Shown here one piece after another: positions 1 to 64,000 of a stretch of DNA of 64,000 nt. The translations under genes and the position numbers were made by a program. Source of the DNA: Dicyema japonicum (Eukaryota > Animalia > Dicyemida); contig RDEW01000028.1 in the NCBI GenBank assembly GCA_011109175.1, positions 124,001 through 188,000 of the forward strand, written 5' to 3'. The stretch's first letter is position 1; every line of letters starts with the position of its first letter. A model generated the notes under the pieces. The model searched no databases, had not been told where the DNA came from, and worked only from the letters and a program-made list of their open reading frames with translations.

Positions 1-748
1 TAATGCGAATCTCCACGCAGCATAGGCATATTCCACATCCGGCGCTGACGATATATAATTCCGGTTGCTTCATTTATATTCACTGGGGTCTTCTGGATAA
101 GACACCGTGTGACATCCATTTTCTGCAGTCCTTTGGTGAGGACTTGTTTGGCATGGTAGGTAAAATTAAGAGTCTGTCGTATGTCACTCCCAGGATAGAA
201 GGGTATCTTGTGACAGGTATCCGAGTATGTCAGATGAAAATTCTGGTCCTTCTTTGGACCGACTGTTGGAGGTGAATAGAGTGCATGTTGATTTTGGAGC
301 CGATACCGAGAGACGGTTAGCTATCAACCAATCATGGACACAATCTACTTTCTTCTGTGCGAGTGAGACTGCTTTTGATGTCGAACTGCTTCTTGTTTCA
401 ATGATGATATCGTCAGCATAAGAAAGCAGTAAGAAGTCCTTGTCAATGTCTGCGGGCAGGTCGTGGAGGAAAAGGTTGAATAGAGTGGGGGGACAAAGGC
501 GAACCTTGGGTCACTCCGTTTGGTAGTAAACGTGATCTGATGTGACCACAGATGACCCTCCCACGTCTTCCAGATAGAAAATTGGCGAACCATAGCTTCA
601 AGTTGAATTTTTGAATCAAAGATTTTTCCAATTAAATGTTTCCTCGGTACCGAGTCAAACGCCTTGCTGATGTCAATCGAGACCATTGTTGTTCGCATGT
701 GTTTTGGGGCAGTGTTGAACTGCGAAAGCGTTAATAGGAAAGTCGTGG
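1..748 (-). mobile_element. Degraded APE-type non-LTR retrotransposon (LINE) reverse transcriptase, interrupted by a SINE
   Basis: Minus-strand translation with frameshifts gives SIDISKAFDSV, NGVTQGSPLSP, LLSYADDIIIE and LGVTYD motifs. The frame resumes briefly beyond the SINE (about 1193-1240). Confidence 0.85.
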
Positions 749-1192
749 TTATTATTATTATTAACCTTAGGCTAACCATTGTGAGCCCAGCACAAACAGT
801 CACAACTAACTAATCCAAGGAAGGAACCAAAGGAAGAACATCTGCTTGTGCCGACCAAATCCATCTTCCAATATTTCATTACAAGGTTCCGCTTCCGAAG
901 AGAGGTGGGGAAGTAGGTCCGCCCTCTTCCATTTGGTCCCACGCCCAACCCGTCGCGGACATCACTTCATTCCTTAGCGGAATAGTTTTCATAATGCAAT
1001 TTTCATCAGAGGATTTGGTCAGGAAGAAAGGTAGGAAAATCCCTTTTTAACTACTGTGTTGTGCCAGAAGGACTCGTCGCCTCACGGGTGGAATCTGTTT
1101 GACAAGAATTGACCTTCGCTGAAAATTCCATTATTCGAATTCGAACCCACGACCTTCAGATCCGATGTCATCAGACGTTACGTTCAGCCAGA
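749..1192 (-). mobile_element. tRNA-derived SINE (family 1), full length with TSD
   Basis: Head has A box TGGCTGAACG and B box GGGTTCGAAT and resembles tRNA-Arg(UCG); (TAA)n tail. Perfect 13-bp TSD AGGAAAGTCGTGG at 736-748 and 1193-1205. Second copy at 59525-60063. Confidence 0.85.
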
Positions 1193-1384
1193 AGGAAAGT
1201 CGTGGATGAGGGGTTTATGTATTATCTCAAAGAATAAATATTAAAAATTAATTTAAGAAAGTAATCGGTTATTGCCAGATTTAATTTGTTTCGAATTTAA
1301 TGGAAATTCTTAGAAATCTTTAGATGACTTGGGTAATACACAGAAAATTTTCTTCTCCAAAATCAAGTGCATGACCGATGTCCT

Positions 1385-1700
1385 GGTCAGTAGAAGGGAG
1401 TTAGAATTTTCTTGACATGGGTATTACAAGCCAGTAGCGACAAGAGATATGCAGGTAGAGAAATGTCTATAGCTTTGTGAATTCCAAGCCCTCTGAATCT
1501 GACAAACAGTGTAGCCTGCTTCCACGAGTTTTCCTCAAACCGTACATTGAAGATACGCTCCATTGTTGAAAGGAAAATCCCATCAATGTCTGCGAAATGG
1601 TCATATGAGTGAAATAGAATGACATCATCAGAACATCCATACCACGTCTCCTTCTTATATATTGAAGCATGAACACCTATTCTGTTATTCATCTTACAAT
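1385..1700 (-). mobile_element. CRE-clade-like non-LTR retrotransposon fragment (RT C-terminal/thumb region)
   Basis: WKQATLFVRFRGLGIHKAIDISLPAYLLS matches the QATLPxRxGGLG motif of CRE-like RTs. Probably the distal part of the element at 3950-5490. Confidence 0.65.
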
Positions 1701-2397
1701 TGATGATAAGAATTAAATAAATAATCATACTAATTCGTGGACTCGTCTGACAAATTATTGACTGTAGAAATCTAAAAAGGTGTAAAACCTAGAAATATTT
1801 AAGAATATCAGTAAATGTCTTAGAAATATCCCATTGACGTGGTAGTCCAACTGGGATGATCTTATATTTAAAAACGTCTAAATGGTCTTATAATTCATCA
1901 ATATTGATGTCTTAAACTCAATGTTGGACTGTTAATATTTAAACATGCCGAATTTTGACATTTTTCTTATTTTGGCCATACTCAGATCGTTCTTGTCCCT
2001 TAAATTTTTCATACTTCTTAAAAACTTCCGGGATGTTTTCTTGGTAATCATTACTTTATCATTATCTAAATTTTATTTTCATTTATATTTGTGTTTCAGC
2101 ATATAAAAGTTCACTGGTCTCGTAGTTGACTATATGGTTTGACGGAGATGGTCAATTACACTGAAATCTCTCACACATTCTGTAGAGACATCCTGTCTTC
2201 CTTCTTTGTTTCTTACCTTATTTTAGTGCTAATGCATAAATATATGAGATAGTCTTGATAAGAGCCATTTTGGCATTGCCATACTAAANTATATGGGATA
2301 GTCTTGATAAGAGTCATTTTGGCATTGCCATACTAAATTGATATGATCTTTGAATATCACTATGGATCGATTTCGATAGTATTTTAGATGTCATCAC

Positions 2398-3906
2398 TAG
2401 GGCGATTTTTATTTTGACTTTATAAATACAAAATTTTGGCCTTTTTCGACTTTATGAAAAATTTATCTAGAAAAAAATTTTTTTAATATGAAAAAAACTA
2501 ATCTAAACTTTATTAAAATATAGAATAATGTAATTAAAAACTTTTTCGAGTTAAAAATTTCGGTCTTAAGATAATAATTTTATCAATAATAAAAATTTTT
2601 TCTGAATAAAATCTTTTCTGATGCGAACGGATATTGTTCAAATAGTATATGCATGGAGAAATCTGTTGTTTTCAAATTTTAATACAAAAAACTTATTGAC
2701 AGAAAATCTAGATTCCAGATACTTCTTAATTCTGCATAAATAGTTACTGAAATATAATTTTTTAATATGCTCGTCTTCTACTGTGTAGTAAGTTTTCATT
2801 GTCATCTTTATCAATTTATAAACCAATATTGACATAAGGATAAATTGCTCCGTAGTTCATTTTAATTGATTACTTCCAAGTATCTTTATATTAAAATTCC
2901 ATTTCTATCAAAATTATAGTTATTTTTTATTTTATGCAAGGAAAATCATATTCGACTAAGCATTAGTGACCTCATTGATCGTAGAGTCAGTGAATGGAAT
3001 AAGAAATCAGTTATTTTTACAGTAACACATGTGAAATACTAATAAAATGATAAACTTGTTAGTTTGAAATGTTTATTAGACAAAAGACTCAATAAAAAGC
3101 TGTTGTTAGAAAAATCGTGAGTTGATAGAAAAGTCACCAGGATATTTTCTAATAACAGTCTTAATCTTTTCAACGACCTTCCTGATTTGAATGCGGCATA
3201 ACNGATAAATTGCTCCGTAGTTCATTTTAATTGATTACTTCCAAGTATCTTTATATTAAAATTCCATTTCTATCAAAATTATAGTTATTTTTTATCTTAA
3301 GCAAGGAAAATCATATTCGACTAAGCATTAGTGACCTCATTGATCGTAGAGTCAGTGAATGGAATGAGAAATCAGTTATTTTTACAGTAGCACATGTGAA
3401 ATACTAATAAAATGATAAACTTGTTAGTTTGAAATGTTTATTAGACAAAAAACTCAATAAAAAGCTGTTGATAGAAAATTCACCAGGATATTTTCTAATA
3501 ACAGTCTTAATCTTTTCAACGACCTTCCTGATTTGAATGCGGCATAACAGTTGATGGCACATTAGTATTTTATCCAAAAACTTTAAAAATTAATTATTTT
3601 CTAATAACAGTCTTAATCTTTTCAACGACCTTCCTGATTTGAATGCGGCATAACAGTTGATGGCACATTAGTATTTTATTCAAAAACTTTAAAAATTAAT
3701 AAATAAAAAATCAATTAAAAATTTGACTTTATTGACCTAAAGATTAAATTTTGACATTTTTTGACATTACCCAAAATTTTTCCTTTTTTGATTTATATAA
3801 TATTTTTGGTTAAAAATCACATTTTTATAACTTTTGGACAATTTTAAAGAACATATGAATTTTCTGTTATTATGAATTTTTGACTTTATTGACAATAATC
3901 GCCCTA
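2398..3906 (-). mobile_element. Internally deleted hAT DNA transposon
   Basis: TIRs TAGGGCGATT...AATCGCCCTA; perfect 8-bp TSD GTCATCAC (2390-2397 and 3907-3914). Internal remnants are homologous to the transposase N-terminus at 18659 (KTVIRKYPGEFSIN vs KSVVRKYANEFSIN). Confidence 0.9.
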
Positions 3907-3949
3907 GTCATCACATATTCATGTAAGCTTTCTGTTCTCGACTATCAAA

Positions 3950-5490
3950 AACAATTTTTCAAAAATAAAATCTCCATTTCTTAATTTTCCCAAAATATGC
4001 TATTTATTGTACTAAAATCACAGAGTTAAAGAAAAGTGACTCCAACTAAGTGATACCGGATCGCTCTAGTCAAGTCATACGTCATATTAAGTATATTGTC
4101 ATTACCAAGCCTCTGTACGTTGAGACTGTTTTTCAGGAGGAATAATGAATTATGCATGTCAAGTAGACACAGGCGGTCCAGAGTTTCTCTGAGTAATAGT
4201 CGATTTTCTCACATAGCTATCCCCCATTGCATTTATGGTAATTGTGAATCCAAGGAATATAATGTCATCATCGAGTGTGAAAATACTTCCAGGCGGTAAA
4301 TTCTCGCAAATTGTCTTTCCTTAGACTATTGAAAGCGTTCTTGATCTCCAATTTGACCAGGATATGTCCCCGGGAATCTTTTATACTGTGAATGTCCTCA
4401 CTGAATGGACAGCGGCCTCGCATCCCATGTGAATACCGACGCCTACTTGAGGTGGGTTCAAGAATTTTGTGACGAGTGGAATAGAATGTTTGGAGGAATT
4501 TTTAGCAGCCAGTTTTCTGAAGACAAACCCGACCGTTCTTACTACGCCGCCCTTCTTATCGAAGGCTATCAAATTGGCGGAGAACAGGACATGGCGGATA
4601 ACTTCGGGAAGAACTCTAGACAGGATCGATTCATAAGTGAAGTAATTGAATACGTAAGACCAATTCCCTGGTCTCCTACGGATAAAGAGGTTAGATCCTT
4701 CAGATAGCTTGCTCTTATTCCGTCGAGCCTGCCACTGCTACTAGGCGCAGAACTTCATCGTTTGATGCAGTCAGGGGACTCACATGGATGGAGGAGCGAC
4801 TGGGCGTAGGTTTTGAGGTGACAGATGCTTGTTTTGTAAAATATTGTAAGCGTCCGATGTCGGCTTTCGCGGTCTACTTGAGGAAAGTGCCCTGATGGGT
4901 GCGCGGGTACTATCTTCGATTAACTTCGACCGAACAGTTCTTTTAAGACGGAGCACTTCAACTTCCTCATTCGGACCACGTTTCTCCTTTGTACGGTTAG
5001 AAGCTGTGGGCAACTGGAGATGTGGGTTCCTCCCATAAAAGAACTAATGTTGGTCCTCATGGTGCTATGGAGAGACTTCTTTCCGTGACTATCTCGATCA
5101 AGTCCCAGTGCTGAAGACGCAAATCTGAATAAACGCTCCCAATCCTGTACTGCGTTAGTCCGAAGGGCATCTTCGATCGTTTTGGACCTCCGTCGAAGGT
5201 CGTACGGTCTTGGGTATCCTCAAAGGGATAGTCCGTAAAAACGAAACTCAGAGATGAGGCGTAAGAATGTTTCGAGATCCGTGGTTGATGGGTATTTAAC
5301 GGAAGAGTTAACATTGCTGCTGGCACGGGGAACCTCCCTGCATAGGCCGAGGCATGACTGGCAGTGTCATACTCCAATCACGTTCTCTGCAATGGGATAT
5401 CTTGATACACCTGAGGTAGAAGAAATCTTCACAAGCAAAGCAGGAGATCCCACGGTTCAGAGTTCTAACAAGCCGACAGGATGAACACAT
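3950..5490 (-). mobile_element. CRE-clade-like non-LTR retrotransposon remnant (PHD-like Cys cluster plus RT N-terminal half)
   Basis: IAFDKKGGVVRTVGFVFRKLAAK, QVGVGIHMGCEAAVHSVR and KLEIKNAFNSLRKD motifs typical of CRE-like RTs; Cys-rich segment CSSC...CFAC...C...W at 5300-5490. Confidence 0.75.
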
Positions 5491-5989
5491 CTCAGGTGAC
5501 TTGGCCAGTACCTTTTAAGTGAGAACATTTTTTTATGTGATTTTGTCACAACAGACATAATCACAGCAAAACAACTGTCAGAATTTCGCATTTAGTGCAT
5601 TTATTAAACCAATTAAAGACAAAAATTAACAGTTAGCAATTATTGGCTGTTCTCATACTCGAGAACGCATTTCTCTTGACGATTTTCAAAGAAATACAGT
5701 CAATTAGCCAGTTCCTTCCTCTTCTCCATCAGATATCCGATTCAGCATAACAGGGTTAGTGAGCTTTATTATCTTTATTAGAATGGCCTTGACCTTATTT
5801 ACCATTGTAACCGTTATGGCATGCGACATTAAATTAATTAAACCTTGATCAGAATTTAAAAGAAAATTCCTGACAAGCGAGGTGAAAGAAGCTATGGTAC
5901 AAACTTTTGATAAAAAATAAAGTCATGAGTTAGTTATGAGGGTCATCATTATCATACACTCTCCCAGGGCTGTAGAAAGCTTTGGCACG

Positions 5990-7226
5990 CCCCTGACAAT
6001 ATCTCAATTTTCAAATGCACTCATGTGCATAAAAAGCAGCTATTGATGCCGGTCAATTATATTGTCATGCTAACCAGATATATAACCCTATATTATAATG
6101 AGGTTCTTGTATAAAAATCTACCTTCATATATTCAAGGTATGATATACTTCACAGTCAATTCAAATGGGTCACGACTGCAAGATTTCATTAAAATGGACA
6201 AGAATATGCTCTTTGGGTAAAAGTCAAAAATACGTGAAAACTTTTCCTTATGAGATAATCCATGATTCTAAAACAAACCATATGAGGAATCGAGGAATAA
6301 ACATCATAATTATTTAATTAAAACAATGAACCCTGTGGTTAAGCTCTATTACGCAAGATGCCTAATCCCCCAGGGGATATAACTCCCATTCCAGTTTTGA
6401 CGGGCAAAATGTAGGAATTTGGACACATGAGGTTTCTGACCATGAAGAGTCGGATGTACAAAACTTCGTCTAAGACAAATTTAAAAGTCTTCCCTGAGAG
6501 AAAACAAGAGAATTACTACTTATCAGTTACTGTTGGGAGAGGACTCAGCTGAATAAAATAATATTAAAAAATAAAAATCAGGAAAACATAAACTTAGGAA
6601 TGGCAGATATGGGAATTTGGAAGTATGAGAAGAGCAGACAATTCACATCATGGAAGAAGTAATTTACAAGATCAGGCATATAAAGAGTTGGGATATAAGT
6701 ACGGAGTAATATGGATAACTCCTTCATAAAAATGAACCCTTTATAATGCACAAGCAAAAACGTCTCCCTTTCCACGGCCATCAACGAAGAGTTCCCAAAC
6801 ATGTCTCCAACAAAATAGTCGTGAGACTCCAAGTCATCCCCAATTATAGCGACTGACCTATTCACAACATAGAGGGTACAATCACTGGTCATGTAAAAGA
6901 CTCCTTTCATTGGAAAGTGCACAGCATAGAGGGATTCAAAGAGAGACAAATGAAACATTGATACCCGACCTGTCAACCACCCAAACGAAATATCAAACAC
7001 CTTCATTATATAAGAAGGTATTATATAGGCTGGGTATCTGTTTCTTATAAAATTTGAGATTACTATGTTATAGGGTTCGTTTTGGAAATCTAAATTTGTG
7101 TAATGTAGTATACCTTTCACGTATGATGCACTTTATCTGAGAATACCATCACTAAATATGGGAGGAGTACATGAGAAGTAATAATTGACCGAATAAAATA
7201 AAACAAGTAAAAGTGAGAGACAGCAT
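5990..7226 (-). CDS. Putative orphan secreted protein with internally repeated module (possibly degenerate)
   Basis: ATG 7226 plus a 22-nt GT-AG intron gives a hydrophobic signal-like N-terminus spliced onto the 180-codon open frame 6578-7120. Motif DFQNEPYNIV recurs as DFIQEPHYNI near 6090-6120, after an AG at the same phase. 3' structure unresolved. Confidence 0.35.
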
Positions 7227-7310
7227 AACATAATTTTTTAAATGATATTAATTAAATAAAAAAACTTTAATTATTAACTTAATAAATTTTATCTACCTCC
7301 ACCATTTGCA

Positions 7311-7630
7311 GGTTTGGCATAGTGGTAAGGTGTCGGGCTAAAGTGGCTTAGGTTACGGGTTCGATTCTCACTGCTGTTTACTTGGTGGAAGGTTCCACGC
7401 ATCTACGATGCTAAAAGAGTTTGACAAGTGACGCCGTCATCAATGGACATTTACTGCGGAACTGGATAGTCTAAAAAGGACCCACACACAAAAAAAAGAA
7501 AAAAGAAGTGAAGATCATTCCTTGGTTCTACAATTAGTTAAAATCAACTGTTTTTTACTTAAATAAAGTGTTTTTCCTGCTTATGGGAACTATAAATATT
7601 ATGGCTCTCGTGAAAAGGCTGTTATTATTA
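7311..7630 (+). mobile_element. tRNA-derived SINE (family 2), copy A
   Basis: A box TGGCATAGTGG, B box GGTTCGATTCT, ~320-bp body shared with 45387-45697, (TTA)n tail, approximate TSD ATTTGCAGGTT/ATTTACAGGTT. Confidence 0.85.
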
Positions 7631-8099
7631 TTTACAGGTTTTGGAGAAAGAATGATATCTCAAAAATCACAACAAAAACTCTCGAAAGCAGCGTTGGGGG
7701 CCTCTTTACCATATGCTGCTAGTTTATCCAGGTATTGTGCATCGTTATGCAGCCTTGTCCTGGTCAATAGTCATCTCAGGTTCTTCTCTACAAATTATCC
7801 ACCAGCAGAGTCATTGGACCTGATTTCGAGTCCATACTTCTTAAACGCTAACGTAAACTACAAGAGGCAGCAAGTCGATCTAACAAATTCCTTTTTTATT
7901 GTGGTATGCTTAATCTATAGAGGCACCCAATGACCAACCAATGTGAAAAAGACTACCTTCCTTATCAAAAGTATATAGACATGGTCTCCTTCCATGTAAT
8001 CTCAATATTTAAATAGTGGTTGTCAGTCATGTCAAACAAAACTAAATCGTTGTAGTGAACAGATCCTCGATCCCTCACGAACCAGTAATATTATTATTG

Positions 8100-8970
8100 G
8101 TGGCTATTTTATTTATTTACCCCTTACTCTTCGAGTTAAAGAAACTAACCAAAACGTCACAGCCAAGAGCGGACGTTCCCAGATATCAGACATGTATATT
8201 TGGTTTTGTACAAAATTAGAAGACCTGTCTTCTGGACCCAGGAAGAGAAGAAGTGACCTGTCTTCTGGTCGTCGGGTAAGTTTGATTGGCATAGTAGAGA
8301 GGACGATTGTAAATTCTGTACAGATAAAAATGTAACTCCATGTAGTGACCACAAAGTAAGCGCCCAAGTGGACACTAGATTCCCGTGGATGAGAAGCTTC
8401 GCTTCCGTCAATAATAAGTGGAATACGTCCCAAAGGGTTGTTGATACCAAGGCTTCTGATGGTTTTAGTTGATATCCATTCGTGGGTTGTTTTCTGTCGC
8501 GACTGAGAGGGCCCAGTCTCTGAGATAGTTTGTAGAAACCGAATTTGTTTACTGAGAGTTGGAATAATTCTCCTTTTGTTTGTGGAGACCCAAAGGCAGT
8601 GTGCTGCTGTCCCAGCGTTTTACACTTGTCAAAAAATTGTAGACTGAGCATTTGAAAAAGTCCCTAGTTTAGAGAATTTTTGATTCCCGGTGTAGATCAG
8701 TTGGTGCGGTTTTTAGAAAACCAATAATTATTCTTATAGCAGAGTTTTGAGTGTATTTTTAGACGTTTTTATNTTTGTTTGTGGAGACCCAAAGGCAGTG
8801 TGCTGCATGTCCCAGCGTTTTACACTTGTCAAAAAATTGTAGACTGAGCATTTGAAAAAGTCCCTAGTTTGGAGAATTTTTGATTCCCGGTGTAGATCAG
8901 TTGGTGCGGTTTTTAGAAAACCAATAATTTTTCTTATAGCAGAGTTTTGAGTGTATTTTTAGACGTTTTT
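8100..8970 (-). mobile_element. LINE 3' region remnant
   Basis: Frameshifted LGRLLCGHYMELHFYLYRI resembles the LARLRCGHH-type C-terminal motif of the LINE family seen at 17000-17040. Contains an N-flanked duplication. Confidence 0.45.
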
Positions 8971-8979
8971 ATTGATAAA

Positions 8980-10135
8980 CAGGGACCCCATGCAGGGTTA
9001 GGATATTCCATCACTGTTCTGATAAACGGTCAGTAGATAGTGGGCAAGCTATCTTTCTCTACTAATTAAATGACGTGCCCACCACGGCCCAGAGTGAGTT
9101 GAGCGTTCGAGATTTTTCGCATACATAAGAGACATGTTTTGAAATTGATAAGAAAATATCAAATATCACACAATGTATTTTAGGGTTTTTAACCACAAGA
9201 AGGAGAACGTTGTTTCCATTAATCCCGTCTCCTACCAAATGCCGTCCCTCAAGGATCGCCCCTCTCTCCGACGTTATTCAACTTATTCCTCAACGATTTA
9301 CCCTGCCCTGGAGGATAAGATTCAATGCTTCTCACTTATGCTGATGACCTAATCATCGAAGCAGGAACAAATACGTGGCTATAGCAAAATCAGAGCTTCA
9401 GTCACATATTGACGACCTGGGAGCCTGGTTGAGTTTGAATTGTCTCTCCATATCCAGGGATAAATCAACGTATACAATCTTCACCACAGACAGAAAAAAA
9501 ATACATACACTGGATTTGAACATTTATGGAGACTCTTTACCATAACAGATTCATCCAACTATTCTGAAAGTGACATTTGACACTTTAATGACATTTTCTC
9601 AACATGTGAAGAACGTTATGACAAAGGGTCTCAGGAAACTAAATATAATCAAACCGCTCTTAAAGTCCAGGCCGTCACAGGAATACGCTGTCGTCTTGTT
9701 CAATCAACTCCTAAAACCGACGATAGAGTATGCTTGTGCCTCATGGGCCTATGGAGCTTCGATATCAAATTCATTCAAGATCAATTCCCTAATTGGCAAA
9801 CTTGCACGTCTAACAAATTTATCCCCGATCTTTCCCCCCAATGCTTGACCACGCCGCAATCAAAAATAATGACTCCGGCTTCATCGGTCTGTGTGGCCAA
9901 AAAACAAGTAGTTTCTTCCATTCAAGCCTAGAAACCTCAAATACACGAAATTTGAGGAAAAAACCCACCCCTCTTCAAACTCTAATGAAAGATGATCGTC
10001 GTCTATTCATGAAAGCCGTGGGTACTCTGGTGGAACATAAAAAAAACCTCTCGATCCTGTTGAGGCGTACCGGAATCACTTAATTAGTTGGTTTACTCCT
10101 TTATTGGTGTTCCCTTTTCGGGGTTATTAAATAAA
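8980..10135 (+). mobile_element. Degraded LINE RT and 3' end (same family as 1-748)
   Basis: AVPQGSPLSPTLFNLFLNDLP, LTYADDLIIE, VTFDTLMTF and KPTIEYACASW motifs; ends in a (TAAA)n tail. Confidence 0.8.
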
Positions 10136-11098
10136 TAAATTTTTTAAAAATATAAAAATTTAAAAATAGAACCACAATTTTAATTCAAGTATAAATTGTT
10201 AAACTAAAGCTTATGTGAAATGAGTAACAAATATGACTGTGGGAAACACAAAACTGAGGTAAAAACCACAATTTTGAATAAATCCAACCGTAGAAGGTCA
10301 TCTAAATCGGTTAAAAAGTTAAATTAAATTGTAAATCGAGGATAATGAGGAATATGCTTTACTGTTTTTTTTGTTGTGACATTTGCACGAGCAAGGCAAA
10401 CAAATTTTCAGATTCTAAGCGTAAAATCCCAAAAAATGGTTATAACGGCGCGGAGATGCCGGGGAGAGATTTTTCGTCGGTTGATTCATATGAGATTTCC
10501 CTCCACAATTTCAAAACATCTAATTTAAGAGTTGCCCTGCTTTGTCATTTAGGATGCTAAAAAGTACGCCGAGGACATTCTCGGCAAATGTAACCTCACA
10601 TCANAAAAACCCACCCCTCTTCAAACTCTAATGAAAGATGATCGTCGTCTATTCAGGAAAGCCGTGGGTACTCTGGAGGAACATAGGAAAAACCTCTCGA
10701 TCCTGTTGAGGCGTACCGGGATCACTTAATTAGTTGGTTTACTCCTTTCTTGGTGTTCCCTTTTCGGGGTTATTAAATAAATAAATTTTTTAAAAATATA
10801 AAAATTTAAAAATAGAACCACAATTTTAATTCAAGTATAAATTGTTAAACTAAAGCTTATGTGAAATGAGTAACAACTATGTCTGTGTGAAACACAAAAC
10901 TGAGGTAAAAACCACAATTTTGAATAAATCCAACCGTAGAAGGTCATCTAAATCAGTTAAAAAGTTAAATTAAATTGTAAATCGAGGATAATGTGGGAAA
11001 CACAAAACTGAGGTAAAAACCACAATTTTGAATAAATCCAACCGTAGAAGGTCATCTAAATCGGTTAAAAAGTTAAATTAAATTGTAAATCGAGGATA

Positions 11099-12433
11099 AT
11101 GAGGAATATGCTTTACTGTTTTTTTTGTTGTGACATTTGCACGAGCAAGGCAAACAAATTTTCAGATTCTAAGAGTAAAATCTCAAAAAATGGTTATAAC
11201 GGCGCGGAGATGCCGGGGAGAGATTTTTCGTCGGTTGATTCATATGAGATTTCCCTCCACAATTTCAAAACATCTAATTTAAGAGTTGCCCTGCTTTGTC
11301 ATTTAGGATGCTAAAAAGTACGCCGAGGACATTCTCAGCAAATGTAACCTCATATCAAGTAATTTAATTTTCAGAATCGCAGATATTTCAAATACTTCGG
11401 ATAATATTTCTTACTCGGATATCAGCGTAAATTTGGGAGTTACTTTTGTCGAACTACCACAAAACAGTGACCTGGGAGATTTCACAGAATAAGATAGAAA
11501 TAAAGGAATTCGTTGGGAAGGGGACCTATGGGACAGTATACAAGTGCGAATATTACGGAAAAGCAGCCTTGAAGAAGATCAACGTGATTGACCCATCGGT
11601 GGAAGACTTGAAATCCTTCCGGAATGAAATCTCCGTTTTGCAGTAAATTGTTAACAAAGTCAAGACAACTTCGTCATGAATACATTTTGATATTCATTGG
11701 ATGCATCGTTAATCCTTATTTGGCCATAGTCACTGAATGGTGTGATGGGTCCTCACTTTACAAGGAACTCCACGTCAAGCAAGTGGTCTTCAAACCATTA
11801 ACAGTTTTATATATTGTTAGACAATTTGCTGAGGGGATGTCTTATTTGTATGAAAAGTCGATCATTCACTGTGATCTCAAGTCAGACAGTCTATTGTTAC
11901 ACTTATTACAGACGTATTCCTCACTGACATGGGGGTCATCAAAATTGGAGACTTTGGTCTTGCCACATTGATTAAGACCAGAAGGAACCCCAAGCTTGTG
12001 GGATCCGTGTATTGGATGGTCTCTTATCACCTAAATTCAGGCACCTGAGATAATTCGTCAGCGTAAAAACTGCGAACCCTCACATTCTTCCGACGTTTAT
12101 GCGTTTGGGATTGTCATGTATGAGCTAACCATGGGATGTTTCCCCCATTCAGAGCCTGACCATCCTCATCAAGTTAGCATTCCGCTATATTCAAAGATTT
12201 TGTTCAAAGTTGGAAGCTCTAAGGAGCCTTTAAACTTGGATGGGATGAGATCAGATCTTCCACCTAGTTTGGGAGATCTCATACATAAATGCTGTCAATA
12301 TGATTATGAATTAAGGCTTACATTTGACGTGGTTCATTTATTTTTTGATTTAAAGGTACTCCAAGAAATTCTCAATATGATCAGTAATTCCCCCAGATTC
12401 AACCGTTCTTTATCAGATTCACATCTTTTATAA
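11099..12433 (+). CDS. RAF: Raf-family (TKL) Ser/Thr kinase; kinase domain 11446-12433, 5' exons uncertain
   Basis: Removing introns 11643-11664, 11889-11911, 12019-12040, 12173-12196 and 12332-12355 gives WEI..GKGTYGTVYK..AALKK..FRNEISVLQQLRH..AIVTEWCDGSSLYKELHV..HCDLKSDN..KIGDFGLAT..GSVYWMAPE. C-terminal RSLSDS resembles the Raf 14-3-3 site RSxSEP. Confidence 0.85.
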
Positions 12434-12716
12434 GGAACAATATTTTTTTAATATTACTGTTACCCCCAACTATAACAGTAGGGGGAGGCTGGTACTTCGA
12501 GAGCGTTAATTATTGAATCTCACATTATCACGTATAAGAAATTTCCTGTACGTCTACTTGTGTTTTTCCCGAGCGTATGAATTATGTTTAAGATACGTAA
12601 TAGACTAAAGGGTGATAACCCCCTACAACTAAGTTTACAGCAGGGCAATCGAACCCAGGAGCATTGTGATAGACACGACATAGTAAAAAATGCATAAAAA
12701 TTACAAAAAATCTAAA

Positions 12717-13142
12717 TTATTTAGATAACAAATTCTTATAAGATTTCATTAGAGTGTGTCTTTCTTTACTTCGTTCTTTGCTTAGTTTGGTCTCCGTAAT
12801 CCTTTTAAGGAAATCAATGTTCTTCCAGCTGTTTTCCCCCTTATAAAATGTATCCACTCTCTCAGAAAGCAAAATCTTGGCCTCCTTAAGATTCCTTACT
12901 GCTGATCTCGACATTTGACACTTAACTTTAAACCAAGTATATACCTTGACTGCGATCCTCGTCTCTTTATGGCGCATAAAACAACATGTATTCCTTTTGT
13001 TGACATTCTGACCGCCAGGACCAGAACTTCTTATATTTTTGAACTTAATGTCGCTGTCTTTAACAATTGGGAATTTGGTTACGGATAAACACCTCTTTTT
13101 AAGCAAGACAAAATTATATGGCAACAAAGACGACCGAATCAT
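12717..13142 (-). CDS. MTRFR: Mitochondrial translation release factor in rescue (C12orf65)
   Basis: GPGGQNVNK (GGQ motif), IAVK|CQMSRS and VDTFYKGENS match C12orf65; one in-frame 24-nt intron at 12921-12944. Confidence 0.92.
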   Translation of the reverse strand: MIRSSLLPYNFVLLKKRCLSVTKFPIVKDSDIKFKNIRSSGPGGQNVNKRNTCCFMRHKETRIAVKVYTWFKVKCQMSRSAVRNLKEAKILLSERVDTFYKGENSWKNIDFLKRITETKLSKERSKERHTLMKSYKNLLSK

Positions 13143-13194
13143 TTAATTATTAATTTATTATTATTAAATATAAATTAAAAAAAATTAATAGATT
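13143..13194. promoter_or_regulatory. Putative 52-bp bidirectional promoter between MTRFR and THG1L
   Basis: Head-to-head ATGs at 13142 (-) and 13195 (+); the spacer is all A/T except one G. Confidence 0.6.
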
Positions 13195-14038
13195 ATGACT
13201 GGAACCCGTTTTCAATATGTGAGAAAATTTGAGGAGGACCGAGAATGCTTGTACAGCACATACATTGTTGCCAGACTCGATGGGAAATCATTTCACAGGT
13301 TCTTACTTGTATAACAACTAGATTTTGTGATACCCATGAGTTCAAAAAGCCTAATGACAGTCGCTGTCTCGGTTTAATGACACGTGCTTCTGCAGCTGTA
13401 TTCCAACAATTTAAGGACATTGTGTTGGCATATGGACAATGTGATGAGTACAGCTTTTTATTTAAGAGAACGTCCGATATTTTCAAACGTCGTAAGATGT
13501 AATCTCGGTTAGTTAATTATAGGAAGATTCTGTCAATATTGGTCAGTTCGTTCACGTCTGCCTTTGATTTTTATTGGTCAGATTACTTTGAATCAGTAAA
13601 ATTGCAGCATCTCCCTGCTTTTGACTGCCGACTTATATGCTATCCCCATGTTCAGAACGTGAGAGACTATTTCTCGTGGAGACAGGCTGACTGTAATTAA
13701 GTGATCTCACTGTAGGTCATATCAATAACTTGTACAACACCGTGTTTTGGTCCTTGATTAACGACAGAGGGAAGACTCCGCAGGAAAGCGAAAAAATTCT
13801 CAGAGTATGCGTAATGATTATATCTTAGGGGACTCTTTCCTCAGATAAGAATGAAATATTGTTTAGAGATTACGGCATAAATTATAATAATATTCCCCAA
13901 TTGTTTAGAAAGGGGACTGTTCTTATCAGAAGTAACCAAACTATGGGTGATGCTGAGATTGTCACTGAAGATGTATATTCTCTCCACTGTGATATCATTA
14001 AAGACGATTTCTGGATTAAACACGACATTCTTGATTAA
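13195..14038 (+). CDS. THG1L: tRNA(His) guanylyltransferase (Thg1)
   Basis: Four 23-24-nt introns. Protein has [59 protein letters not shown] and FRKGTVL; catalytic acidic residues present. Confidence 0.95.
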
Positions 14039-14606
14039 TTGTTTTATAGTTTTTTAATTATTTGAATTTTGGGGGATTAACGATTGGATTCTTTTGCGGG
14101 AATGAGAGAAGGATCTTTCATTCGATAGGGACAATGGAGGACCACATATGTTGAAAGGCCCAGTTGATTGCGGGAACTGGGATGCCTAACTGTTTGACGT
14201 TATTATGAGAGAAGGATCTTTCATTCGATAGGGACAATGGAGGACCACATATGTTGAAAGGCCCAGTTGATTGCGGGAACTGGGATGCCTAACTGTTTGA
14301 CGTTATTTCAGTCAATCTTTCCCGATGACCTCGAAGATAAAAATTGACTAGATTTTGGGTTCAATAAATTTGGTAGTTATATCGCTTTTTTGTGAAATTT
14401 GGGGAGAGGTACCTCGAAGTGGACTGTTGTTATAACTCTGGACCAGGTAGCTTAGATGTTTGAATTCTATACGATGGTCTGTCAAACAGAATACCACGCC
14501 TTTGCAATATGGAGGAGTTTTTTCCTTTTCTAATAGAGATTGGGGGTGTAAAGAACGTCGGATATCTAAATGGACCTTCAAACTTAGTAATAAATGAGTG
14601 ACAAAA

Positions 14607-14857
14607 TTCAAATAATTATTGTTTTAATTGTCCATATTTTCTTAGCATTTCTTGGTGGTTGATTCTTGATTCTTCGAGTTTCTTTTTCTTTACCTCCATA
14701 ATGTCATTCCAATTCCTTTCAGCGTTAAGAGCTATCCCAATATAAGCGAGTATGCTAAGTCCAAATAATGAAGGTCTCCTAATTATTACACAATTTACAT
14801 TATAACTACTAGTTTCTTCCCTATTTTACGTGTAACATCAGGCCTTATATTCCTCAT
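14607..14857 (-). CDS. Putative small (76 aa) single-pass membrane protein
   Basis: ATG 14857 with a 20-nt GT-AG intron at 14779-14798 gives MRNIRPDVTRKIGKKLVVIMRPSLFGLSILAYIGIALNAERNWNDIMEVKKKKLEESRINHQEMLRKYGQLKTIII*. No family recognised. Confidence 0.4.
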
Positions 14858-14889
14858 TATTTATTTTGAAAAATATTTAATTATATTAT

Positions 14890-16745
14890 AATTATTATTC
14901 AGATTCATTATGGTCTGGGATTAAGTCATCTCTAGTAAGGCCACGTGTTCCCAACAGAACTAACGAGGACTTACAATCTCCCAAGCCTATCTACAACTGC
15001 ATTTTCTTATACATAGCAGTGGCTAGAACTCTTCTATAAATCATGTCCTCACTATCACCAAGTAAAAATCCCAATTTCCTTTTTTCCTCCTACTTGATCA
15101 ATATATTTTAATTCCCTTGTGATTCCTATGTGCTCACTCTTTTCCTGATTAACTCGCAATTCTTAAATTCTCCAGGGATTTTCTCTAAAATAAGTCCAAG
15201 TTCCAGATGATTTTCTGACACAAAATATTTGTCATTTGCAAATATAATCTCCATCGGCATGCATTCTTCACATTTTGTTATAAGAGCTCTCAATGCCGCT
15301 TCCAGGTATACGACGATTAGCACCAAAGATAGAGAATCCCCTGAGGTATTCCAACTGCTGTCTCGAAAGATGTCGTGTTCCCAACTCGTACAATTAATTC
15401 TGTGTTCAATAATAGGAAACGAATAAGTCTTGTGTTATCCTCGTCAAGGAAACTCCCAGCAACGTCCAACAATGTTTTTCTGTTGACAGTGTTGAACGCA
15501 TTGGACATGTCCACTTCCAGAATTTTAAAATCACTTTTGTATCGCTGACACATGGCACATCCATCTGTGAGACTAAACAGCATCTGCGGTCGAGCGTCCT
15601 CTTCTGAACTCACTTTTTCCCGGCGACAAAAAATCATAAACATCAGAAGATATCCGACTAAGGGTTATCAGAGATAGTATCTAATGAGGGTTGTCAGTTC
15701 ACCTAGTGCATATATGATCATTTTTCCATGTATGTTGTCTGGTCCCGAACCCTGTTGTTTAATTTAATGATTGCCAGGTTAGTTTACTTTGTAGAGATCG
15801 GTAGGTTCAGGCTTTTTGGTGATTTCTCAAATGGCTCCACATATGAGGTTTTATTTTCACTCAAAAGTCCTGAAAAATGTTCGGCAATAATTTCAGTTTT
15901 TCCTTTATTATCCAATACATTTCTTCCTTGACTGTCGTGAATACAAATATTCGTAGGTTGAACTCCCCTCTGCAAAAGCGAACAGCACGCAATATTTGTG
16001 TTCAGTATTCCAACTTCTCAATTTCACTGACACGTTAGTCAAATTTCTTGACATAAATTTTCTTCTTCCTCCTTCTAATCTCCTTGACAATACGATTTTT
16101 TATCTTCTTAACTCGTTGTATCATTCTTTGTACACGATTCCATTCTCAGCCGCAATTTTTTTGTTTAATTGATAATGTTTAATGATCCGATTTAGTGATC
16201 GAAGACTTTTTTAAATCCTTCTGACCTTTTTTCCCAAAGCACGTCAATTCTTTCCTTATTTATTCCCCCAACAATAGCATTCTAAATCATCGCTGGGGGA
16301 TTTTTCATATTTATGTTCACAATCTCCTTCTTAATTTTTCCATGATAAAATCATCCACAATAAAACGATCCAGATAAGCTCTCTTCCTTCTATCTCCATC
16401 TATTACGATATATCTTTTCATTCTGAAGCGTGTAACAAGCATTTTATGATCACTATGAGTGATGGTGCTTCCGTAGCTGCGGGAGTCTGTTAATAACACA
16501 CGAAAGGATCTTTTGCATAAAACATAGTCTATCTGGTTGTATTGCGGACATAATCTCCATTTCCATTTTTTCTGAGTCCAGTCCACGTAGTCTTATGCCT
16601 CGTATTGAGGCTGAATGCCGAATTACAATAAGGTAGTCAAACATGGTACTAAATTGCACGAGTGACTCTCCTGATATGTTTCCCCTCCCCCTGGCCTGCC
16701 TACCCATACAGGGTTCACTCCAAGGACAGTGACCCACTTTTGCTT
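14890..16745 (-). mobile_element. Degraded RTE-like LINE (APE endonuclease plus RT)
   Basis: YNQIDYVLC, YGSTITHSDHKMLV, EVDMSNAFNTVNR and VGIPQG motifs with many frameshifts. Confidence 0.8.
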
Positions 16746-16749
16746 TCTA

Positions 16750-17060
16750 ATCTCCACATAAAAAGGTCATAAATGAGGCAGGGATGGTATCCATTATTGG
16801 CATGTAAACAGATCATGTTCATCGGGTTTTGTAGAAACCCTCGCCAAGTTAGTGAGACTGTCTCGAATGCTATCATCCATCCCTTCAAGCACCAATAACC
16901 GTGATCGTCTGCAATACAATTTTGTTTCTAAGAGAACCATCTGACTCGGTGGCCCCCTTCTCAAATAGACCAATCAGAATCCTCTTTTCTGAGAACATCC
17001 TAGTAAACCTGGCTCGTCTAAGATGTGGTCACCACCCCCTACCATGTGTCTAGTTTATTA
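16750..17060 (+). mobile_element. LINE 3' fragment
   Basis: Translation includes ILVNLARLRCGHHP, a C-terminal motif of APE-type LINEs. Confidence 0.5.
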
Positions 17061-17949
17061 TAAGTAAGTGTCTTTAACATTTAAGGAATTCAATATATGC
17101 TAAACCTTGGACAGACCTAAAGAAGATTGAAGACCTCTAATCCGCAAAAGTTTTCAAGCTCTGTAAGGGATCTTGTTAGAAACAGATTTTGCAATCCATT
17201 CCCCATGTGCATTTGCTAGTGACGCGACCACGTAATCTCTGGAAAATATCAAGTGAAGATAAGAGGCTACTGAAAAACCCGAGACTATGGTAATAAATGA
17301 TTACAAGGAAAAGATTGATGAGCAACAGTAATGATTGTTTATATTATAGAGTTACTCCTTTTGAGGGTTAAGCAAAGCTGAGTGATTTATTTATTTCCAC
17401 GGGATCAGGAGGTTAAATAAAGGTGCTCAAATATGTAACCCCAGTAAACACTGATAAAGTGAGACGTCATTGTGAATCTCCTCTAATGGAGTAGGGATGA
17501 ATAAGATCCATTGTATATGGCTACCAGGGAGTAATCGTCTCAAAGGATAAGTTTAAAATGTTATACTTGGTCATAATTGGATATGAATGTAATTGAAAAA
17601 CAAACTTGTGTTACCAATGATTGAATTAAAACGATAACAATCCACATGTGTTGCATAATTTGATTATGGTTAACTTGAATAATATAATATTGATGGTTAT
17701 ATTCATTGTAATATTTGAAATATCTCCTAATTATGTACAAAGAGATGAACGAGGATTTTTCATCCCCCTATATAATGGATTTATTAATTACTTTCATTGA
17801 CTAATATATATTTTAATTTATATTCGGGGACCACTAAGGAACATAATCTACCTTCTAAGAATTACTGACAAATCACTCATTGATAAGTGAAAATCTCAAA
17901 GTTTATTTATTTAAAACCCAGGTATATTGAGAAAGACAGAAAAACGTCA

Positions 17950-18460
17950 CAGTTGAACAAATCACTTCCCAGTTCCCGCAATCAATCGAGCCATCCAACG
18001 TCTTTGGTCTCCCATTGTTCCAACTACCGTACAAAAGAGCCTTCTCTCATCCCTGTGGAAAAATCCAATTGGGGAGGGGAAATTCTTAACCAATCGATTA
18101 TCTTCTGCCTTGGAAAAAGACAGGCCAGGCGGTTTTCCATCCACCTTGCAGACCCGAAGGAATCCGGATCCGCGATTACGGGTTGTAGCTTCCGTGAGTA
18201 AGGGACTAACCATTGATCCAGAATGAAGGCCTATCATATGAATAGTTTTTCGGTATATTGAATTGAGTCTGTGGAACATAGTCTCTGATATCGAGAATCT
18301 CCAACCAGCAGAGGCATACTCCACATCCGGTTTGCCGGTATTGTGTTGCAACAGTAGCATCCAAATTCAAAGGAGTCCTCCGAACAAGAACGCGTACAAC
18401 CTTAAATTTCTGCAGGACTTTAGTAAGGACTTTATTTGCGTGGAAGGTTTAAAAACTAAA
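17950..18460 (-). mobile_element. LINE RT thumb/C-terminal remnant
   Basis: KPDVEYASAGWRFSISETMFHRLNSIYRK is homologous to KPTIEYACASW of the 8980-10135 element. Confidence 0.6.
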
Positions 18461-18466
18461 CATTAT

Positions 18467-20385
18467 TAGGGCGATTTTAATCAATAAAGTCAAAAATTCA
18501 TGTTTTTTTTAAATTGTTTAAAACTTATAAAAATGTAGTTTTTAATCAAAAAATTTAATTTTTTAGGTCAATAAAATCAAAAATTTTATTGATTTTTTTA
18601 CTTTTTCGAGTTTTTAAATAAAATACTAGCGTGGTATCAATTATCATTATTCACTGTGATGCCGCGTTCAACCAAGAATGAAATTGAAAAGAATAAGTCT
18701 GTTGTTAGAAAATATGCCAATGAATTTTCTATCAATTCACAAGGAAATCTCTTTTGTAATTTATGTGGGACATTTGTAACTGCAAAAAAACAAATTTTTT
18801 TATTGAAAAGAATGAAATTGAAAAGAATAAGTCTGTTGTTAGAAAATATTTCAATGAATTTTCTATCAATTCACAAGGAAATCTCTTTTGTAATTTATGT
18901 GGGACATTTGTAACTGCAAAAAAACAAATTTTTTTATTGATTCACATCGATCGTCTAAGAAGCATATCAAATTAGCTGGTTTATTATTTTTATTACTATT
19001 TTACAGGTGTCAATACCATAAAACTAACTGATTTTCTCATCCCATCTGCCGACATGGGTCGATAAAGTCACTAAAGCCTAAGTCGAATCCGATATTTCTT
19101 GCATAAGCTGAACAGTAAAAGCTTACGAGACTTGTTTGAGAATATTGGACATAATCTTTTTCCTGCTTACGCTTGCTGAAAAAGTGTAGAAAATTTATGA
19201 CAGATGTAGCTTGACAGAATGGATCACCTGTAAAGTAACCCTCCTTTTCGATACAACCGTAAATTAGTCCCCTTCACGAAAAGTATAAAAAGTTCCAAAA
19301 TCATTTAATGGTTTTTCCGAACAACTCGAAAAAGTTATGGTGTTTTTTAAATTATAATTGGAATACCAACACCAAATAAGGCTTAATATCCAAATATATG
19401 CTAAAATCCGAAAGACAACTATCGTTTCTAATTGATTGAGTTGTTTTGTAATTAGTACACATTGCATTTGTAGATTTCCAGACATACTTATCCACATGTT
19501 TCGTTGCCGTCACTTCTTTCATATGCAACAGGCAATATATACAGTGCATGATACTCTTAAACCTTTTCTTCTCAAATCCTCTATTGGACCTGCAATCAGG
19601 TGTCTTAACTCATTAACGAAAACGGACATGACTAAAATTTTTAAAGTAAAAATTATTATTCATTATTAAAACAAATTAAATTTAATAAAATTTCATCACC
19701 TGTAAAGTCCCCGGGGAGCTACTTTACAGGTGATCCGACAAAATTAAGCTATTTCGGAGGTTTTATTTGCATTTATTATTGATCTGATAAACAAGTTTTT
19801 GTTTTGATTGACGAAACTGATATCCGGGGACACAAATATGTCACTTATTGGTAGATTTTCCGATCCCAAGAAAATATTTTTAATATCTTGTCGCCCATTG
19901 TCTTGTGCGGTTAACTCGTCGATTGTCAGATAATTGACGATATGCTAAGGGATTTTGCGATTGATCGCGATAATTTAGTATTACTGGTATCTGATGCAGA
20001 TACATGGTAGCTGCCGCACAGGTATTGAAGGTTTTATACACGAATTTGCATCATGTAACATGTGTTCTTCATCTTCATAACTGTTGCATTAAAATAAGAG
20101 GATATTTTAAGGATGTGGATTTTTTAATTTCATTAATATAAGCGACTGTCAAAAACAAGACACGAAGAGAAAAATTTTCTGAAATTGGGTATCCACCTGA
20201 AGATATTTTAACAAGATGGGGGAGTTGGATGGATGCAGCCCGCTATTATTACAAAAATTACAGAGAAATAAAAAAATAATTGAAGGTTTCGATGGAGAGG
20301 GGATTTGAGTCGAAAAATGTTTGCAAGCGGTTTGTAAAAACGAACTACGTACAAATTTATTATCAAAATTATGCCAATATGACGA
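18467..20385 (+). mobile_element. hAT transposase pseudogene (CGGBP1-like N-terminal zinc finger), 3'-truncated, with a Merlin insertion
   Basis: Left TIR TAGGGCGATT as at 2398-3906; LFCNLCG zinc finger; VLIDET, LLVSDA, HVTCVLH and PPEDILTRWGSWMDAA motifs. Confidence 0.85.
19221..19736 (-). mobile_element. Non-autonomous Merlin/IS1016-like DNA transposon
   Basis: 17-bp TIR GGATCACCTGTAAAGTA with terminal GG; 8-bp TSD GACAGAAT/GACAAAAT. Internal CIYCLLHMK..KHVDKYVWK..CTNYKTTQSIRNDS resembles Merlin transposase N-termini. Confidence 0.8.
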
Positions 20386-20387
20386 TA

Positions 20388-22750
20388 TATTATTATTAGC
20401 ACTTTTGCCATAATATTTATAGCCCCGCATGTGCAGCAAATAATATAAGAGAATTAGATAGGTTGCTCCAAGCTCTTCTGTTCTTTGCTAGGTCCCTCAG
20501 TGAGTCCAGATCGTCACCAGATGCCAATGTTTTTTTCACGGCTTTCAGATCGTTTTGTAGAACGACCGGGAGGGTAGTTCTCGGTCTTTCACGAAAGCGT
20601 TTTACATTGGAGGAGTAGTAATCTTCCATTGCGATATTCGGAAGGGGTATCGGGACCAATTTCAGGACGTGTCCAAAAAGTCTCCAACGAGAGCTAATGA
20701 TGTCGTGACTAAATGGTGTACAGTCACACTTATTGTACAGTCCATTCCGCGAAATCTTGGATGGCCAGGACATTCCAGTTATGTTTCTTAGATGATTCCT
20801 GTGAAATGAGTCTAGCCTTTCCAATTCCTCTTTAGAGGTGGCCCAAATCCCAGAGTTGTATAGTAGGATTGGTTTGATGAAGGTGTCGTATAACATAATC
20901 CTTTGTTTTATGTTATATCCTTTCCGTTTTAGCCAAAGATTTTTTAGTCTGTGTAATGCCGCATTGCTAATGTTTTTCTCCGTATGATGTCTTCGTTATC
21001 TCCTAGTAGAGAGCCAAGATTCTTTATGTGTCTCCATTTCTCTTCGAGTGAGTTATTCATTCGTCTTATTTCTGTCCGTTCTGTTTTTTCCGTGTTCACG
21101 GTGAGAAACCATTTCCAAAGTATACCTGGTGCTTTTTCTATTACATGTTCCAGGAGTTCTTTGTCTTCAGAAATTAGGTCGACATCATCAGCATAAATCA
21201 CTTCTATTTTTTCTTGGTATAATGGTCTCAGTTCCTTCATAGCGGCATCAAATATATTGTGAATAGTAGCGGAGAGAGGGAGTCTTTTTGAGGAGTGCCT
21301 GTGTTTGTTTCAAAGTTTCTTGAGTAGGTTTTTCCAACTCTCATAAAGAGCTCTGAGTTAGATAGAAAGATTTGAATCATTCTTAGACTCGATTCGTCAA
21401 TAAACCCTTCAATTTGTTCCTGTTAACCGAGTCAAAGGCTTTTAATAGATCTATTCCCAGAATGTGGGTGGCATTGCAATATCTTTGATGTGTTGCACAT
21501 CTCCATCTGTGACTCCAGACTGCATCAGCTGTTAATCTTTCTTCTCTGAACCCACTTTGACTTTTGGGTAGGTATTCATAGGCGGGTCCTTTTATTCTTT
21601 CCAATACAATGTTAGCTAAGACTTTCCGTAGAGAAGTGATAATATAATTGGTCGTAAGTTTTCAACCGGTCCTTTCGGTTTATTGGGTTTTNCCCACTTT
21701 GACTTTTGGGTAGGTATTCATAGGCGGGTCCTTTTATTCTTTCCAATACAATGTTAGCTTTGACTTTCCGTAGAGAAGTGATAATATAATAGGTCATAAG
21801 TTTTCAACCGGTCCTTTCGGTTTATTGGGTTTTTGTATAGGTATTAGTAATCCCGTTCCCAGGGGCAGAGTTGAGTTAGTTGAAAACATTTCATTTAGTA
21901 GTGTAGCGATTTTTTCAAAAAGGGGGTCAGGCCCGTATTTATGTAGTTCTGGGTTTATCGTATCTGGTTCAGGGCTTCTGTTATTTTTTAGTTTTTGACA
22001 TGCTGGAGTTAGTTGAAAACATTTCATTTAGTAGTGTAGCGATTTTTTCAAAAAGGGGGTCAGGCCCGTATTTATGTAGTTCTGGGTTTATCGTATCTGG
22101 TTCAGGGCTTCTGTTATTTTTTAGTTTTTGACATGCTGTTTTTACTTCCAAAATTGAAATTGGTTTTTTAAGGGTCTAGACTTTCCTTTGAATGGGGGGA
22201 TTGCTGTAGTCACATTAAAAAGTTTCTCAAAATGTGTTGCAATTACCTCTGCTTGCTCTTCAGTATTCAGTAATGTCTTGCCATTTTTGTCTTTGATGAT
22301 TATTCGTTCCTTCCGGTTTGTGTGGCGTAGTAAACGAGCGGCCATATCCCCTGAAGGACTTTTCTCTTGTTAAGGACTTTCTTTTTAATTAGTTTTTTTG
22401 TATGGATTTCTTTTAACTCCTTTACTAGTTCTGTATGTATCGTCCGACCCTTACTGGCCATCTCCCGCGTGCCGAGGTACTGGCTTGCTGCTTCGTTTAT
22501 TATATACTTTGTGTGATCCCACGAAATTCCTACTGTTTGGTCCTTCAGATGAGAGCAGATGTATTTTTGGCAATTTTTGACTGTGTCTGGATGAGAGATC
22601 AGTTTTCCCGTTACTTCCATACTGACAGTTTTCGATTTCAGTTGCTTTATCGTCCAAATATTTGTGCCAAAGGATATTTGATCGTCTTCTTATCAGATGC
22701 GATATTTGATTGCGTTTTCTCCTTAATGCACATTTATTCGAATTTGAACT
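20388..22750 (-). mobile_element. RTE-like LINE (linker, RT, intact 3' end with TAA tail), degraded
   Basis: GIDLLKAFDSVNR, VIYADDVD, RWRLFGHVL and RPRTTLPVVLQNDL motifs; contains local duplications. Confidence 0.85.
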
Positions 22751-22754
22751 TCTT

Positions 22755-22860
22755 TTGACAAAGTTATTAAGTATTTTGACGAATTATTAAATATTTTGAC
22801 AAAGTTATTAAATATTTTAACAAAATTATTAAATTTTTTGACAAAGTTATTAAATTATTT
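22755..22860. repeat. Minisatellite, about 5 units of 20-21 bp (TTGACAAAGTTATTAAATATT)
   Basis: Directly visible, about 130 bp upstream of the GCAT ATG; followed by AAACCCTG, so possibly a transposon subterminal repeat. Confidence 0.6.
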
Positions 22861-22988
22861 GCACGTTTTAAAAAAAATAAATAGGAAAACCCTGTATTAA
22901 TAAAATACTATTTTTCAAATAAAAAAAATATTAATTTAAAATGAATAAAATTTTATTATCTGGATAGTTGAATATCTCGTGCTAGAAA

Positions 22989-24513
22989 ATGGCTAGACAT
23001 TGGCTTAACACAAACATCCGAACACTATCATTGGAAAATGTAGTCTCGGGGAGACTAAGCGATATTGAAAAGGCAGGGACAATGAAAAATGAAAGAATCA
23101 TTTCGTCAGTACAAGGACCCACTATTGTGGTCTCCTCGCGCCCAAAAGCCGTCACTAATTTTTGTGCCAATAATTATCTCGGCCTCTCTGTTTGCTGTTT
23201 TCGAATAGCTTAGGGACATCCCGAAGTTATCAACGCTGCGGTTTCCGCGTTGAAATCCCACGGGGCGGGACTTAGTTCTGTTCGGTTCATTTGCGGTACC
23301 CAGGTTAACATGATTATTTAAATTAGGACATTCACAAGAGTTTGGAAAATAAAATATCTCAATTCCATGGGAGAGAGGATGCTATTCTCTATCCTTCTTG
23401 TTTTGATGCAAACGCTGGACTTTTTGAGTCACTTTTGGGCTCTGAGGATGCAATCATATCCGACGAACTCAATCATGCCTCGATTATTGACGGAATTCGT
23501 CTCTGTAAGGCAAAAAGACTGAGATACTCCCACAGAAACATGAAAGGGACTTGTTAATAATGAAACGTAGATTTGACCGAAAAACTGGACTCTGTCTCCG
23601 ATTCGAGGATCAAATTGATCGTGACTGATGGTGTCTTCTCGATGGATGGGAATGTGGCTCCACTTAGGTTTTCTAACAATGATTACTATCAGGGATATCA
23701 TTGAGATTGCGAAGGAGAGGAACGCCTATACTTTCATCGACGAGTGCCACGCGACTGGGTTCTTTGGTAGGACTGGAAGGTGACTGTAACGATGATGTTA
23801 TAGGGGAACTGAGGAACATTTAAATGTCGTTAATCAAATCGATATTATAAATTCAACTCTTGGAAAGGCAATGGGTGGGGCTGCTGGGGGATATACCACT
23901 GCTTCCTCCAATATAATTAAACTACTGAGGCAAGTCTCAAGACCTTATCTCTTTTCTAACAGTATTCCTCCACCTGTGGTTGCCTCAGCCTTAAAGGTAC
24001 TGAATATAAGCTTCCTCCAATATAATTAAACTACTGAGGCAAGTCTCAAGACCTTATCTCTTTTCTAACAGTATTCCTCCACCTGTGGTTGCCTCAGCCT
24101 TAAAGGTACTGAATATAATGAGGGCAGGCATTTGAACTGATTATGAATAGTGATGAGTTTTTTAGCCAATTGCAGACCAATACATACTATTTCCGCGATG
24201 AAATGACATCCTACGGATTCAATTTACTCGTTAAGTTGCCTTAATTATTTCAGGGGGACAAAGAACACCCAATATGCCCGGTGATGATGCCGGATGAGTT
24301 TACTGCCATCAAATTTGCGGATATGATGCTCAACGAGGACATTTACGTGATTGGATTCACATATCCTGTAGTTCCAATGGGTGATTTTGGTGTTTTTATC
24401 AAGGAAACGCAAGAATAAGAGTGCAGATTAGTGCCGCCCATTCGAAGGATGATGTTGAGAGGGCTATCAAGGCCTTTATTAAAGTTGGGAGATCTTTAAA
24501 GGTCATAAACTAA
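22989..24513 (+). CDS. GCAT: 2-amino-3-ketobutyrate CoA ligase (glycine C-acetyltransferase), mitochondrial
   Basis: Eight micro-introns. Protein has [64 protein letters not shown] (PLP lysine) and [12 protein letters not shown] 109-bp exact duplication at 23901-24118 is probably an artefact. Confidence 0.95.
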
Positions 24514-24639
24514 TATTACAACTTTTAACTAATTGGGAATTTAATTGGTCTCACTAAAATTAATTGTATTTAGTGGTAGCCTTCTTAGAGAGATTAGTAC
24601 ATACACTACCTCTATTGTGGGAAGCCCTCTAGAATGATG

Positions 24640-26300
24640 AAGTGAAGTAGAGGGAGCTGAGGATCCTTTTTGATGCCGTTCTTCCAATGGATTCCTCCTG
24701 AGAGATTTGAGTAACATTATTTGGACGAAGAAAAAAAGAGTCAGGGATCAGGAGGGAATTTTAAGCAAGTAGTGAGAGTGAGTGAAACCCATGACCATAG
24801 GTATGATATCCCGACAGCAAAAGTAACTTTATATTATTAATGGGTCCCTTATGAACATTATTTAAAGTTTAGTTATACGTATTATTATAAAAAATGGATG
24901 AATTATGTCTTGTGGTGGTTACATTCAGTTGAATAGAAGAGATGGCTGACTGATGTGGAGTGTAAATAAGGATAAGTTTGCGGCTAACTTTAGGAGGATA
25001 ATGATTTCCAACGATTTGGGAGGATTGCTGAACCCATCAGCGATATATTGAGTTAGCGAGATGTGTTGAATATTGTGGACGAAAGCCATGTTGATGTGAA
25101 GAGAAGATTATTAGTTTTGATACAACACGTTCAACAATTTTCGATACTACAGATAGTAGTGAAATCGGTCTGAAAGATCCCGGATTCGAAGGATCTTTCT
25201 TGGGCTTCAGGATTGGGATTATTTTGGATTTTTTATGATGCAGGAATTCGGTAGTTGTTGGTGGAGACAGAAATGATGTTTGTTATTGCCTTAAGTCCTT
25301 GCATTCCGAGTTACCTTAAATGCAGAATCCATCAAGCCCTTTGGCAGGTCAGAGTGAAGGTCATATATAACTTTCCAGGATATGAAAATAGCGATGGAGA
25401 ACATAGAGTGTATTGGAGTGTCCGGCTTTGGAAGTTGTCTGAGTGTGTGATTTTTGTCATTGAAGATAACTATTTGAGAAAGTATCTGAATTTGGGAATA
25501 TTGTTCCGTACAGTGACCTTGTGGTGGGATGTAAATATTTAAAAATGTGTACGTTGTGTTAATTATTTTGACCAGGACTGAAGTATATTCAATGTAATTG
25601 TCACCATCAAACAGAGCGTGTTTCTGGGTGGAAATATCAGAGAAAGGAATAGATTTGTTTATGAGTACATTGTCATTGAATTCGGTCGATCACGGGTGAT
25701 AATTAAATAATTTTTGAAGGAAGAATTGATTTTCTGGATACTTTATTTTTTTCTATGAGGGCAATATCGATTTTGTGGGTAGTGAGAAAGGCAACAAGTT
25801 CAGTGGATTTGTGTGCGAGGCTTGTGGTGCTCAGTGTTCTGTTTGATGTCTTAAATAATACTTGTGTTTTTCAAATGCATAAAATAATCCACAGATTTGA
25901 ATAGTCCGGTGCTTGGAAGTAAAATGTATATTTAGTTTGCTAGGAACCATTTATTTAATTTTGTATTTGGCTGGCGGCGCACCACTTGACAATCTCTGAC
26001 ATAGAAAAGCTATAATTCCATTCCCGCCGTGTTTGTATGATCCGAGATACTAGTCTCTCCCACCATCTCCTATTCGATTCCAGACTCCACAGACTGTTGA
26101 GGTATTCACCGTCTCTTAGTTCTATGTTTACTGATCTCAAATTTCCATTAAGGACTTCAGGAATGAATTAGACACTTTGGAATTTTGGAGATTTCAATTG
26201 GGCTCCTATTATCCTCACAAGTTCCTCGAACGGAGTTGGTATTAGCGGGGAGGAGAACCTGTCTAGGATCCTCGTGACTGTTTCTCGGAAGATATTGATT
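24640..26300 (-). mobile_element. Degraded LINE fragments (endonuclease and RT N-terminus)
   Basis: NIYIPPQ endonuclease motif; KIIPILKPKKDPSNPGSFRPISLLSVVSKIVERV at about 25130-25240. Confidence 0.65.
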
Positions 26301-26549
26301 TTATTTAGGTTCTTATAGATATTGAAAATAAAATAATCAATAAAATAATTTTACTATAAATTTTATAAAATTAAAATTAAATAAATTAAAGTAAAACGTA
26401 ATTTGTAGTAAAAATAAAAATTTGAAATAAACTAATGTCCATAGCATACAAGAGGGATTTGGTGCCTTGTTTTATTAAAATACTAGACAAAGATAATAAG
26501 CAACTTCGATTACATTTGTCGGGGCGAGGGTAGGGAGTTAATGTACACG

Positions 26550-28200
26550 AATAAAGTTTAGTTGGTGATATTTTCAGCCGCCTTCTGAAATGGTAAAATT
26601 GAGTGAGGGATGTGGCTTTTCCCTAGAAAAACTGAATGATAATATATTCGTTGAAGTGAGGAACAAGGGGGCCTATCTCTTCGAGTTTGAAAAGGATCGA
26701 CACTTTTTATCGAACTACTACAGATTATATGTGAGCAAACAAGTAGTGGTCGCTGACATTTCAGCCTCATCACAACTTTATATCCTTCTGCAGTAATCTG
26801 GGAATTGTGGTCGTGTCTGTTATTTCCAGCAGAAGCATATCAGATGTCATCCTCAGGTATCCACTTGTATGACATGATAGGACAACAAACTGTTGTTATG
26901 TGGTGAGAACTCATTCTAACAAGGATGTGAAGACTATTGTTCTCGGTGTCTTACAGGTATCTCCAATGCTAAGCGGCAGACACTCACTCGTGGCAAAAAG
27001 GAATGGAGGAAACTCGTTAAAATATGTGATAAGGCGATACCACGTGCCCTCATGGACTTGGATAGGGCTCTTCTGCCCAAAAGACACAGAATTGGGGTTT
27101 TGTACCAAAAGTATGGACAGGTATATTCTCTTCTACCACCTTTGAGGTAACCGAGGGTGAAATGCTGGCGAACGAATTAACTGACAACTTTAGCGAATTT
27201 TTATCTATTCTACGATCCCCCAATTCTTATGAAACTAAGAGTGAGACCCTCTTGCTGAAGAACAAAAAATTAGCTGGGAGTTTTGAAACTTTTTCGACAA
27301 AGGATAACATAGTGAGTGTGAAGAATGAGGGATCCCCCACTGAAAACGGTGATAATCTTACGATTAAAAGCTTCTTTGAGGAGTTTGAGTTAATATTCTA
27401 TGTATCCCCAATGATGTCTTCTTTGAGTGATAAAGTCTGCCTTTGCTAACTTTAGAATATTATTAGGAAGAGATTTGTTGGGAACTGTCCCGTGGTGCTG
27501 GTCTTCCAGGAAGAGGGATGTGTATTCGGTGTGGATATGTTCCCCTCGAAGGTCGTTCAGGTGTTCATTGTCGTACAGCGGGATGGGACGGGAGTATACT
27601 CAGTTATGTGTTTTCTGTATTTGAGACCACCTGCTTGTATCGGGAGTCAGTGCCCAAGTTCGGTCCCAGTTCTTCAATTTGGGGTCACAATCTTCATTTC
27701 CGACAATTTTTGATGACGAAGGTCCTAAATGCTTCATTTGCTGCTCATAAATCGCCAGAGATGCTGTCACTTCAGATTAGAGCAAGGGGATCCTCTTTGG
27801 CTAATTTGTGGAGGTTGTCAGGATTATCCTTTAAAATCTCATGTTTTGAAACTGATCGATTGAATTTAACCCCAACTATATTGGTCACATTTGTTTATTA
27901 CTTAGATATCGCCAGAGTTGGTTGTCCCCAACACGCAGTTCTGTTATCCTCCCTTCTTCGTGTATGTCCCTATTATTGAATGCTAGTGACTGCCGAGTTA
28001 TTAGATTTGACTGGCAGAGTAAATTGTTCTCCCAGATTTTCAATTTATCAGAATTGCACGCCAATTATGTGTCCTCCCACATGAATTATTCGATGTATTT
28101 ATTGTGACTAATGCAGTACATTGGGGAGATGTGCTGAGTATAATGAACAGGTCGATGGAATATGTGACTCCTCAGTACTTTACTCGTATAATCTATTACC
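26550..28200 (-). mobile_element. Heavily degraded LINE remnant (endonuclease/linker)
   Basis: Fragmentary motifs (RPSRGTYPHR, SKADF) across frames; no intact ORF. Confidence 0.4.
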
Positions 28201-28587
28201 AAACTTCCCTTCCCATGTCCTAAACAAGTTGTGTGTGGGTAATTTAGTAGACGTGAATATTACAATGAAAATAATATTAGATTTCTCAATCCTAGATAAT
28301 TTATATATATTTTTATAAATTTACCATTTATTACATGTTCACTATTTGTGCCTTCTAAATAATATGCTTCGTTAAGGCATCCACTCTGTGTCGTCGATGT
28401 ACAAAATCACTTCCTGTGAAGACTCTACACCTTTTATGGAGTCGAGCAGATCATATGGTTGTGGATTTCGGAAGTTCTGTCAAGGGTGAAAGAATCCACT
28501 ATGTTCATCCGTATTACTATCTGAAAATTAACGTTTTTTCCTTAGTCATCGGTCCCCAATCGACTTCCTGTGTAGGTACAAGCGAAG

Positions 28588-30574
28588 GGTACTAGGACAT
28601 TTGGACGACAATTCAATTAATCATAAATGATCCAAAAATACACTATGTATTTTAATAACGGTAAAAAATGGAATTTACACAAACCACCCGTGGAAAGAGA
28701 AAACTTGTGCATGATGGCTATGCGTACATTATGGATAGACAGAGAAACAATGTCATATATTGGAGATGTGAGCTGAAAGGAAAATGCAAAGTAAGAACTG
28801 TCGACGAAGAACTTAATGGAACTATGACACCACACGAACGTCCACTAAATGCAGGACGTTTACATGCGCTGAAAACCGTCAATACGATGAAGAAAAGAGC
28901 GAGAGATTTTGAAGAAACTACATCCACAGTTATCCAAAATTGTTTAAGCATATACCCTATTGATGCTGCTTGTGCGCTACCCAAAAAAGAAACCATTGCA
29001 TGTACTGTTGGACGACAGCCTACAGATCAAATACAAGACTGTAATGTTCTAACTGATGAACTTAAAAGTACTCTCAGAGGATATGATTTTGTGCTACACG
29101 ATAGTGATGGATTGCTTATATTAACAACAGCAAGAAACCTTGATCTTATATCTATGAAAGAACATTGGTTATGTGTACATTTAATTAAGCTCCATTAGGT
29201 TTTCAGTTATACAAATNATGCTGCTTGTGCGCTACCCAAAAAAGAAACCATTGCATGTACTGTTGGACGACAGCCTACAGATCAAATACAAGACGGTAAT
29301 GTTCTAACTGATAAACTTAAAAATACTCTCAGAGGATATGATTTTGTGCTACACGATAGTGATGGATTGCTTATATTAACAACAGCAAGAAACCTTGATC
29401 TTATATCTATGAAAGAACATTGGTTATGTGTACATTTAATTAAGCTCCATTAGGTTTTCAGTTATACAAATTTTACATTATGTAAAACATGTACGGTTCC
29501 ATTAGTGTACTCTATTGCTCGAGAAAAATCTCAACAAATGTATGAACAAATATTTTCAACACTGAAAGAGAAAAGGCCACAATTGAATCAACTATCATTT
29601 ACCATAGATTATGAGAGAGCAGCGATCAATGCTATCAACATAATTTTTCCAAATGCAAATGTGTATGGCTGCTACTTTGGGCAGTGTTTATAGCGAAAAA
29701 TACAAAATCTAGGATTGCAGGCATGATATAATGACCCAGCAAATGCAAACTTAATTAAAAGTATTCAAGCACTGGCATTTGTTCCTGTACCTCAGGTCAT
29801 TGAAAGTTTCCGAGCGCTCTTTGAAACTATAGATGACGAGACTGATGACGTGTTGGGAGATTTTCTGACCTATTTTGAGACAACATGGATCGGAGCCTTG
29901 CATCTTGGAAGAGAAGAAGTTTAAAAATGTGGAATGTACACGACAGACAGGCAGAAGGCTTCCCAAGAACTATGAATTCACTTGAAGGATGGCACAGATC
30001 TTCTTCACAAAAAGTGTCTATAGAACATCCAACCGTTTGTCGGCTTGTTGCAAAAATACGAAAAGAACAGTCAGAGTGGGAGCTCACAGTAGAACAAGTG
30101 ATGGCCGGAGCGTTGGATTTATGAAGATCAAGAAGAAGTACCAGGATGCCAACAAAAGGATAAACAGTATTGGAAAATATGAATACACTCCAGTAGAATT
30201 TTGGAGTGTGCTCTCTCATAACCTTTAAGTAAATCTTAACTGTTTCACCTACAGAACAATGAGTATTGATGTAACTTTTTAGCAGAAGTACCAGGATGCC
30301 AACAAAAGGATAAACAGTATTGGAAAATATGAATACACTCCAGTAGAATTTTGGAGTGTGCTCTCTCATAACCTTTGTAAATCTTAACTGTTTCACCTAC
30401 AGAACAATGAGTATTGATGTAACTTTTTAGCTCATTTTATTTCATGTTTTTATATTGAATTTTAAAACAATATGCTAATAAAAAGTATGACATATTTCTT
30501 TGTTATTTGTGCTAATTTTCCTTTAGGCCAAATGTCTGTTGGCTAAATGTCTGTCGGCCAAATGTCTGGACACC
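28588..30574 (+). mobile_element. Mutator-like element (MULE) with FLYWCH-type transposase pseudogene
   Basis: LVHDGYAY..IYWRC FLYWCH-like domain; IDYERAAINA..FPNANVYGCYF, LAFVP and FPRTMNSLEGWH motifs. Imperfect TIRs with GGCCAAATGTCT subrepeats; 9-bp TSD CAAGCGAAG/CAACCGAAG. Confidence 0.9.
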
Positions 30575-30865
30575 CAACCGAAGCCACTTCCGGGAATCTG
30601 CCTAGTCTCTCAATTGCACGAAATTTTATTATTGGGCTTTTTCGATTAACCTTATTAAAATACGTGACAATTTATTAGAAATCCGAAATATTCTAGCCAT
30701 CTAATTAATTAACAACTTCCGGACTCTCCAACCAGTCCATCAGCCATTGCGATTTTCTTGCTAGCATTTCCGTTTCTTCCCCCCATTTTCTGGACCATCC
30801 AGCTCTTTATAAGTGTCATGTTCCATCCTACCGACTTGTAACCAATAAGAAGATTCCTCACCACT

Positions 30866-31410
30866 CTCCAGTTTTTATTGATCCTCTTTGTTAATTCATC
30901 CAAGTCGTGCTTATATTCGATAGTCATGTTAGGGTCTTTTTTAGCGCAATCGTTTGGATGTACGCTCGATTGCTACCCGTAATTCTAATGATGTTCACGT
31001 CTGACTTGAAAAATCTGGAGACAANAAGAAGATTCCTAACCACTCTCCAATTTTTATTGATCCTCTTAGTTAATTTATCGAAGTCGTGCTTATATTCGAT
31101 AGTCATGTTAGGGTCTTTTTTTAGCGCAATCGTTTGGATGTACGCTCGAGTGCTTCCCGTAATTCTAATGATGTTCACGTCTGACTTGAAAAATCTGGAG
31201 ACAATCCCAGGTCAGAACAATGGGCAGTATTTTCACTTTGGCTTGTTATATGATCACTAATTCGCTGGCAAGAATATCATATTTATGAAGTTTTTCTACT
31301 TTAACAGCCTTAAGATTGTCCATTGATGTTACTTCAACCAGCCATATTTGACTTAAAATCCATGATATTATAATGTTATGGGTTTATTTAGAAAATGGGC
31401 ATTTATCAGT
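30866..31410 (-). mobile_element. 3' remnant of an RLE-type (R4/Dong-like) non-LTR retrotransposon
   Basis: NKP..WLVEV..DNLKAVKVEKLHKYDILASEL..KILPIVLTWD..AYIQTIALKK resembles the PD-(D/E)xK restriction-like endonuclease C-terminus. Confidence 0.55.
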
Positions 31411-31779
31411 AAAGAAAAATAGAAAATGCACAAAACATGTTTTTAAATATAAGGAGGGTGGTTTGCAATAACAATACACAAAAGTAATAAATTCTACAGG
31501 AAATTATAGGTAATTTAAAAGTACGTGCATACTACAAGAAAGTTATTCAAAGGTATGGTTAATGAAGTAGAGGAATTATAAATTTAGTTTTATTAGTACT
31601 AACCATATAGTGTGTGCCACAAAGAAGACATTTTCATAAGGAATTGAGCCACAGTAAAGGAATTATAAATTTAGTTTTATTAGTACTAACCATATAGTGT
31701 GTGCCACAAAGAAGACATTTTCATAAGGAATTGAGCCACGCTTTTAAAAGATAGAATTCTGTTCATTTGATTTTTAAGT

Positions 31780-32850
31780 TATCGTATTATTAAAAACACT
31801 CCCGAGAAAACATAGTTAATTAGTTCTCCTTGTGCCATATTCCTAATCATCCTTTCCGTCATCCTCGACCATCATCTTCTGTTTTGCACTAGTTCTCTTA
31901 GGTCGTTCCGGTAGTCCGCCCAAGTTAGTCTCATACCAACCGCCGACAGGTCTCATTCAAGATAGTCGGAAGTGTCAAGGTAGACAACAAATAGGACAGG
32001 GGATAGCGAATCCCCTTGTGGAACTCCACGTCAAGTCGGAAAAAAGTTGGAAGCACATTTTCCAATTTTGACAGAAAGATGAGTGTTCTGCGTGGGCAGT
32101 GTATTATTTTAACGTCTTCAGGGTGAAGAAAACTCTTCAGAACTTTTATAAGTTTTCCCCGGTGTACCGAATCGAATTAAGGGGACATACCAATTCCAAG
32201 TATTTCAATAGATTGTTTATACTTTTGCCATAAGGCACAATAATGTCAGTGACCCACACTACATCGGTTGTAAACCTGCCTGTCTGAAATCTACATTTGC
32301 CGGGAATTTGTTCATTTTGTTATTTATCCGGTTTAATGCAATTAGAGACAGTGTTTGCATATGGAAGTTAGTAGAATTATTGGTATAAGCTTACAGAGGA
32401 AACCTTTAGCTTTCCCGGGTTTTGTAATGGTATTAGCCACCCTTTTCCAAGTTCCAACGCATTGTCTTCCTGGAGAGATCGATTGAAAACATTGATGATC
32501 ATTTTGGCTAGCTCCTCCGGGGCATGTTTTAAAAGTTCTGCGGGGTATTGTCTGGTCCTGCAAATCTTCCGGTATTTAGTTTTTCAGTAAAGAGTTTCCG
32601 AAATGGTTATTGGGTGCAAATGTGTGGATTTGTCAGGTTTGAGTGGTTTCATTGTGTAATCAGTTTCACTGTGCATTTTGAATATATCAAAGTGTGAAGC
32701 CATTATATTAGCTTTATTAACGTCACCAATAGCAGTATCACCGAGTTTTTCATGGACAGTGACTGAGGTCGAACTCATCCCTCTGTTAAGTAGGCAAATT
32801 GCTCTCAACATCCTTGGTCCGTCCTTATATTTCGTTATTTCAGATTTTTT
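31780..32850 (-). mobile_element. Degraded RTE-like LINE (linker plus RT)
   Basis: KPGKAKG..IPIILLTSICK and EILGIGMS..FDSVHRGKLIKVL motifs; homologous to 21000-22400. Confidence 0.6.
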
Positions 32851-32899
32851 GCTTCACTTCTGGCAAGGAATTTTGTATTTGTTTGATCAGGTAAACACT

Positions 32900-34000
32900 A
32901 ATTAATAGGAAAAGACAGGTGATCCCGATCTTTATCAGTAACATTCTCATCATCTTTTTCCCGCTCTCAGGAACCGATACATTTTCAATAACATCGTCCT
33001 CTGACGGGTTTCCATTTTGTGTGAATGTGCAGCCCGACTTCCTCACAAGATCCTCAAATGGGATTGCTCTTATTGGTATTCCTGTGATTTGAGAGACTGT
33101 TTGGTCATACTGGATTGAACGGAGTTGATCTTATCCATGTTTGTTTCGGCAAGTTCTGTTCCCAAGCTGCACATCCATAACTTATAGTTGGCTAGTGACC
33201 AAATTTTGAGACAAACACCTTCACGATGTTAAGCTTTGCCGAGGCACTGATTACGCTTGACACATGTGTAAAGGTCATGAGAATATCAAATGTTATTCCC
33301 ATAATCTTAGCTTGTTTCTTGTGTGGAATTAGTTTACCAGTCAAAAATAGTTAGGACGGAAAATCTTGATAGTCTTCCATTCGACGTAAAAAAAGAAGTC
33401 GAGGACTTTTCTGTGGATGTCGAATTTGGGTTCATCTATTTATGAAATCTGCCCAGAGTAGTTTGAAATTTGTTCGTAGCTGCGGTAACACAAATATCCT
33501 NTATCAAATGTTATTCCCATAATCTTAGCTTGTTTCTTGTGTGGAATTAGTTTACCAGTCAAAAATAGTTAGGACGGAAAATCTTGATAGTCTTCCATTC
33601 GAAGTAAAAAAAGAAGTCGAGGACTTTTCTGTGGATGTCGAATTTGGGTTCATCTATTTATGAAATCTGCCCAGAGTAGTTTGAAATTTGTTCGTAGCTG
33701 CGGTAACACAAATATCCTTGCAAGACATACCAAGGTTTATCTAATCTTTGTCCGAACCGATTGGAGTATCATAAAAGAATAAGTTAAAAAACTACGATGA
33801 CAAGGGGGAACCCTGAAGAAATTTTAAGACCAATGATTTTGTTACGACTTTCCCTCTTTTATAACTGATAAAGTTCTCGAACTATCTTTTGAAAATGCTT
33901 GGGATTTCTGAGCAGTAAATCTTAATTTTTTGGTTGAGGTTGGTGACGCATCTCAAATTGCACTAATATCTTTTTCACTCTTTTCAAACTCTTTGTTCAT
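32900..34000 (-). mobile_element. Degraded LINE RT (family of 1-748)
   Basis: LQGSPLS, TEKSSTSFFTSN, KIMGITFDILMTF and SYGCAAW motifs. Confidence 0.6.
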
Positions 34001-34044
34001 CCTTCAACGTTCGAGGAACTAAATTCGTCGGTCAAAAGTATCTA

Positions 34045-37000
34045 GCCGGATCTGAAACGATACAACATTACTATCTGCTGCCTGCAAGTGACAAAGAAGG
34101 ATTTTACGAAAAAAATGCTTACTACGACCTTATCTTGCTTTCTTCGGACTGGCACTACTACGGAATGGGTTTTGCGGTAAATATCAGACTCCGGGAATAT
34201 ATAAAAAGAATATGGAAAGTGAATGACAGAATTTGCGTAATTCAATTGGAACCTGGATCTAACTCTACAATTATAAATGTATATGTTCCAATATCTCCAA
34301 AAGTCTCTAAAAACCCAACGGAACTGGATTACTTTTACAGTTCACTATCCACAACCCTTATGGAAATATCCACGAGCTATCTACTTTACATAAGTGGAGA
34401 TTGGAACGCGAAGGTCGGAGAAAGGGCCGGAGAACTGAGCTTCATTAGTACCCATGGGAGATGTCGGAGGAACATGTCTGGAGCAACTATGGCTAACTTC
34501 GCGATTAATGAACAATTATTCATTTGCAACACAGTTTTCCAGCACGCTGCAAGGCATATCACGACCTGGACTGGAGAACGCCGAGACTCAGATGGACATT
34601 TAATCAAAATATATAACCAAATTGACTACAATCTGTGTCGACAATCACAGAAAGCCATAATCTCAGATGCCCGAACATATGGAGGAACGCCAACATCGAG
34701 TGACCATAAACTATTGGTAATCAAACTTCTCCTAAAGAGAAGATTTTGGATTAACAGAGTCAAAAACAGACACAGAGAAGTTAGATACGCAGTCGAACTC
34801 TTAAGAAACAATCCTGTCCACAGAAATAACTATTCAGTTAAAATATCACAAACCATAGAACCGATCAATCTACCTGCTGGACGTTTATGGAATAAACTCG
34901 TAAACAAGATAAAATCAGTAACACGATTGGACATACTACTCAACTCACTGCGCAAAATTCTATCGTTAATCGCCCTGGACAGAATAAAAGCCCCACTACG
35001 TGGATTTATCGGAGCTAGCCAAAGTGGGTTTGCCTCTGGAAGATCAACTTCCAATGCCGTTTGGATCCACAAATGGATGTGTGCTTCATGCCAAAAATAT
35101 AAAGAGGAGTACCAAATAATGGGAATCAACCTATCTAAGGCATTTGACTCAATCAGCAGAGTCAAGATGATACAAATATTAACACNNNNNNNNNNNNNNN
35201 NNNNNNNNNNNNNNNNNNNNNNNNNNNNNNNNNNNNNNNNNNNNNNNNNNNNNNNNNNNNNNNNNNNNNNNNNNNNNNNNNNNNNNNNNNNNNNNNNNNN
35301 NNNNNNNNNNNNNNNNNNNNNNNNNNNNNNNNNNNNNNNNNNNNNNNNNNNNNNNNNNNNNNNNNNNNNNNNNNNNNNNNNNNNNNNNNNNNNNNNNNNN
35401 NNNNNNNNNNNNNNNNNNNNNNNNNNNNNNNNNNNNNNNNNNNNNNNNNNNNNNNNNNNNNNNNNNNNNNNNNNNNNNNNNNNNNNNNNNNNNNNNNNNN
35501 NNNNNNNNNNNNNNNNNNNNNNNNNNNNNNNNNNNNNNNNNNNNNNNNNNNNNNNNNNNNNNNNNNNNCGCCGATACTCAAATGGACATTTAATCAAACT
35601 ATATAACCAAATTGACTACTTTCTGTGTCGACAATCACAGAAAGTTCTACCCTCAAATGCCCGAACATATGGAGGAACGCCAGCATCGAGTGACCATAAA
35701 CTACTGGTAATCAAACTTCTCTTAAAAAGGAGATTTTGAATTAACAGAGTCAAAGATAGACACAGAGAAGTTAGATACGCAGTCGAACTCTTAAGAAACA
35801 ATCCTATTTACAGAAATAACTATTCAGCTAAAATATCACAAACCATAGAACCGATCAATCTACCTGCTGGAAGTTTATGGAATAAACTCGTAAACAAAAT
35901 AAAACCAGTAACACGATTGGACATACTACTCAACTCACTGCGCAAAATTTTATCGTTAATCGCTCTGGACAGAATAAAAGCCCCACTACGTGGATTTATC
36001 GGAGCTAGCCAAAGTGGGTTTGCCTCTGGAAGATCAACTTCCAATGCCGTTTGGATCCACAAATGGATGTCTGCTTCATGCCAAAAATATAAAGAGGAGT
36101 ACCAAATAATGGGAATCAACCTATCTAAGGCATTTGACTCAATCAGCAGAGTCAAGATGATACAAATATTAACACAACTACTCGAGGAAGGTTGCATCAG
36201 AATAATTCGTTATCTAATCCAGCTCGGAAATCAGAAATCCAGAGTATTCGGAACAAATAAGCGCACCTCCTAGAAGAAGCCCTATCCCCGGTCTTATTCA
36301 TCGCATATCTGGAGGCAACCCTACGAAAGGCCAGGAATAATATCCCCAGATATATAACGTAAGTCATCTTCGCAGATGACATAGCTCTCATGGCAACAGA
36401 CCACCAATTAGAAGGTATTATCGACAAATTGGCTGAAACATTTGAAAAATCATTATAAAAGCAAACATCGAGAAAGCAGAATATACTATAGTAAGGAGAT
36501 GCAAACAACGACACGAGAAAAAACGGAGCCATACAAAGAAACTTGGCACTCTTTTAGGAGATACAGAAGACATACTACGAAAAAAATCACTAGCAGCTTT
36601 CGCTCTTAAAAGACTAAACAACGTATGGTTACGAGGTAAACAAATTTCTGCCTCTTTAAAAATCAAATTATACAATATGTTCGTAAAACCGGTTTTACTG
36701 TACAACTCTTCTACCTGGGCACTCACAATGCCTGAAATGGAAAGTCTGAACTCTTTTCATAGAATGAAGCTCAGATACATTCTAATAATGTCCTGGCCAA
36801 AGCACATCTCAAACAAATACCTCTATTCCCATTACAATATCCACCCGTTGTATGGAGAAATAAGAAGTAACAGATGGGGGTTATTTGGTCACATCTTAAA
36901 AATGGACAGGAATACTACCACTAATCTCGCGATGGAACACTACATCCGGGATCGACTTTCCTGGAAAGACCACGAATTACTCTACCAATTTTTCTACATC

Positions 37001-37170
37001 AAGACATAACTTCGATTGGGAAAGGGTTGACGTCGGCAGAGGATCTTGAGCACCTGAGGGACCGATCGAGGAACAGAGGGAACTAGAAGCGATTAACAAA
37101 ACGAATCCAGGAGAGAGTGGCACAAGCGAGATAACTTTACAAGCGTTGTTTTGCAATGCGCTTATTAATA
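34045..37170 (+). mobile_element. RTE-like LINE (APE endonuclease plus RT) spanning an assembly gap
   Basis: ICCLQ, GDWNAKVG, YNQIDY, SSDHKLL, GINLSKAFDSISR, FADD and VKPVLLYNSSTW motifs. Sequence 34595-35185 is repeated after the gap. Confidence 0.9.
35186..35568. other. Assembly gap (N run)
   Basis: Continuous Ns flanked by duplicated sequence. Confidence 1.
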
Positions 37171-37199
37171 ATAAATCTTCCTCGTTAAGATTTTTCTAG

Positions 37200-38122
37200 G
37201 GACCGAGTCAGGGACCCTGTTTGTTAAACGAAAAGGTGATTTTTCCCCATTTGTAATTCAGGGAAGTATTTCTATTTTTTCAGAGATGAGTGTTCCCTAT
37301 ATCCGAATAGGATTTTGGTCGCTCGGTTAGTCATAAATCACAGACCAGTTGGAAGGGAAACAATGTTGGGGGTGGCAAGGGTCAAATCATGTCAAGTCGT
37401 GTTATCATAAGTTCTATAAGGTGTACTTGTGCTCATCCGGTAATCGGTAAGGATTATGAAATTATCCAGTAGAGAGAGATGTCCTCTGACATCAACAGTT
37501 TGGCTTTTGTACCAGGTCGGGTGTTGCTCGTTGAGGTATATCAACAAATGTTGGTTTGATGTAATACATCCAAGGAGAAGGTAAACTCATTTTGGCAGGA
37601 GCTGGTAGGTCGAATGTACATGTTTACAATTATAATGTTTCCCATGTTTGTTCGAATGAAGATCCCAATGTATTCAACGGGAGATGGAGGATCACAATGC
37701 GAAGGAGTTATTTTGTGACAGATCTCTATTTTAACGAGAGTAATGACTCCTCCAATCTAGTGATCCTAAGAATTTATCCCAAAAGTGTAAGAGTGTGTCA
37801 GTTTCTTCTCCTGTAATAGGCACACGTCGACTTCTTTAAGAGAGTTTTGAGTTCGATTATCTTTCCTCTCACTCAATTTATGTTGAGTTGAATGATAGAA
37901 AGATTTCGCTGGTCCCGGATTATGTTTGATGTCTCCAGAAATGATTAAGAGCGTTCCTAACCGGTCAAATATGTAATACAGAAAGAGCTGTCCAAGAAAA
38001 ACATTTTTCTTGGATTGTTGTGGGAAAACGATCCATTTATGACTAACAGTGGGCGTCAGCAGGAACAATGAAGTACATGAGGCACAATTAACTATTATAT
38101 ATATTTGGCTACTAAGTGGCAA
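37200..38122 (-). mobile_element. Degraded LINE 5' region: 2A-like motif followed by APE endonuclease remnant
   Basis: LLIISGDIKHNPGP (core motif at 37910-37933), then DVCLLQE, GGVITLVK and IVNMYIRP endonuclease-like motifs. Confidence 0.6.
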
Positions 38123-38177
38123 ATTAATTATAATTTATATTAATGATAATTTATATTATTAAATAGTTACCAGGGAA

Positions 38178-39587
38178 ATGCAAAGAGTACAAGTACAATT
38201 AATTATAAATTATAAAGGATGAGTCCTCACCAACTTTACAACAAACTCTCGCGGGTCATAGAGATACAGTCACCTCTGTTGCCTTCAATATTAATGGAAA
38301 ACAAATTGGTCTATCAATTCGTTATTCAAGCTTCATCATCGCTGGATTCTTCTGTAATGTTGTGGAAAATTTCACCGAGGTTGCATGTGACAAGACTTAC
38401 GGGACATAAGGATTCAACCACGTGTGTAACCTTTTCTCCCTCTGGAAGTCTGTTAGCATCCTCTTCTAAGGATAAGACAGTCCGTCTTTGGATACCATCA
38501 GCGTTAATTAGTGAGTTTAGTTTAAGGAAAAACGAAAGTACAAGTTTCGTGTGCCACACTGCTGCTGTGAGACACGTGGAATTCAGCCATGATGAACTCA
38601 ACTTTATCACCTGTTCTGATGACAAATCAATCAAGGTAAGGATTATCATAAAAGAAGATCTGGAGCACTCACAGACAGAAATTCCAGTCATCTTATAATC
38701 AGCACTCCAACTGGGTTCGTTCGGCTGTGTAAGTGGTTCATTAATAGGACAGATTTTCTCCAGATAGTAGGAGTTTCGTATCCGTGAGTGATGACAAGAC
38801 AATCCGCCTGTGGGACAGAACTATTAAAGAAGCTGTACAGATATTCAAACTCGATGGTTCCGTTGGAACAAGCATAAAATTTCACCCAGGGGGATATTTC
38901 GTTGGGGGTGGAATCGACAATGGGTCTGTGAAGATTTGGGATATCAGGAATTACAAATTGATACAAAACTACGCGGGTAAATATAATTATATACAAGAGT
39001 TCATTCTTCCCCCGTAAATGATATCTCCTTCCACCCCTCTGGAAACTTTATGATAACTGCCTCTGCTGATGGAACCGCAAAAATTCTCGATTTAATTGAA
39101 GGAAGACTTTTCTACACAATACACGGACATAAAGTTTATATTAGACTCATTCAAGGATTCAGTAACTAGTGCTACGTTTTCCTACGACGGGGATCATTTT
39201 GCAACGGGGGGTGCAGATGAACAGCTCTTTTTATGGAAAACAAACTTTGGGGAGGCGATTGTTAAAGCGAAAGAAAGAGAAACGGAAAGTAGCATGAAGA
39301 AATATGAGGACAATAATGAGAGTTTAGAAACGAGTATCAAGACATTTGAGGATAACAACTTTGATTCCAAGACTGCCATACCCAATTACTCCAACGTGGA
39401 CAATGACTTAAAATCATTTGCAACGAATGTGAACGAAGCTTTGAATAAAATAGTAGGACAGTTGGATATGCTCACACAGGTAACTGATTGTGTAATATAG
39501 TAGACTGTGAATGTGATTGAGCATAGACTAAGCAACACGGAGGATAGGTTGCATCAACATATCATTGAGAATAAAAGATTAGTTTAG
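38178..39587 (+). CDS. POC1: Centriolar WD40 protein POC1
   Basis: After removing eight 22-25-nt introns: [42 protein letters not shown] and the C-terminal Poc1 coiled coil [29 protein letters not shown]. Confidence 0.95.
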
Positions 39588-40573
39588 TGATTACAGTCAT
39601 TTACAATATCAATTTGATAGGCCTATTATATGACATCACTTACCTTATAAGTTTACAAAGATATCATTCAATTAACAGGGATCCCAAACATGAAGAAATC
39701 TCTTCAATAAGGGAAATAGATAGGGCTAGTTTTCTGTCAGAGTTATCCGTAGTTAATCTGAAAGGGGTAACGGGTGGAAGGAATAAAGTATCTGATTGTG
39801 TAATTTCAATCTCAAAAATAAGGTGGATGATGAATAAGGGAATATTAAATTACATAAAAAGATAATAATATATACTTGGAAAATATTTTCGATAATTATT
39901 ATACACCCTAAATAGTAAAGGTAATGAATTTTGGTTTCTTTCGCACAAGTAATCTAACTTCCGCAAAACATGGGGCTTTTTCAGTAACCTTGGATATACC
40001 TGAAAAAGGTTCTATCCTGGTCTCCCTTTAAAAATGAGTAGTATCCGAGTATTTCGGGAACCCCTCTACGGACGTAGAAAAGAGAGGTATCCTTTTTGGA
40101 TGCTAAGACACCTCTAGAAATTGAAAAGGCAAAAGGCAGAAAGGAAATCCTTCGACCAAGTAGGTAGTAGCTACCTGGGGATTTTAAAAACAGAGTTCAA
40201 TAAAGTTTACAATTGATTCAATATTTTATTTTGTCGCTGGAACTTTTATATCCTTAACCTACTCTTTCGTGAATAATAATACACGCAATACTCACTATGT
40301 GAGATTATAATATAGATAATTTCGCATCAAAAATAAATTATAATTGATTTTCAACAAAAATTTAATAATAGATAAAATATCTGAGGCACATAATAAAAAT
40401 ATAGGAAAATGAATTGTGATCGTTTAATGCAAAAATTATAATCCCCAAAGAATTCCACTACGATTAATGATTGTGGCTGATAATCTATAAATTATAAATA
40501 TAATTTATATTTATAAAAAATAAATTAAATTTAAATAAATTAATCATTTAACATTGTTTTATTGTGTTAAATT

Positions 40574-41348
<775 letters not shown>

Positions 41349-42089
41349 GTGACCTAGTTCTTTTTGGTTTAATATATATGGATTATTGTTTTAATTTACT
41401 CTTTAAATCCTATTAATATAATCTTAATTTGTGGCATACTTTTGTGGTCTGTGTTGAAGACCACCACCACTACAATAAATATTAGTCCTTACTAGACTTA
41501 ATGGAAATAACCAATAAATGCTTTAAATGGAGATTATATTATCTCCTAATTTATACAAAAACTAGTGTTTCCAACTGACCTTGATTGGCCATTATTACTA
41601 CAAGGAAACCATTCAAACATCTTTTAACCAGTTAAAGAGATTGATTCCTTGACGACCACAAGACCGGCTGCTTCTCTCATACTGGTTGACCTTAATTTTC
41701 CTTGCCACGTCAGATTATTTGCTTTTGGTTGTGCTTTTCCATTAGCCTTCAGCCTCCTACAATTAAATTTTTTATTTTATCGAACCAAAAAACACCGTCA
41801 TACCAGAATGAACAAAAATCAGGCCTCCCTCAGCAGTCTTTGCATGTTCGGACTTGAAGGAAGTGCCGTCCAGGGGGTACTCCTCTGGATGATTGTTGAC
41901 TAATGGTTCTTTTTGGATATAATATAAGATTATATCTGACCCACCAGAGATGGTGAACTACATGACGCAGGCTAACACTATGAAATTCGAGAGCCGAAAG
42001 TAAGTAATTAAGGTACACAGAGCTCATATTCAGTTTTTATTAGTATTACTAATTTGGCAAAAATATTACTAGTCTGTGATTAGATTACA

Positions 42090-43035
42090 AAATATGTATT
42101 CAAAATATACGCTAGGACAGCACTTCCCGATTCGGGATGCGAGAAATGATTTAAAAAGTCATGATTACTTGTACATATATGCAAATGATCTTCAAAGATG
42201 GCTGTCAAGAGGTCGTGTTTTGACAAGATTTTTTATTATCAGACTTGAAATCGAACAATTTTTATTTAAAAACTCTGAACTACTTGATTGTTTCAAATAT
42301 GGCTGTCAAGAGGTCGTGTTTTGACAAGATTTTTTATTATCAGACTTGAAATCGAACAATTTTTATTTAAAAACTCTGAACTACTTGATTGTTTCAAATC
42401 TTCAAATTTTGTTATTTGTTGGCATATTTGGCTGACATTTTCAATCATCTTAACCAGTTGAGTCTTTCAAGGAAAAGGGATGAGCATTATTAATGCTTCT
42501 GACAATCTACGTTCCCTCAGGAATAAACTGTTGTTGTGGACTCGACGTATTCAAGACAATAATTTTACATTCCAAGTGGATGAAATCGCTATTGAATTCA
42601 ACTGGACTTTTGATAAAATTATTAAAACAGAAATCAACAATCATTTTGAAGGCTTAAAACTTTTATTTTATGAATATTTTTCAATTGGAAACATTAAAGA
42701 TTCTGATAACTCATTCGCTTTCAAAATAGAAAAGATGGGCGATAGAGATGAGAATAAAGACAATTTGATTGAAATGAAAGCAACGTTTTGAAGAATTAAT
42801 TAAAACTAAAAGGCAGGAAAGTCTCAAAGAACCTAATTTTTGGAATAAAAATCGAATTCGAAATGAAAGCAACGTTTTGAAGAATTAATTAAAACTAAAA
42901 GGCAGGAAAGTCTCAAAGAACCTAATTTTTGGAATAAAAATCGAATTCTGTTAGATTTAAAATCGTGAGTGTGAGATTGGTTTTTTATTTTTTGGGGGGT
43001 GTGATTTCAAAACGAATCGGGAAGCGATGCACTAG
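42090..43035 (+). mobile_element. hAT (Buster/Charlie, ZBED5/8-like) transposase remnant
   Basis: RWLSRGRVLTRF, CLAYLADIFNHLNQLSL and LRNKLLLW motifs; two local duplications. Confidence 0.75.
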
Positions 43036-43343
43036 AACCATGTGATGCTTATCTGACAGAATTTGCTATGCGATTGTTTTCTTAGTCATTAACATTTTTA
43101 CGTATATTCTACTATTAATTGGTAGATACATCTGCTACATTCGACTAATATATAGGGGCATTTATTAACACAGAATACACTGAGAGAAAAGTGAAAGTAA
43201 ACAACTAATTAAGTGTACCCGCCTGGTGGCGTCATGTGGCGCTTCGTGGCTAATTGGTTGAAGTTTCTGTTTTTCCTCTGTTCCTCCTCTCTCTTCTTAT
43301 TAGAGTGGCGTCATGTGATCCACCTGTTTAGGTGACGCCTAAT

Positions 43344-43820
43344 NNNNNNNNNNNNNNNNNNNNNNNNNNNNNNNNNNNNNNNNNNNNNNNNNNNNNNNNN
43401 NNNNNNNNNNNNNNNNNNNNNNNNNNNNNNNNNNNNNNNNNNNNNNNNNNNNNNNNNNNNNNNNNNNNNNNNNNNNNNNNNNNNNNNNNNNNNNNNNNNN
43501 NNNNNNNNNNNNNNNNNNNNNNNNNNNNNNNNNNNNNNNNNNNNNNNNNNNNNNNNNNNNNNNNNNNNNNNNNNNNNNNNNNNNNNNNNNNNNNNNNNNN
43601 NNNNNNNNNNNNNNNNNNNNNNNNNNNNNNNNNNNNNNNNNNNNNNNNNNNNNNNNNNNNNNNNNNNNNNNNNNNNNNNNNNNNNNNNNNNNNNNNNNNN
43701 NNNNNNNNNNNNNNNNNNNNNNNNNNNNNNNNNNNNNNNNNNNNNNNNNNNNNNNNNNNNNNNNNNNNNNNNNNNNNNNNNNNNNNNNNNNNNNNNNNNN
43801 NNNNNNNNNNNNNNNNNNNN
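43344..43820. other. Assembly gap (N run)
   Basis: Continuous Ns. Confidence 1.
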
Positions 43821-43913
43821 GGAGGTCCTTTTCCAAGAAGAGGTTAGGCCTCGGACGTTGAATGAGAGCAGCGAGAATTTCTCCAAAAGATAAGGTTTGT
43901 ACTTTTCAGACAT
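43821..43913 (-). mobile_element. 5' end of an RTE-like LINE ORF running into the gap
   Basis: FSLLSFNVRGLTSSWKR is homologous to LKLLTFNARSLSTTWSR at about 57150. Confidence 0.55.
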
Positions 43914-44079
43914 GTTAATACTTTATTAGAGCCACGTCACCAGCTCAACCAAAAAATTAATATTCCTTAAGAATGATTAGTTGGTAGAAGATCATCAGGA
44001 TTGTCTCAATAATTGAGATAACCTTCCACATTTAATTTTATTATTAAATTTAGTGAATTTTAAATTTATATTAAAAAAT

Positions 44080-44898
44080 ATGCTTCCTTGTGTGTTGTCA
44101 AAATGGAAGCCACGGAATATCTTTCAAATACGTAATACATCATACGGTCCTTCCAGTGATCTAATCCATAATCCCAATCGAAATCATTTAACATCAAAAG
44201 AACATCCTTTAAAAACCTGGGCTAAGCAAGCTACGGAATATCTTTCAAATACGTAATACATCATACGGTCCTTCCAGTGATCTAATCCATAATCCCAATC
44301 GAAATCATTTAACATCAAAAGAACATCCTTTAAAAACCTGGGCTAAGCCTCTTCGAGACATCATGGAGAAGGACGACCCTCCAAAGACACCCCATTTGCT
44401 ACACGCTGTGTGTAGAACCAAGAAAATAAAGGGAGTGCCTTCTATATTAAAGAAGATTCTGTTTGACCTCGACCTTTATGAGAAAGTATTCTTTAAATAA
44501 ACTATTAGATCGGGAAAGTAACTGTTCACAAAAATATCCCAGAAATTAACAGCAAACTGTTGAAGGTAAAACATTTGATCAAAGTGGTCCCTCTGACTTT
44601 TCCCGACGGTCTCCCTGTGTCTGTGGAAGAGTTGAGTCAGTGCACTATTAGAGCTGACGGCAGTTTCTCCATTTATGACTACAAAACTGAGAGTCCCTGT
44701 GAGGGGGGTGAAACACCAGAGTATGAGACCTGGCTGAGACAGCATGATGCACTAAAAAAGGACCGACGACATAAAATAGACAATTATAAAATTGGAGTTG
44801 ATTTTTTCCCCCCAGAATATGTATATAAGCACAACCAGGACAAACAGGAATACAGATATGAACGTCATAGACTTGACTATTCTAATTCTTGGAGATAG
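44080..44898 (+). CDS. MRPL30: Mitochondrial ribosomal protein uL30m
   Basis: PHLLHAVCRTK..|IGKVTVHKNIPEINSKLLKVKHLIKVVPLTFPDGLP matches MRPL30; one 23-nt intron. A 121-bp tandem duplication (44107-44348) shifts the frame and is probably an artefact. Confidence 0.87.
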
Positions 44899-45386
44899 TG
44901 TTCATTTACAGTCGGTTATTTATTGGAATAATAAACTGATTTATAATAGCTACAGCTTTTTGGTGGGTAATTCTTAATACACTCGAGGGACTCGAAAAAC
45001 ACATCCACTCAGGTCATATATATGGAATTCTGGATGGGGTCTTGATCCTCTCCTTCGATGATATCAAGGATAATGCTGGATCGGCTAGCATAAAGTCAAA
45101 TATCTCCAATTAATTTATTTGACAGGAACATTAAGTTCCCGCTGACATAATTGATGAGACTGCTTCTGAGTGTAGCCAGACAATACAAACTCTTTAAAAG
45201 ACCTCCAATTGTTTCAAACATATTCTCAATGCATAACCATTTTTGTTCATTTACATCAATGGAATAGGAGGTAGCAAATTAATTAGGCCATCATAGTTCT
45301 CATTATCGCCCTCACCATCTTCGTCATGTGCTCATCGAGAAAACCCTTCCTGGATGTCTCCATTTGATTCTACATAGGAAGTCAAT

Positions 45387-45697
45387 GCCGGGTGGCATAG
45401 CGGTTAGGTGTCGGGCTTAAGTGACTAAGGTTACTGGTTCGATTCTCGCTGCTGTTCACCTGGTGGAAGGTTCCACACATCTACGATGCTAAAAGAGTTT
45501 GACGAGTGACGCCGTCATCAGTGGATACTCAGGAACTGGATTGTCTAAAAAGAACCCACACACAAGAAAAAAGAAGTGAAGATCATTCCTTGGTTCTACG
45601 ATTAGTTAAAATTAACTGTTCTTTACTTAAATAGTGTGTGTCCTGCCTATGCGGAGCTATAAATATTATGGCTCTCGTGAAAAGGCTGTTATAAATA
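45387..45697 (+). mobile_element. tRNA-derived SINE (family 2), copy B
   Basis: A box TGGCATAGCGG, B box GGTTCGATTCT; body homologous to 7311-7630; approximate TSD AAGTCAAT/AAGTCGAT. Confidence 0.85.
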
Positions 45698-45929
45698 TAA
45701 AAAGTCGATGGAAGAAGGGTGTCTAAAGAAAGACTGTTCATTCTCAGAACGTAATACGAATGAGCATAGTAGATTTCCTGACAGAATTCCTTGATGACAC
45801 TTTCTGGATACAATTTCAGCAAAAATGAATAAGGAGTCACCAATAAAATTAGGATACAATCACGACGAGACTCAGTGACCCTCGTGAACAGCGCTTTGGA
45901 GTAGCTATCGTTCACAGCAATGTCTCTCT

Positions 45930-47900
45930 GTTTCTAATATTGATTTTTCAATGTTTTCTGCCCAATTCTATCAAATTGCCTCAATAGCTCTTACTTGGGT
46001 TAGTTCTGGAGTCATGGGTTAATCTTCTTTTCGTATTTTGGACAGGCATCCAGATATAGCTGATTTCTTTGTGAATTAATACTTTCGGTGGTCTTAAGGT
46101 TTTAAAATAATAGCTGATTTCCTCCCGTTGGTCATGAAACTTTGCAATTTTGAAATAGTCTTTGTCACATTCCGTAAGGTTCCACAGTGAAAGAAACAAC
46201 GTAACATCACGTTCGACTTCCAGCATTTAAATTTCCTGGCCTTCTCAGGAGCTGAACAGACATTGCAAGTGCTCTGAGAAAGATTGTTTGACGCGAAGGA
46301 GTTCATGGACGTTAAATCCTAGACTAGTGGCTTTCCAGCAGCAAACAGATAGATGTTCATTGGGACGTTTTCCACCTCCTCTACACACGAGAGAAAACTA
46401 AAAAAATCCCACAATGTTCCGCTTGGAATGGCGTTGAGCTAATTCCTACATTATTATTACTCCAGGATCACTGTATCAAAGAAAACGAAATGAGTTCTCA
46501 GTTAGCCATGTAATCCCATAAAACAAGGGAGAGGACATGTCCGGTGGGGTGGCGAATCCTGTACAGCTTTTCTCATCGGACATGGCTCAAACTTTTTTTA
46601 TGATTGTAGATATTTTGATAGTGTATGGAACAAAGGTAGACTAGCCGCCTTTAAGAGTTTCTGTTGTAATTCGATTAATAAAAATGTGATAGATTTTGTG
46701 TTCTGGACAAATTAACTTTATTGCAGATTGTGGATAATTTCAAGGACTAGGAGCATGAAAACGTCATCGTGGGTAGAATAAATTGTTCATAAACAAGGTT
46801 CCCATATTAGTCTAAGTGTTTTTGAGATCACTTTTAGGATTCTCATTTTCTTAAGAGAAGTCACTTTGTTCTCAACATGTCGGATAAAAGAGAATCCCTG
46901 ATCAAAGGTTCCAGAATCCTCTAAGTTTTGTTAAAATAGCCTTGTTCTTCATATGGATTTTTGGTTCGAGGGAGAGCTCTCTTTTAGAAGTGGTAAACAG
47001 CATAACAGAGGACTTTGTTGCTGATTTGTCGAGCCTCCGCTTCAGAGCCATAGTTCCAACTTGTCAAGCATTTGTTGAGATTACTATCAAAACTTCATGT
47101 TCGGGTGGATGTTCATTTCAAATATTTTTTTGAGAAGTTTCCTTGGAAATTTTTGTGATGTCCACAGATATAAGAATTGTCCTTTGATGGGGTTTGAGGA
47201 ATTTAAATCTTTCCGCAATTAATTGTGTGAGGTGTGCTGTGGTCAAGTGGTTACCCCAATTCTGTGCTGAGACAAAGGTATTTAGCCTTTCGATGATCCT
47301 TGAGACAGGACTCATAATATTGGGGGATAGGATGATGGTTCATTTATTGTTTATGTTTTCGAATAGGTTTGGAGACTTGTTTCATATTTCAGGGATTATG
47401 TTTGTGTTTATTGATAGGTTGAAGATATTGATAGTTCCAGAGCTTGATGCCCATGTGCTTCAGTTCACACGTGGTTATGTTGTCTGGTTTTCTGGTCGCT
47501 AAGTTGTTGGTCTTAGAACATCCTGACTAGTAAAGAGAATCCAGTCTTTGGAGAGTTTCTGTTGTGTTCTTTTGAAAACTCCGTGTAGGAGATAGACGAA
47601 TAATCCCTACTACTTTGAGTAGCCGTATTAGTTATAGTTCCTCCCAGACACATACTTTATTTTGAGAAAAGAACAGTTATCATAACTAATCGATGAGGGA
47701 AACCAAGGAAGCTCTTCACTTATTTTTGTTGGATGTGAGTCTTTTTATAGACGATCCGGTTCTGCAGTGAGATGTTGACTGATGACGGCGACACTCGTCA
47801 AGCCAAAACATGACAGTGGAACCTCCATTCGAAATGTTCAACAGGGAGATTCGAGCTATGGGACAGGAGGCCTTTTGGCCGGTTACACTGCAGTACCCAG
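45930..47900 (-). mobile_element. Degraded LINE RT and C-terminal region
   Basis: NIFNLSINTNIIPEIW, SPVSRIIERL, RTILISVDITK and a C-terminal CNVC cluster. Confidence 0.7.
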
Positions 47901-48023
47901 AAAAGTCTTAAACATTAAATGAATTTAAATAAATTTTAGTTCACTGTGATTTTTAAGTTTGTATGTTAATCATAATTTTAAGCCGTTTAATTATATTTGT
48001 TATAACAACAAAAAATACATCGT

Positions 48024-51000
48024 TTAGGAGAGCTCATAGGGATAGTATCTGCATGTATACGAGCCAATCTTGTTAACACAGTAATGTTGACGTGGACATT
48101 TAAACTCTCTGAGCTCACATTCATTGATGTCTAAATAATTAAGTAAGGTACCTTTGCACTCTCCACATTGGTCCATGTAAAATCCCGACAGACACTCGCA
48201 GTAGTATGACCCAGCCGTATCAACGCATTTGCTGTCCTTGGGACACTGGTTCTCAGATGTTTCGCACTCATTTATGTCTATTCAATACTACGAAAGGTAC
48301 TTTTGCACAATTTTTCAGACTTTTCGAAGCCCTCGTTGCACACACAGTCAAATCCCCCGAACGTTTCGACACATTGGGAGTTCTCGGGACAATTGTCTGT
48401 CTTTAAAGAACATTCAGGGATATCTCAAAGTCATCAAAAACCCAATAACCAACACACGTTCCATTTTCCAATTTAAAACCTTCGGGACACTTCCCTGAGC
48501 AGTTGTCACCATTTCCGACGAAACCTGTCTTGCAGTGACAACCGTGATATCCGTCTATAGTTTCACAAACAGCATCCGAGTGACACTTTGTCGAAACACA
48601 ATTTAATCTCCCATTTTTTGTGCAGTGACATTTTTCATCGCAAAGAGGGGAATAGACGGTTTCATTTGTCTGTGATTATGACTTACATTACCAGAATGTA
48701 CGAGTTCTTATAGAAGCAACCACAATCTTCAGGTTTGACGCAATCACTCCCGCTATATACATAGCCTTCCTTGCACATGCAGTCCTCGGAATCAAAGCAT
48801 ATAGGAGAATTAGGTGCACAGCTTTCTATGCATTTTCCATTAGAATATTTCCACTCCATGTTTCGGGGACATTGAACAGCTAACCAATGTTGAGGCAAGT
48901 CTACAGCATTTGGAGTACAATCCACTGTTTCTCCAAGATCCCGTTCTGTATCCAATGGAATAACAGTATTCCTCAATGACCTTTCCAAATATGCAAATGC
49001 TGGTGTTGGAATGGCACAGGTCATAAGCACATGACTTAATCAGTTCCTTTATGATATTCTCCTGCATATTACTCATGCATTGCTATATTGCTAACAAGAA
49101 TAACCTTAAATGGATCAAATGAAATTGCTTTCTGGCATATTTTAAAGTACTCCTGATTGCGAGGACATGTTTTCTTTTGCCCACATAAAACATCTTCCAA
49201 ACAATCCTTTCCCGTAATGGAGGCATCTGAGCTTGTCCACGAAAGCTCAAAGGCGTTGTGTTCCTTAAATATTTATGCTTTCATACGGCTTTGTCGCTAC
49301 ACGCATTAAAAGACCCGTGTTCAAAGTCATCAATGGGGTCATCATTTGCGTTCCCACATATCCCAGTGACATTATTGTATTTCCCAACATAAATGGAAAG
49401 AATATGGTCGGCGTCGAATTCGACGGTAAAGTCAAATTTAACGGAAATCATGACCTACTTGTGACCTCATTACTTAACCATTTTATTTTTTTGGAATAGA
49501 ATGAAGTATCCTGGGTAAATAACCGGAGAATGAACTTTCTCATAGTTTACGTAAATCTGGAAATTTCTCAGCAAATCGATCCTCTAAAAGTTACAGGTAA
49601 CACAACATCGTGGTTGTGGTATATTGTGACCCCCTGAATCCACGTGGCATTATCTGAACGCTCTATTTTTCCGTTTTCCGAGTCAATTCTGATATTGATG
49701 TAGTCTCCAATAATTTTCCACCCCTCAAGTCTGTCTTGAGACAAAATATATCGACACTTTCCTTGGAAGTGTGACCACTGGCCATCGAATAAATGTACGT
49801 GGGGATCTCCAAAGACCTTACATTCTTTAAGTTCTGCAAGTAACTAAATCGATATGTGAACTGTGGCATTGTCCTTTGTAGCCTAACCCTTTCAGCCCTT
49901 CATTGCACTGACAGTAATATTTTCCTGGGAGATTGTGACATTTGGCATTTCTGTCACAATTATGAATTTTGTCCGTGCATTCGTTTATGTCTACGAATAA
50001 CAATATATTATACCCTCGCAGGTTCCATTTACTTTTCTGTACCCTTCGTAGCATTCACACTTATAGGATCCGGGGCTATTGTCGCAAAATGAATTCTGAG
50101 GACACTTGTGACCAAAAATTCCAATTTCTTCGCACTCATTAATATCTTACAAATCATAGACACAACAGTCTACCAACACACAGTCTACCATTCCCTGTAA
50201 ATCCTCTTGCACATGAACATCTGTAACCATTCACTAGGTTTTCACAAACTGCAAATTTATCACAGTCATTGAATCCATTCTGACACTCGTCAATGTCTGT
50301 ATAAATTTAACGGTAACCGATTGGTTTATTGGAACACTGAATTGACCCAACTTTGATCTGGCTAGGGTCATCAACTGAAGTAATCGAGATGGGAATATCA
50401 GTTGGGGATCTGATAGAGAATATCCCAACATCAGAACGTGTCGCATTAACGTCAGCCATGCAATTGCACCCCCTTCAGTAAATAGGTCGATTACTTGTTC
50501 TGAAGACAAGAGCCACTGCATGCGCATTTGAAGTGCGGAAAATGTAGTTTTGGAGTCGAGTACCTTCCCATCAATTGTATTCTTAGACCCATAATTGAAT
50601 TCTTTATCCATTAATGTACAAAGTAAACCACATTCGTGCACGTGTATTTGATAGGCAGAAAGCAGTAGCTGTACATTTTGACCAAATTCCTGATTTGGTT
50701 GTGGTCAACGTTAACGTATTTTATGTTAACTTTGGTGTTTGTTACCGTCAAATATGTGGATATTTGAGTAATACCAATTCCTGCTAATAAAATCAGTGGT
50801 GACCCTTAATATTTCTGCAGTACACGTAAAATGGCTTCACATAATAAGAAGGTTGAATGAGTAGTTCCGTGTCATAGGGTAAACTTGATGTCCCCAATTC
50901 GCAGTTTTTTGGAATACCTACCTCAATGAAACCTCTACCAGTTATTTTATCAGCACAGTGGATGTCCCCCACTTTTACATTGCTATTATTAAAGCTGACA

Positions 51001-54000
51001 AACTGCAGGCCTGATATGGGCATGATGTTCCTTGGAATAAGATTCGTTGATTACTTGTTGAAGATTAATCCCCCTTCATTTGCACTTTCGTTTCTTTTAG
51101 CATCACATCGGCATTTAAAGTCAGCAGGACAGGTCTTTGTCCGGGAACATAAACAGTTTGTTGAATTCACCAAGTCTCCTCCTACCCAATATTTCAGTTT
51201 AGTCCCCTTGTAGTCAACCATCTCTACATTATTAGACAAAACTTGAGTTTTTCCACAAATATACCACAATTCCTAAATGAATGCACCAAACTCTATAACC
51301 TGCCAACAGTTATTCAAATGTTTGAGCATCTCGTGGATCTGAATGTAGTTAGCCTTCTCATAGACTATGTTGATTGTCTCGGTGGTTGATTTAGTCATAT
51401 TAACTTTTACCTACCAATTATAGCATAATCTCACAATAGTTTCGATTACGGAGTGTTTATAATTATACTGACAGCGAACACTGAATGGATCTTGTCCTAG
51501 TGCCCCATCTGGGTCTATCGTGTTGTACTCATTCGATAAGAAATTATAACTTCTTTGAGCCTGTAAGAGTTGGTTGCAGCTTTTTTGAATAACTGAAATG
51601 ATTAGTGATATCTACAAAAGCATTCCAAATCGTGTATTTTAGCCGTTACAGGTGCGGTTATCTGTTCTGCTATAAATCCTCGGATTGGTAGCTCAGATTT
51701 ATTGATCAGATATCCTTCTAAAGATTTCTCATCCCTTTTACAAAAACAATGCGTCCCCTCGCACTGTTTATTTTCTGTAGAAATTACTACCAATAAAAAC
51801 TTGAGTTTATCCAATAATCTCCCCTTTTGTTGTAAACTGTTTTCATAAAAATGTTCCTCCCAAATTGTAATTGGCTATCCCGAGGACAATTTAATAACAC
51901 TTTTTGCCGACAATATGAGGATGCCGACGTGAGTGAGGTAAGTTGGGAAGTTCTCAAATTATTATAACTGATTGATCGATTATCAGTGACTTCCATTAGG
52001 ACCTCTTTATTTATAATCTGAATTAACAGGTGGATAAAACAGTTATTGCGTGCAGGGGGTTGAGGATGATGTGACACCACACGGAAAATGGTTTCTCTGG
52101 CCCTCTCTGTCCATCCGGGTCGATGATAAGACTGTGACTTTTTGTTGGATTAAAGTGAGATTTTATTAACTCTCTTTGGCAGTCGATCGGCAAATCTACA
52201 AAGTCTATAAATAATTTACCTAGTTGTTGGTTACTGCAGACCAAATCCCCAACAACCGCATAAAGTAGTCCATCAGAGTTTATCTTGCTCAGATTAAACG
52301 TTTTAATTCCCATAATTGGCAGACGAGTATGATCAATGATGTATCCTTCATCAATATTTTCAGAATTGACATCACACATGCATTTTTGGGTTACATCTGA
52401 TGAACATCTACTATGAAGTCCACATCCACAGGATGGGTATCCATCAGCATTACCCCAGTCTACAATTACTTATATAAAATGCCATAGTTATTATTCCCAT
52501 CCGCAGAAATCCAGCTCACATGACCAGTGATTGGGAAATTACTGCATTTCAGCTTTATGTGTTGTTTGCATGATACGAATTTCGTCATTAATTGCTAGTA
52601 CATCATATCAACCAAACCTTAATCTGAGTTAGGCTTAGAAGGTAGTTGATCTTCATGGTTAGTGACGTCGCAGAACCGAAAGTGATAATCCCAGGTCCTG
52701 ACATTATTTAACTTTAATACTTGGATTCAAAATGCTTAGACCTTCATAAGAGCAATATAACTTAAAGGGCTTAAAAGGCCCGGGACCATCGGGATCAATA
52801 TAATAATAACCGCTAGGAGGAAGCTCCCCCGACTTAACCCGGAGGAAATTGATTGTATTCAAACATGAGTCATAGATATCTCCAATAACTCAGACTTTAC
52901 CATAACATTTGATTCGTGATTCTGAGAAGATTATGCTAGGAGTATTTATTTTCACAGACGGAACCGATTTGCCCAATACCGTATATATTCTAAATTCACA
53001 AACAGCTAAAACATAGTCTGTCCGGCACAGTCGCAGGTATCAGCGTCCTCGCAAAATATTTCGCTAAGTCGTTTGACGATTCTCTCTCCCGTTGGGAATG
53101 TGACATCAATGGAATCATAATCTGACAATATTAAGGGACCATACTCTTTATTGCAGATCCACATTTAAGGTGCAATTCTTGAGTGCAATACGCAGAGTTC
53201 TTTATTATTAATAAAATGTTCTCAGTGATGCTGCTCAGAGTGTAGGCCCACCATTGCTTTAAATACATTTTCTACGAATAAATCCACTATCTACCGCTAT
53301 CTTGAAATTCATAATGGCCGCAACACCGAATTCAGTTTCCTCACAGTGGACAGGGACACTCACATTTTCTATAAAATTAGACGATTACATGCCATATTTC
53401 AGAAAGTACGTATAATTCATTGGAAAGTTCTTCATTTTGTACGACAAACAGGAGGAAAAAACATCTACGGTTGCCTAAATACTAAACCATGCTTATATTG
53501 AGCACATTCCACCGGTCCTACCAAAATTCTGCCTTCGTTTGGAATTTCACTGTGAAATGAAACGATTGGAAGACTAGACTTGTTATTCTCAATTCCAAAG
53601 TCGAAAGTATTAGCCTTACTCTAATATTATAATAAACAAAAGTGGGGGACCTCACAGTTGCATTTTCTATTACTTATGCACATCCCCGTGAAGGAACAGC
53701 CACACGACCCATTTACTGCTCTTCCACCAGGACCATAGTCGAGTTTTTTTAGTTGAGAGTAGAACCCGTCGTCTGGATTTTCGAATAAACTTGAATTCTC
53801 GAAATTAAATGTTTTGTTACCTTGCATCGATATTCTAAAAACTGAGAGCAGTACTTGTTTGAGGCAATGACTTTGGTGACGAATTGAATAGAATTAAAGT
53901 AATCGAGTTTTGTGACCTTTTCCTTTATTCTCAGAGTACCCCTATTTGTGAGTCACTAAAATGACCTTCTAATGTTCATGGATGTTATTGAATGCATCTT

Positions 54001-56753
54001 TCCGTGTATACACTTGACGTACTCTGGCTGAACATTTCCACTAGAGTCCCCATCACTCCCATCGGGGTCAATTAAGGTTACCATCTCTGAGTCTCTGGTT
54101 GTTTGTTTGACCTCATCGCAATTCGATAAAATCCCTAATCTTTCATAAACTCGATTCACCAAATTGTCTGGACCCGCATTCAAGGCTATCCAACAGAACC
54201 TCATAATTTGAATTCTTGTCCTTGATATTCCCGGTAATCCCTGTAATTGGGAAGATTTTCTTGTCAATCATCAATCCCTGGTCCACTGTCCGTTCGACTC
54301 CGTGGTTAACGCAATTGCAGGGACTTTTCTTGTTAACACATGACTCATCGTATCCACATGGGCACTGAGTATTAGATTTACATTTACAAGTAACTCTGAT
54401 TTCGATCCAAGGGCATAAAAACTTTGGTCCCTCGCATTTGTGAGTGAGATGTCTGACAAATTCGATACCTTTCCTTTACAAACATATCTAACCACGTGTA
54501 ATTGTTATTTACCTTATTTTCTGTGAACAGAATACTGACGAATTCACAATCATCTGAACAGCCGGCAGATTCAACGAGTACTCCACCTTCGTAATAGTTT
54601 TTTGGATTCCGATAATCAACCTATGCGTTTTTACGAAAATCACGGATATTCCGATTCCATCACGGAAAACGCATTTTACCTATATTCAGTTTAAAATCAA
54701 CCATTTCAGCTTTATCATTGATTCTAACATTGTAGTACCCATCTCTTGGAGTCTTCACATTCTTGACAACATCATCACAGGATCCGTACAATTCTTACGA
54801 ATTTTAATCAATCGAACTTTCACATTTTCCGTTAGCATTTCGTCTCCCGTACTTGCATTTGCAAAGATATCCAGGGACAGTGTCGACGCATACTTCTTCC
54901 TCCTCACAAATATTGGACTTGCACTCATTTATATCTTTGACTCAAATATAAGATTTACTTTTGCACTCATTTTTGCCGTCCCCTTCAAATCCGACTCTGC
55001 ACTCGCAAAAGTGATTAGCACAATCCGCCAATTTGTGGCAGTCCTTATGAGACCAACAATAATTATTTTCTATTTAAAGATTTATATTTTACTAATGCAG
55101 ATTCCGTTCACTAATTCATACCCCTCGTTACATTTGCACGTGTATGACCCAATCGTGTTTAGGCAGTACGAATTTTCAGGACATTCCACAGAAGAACATT
55201 CGTTAATATCTACGATTCACAGTATTGTTCACCTCCGCAGTATTTGCTTCCATCCCCGTTGAACCCCTCTCGGCACCTGCAGGACCCAAAATGACACATC
55301 CCATATTCGCCATTGCAATCGCCGTCGTTCACACAGTGTTTTAATTCTAAGCACATAAAAGTGGTAATCTCCACCATATTCGCAAATGTAAGAATTTTGT
55401 TGGCTGCAGTCATCACTAACTGTGCTATGGTTTTCAATGGCATTGCAGAGTCCGTTCTTAGGGACAAGATCTTCACTTGATAAAATTGAAAACCTATCCA
55501 CAATTTTGTAGACTTGTGTAACTTCAATATTTTGGAGTAAAATTCTACATCCCCCATGACTCTTACGCTGGCTAATGTCATCCCCCACTTTGTGCAGTTG
55601 TTTACGCTATTTTGAAAAGTATTTGTATTAACAGCTTCTTGAAGACACTTATCTCCAAATCTAAGCTCGTGGGTTGGACACACTTTGAAATCTACGTTGA
55701 CTAATTTCACGCACATTTGACCGATTTCTTGCATATCGATTGCTTGTGGTCACTGCACACGGAAGGCGAAAATGTCCCGTTCATATAATGATAACATTTC
55801 TTGTTTGTGGGGGTATTCAAACTGTAAACTGGACCGTTTATAAATTTCACGTGGTTATTTGTTTGTAACACGTATCCTCCTTGAAGTCCAACCCAATAGG
55901 AGACATCGGAGTCACTAGAAAATTAATAGGTTTTAGACATTATCCCCCGAGAGGATAGTTCAGTCGATATGTCATCGTCAAACGATGCCAAGTCTCCCCC
56001 ATGTAAGTTACAATAGTAGAATCCAGAGAGATAATCAAATTCGTGTTTAATGGCAACATAGCAACTCCCATTAATAAGAACCCACCCATATGGACAGACG
56101 TGGGTCATCAAGGTATCTAAAATAACTTGTGTGTGTACTTATTTCACAAATAAATAATTTAGGAGTCCTGCAGTCTCCAACCCCAAATTTACCGTTATTC
56201 CCATCCAAGTATCCACATGTTTGGTTTTTTGACGAATTCTCCTCTCGTAGTTTGTTAACCCCTCCGTTTTTCCAGTATAATTTATCTAACTTATGATGAC
56301 CATTACTTATTATTAGATCTTTCCTGAGTCCAACCCAAAAGCTTTCATTTTTGTTAACAGCCTGTATGCTTTTAAAGATCTTTTCGTAATTAGTGGGGTC
56401 CGACAGGGATGCCAGACTTCCGTTGCAGGAATCATAAGCTTCTTGGTAAGTTTGTTTTTGCGAGTAAATTCTGTAGCAAATTCCGTTAAATTCCTCATAG
56501 TAAGGGGGACATTGAGCTATTGAATAAACTCACAAGTAACCATGACACCCAGTATGATTCGACCCCTTCTTCCCATCTCCTCGTAAGCCATGTTTGCATA
56601 TACACTCGAAATTACTGTCATCAATATTGACACATTTGGCAAGACTGTGACACGTGAAGGTGGCATGTATTGAACACAAGGAGTGGTCGTTGTGAATCGT
56701 AGACAAGACTTATAAATATTAAATTCCTTACAAATAATAAAAATGAATATCAT
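48024..56753 (-). CDS. Giant secreted mosaic protein (~2,500 aa): signal peptide, EGF, 3x C-type lectin, EGF array, about 7x Caspr-type fibrinogen-like modules, EGF, VWD-C8-TIL, cbEGF tail
   Basis: Where traced, removing 20-28-nt introns gives a continuous frame (roughly 40-50 introns, not all traced). Motifs: [18 protein letters not shown] (lectin), DINEC (cbEGF), IDPDG and C-x-C..C..C-x-C (Caspr module), [13 protein letters not shown] (VWD), C8 and TIL cysteine patterns. Stop ends at 48024; no transmembrane segment seen. Confidence 0.88.
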
Positions 56754-57104
56754 TAACACTAATATTGATACATTGTGTTATATATTAATAAACCATATGC
56801 TGCCTGCTTAATCAATTAGTGTCAATTACTGTTTTTTTGTCATCAGGTGGGACATTATTTCCAGTAAATTATATACATCTACTGCTCAGAAAATAACCAA
56901 TCATGTAACATGTGTCTAATTACGACAGAATGCAATATGCTCAGTTATAAAAACAATATCAATCAGACTTGCCTGTTGTCACAAATCTATTTCAACTTTG
57001 ATGACCTTAATGAATTCCCTCTCATAAACGAATCACAAAGTTTAAAAGATTATAATCATTAAATAATCACATTACTATTTTTGGTGAGGTTTCTTAATTG
57101 GATC

Positions 57105-58150
57105 ACAGTTGAGAAAAATGTCTAGAAAGCAAAGGATACAAAGGGATGCATCTCGTCTAAAGCTCCTTACGTTCAATGCTAGAAGCTTATCTACGACCTG
57201 GTCGAGGAAGATTCTCTGTGACGACTTGGAGAGATATGACGTATCCATTGCGTGCCTACAAGAGACGAAAGTTACTTGTAGCCTTGATGAGAGTCATGGT
57301 GAATATCGAATAATATGTATACCGAGTGACTCAAAATATTATGGACTTGGATTTGCCATCCATTCAAAGTTGACAAGTGCAGTCCACCGTACATGGAGTG
57401 TAAATGACAACATCTGTGTTATACAAATCTGTCTAAACGACTTTCCTCCTTCGAAGAGCTTCTGACAATTATAAATGTTTATGAGTCACACTGCGGGAGA
57501 GTAGTGAAAGATCCGACAGAACTAGACGACTTCTATTCAGCACTGTTACGGACGTACATCAAATTTGAGTCGTCATCACTAATACTCATTGCTGGGGATT
57601 TGAATGCGAAAATCGGGATGAAGAATAACCCGGATGATGTTTTCTTAGGAGAACATGGACGTGGAATAAGAAACCTACCCAGGACAATACTTGGTCACTT
57701 TTGTATGGCAAACAACTTTTTCCTATGTAATACTGCATTTACGCATCCTGCCACAAAACTACGTGGATGGGGAAGCGAAGGAACTCAGAGGGAAAGCTGG
57801 TCCCAATATACAATCAAATAGATTATGTCATACGCCGGGCTAAAGACAAACACCTTCTAGTAAACGCACGTTCATATGAAGGCTCGACGACTGTCAGCGA
57901 CCACAAGATGGTTATTGCGACCTTCACTCTGAAAAAACATGCCATCAAATGCAAGAATGCCAAAAATCACGAATTTGAGAAAATCAGAGGCGACTGAAAG
58001 GCTGATTTCCCAACCGGAGACTACTGAGAGATGTCAACAATACATTCAGACTCATATGCAGAACGCATTGGTGGATACCTCGTTAGAAGACGCTTGGAAA
58101 CGCAAAAAAACACCATCAACGAAGCTGCTGAGGCATGTCTTGGCAAAAAG
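57105..58150 (+). mobile_element. RTE-like LINE 5' fragment (APE endonuclease plus linker)
   Basis: LLTFNARSL, IACLQETK, AGDLNAKIG, YNQIDY and VSDHKMV motifs. Followed at 58150-58290 by a 3' end resembling the 8980-10135 LINE. Confidence 0.8.
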
Positions 58151-58429
58151 AAAAATTCAGGCAGCCGTCCTGTACGTTCATGCTCGGGCACTAAGGAGAA
58201 CACCGAGAAAAGATGAGATCGCTGTTAGAATGCATCGGGATCACGTGATGATTAGTTTGGTTTTTACCGTTGTCTTGGGTTGTTAAATAAAAAAATAATT
58301 ACCTTCGCAAACAGAAAGGCAGCAAATTATTTTTTCGGATTATTGAGGGTTTACTGTATTGGAATGAGGAATACTATATTCTGAAGACAAACATATAGAA
58401 ATAGCCATAGCTAACAATTATTATTATTA

Positions 58430-59522
58430 CAGTGCGACCCCGAATTGGGGAAATTTTGAGGTTTTCCCCAAAAAAGAGGGTTTTCCTTAAATTTGGGTCT
58501 ACCCTGTTCGATATACTACCTTAATAATATAACCAAGATGGATAATTACAATTTTTATATTTTAATAAAAAAATCTGTTAATTTTCGCATCAAACTCATA
58601 ATATTTGCTTTGAATTGTTTAGATCAATGACATTTTCTGGAGTCTCTTGCTTAATAACATTTAGCAGCATTGTGAATACACATTTCGCATTGTTTATAAC
58701 TTGTCGATCATCCAAACGTTCCAGAAATTGTTCGCTGCAGTCCTCTTCATCACTGCTAGTATCATCTTAGAAGCTCTCCAAAATCGCATTTTCCACAATT
58801 TCCGAATCAATCTGACTTTCTCAGGTGTCCTCTTTTTCCAGACAGTCATATTCCAAAGCCTTTTCAAAGCAATGTCGTATTGAAGTTTCTGTAATCTCCC
58901 CCATTCCAATTTCGAACATGAATAGCATCCAATATTGTGATTCCCTTTATTGCTTCAACAATTTGAGCTACAGGAATTTTATCATGGATAATCGTTTTCA
59001 TCATCCAATAATTGAAATGATTCTTAAATGCCTGTATTATCCCTTGGTCTTAAGGCTGAATTAAGGAAGTTGTGTTTTTTAGAAAAAATTATATTACGTC
59101 TACGTTTGAATATTGGGCAGAAACAGCATGACAAGTTGCATTGTCAATTAATAATGCTATTTTTTTTCTCCCTCATTTCCTCGTTAAATCAAGATAACCA
59201 ATTTTCAAAAATATTTTTTGTCATCCAGACTTTTAAAATTATTCTTTTTAAAGTTATTCCTTACCAGGTTAATTAGTTAACTAACCAAGTTAGTTTTCAA
59301 AATTATTGATACAGGTTAGAATAAATAAATAATAACAAATCAAAAATTATAGAAATATTAATCGTTTATGATAATATAAAATTTTTCTCCAGTAGGGGGT
59401 TTATTTCTTTAAAAATCATCGTATTTTATAGGGATGTCGAAAATATTCCCCCAAAAGCAAGGTTTTCCCAAAAAAAGAAAGTTTCCCCGCTACTTGGGTT
59501 TCGCTAATTCGGGGTCGTACTG
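58430..59522 (-). mobile_element. Internally deleted pogo/Tigger-like DNA transposon
   Basis: TIRs CAGTGCGACCCCGAATT / CAGTACGACCCCGAATT with TA TSD; DDE remnant IALLIDNATCH..NTTSLIQP*DQGIIQAFKNHF. Confidence 0.9.
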
Positions 59523-59524
59523 TA

Positions 59525-60063
59525 TTAACCCCAGACTTACCATTGTAAGCCTAGCACAAACAGTCATAACTAACTAATCCAAGGAAGGAATCAAATTGAG
59601 AACAGCTGCTTGTGCCGACCAAATCCATCTTCCAATACTTCATTACAGGTTTCTGCTTGCGAAGAGAGATGGGGAAGTAAGTCCGCCTTCTTCCATTTTT
59701 GTCCCACGTCCTACCGTCGAGGACCAGCACAAACAGTCATAACTAACTAATCCAAGGAAGGAATCAAATTGAGAACAGCTGCTTGTGCCGACCAAATCCA
59801 TCTTCCAATACTTCATTACAGGTTTCTGCTTGCGAAGAGAGATGGGGAAGTAAGTCCGCCTTCTTCCATTTTTGTCCCACGTCCTACCGTCGCGGACATC
59901 ACTTTATTATTTAGCGGAATAGTTTTAATAATGCAATCTACATAGGATTTGGTTAGGGAGAAATGTAGGAAGATCTCTTTTAACTACTGTGTCGTGCCAG
60001 AAGAACTCGTCGCCTCACGGGTAAGATCTGTTTGACAAGAGTTGACCTTCGCTGAAAACTCCA
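59525..60063 (-). mobile_element. SINE family 1, copy B (headless, locally duplicated)
   Basis: Homologous to 770-1130; its (TAA)n tail continues on the far side of the pogo element (about 58415-58429). Confidence 0.8.
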
Positions 60064-60079
60064 TCTGTCTTCTGGAGAA

Positions 60080-60945
60080 ATATCACGGTTTAATTGACTT
60101 TCCGAATCGTCAGTTTATTGTACTACTGAGAAATGTCTACAATCCCAAATCTGAGGTGGACAATGTAACCATTCGAGGTTTTAGCTGGAATCAGGCGGTC
60201 ACTTAGTTTTTTATTATTCGAGAAGAGTCTCCCCTTTTTCAACATTGAATTAAACTTTGAAATGATTGAAAAACTACCTCTTCACATGAATTCCAAGAAG
60301 TAGACTAGTTAATAATTCTAAGTTGTTCGAGCATCTAAAGACTATCAAAGATAGATAACCTTAGTGTCTTTTTCGAGATTTTCCATGATCAGATCAAAAT
60401 GTTCACCCTTTAATAAGAGCCCATTCGGATGGTTATTCATAAATCCTCCTTTTTATACGGCGAATAAACATTCAGATTTTCCCCTTTACTGAAAAATTTT
60501 GTAATCTCCTTAAATTCGTATTTCTCTGGAAAATTGATATTCTCAGGGTTATTCACAACCATAAAAGACTCACTTTTATTTTTCATCTAAATTCAATATC
60601 TCTATAATAAACTTCATAACTATAGATTCCGTATAGTTGTGTAAGTAAATTGTCATTGTCGAATAAAATATTCTGAAAACTCAAAAAAATAATCTACCAT
60701 AGTCATCAAATAATGTTTCGAGAATGTTTAATTCACATTCGGAAATAGTTTTTACTACTAAATTCCCGTTGGATATTGTAAATAATGTTGATTCATCATT
60801 TTCAGGATTTTGGAATAACTTCCAAGAACAAGCCAAAGAGATCTAAAGTGAATCATTTAATATTTTGAAGGTCTCGATATTATTGACAATAATAGACATA
60901 TTTTGTTGAAAAACAAGAGAGATGTAATCAGTATTGTTAAATCCT
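60080..60945 (-). pseudogene. Phosphatidylinositol-phosphate kinase (PIP5K/PIP4K family) pseudogene retaining micro-introns
   Basis: Across frameshifts: DYISLVFQQ, LVVKTISECE, LLTQLYGIY, FMVVNN, KYEFK, HPNGLLL, IIN(Y)SLLLGIH and IPAKTSNG..LRFGIVDISQ*Y, colinear with the PIPK catalytic domain. At least three frameshifts and internal stops. Invisible in the ORF track. Confidence 0.75.
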
Positions 60946-61469
60946 AATATAAGATAATTTTGACTTTTGTGCTTCTATAATTACTCGGGCTTCGGACGGA
61001 TTTTTTTAAATTTGATACATTTCCCTATGCGGCCTACGGCTGCGTAATGCTTAATTCTTTTTTCCCTAATTTGGTTATAAGCAAAGATTTTATTTAACAA
61101 TTTTTTAAGTCTTTTTTATGTACTTTAGTTTTTTATTCATCTTCTTGTATAACGACCGACAAGTTGAAAACCGACATACAGAGAATTGATTGACCACATT
61201 CCGTAATATGTTACGTTTGATAACAAAAAATTCTTAACGACACAACTGCTCCAAAGTGTTTTGGGCACAATGTCGAGACCGATGAAGTTCTTCGGCAAGC
61301 AAATTCATCTTGGTTTCATCATCTAGAGAAATGACGAGTTTTGGGTTGTCGTACCGATTTTTTATATATAAAGATCCGTCTAATATATCGAAATATTGTG
61401 ATTTTTGAGTTATCCAGAATTAATTTTTTTCACTAAAAATATAATATTTTAATTTTTTTAAATATGGAA

Positions 61470-61780
61470 ACCAGATCTCAAAAGTATCCCATGCATGTGG
61501 CCTAGATGGGTTACCATTAATCAGCTTTAAGCATCTTGACTGCGAGCAAAGGCTGCATTAACAGATTTGTACAATTATTTTATCAATACACACGTTCTCT
61601 TAAAAATTCGGGAGAACACGCCTATTCTGAAAACAGAAAAGTCAAAAGAAAACCCTGCTTCGTATCATCCGGTCTCCATACATGCAAAATATCAAAAGTG
61701 TTAGAATAACTTGTTCTAAAGATAATTTTTCAGGATCAGCTTCAAATTTATCAGCGATGGTTTCAGCAAACCAAAAACTC
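61470..61780 (+). mobile_element. LINE RT N-terminal remnant
   Basis: ACGLDGLPLISFKHL and PILKTEKSKENPASYHPVS motifs. Confidence 0.5.
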
Positions 61781-61789
61781 ATATGCGGA

Positions 61790-64000
61790 TAGCCTTGCTT
61801 TCTGTGGACATAGGAAAGTTATTAACTCTATATCGTAGTCTCTGACTCTGCTACCAAAAATAATGTTTTCAACACACCAAAAACTCATATGCGGATAGCC
61901 TTGCTTTCTGTGGACATAGGAAAGTTATTAACTCTATATCGTAGTCTCTGATTCTGCTACCAAAAATATTTTTGAAACTTGTAATAAAATCCGAATATAA
62001 AAATGTGACTGAGTAACTTTCCGAGCAACATGGGAATAATACGGTACGGCGAACACAACTCAATTTGCCGAACGGTTTACCACAAGGACTCCCACTTTCC
62101 TCTACATCACTCAAACTGTTATTATCAGTCATTCAAATTTCAATGATCCAGACGTGCTGTTACTGCTTGATGAAATTATTATCGCCGTTAGGAACAGACC
62201 CCCATCCTAGCTGAACAATCTCTTCGTACTTATATATGTAGACGATTTCTTTGTTATTTTTTATTTAAAATGTTCGGGTAGGCAATTTCACTTCTCTTTA
62301 GAGTAGATCAGTTTTCCATAATGGTACAGGTAGTTTATCATTATGTTTCTTATTCCCAGGCTCCTTCGGTCAATTTCACTCGTTCTTAAGAGAAATCTCG
62401 GAAAACTGACCAGCTAAGTGGAAACGACATCATGTAGCGGCTCCATCCACCAAACTGACATTGTAGCTTATGAACACTCCAGATGATCTTTTCGTTTCGA
62501 GGTTGATCGTCACCATCCATGCTCCTTCGGTCAATTTCACTCGTTCTTAAGAGAAATCTCGGAAAACTGACCAGCTAAGTGGAAACGACATCATGTAGCG
62601 GCTCCATCCACCAAACTGACGTTGTAGCTTATGAACACTCCAGATGATCTTTTCGTTTCTAGGTTGATCGTCACTATCTGAGGAAAGTAATCACTTTCTA
62701 TCTCTCAAAATATCGTTTGGAGCTTTATGTGCTCCATAAAAGAAGAGAAACAATAAATTCTCCGAGTGTATATTTTCTATAAGATCGTTTTGATTTTTCA
62801 GACATCATTACCTTGAATCCATGCTGGTCAGATACCTTCTTTGGTAATCGTCCATCTTAGTTCGTCTCCCGTACCCAAAACTCTTATATTTGAAGTTAAA
62901 GTCCTTAATCACAATTGACTCTTTAATATAACTGAACTAATTTTAAATCTCTTCCGCGTACTTCTTCAAGTTTTTTGAATACAGTTCATCAATAGAAATC
63001 CACCTATCGGACCAGAATACTTTGATCGCCAGAAATTCATAAAACATCGAGGCAATTATCCTCAGATCTCTAACTCGAAGAGCCGATCGTCGAAAATAGA
63101 CGTCACAGTCTCCACTAAAGTTTTACTTTTCAGCAATCACTCACCCCTCTGCCTCTCGTATTTTAAACTATTATCATCTGGTCTTCACACAGAGGCCGCT
63201 GCTTTCATAGGTACTAGGCAGACCCAATAGCTCGCTCCGTGAATGATCGAACCGCACTTGATATTTGATCTCCCGTTTGTTTATACCGGGCACTCGGGAA
63301 GATTATGCGGTCTTCCACAGCGAAGGCAGCTTGGCCAGTTCAAGGTTTTGCTAGGACAGTTCAGGGTTTTGCTAGGACATATCTGGAACACTTAGTTTAC
63401 TAGTTATGGTCATTTGGAATAAATTCATAAAATAACGATAAAATTAATTTATAATTTTAAATAAATTGAGATTATAGTATAAATGTTTGAAGGACATACG
63501 ATTAAACTAATAAAGTCGATTATTATGACGAGGTCCCCTACGTAATGGGAGTCACCCTTCATGATCACGGGTCTAATGTTCTGGAAGAGCCATCGTATCA
63601 GTATAGACTCCCCATTCGGCAGTTTTGTAAGCCAGTTGATTGACCTGATAAAGTCAGACATGCTCGGACCAAACATGTCAGACGTCTAAATGGAGATTGG
63701 CTAGAATGCGAACCGATCCCTAATGGTACAGTACTTTATCCTTTTCAAATCTTCAGCAGTATTCGCTGTAGATCTTTTCCGAAACGATGACTTGAGCTGA
63801 TTCTCGTTAGAGTAAGTTCCGTGCAGGTTGAATTCCATTAAAACAGTATTCATTTGCATTGTGAAAGATTGAAAAATTTCGAAAATCATGAAATTTGTAC
63901 TGCAAAATCAAGATTACTCAGTTCCAAATACGCGTGGAAGGATTCGAAACTGGATATTTGTCTCAAGGATATATCACACCACAGATTCTAAGAAAGAATG
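61790..64000 (-). mobile_element. Heavily degraded LINE remnants (endonuclease-like fragments)
   Basis: IVIKDFN and LMEFNLHG resemble the GDFN motif; no intact ORF; two local duplications. Confidence 0.35.

Follow-up and report, generated by a model that had tools for sequence, protein, structure and literature searches.

Among the known systems closest to the locus analyzed here are proteins of temporary bioadhesives. Mlig-ap1, a protein of a flatworm, has a C-type lectin domain, a VWD-C8-TIL unit and 17 cbEGFs, is cohesive, and its silencing by RNAi impairs adhesion (PMC6410801). Sfp1 and Sfp2 are footprint proteins of sea stars (PMC9382459), and the limpet protein P-vulgata_2 is 2,500 aa long and has a vWFD, 11 EGFs, 2 Kazal domains, 1 TSP1 and 7.8% Cys (PMC7333891). 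Two further groups share individual parts with the Dicyema protein: Caspr, the contactin-associated proteins and neurexin IV carry the same module, described there as 'fibrinogen-like', and zonadhesin, FCGBP, the gel-forming mucins and VWF have, as in Dicyema, a VWD-C8-TIL cassette whose VWD opens with GDPH.

Gene structure and splice model

The window is the whole stretch of 64,000 nucleotides that was analyzed, from the DNA of Dicyema japonicum, a parasite of octopus kidneys. The gene lies on the minus strand of the window, running from an ATG at 56753 to a stop codon at 48026-48024, in exact agreement with the limits 48024-56753 of the original prediction, which had spoken of a new 'system' where we find one eukaryotic gene. 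The computed splice model has 48 exons and encodes 2,522 aa with 7.3% Cys. Its 47 introns are of 20-30 nt (mode 23) in all cases except one of ~60 nt, and all have GT-AG borders except one GC-AG intron (52460-52482) within module 4. Introns shorter than 30 nt are known only from Dicyema and myxobolids (PMC13644364). An ATTAAA is present ~30 nt downstream of the stop codon. The published D. japonicum assembly is of 67.5 Mb in 377 scaffolds with a GC content of 36.7% and 49% repeats (PMC6736024), and the assembly used here totals 67,542,437 bases in 377 contigs.

The frame had been described as intact where traced, and this holds once the 47 consecutive micro-introns are spliced out, which leaves it continuous and free of stops over 8.7 kb, but not in the form of a long ORF, the longest in the region being <= 174 aa. 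As a chance control, intron threading was scored without the codon-usage term, and the true strand gave +198, the opposite strand -123 and shuffles -140 to -215. The splice model is computational, and its ambiguity lies in three places: the 60-nt intron of module 1, module 3 and, within lectin domain 3, an intron that could be either 26 nt or, keeping a WIG motif, 20 nt long. The middle exon of module 1 (54513-54679) was adjusted by hand. Phase-1 introns are found at 17 of the 20 unit boundaries, which is the pattern expected of shuffled modules; the remaining three comprise two module boundaries within exons and the VWD/C8 boundary, which is phase 0.

These results bear on the possibility that the gene is a decaying or unexpressed relic and looks intact through an artefact of the flexible threading of introns. 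Such a relic would fit the low scores of the Dicyema modules on the family profile (1-49 bits vs mostly ~50-155 for mollusc modules), the degeneracy of module 3 and the three ambiguous splice choices, but the single stop-free frame, the failure of the controls and the preserved cysteine patterns of the EGF, CTLD, VWD and TIL domains argue against it, and rapid sequence evolution is general among dicyemids (PMC6543705). We consider a relic very unlikely and, judging from its sequence, the locus is one intact nuclear D. japonicum gene.

Domain order and the seven Caspr-type modules

Domains were searched with Pfam exon by exon, using 27 exon pieces that represent most of the coding sequence (Table 1). 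From its N-terminus the protein has a signal peptide, an EGF, 3 C-type lectin domains, 4 EGFs and 7 Caspr-type modules, followed by 3 cbEGFs, VWD-C8-TIL, a Cys-rich/EGF stretch and 3 cbEGFs. The signal peptide resumes in exon 2 past a 23-nt intron, and the secreted glycoprotein has a predicted mass of ~285 kDa. The terminal EGF and 3 cbEGFs lie outside the Pfam scan and were placed by their cysteine pattern, by DINEC-type motifs and by tblastn of orthologue cbEGFs to 48024-48424. There is no TM-like segment in the protein model and its C-terminus is without hydrophobicity; together with the Pfam domains, this bears out the expectation of a secreted, Cys-rich lectin/EGF/VWD mosaic without a membrane anchor. 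The gene has one VWD, which begins with a GDPH motif (49799-49810, residue 1990). C-type lectin domains have at least 51 matches in the D. japonicum genome. On reading their sequence, the canonical sugar-binding motifs EPN/QPD and WND are absent from the three lectin domains of this protein, so glycan binding is not assured.

Table 1. Predicted features of the D. japonicum gene, with positions in the window
Feature	Position	Strand	Basis
Exon 1: ATG and first 7 codons of hydrophobic signal peptide	56732..56753	-	sequence, gene model
Signal peptide end and EGF1	56541..56708	-	Pfam EGF_3 3.2e-7, EGF 1.7e-5
C-type lectin-like domain 1, single exon, phase-1 introns on both sides	56139..56516	-	Lectin_C 3.3e-10, profile 2-106 of 107
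C-type lectin-like domain 2, 2 exons	55715..56116	-	Lectin_C 1.2e-3 (C-terminal half), UL45/CTLD 7e-3 (N-terminal half)
C-type lectin-like domain 3, 2 exons	55375..55691	-	Lectin_C 9e-4 (N-terminal half); C-terminal half by sequence reading
4 EGF/cbEGF, one exon each, phase-1 introns throughout	54818..55346	-	EGF_CA 4.8e-11, 8.5e-5; EGF_3 4e-3
Module 1, Caspr-type, COLFI-like	54160..54793	-	A2 54512-54598 (middle), 54167-54373 (C, 6.9e-9); manual reading
Module 2	53488..54134	-	A2 N 4.6e-5, middle 1.7e-3, C 9e-4 (second C piece 0.94), in order
Module 3, most degenerate	52901..53464	-	A2 middle only, 0.013; Cys pattern and motifs
Module 4	52227..52879	-	A2 N 3.3e-5, middle 1.7e-4, C 6.7e-14; hhalign probability 97.8%
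Module 5, begins within exon 27	51616..52190	-	A2 N 9.3e-8, middle 5e-4, C 0.039
Module 6	50940..51592	-	A2 N 6.7e-7, C 4.7e-9, middle weak 1.1; tblastn P0001 residues 1173-1411, E 1e-22
Module 7	50318..50912	-	A2 middle 1.1e-3, C 0.12; tblastn P0001 residues 1522-1711
3 cbEGF, one exon each	49862..50296	-	EGF_CA 1.4e-8, 5.4e-10, 2.1e-9
VWD, 3 exons	49287..49833	-	Pfam VWD 4.5e-9 (profile 1-67), 3.5e-5 (104-150)
C8 region	48905..49263	-	Pfam C8 0.016 (weak); collinear with orthologues' VWD-to-TIL interval
TIL	48692..48879	-	Pfam TIL 3.4e-5
Cys-rich stretch after TIL and one EGF	48450..48669	-	cysteine pattern; tblastn to P0001 residues 2073-2121
3 terminal cbEGF and stop (48024-48026)	48024..48423	-	sequence; tblastn to cbEGFs of P0001, P0077

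The module profile, A2, was built from single-module proteins of other species and run against the exon pieces. Its matches are periodic along the pieces, in N, middle, C order; modules 1 and 3 lack an N-terminal match, module 3 a C-terminal one as well, and the N-terminal matches in module 7 are at chance level only. Where A2 gave no usable match, the module parts were positioned by motif. The predicted number of about seven Caspr-type modules is confirmed by these profile and motif placements as seven, module 3 being degenerate. One window exon matches the Trichoplax contactin-associated-protein-like protein P0081 (BLASTP E 3e-11), on which the module profile scores 210 bits, and laminin-G domains adjoin the module both there and in the fragment P0036. 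This match and the hhalign result for module 4 bear out the label Caspr-type for the modules. Within the D. japonicum genome the module is confined to this gene, which is single-copy.

The fold was modelled on a proxy homologue, P0041 (pLDDT 88), and not on the window's own modules. This model matches COLFI with Z 15.4-15.9 (~180 of 200 residues aligned at ~15-18% identity) vs Z ~7 for ficolin and fibrinogen domains. Pfam COLFI on the window stays below threshold (best 11.8 bits vs a cut-off of 26.2), and the gene model contains no Gly-X-Y repeat or collagen triple helix. Matches to fibrinogen-related profiles (Pfam, PDB) are limited to the N-terminal ~60 positions (Pfam 2-59). The label fibrinogen-like, used in the original prediction, fits this N-terminal subdomain only, and the modelled fold is COLFI-like. 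In the homologue model the fibrillar-collagen C-propeptide is a better match to the module than fibrinogen domains are, which suggests that the Caspr 'fibrinogen-like' domain is structurally nearer to the collagen C-propeptide.

The profile matches to the fibrinogen-related N-terminal subdomain and the presence of three C-type lectin-like domains might lead one to expect a FREP/ficolin-type protein, a soluble lectin of immunity or pattern recognition whose fibrinogen-related domains and C-type lectins would bind microbes. The modules are, however, incomplete as fibrinogen-related domains, the P subdomain not being matched, and the modelled homologue fold favors COLFI (Z 15.9) over ficolins; the missing sugar-binding motifs, and a mollusc core that is the same without any lectin domains, further count against such a lectin, and we regard it as extremely unlikely.

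Mollusc orthologues, lectin gain and tail loss

A module exon finds its best matches in proteins from Mercenaria, Dreissena, Lottia and Babylonia, 2,525-2,659 aa long, and in one further protein of 2,604 aa. These relatives from bivalves and gastropods (Lottia gigantea LOTGIDRAFT_230443, XP_009046459.1; Mercenaria LOC123560993; Dreissena LOC127863381; Babylonia LOC143276534) are all annotated as uncharacterised. The mollusc proteins and the Dicyema gene have a common Pfam order, the EGF array included, and tblastn aligns them collinearly, first EGF through last cbEGF, at ~25-36% identity; exactly seven modules are found in each of P0001, P0009, P0011, P0077, P0018 and P0069. At the N-terminus, the region through the first EGF (window 56703-56545) has 45% identity to P0001 residues 19-71 (tblastn), with a signal peptide directly before the conserved EGF in Dicyema and mollusc proteins alike; on the C-terminal side, Pfam and tblastn show the three cbEGFs, the VWD-C8-TIL unit and the following cbEGFs to be collinear with the orthologues.

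Two differences separate the Dicyema protein from this family. The mollusc proteins are without C-type lectin domains while the Dicyema protein has three, residues 71 and 73 of P0001 flanking window 56516-55375. Dicyema also lacks the additional C-terminal ~360 aa (Kazal, TSP1, cystine knot) with which the mollusc proteins end: its stop codon comes directly after the last cbEGF, and this tail has no match in the window or in the whole D. japonicum genome. By sequence comparison, dicyemids have in this gene the orthologue of a conserved mollusc protein that is uncharacterised; in their lineage 3 C-type lectin-like domains were added behind the first EGF and the Kazal-TSP1-cystine-knot tail was lost. 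The combination of domains was not recognised in the original prediction, but collinear orthologues with the seven-module core, none characterised, show that it is not unprecedented. The seven-module architecture also occurs in molluscs, and what is new in Dicyema is, on this comparison, the lectin triplet and the tail loss.

The gain and the loss are tidy cases of phase-1 exon shuffling, persisting where introns shrank to 23 nt. The unstudied family, with seven predicted COLFI-fold modules, extends from molluscs to dicyemids and may include the limpet adhesive-mucus protein; the agreement of P-vulgata_2 with the mollusc orthologues is in size and domain list only, compared by description. Because the orthologues belong to free-living molluscs, the ancestral role was not parasitism.

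Proposed function and comparison with known systems

The gene number of dicyemids is about 5,000, and a dicyemid is an animal of ~30 cells, without adhesive glands, that lives in flowing urine. That such gene-poor animals, which are reported to have lost most ECM genes, kept a matrix gene of this size implies that it has an important job, and the gene is a concrete candidate for the parasite's coat or its hold on the host kidney. We give a probability of about 60% to the reading that this single intact secreted-glycoprotein gene, an orthologue of the mollusc family, encodes a cohesive cross-linker in an adhesive layer or extracellular coat. The analogues Mlig-ap1, Sfp1 and the limpet mucus proteins suggest, as its most likely role, a glycoprotein of the matrix that is secreted and cohesive or adhesive. 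The bioadhesive cohesive proteins provide the best analogy for the adhesive or matrix role foreseen in the original prediction; nothing was found in support of a spore or cyst wall.

As a cross-linker, the protein would be exported from the cell, its cbEGF runs would serve as stiff spacers, and its seven globular modules and single D assembly would make protein-protein contacts. The GDPH motif of the D assembly belongs to the type at which FCGBP, MUC2 and Sfp1 cleave themselves. The N-terminal lectin triplet, through putative binding, may anchor the protein to glycoconjugates, either of the parasite's own surface or of the host renal epithelium. Combined, these features would give a cohesive cross-linker comparable to those of temporary bioadhesives. 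Because there is one D assembly and no cystine knot, linear polymers of the mucin or VWF type could not be built and are unsupported; the claim that the protein forms polymers is weak, given one VWD-C8-TIL unit and the absence of the orthologues' cystine-knot tail.

The product could also be an internal structural matrix, that is, a conserved spiralian ECM component for the cohesion of the animal's own tissue (between the axial cell and the peripheral cells, for example), with no role in host or surface adhesion. The same seven-module core in free-living molluscs and a cbEGF, VWD and COLFI-like vocabulary typical of ECM are consistent with this, as is the reported loss of most ECM genes in dicyemids (PMC6543705), in which a kept gene could be one that the body itself cannot do without. 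The lineage-specific gain of the lectin triplet and loss of the cystine-knot tail point instead to an altered partner or mode of assembly, and the numerous C-type lectin domains in a small genome suggest glycan-directed surface biology, and we hold an internal matrix to be possible but doubtful. More speculative, and in our view unlikely, is that an ancestral spiralian mucus or adhesive protein was re-tooled as a host-attachment glue, its lectin triplet binding glycans of the cephalopod renal epithelium and the tail loss shifting it from covalent polymers to lectin-glycan cross-links. If this were true, the gene would be the main molecular basis of dicyemid attachment in flowing urine, and the Caspr 'fibrinogen-like' module would be a widespread unrecognised metazoan domain, a free-standing COLFI-fold unit.

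The cohesive cross-linker that we favor can be set against each of the known systems. Caspr proteins are membrane-anchored with a cytoplasmic tail and have one module between discoidin and laminin-G flanks, whereas the Dicyema protein has none of these flanks, anchor or tail, F5/8C and Laminin_G having no Pfam match in the 27 exon pieces. COLFI, the best structural match of the module by way of the proxy P0041, is a terminal trimerising domain, while the modules here are in tandem. Zonadhesin, FCGBP, the mucins and VWF have 3-13 cassettes, as opposed to one in Dicyema, which also lacks both a cystine knot and a mucin (Pro/Thr/Ser-rich) domain. A giant Acanthaster protein with VWD, discoidin and SUEL-lectin domains has three such modules, with no link to Sfp1 established. 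Seven COLFI-like modules are reported for none of Mlig-ap1, Sfp1/Sfp2, P-vulgata_1 and P-vulgata_2; huge Lys/Arg-rich regions are a feature of Mlig-ap1, and in Sfp1 there are discoidin and galactose-binding lectins as well as a GDPH-type self-cleavage site (PMC9382459), the motif with which the Dicyema VWD also begins. The domain order of the bioadhesive cohesive proteins is unlike that of Dicyema and homology is not implied, but both are very large, secreted and Cys-rich, with lectin domains, VWD-C8-TIL and EGF arrays, a likeness of functional class.

Gene structure and splice model

The frame that the original prediction had described as intact where traced is open over the full gene once introns are removed, but the locus has no long ORF, the longest found in an ORF search of the region being 174 aa. 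Translation of the plus strand gave stops only, while the minus strand holds a dense run of short open pieces with the cysteine patterns of EGF, C-type lectin, VWD and TIL domains. At the 5' end of the gene the adjoining open pieces are separated by GT..AG introns of just 23 and 24 nt, and our splice model was built by dynamic programming permitting introns of about 23-24 nt. The only organisms with reported introns shorter than 30 nt are D. japonicum and the myxobolid myxozoans; the single new myxozoan assembly has a GC content of 29% (PMC13644364). The D. japonicum genome is described as 67.5 Mb in 377 scaffolds with a GC content of 36.7%, very short introns and 49% repeats, including numerous LINEs (PMC6736024). 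The window itself has about 37% GC and contains assembly gaps and LINE/SINE fragments; the ORF fragments that immediately precede the gene, whose AP-endonuclease-like start is characteristic of LINE retrotransposons, fit the reported repeat content. A myxozoan source of the tiny introns was set aside because of the GC content (29% against 37%), the assembly statistics and the best protein matches, which are spiralian.

The splice model runs from ATG to stop on the minus strand, and these ends are identical to the gene limits first proposed. It comprises 48 exons and 47 introns after a single manual correction in the middle of module 1, where the frame of the automatic model was replaced by hand, guided by a motif that recurs in the other modules and by a profile match. 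Intron lengths are 20-30 nt in 46 of the 47 cases (mode 23) and 60 nt in the other, and splice sites are GT-AG in all except one GC-AG intron, which is the sole frame-keeping option between its flanking exons. The predicted product has 2,522 aa (about 285 kDa, 7.3% Cys, pI 6.6) and 29 N-glycosylation sequons. As a control for chance we threaded the sequence without a codon-usage term: the true strand scored +198, the opposite strand -123, shuffled sequences -140 to -215 and other parts of the window -146 to +30. A splice model with a minimum intron of 35 nt gave an over-spliced product of 1,657 aa with its domains cut, and was ruled out by the observed 23-24-nt introns. Splice choices are ambiguous at the 60-nt intron, within lectin domain 3 (whose internal intron is 26 nt or, if the WIG motif is to be kept, 20 nt) and in parts of module 3. 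All sequence searches were run exon by exon, and the joined spliced protein was used for frame, composition and hydrophobicity only.

Phase-1 introns at domain boundaries are the classical signature of exon shuffling. Here 25 of the 47 introns are in phase 1, among them those at 17 of the 20 unit boundaries, which include both sides of each lectin domain and of each EGF exon; the M4/M5 and M6/M7 boundaries (between modules 4 and 5 and modules 6 and 7) fall within exons and the VWD/C8 boundary is in phase 0. The exon-shuffling layout persists despite the shrinkage of introns to about 23 nt.

Features of the gene and of other loci (window positions unless a contig is named; all features of the gene lie on the minus strand)
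Feature	Position	Number, support or remark
LINE-like ORF fragments	57109-58286 (+)	
Gene limits	48024-56753 (-)	
Start codon (ATG)	56753 (-)	
Stop codon	48026-48024 (-)	
First EGF		1; Pfam 3e-7
C-type lectin triplet	56516-55375	3; Lectin_C, Pfam 3e-10; 1e-3 and 9e-4 on half-domains
EGF/cbEGF		4; Pfam up to 5e-11
60-nt intron	54453-54512	
Modules 1-7	50318-54793	Caspr-type, COLFI-like repeats
GC-AG intron	52460-52482 (-)	23 nt; between exons 26 and 27
cbEGF		3; Pfam 1e-8 to 5e-10
VWD		1; Pfam 4.5e-9 and 3.5e-5, two exons
GDPH motif	49799-49810	residue 1990
C8		1; Pfam 0.016, weak
TIL		1; Pfam 3.4e-5
Cys-rich stretch, EGF and three cbEGFs	C-terminus	cysteine pattern and tblastn of orthologues' cbEGFs, not Pfam
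Second VWD locus	G000:C190:910347-913739 (-)	at least 3 VWD matches in 3.4 kb
Other Lectin_C matches (examples)	C1:949-989 kb; C35:111-125 kb; C339	

Domain content and the seven modules

The splice model, the Pfam searches and the profile matches confirm the observation of a giant lectin/EGF/Caspr-module/VWD gene. The product carries an export signal, a short hydrophobic leader whose position is homologous to that of the signal peptides in the orthologues, and has no membrane anchor: no transmembrane-like segment was found in the predicted protein, and its C-terminus is not hydrophobic. The GDPH motif stands at the extreme start of the VWD. The lectin domains, read by eye, are without the canonical EPN/QPD and WND motifs, and as these are absent sugar binding by the triplet is putative and not assured. 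We searched the genome assembly (G000; 67,542,437 bases, 377 contigs) for the same domains. The Caspr-type module is confined to this gene, and VWD occurs here and at one other locus only, which is probably a single multi-VWD gene. The Lectin_C profile gave at least 51 matches in this genome of about 5,000 genes, spread over many contigs and in some cases locally clustered, so that C-type lectin-like domains seem to form a large family in D. japonicum.

The 4.5 kb separating the EGF arrays received no Pfam assignment except one sub-threshold COLFI match. A HMMER search of 1.84 billion representative proteins with a single module exon (148 aa) returned 54 matches at E <= 1e-3, the best at 36% identity; the protein set searched contains no D. 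japonicum entry for this gene (best identity 36-46%). The short single-module matches bear automatic names, for example 'neurexin-4-like' (in the crinoid Anneissia) and 'contactin-associated protein-like 2' (in amphioxus), and one matched fragment belongs to a 'contactin-associated protein-like 5' of Trichoplax, in which the module is set among laminin-G domains. When the module exon was compared directly with the Trichoplax protein, the C-terminal half matched at E 3e-11 and the N-terminal motif at 1e-4. A profile built from ten proteins with one module each matched the module exon with 97.8% probability and the Trichoplax protein with 210 bits, and its matches to the pieces on the minus strand recur in the order N, middle, C, which yields seven modules. 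These seven periodic sets and the Trichoplax matches bear out the 'about seven Caspr-type modules' first reported. Modules 1 and 3 had no profile match in their N parts, nor module 3 in its C part, and in two further places, the N part in module 7 and the second C piece in module 6, the matches were at chance level only; all these parts were placed by motif. Module 3 is clearly degenerate. Two module exons run with phmmer against the sequences of the PDB gave nothing useful, and an ESM Atlas search, with low recognition and unrelated LRR leads, was disregarded.

The module also occurs in further mosaic proteins, themselves unstudied. The 'versican core protein-like' proteins P0008 (sturgeon) and P0014 (bichir) combine Link, CUB and SRCR domains with two modules, and P0020 of Acanthaster (3,748 aa) has three modules with discoidin, VWD-C8-TIL and SUEL-lectin domains, a list resembling that of the footprint protein Sfp1. 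A 'fibrinogen-like YCDxxxxGGGW domain' protein from a Bacteroidales MAG (P0013/P0091) matches only the short N-terminal motif (query residues 97-134), probably a shared subdomain rather than the full module.

The fibrinogen-related likeness of the module sequence is limited to its first ~60 residues, and Pfam Fibrinogen_C covers positions 2-59 in module homologues. A PDB profile search matched fibrinogen beta (E 1.5e-4) and, more weakly but over a longer stretch, the collagen I C-propeptide. Because the Dicyema modules span several exons, the fold was modelled with AlphaFold on a crinoid single-module homologue, P0041 (mean pLDDT 88, >95 across the domain). This model superposes on procollagen C-propeptides with a Foldseek E of about 1e-8 and Z of 15.4-15.9 over about 180 residues (rmsd 3.6 Å) and on ficolins, tachylectin and fibrinogen with Z of about 7 only, and the module is therefore best described, by way of this homologue's model, as a predicted COLFI-fold. 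The so-called fibrinogen-like domain of Caspr/neurexin-IV would, by the model, lie much nearer the fibrillar-collagen C-propeptide than the fibrinogen-related domains; no paper linking the Caspr domain to procollagen C-propeptides was found in the literature searched.

Mollusc orthologues and lineage-specific differences

The top matches of the module exon are proteins of 2,525-2,659 aa, all labelled uncharacterised or hypothetical, from Mercenaria mercenaria (XP_053408175.1), Dreissena polymorpha (XP_052258852.1), Lottia gigantea (XP_009046459.1) and Babylonia areolata, together with a 2,604-aa protein from assembled sequencing runs. Pfam orders their domains as EGFs, a gap, cbEGFs, VWD, TIL and cbEGFs; in tblastn they run collinear with the window all the way between the first EGF and the last cbEGF, and each has exactly seven modules. 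At about 25-36% identity the sequence comparison gives orthology-grade evidence. The architecture, originally thought unfamiliar, is thus not unique, although its mollusc counterparts are uncharacterised; no paper citing the Lottia or Acanthaster protein accessions was found in the literature searched.

Two differences separate the Dicyema gene from this family. Residues 71 and 73 of the best-matching orthologue, P0001, flank the site of the lectin triplet, and since the triplet sits between positions adjacent in the orthologues it was either gained in the dicyemid line or lost elsewhere; the phase-1 boundaries make its insertion into the intron after the first EGF straightforward. The orthologues in turn carry about 360 aa more, comprising Kazal-like domains (confirmed by Pfam), one TSP1 repeat and, at the C-terminus, a cystine knot, and this tail has no match in the window or anywhere in the D. 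japonicum genome. By its lectin gain and cystine-knot loss the gene is a lineage-specific variant of a giant spiralian matrix protein that is conserved but uncharacterised.

Proposed function and comparison with known proteins

Arrays of tandem cbEGFs are rigid rods stabilised by Ca2+, VWD-C8-TIL assemblies enter into homotypic and disulfide-linked association, and GDPH at the start of a VWD self-cleaves in FCGBP, MUC2 and RGM. We propose that the protein may act as a secreted multivalent cross-linker, which would attach to glycoconjugates through its lectin triplet, make protein contacts through the seven globular modules and form pairs of molecules through the single D assembly. Dicyemids have reportedly lost the majority of their ECM genes (PMC6543705), and the retention of so large a gene despite this loss argues for a function, which may be directed at the host or at the parasite's own cells.

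Mucin- or VWF-type polymerisation requires several D assemblies and a cystine knot. In the Dicyema protein the D assembly is single and the knot is missing, which speaks against the polymer-forming reading of the original prediction; nothing in the evidence supports a role in a spore or cyst wall. What stands of that interpretation, by analogy, is a matrix or adhesive role.

The limpet pedal-mucus protein P-vulgata_2 (2,500 aa, vWFD, 11 EGFs, 2 Kazal domains, 1 TSP1, 7.8% Cys; PMC7333891) is like the mollusc orthologues in size and annotated domains, compared by description rather than by sequence, and as a relative of theirs it is a lead only. By analogy of domains the Dicyema protein belongs functionally with the lectin/EGF/VWD cohesive glycoproteins, and among proteins of studied function its nearest counterparts are the cohesive components of temporary adhesives. 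These include the limpet pedal-mucus proteins, Sfp1 and Sfp2, the sea star analogues among cohesive adhesive proteins, of which Sfp1 is reported to self-cleave into subunits prior to secretion (PMC9382459), and the flatworm Mlig-ap1, in which a C-type lectin domain is combined with VWD-C8-TIL and 17 cbEGFs and whose RNAi impairs adhesion (PMC6410801).
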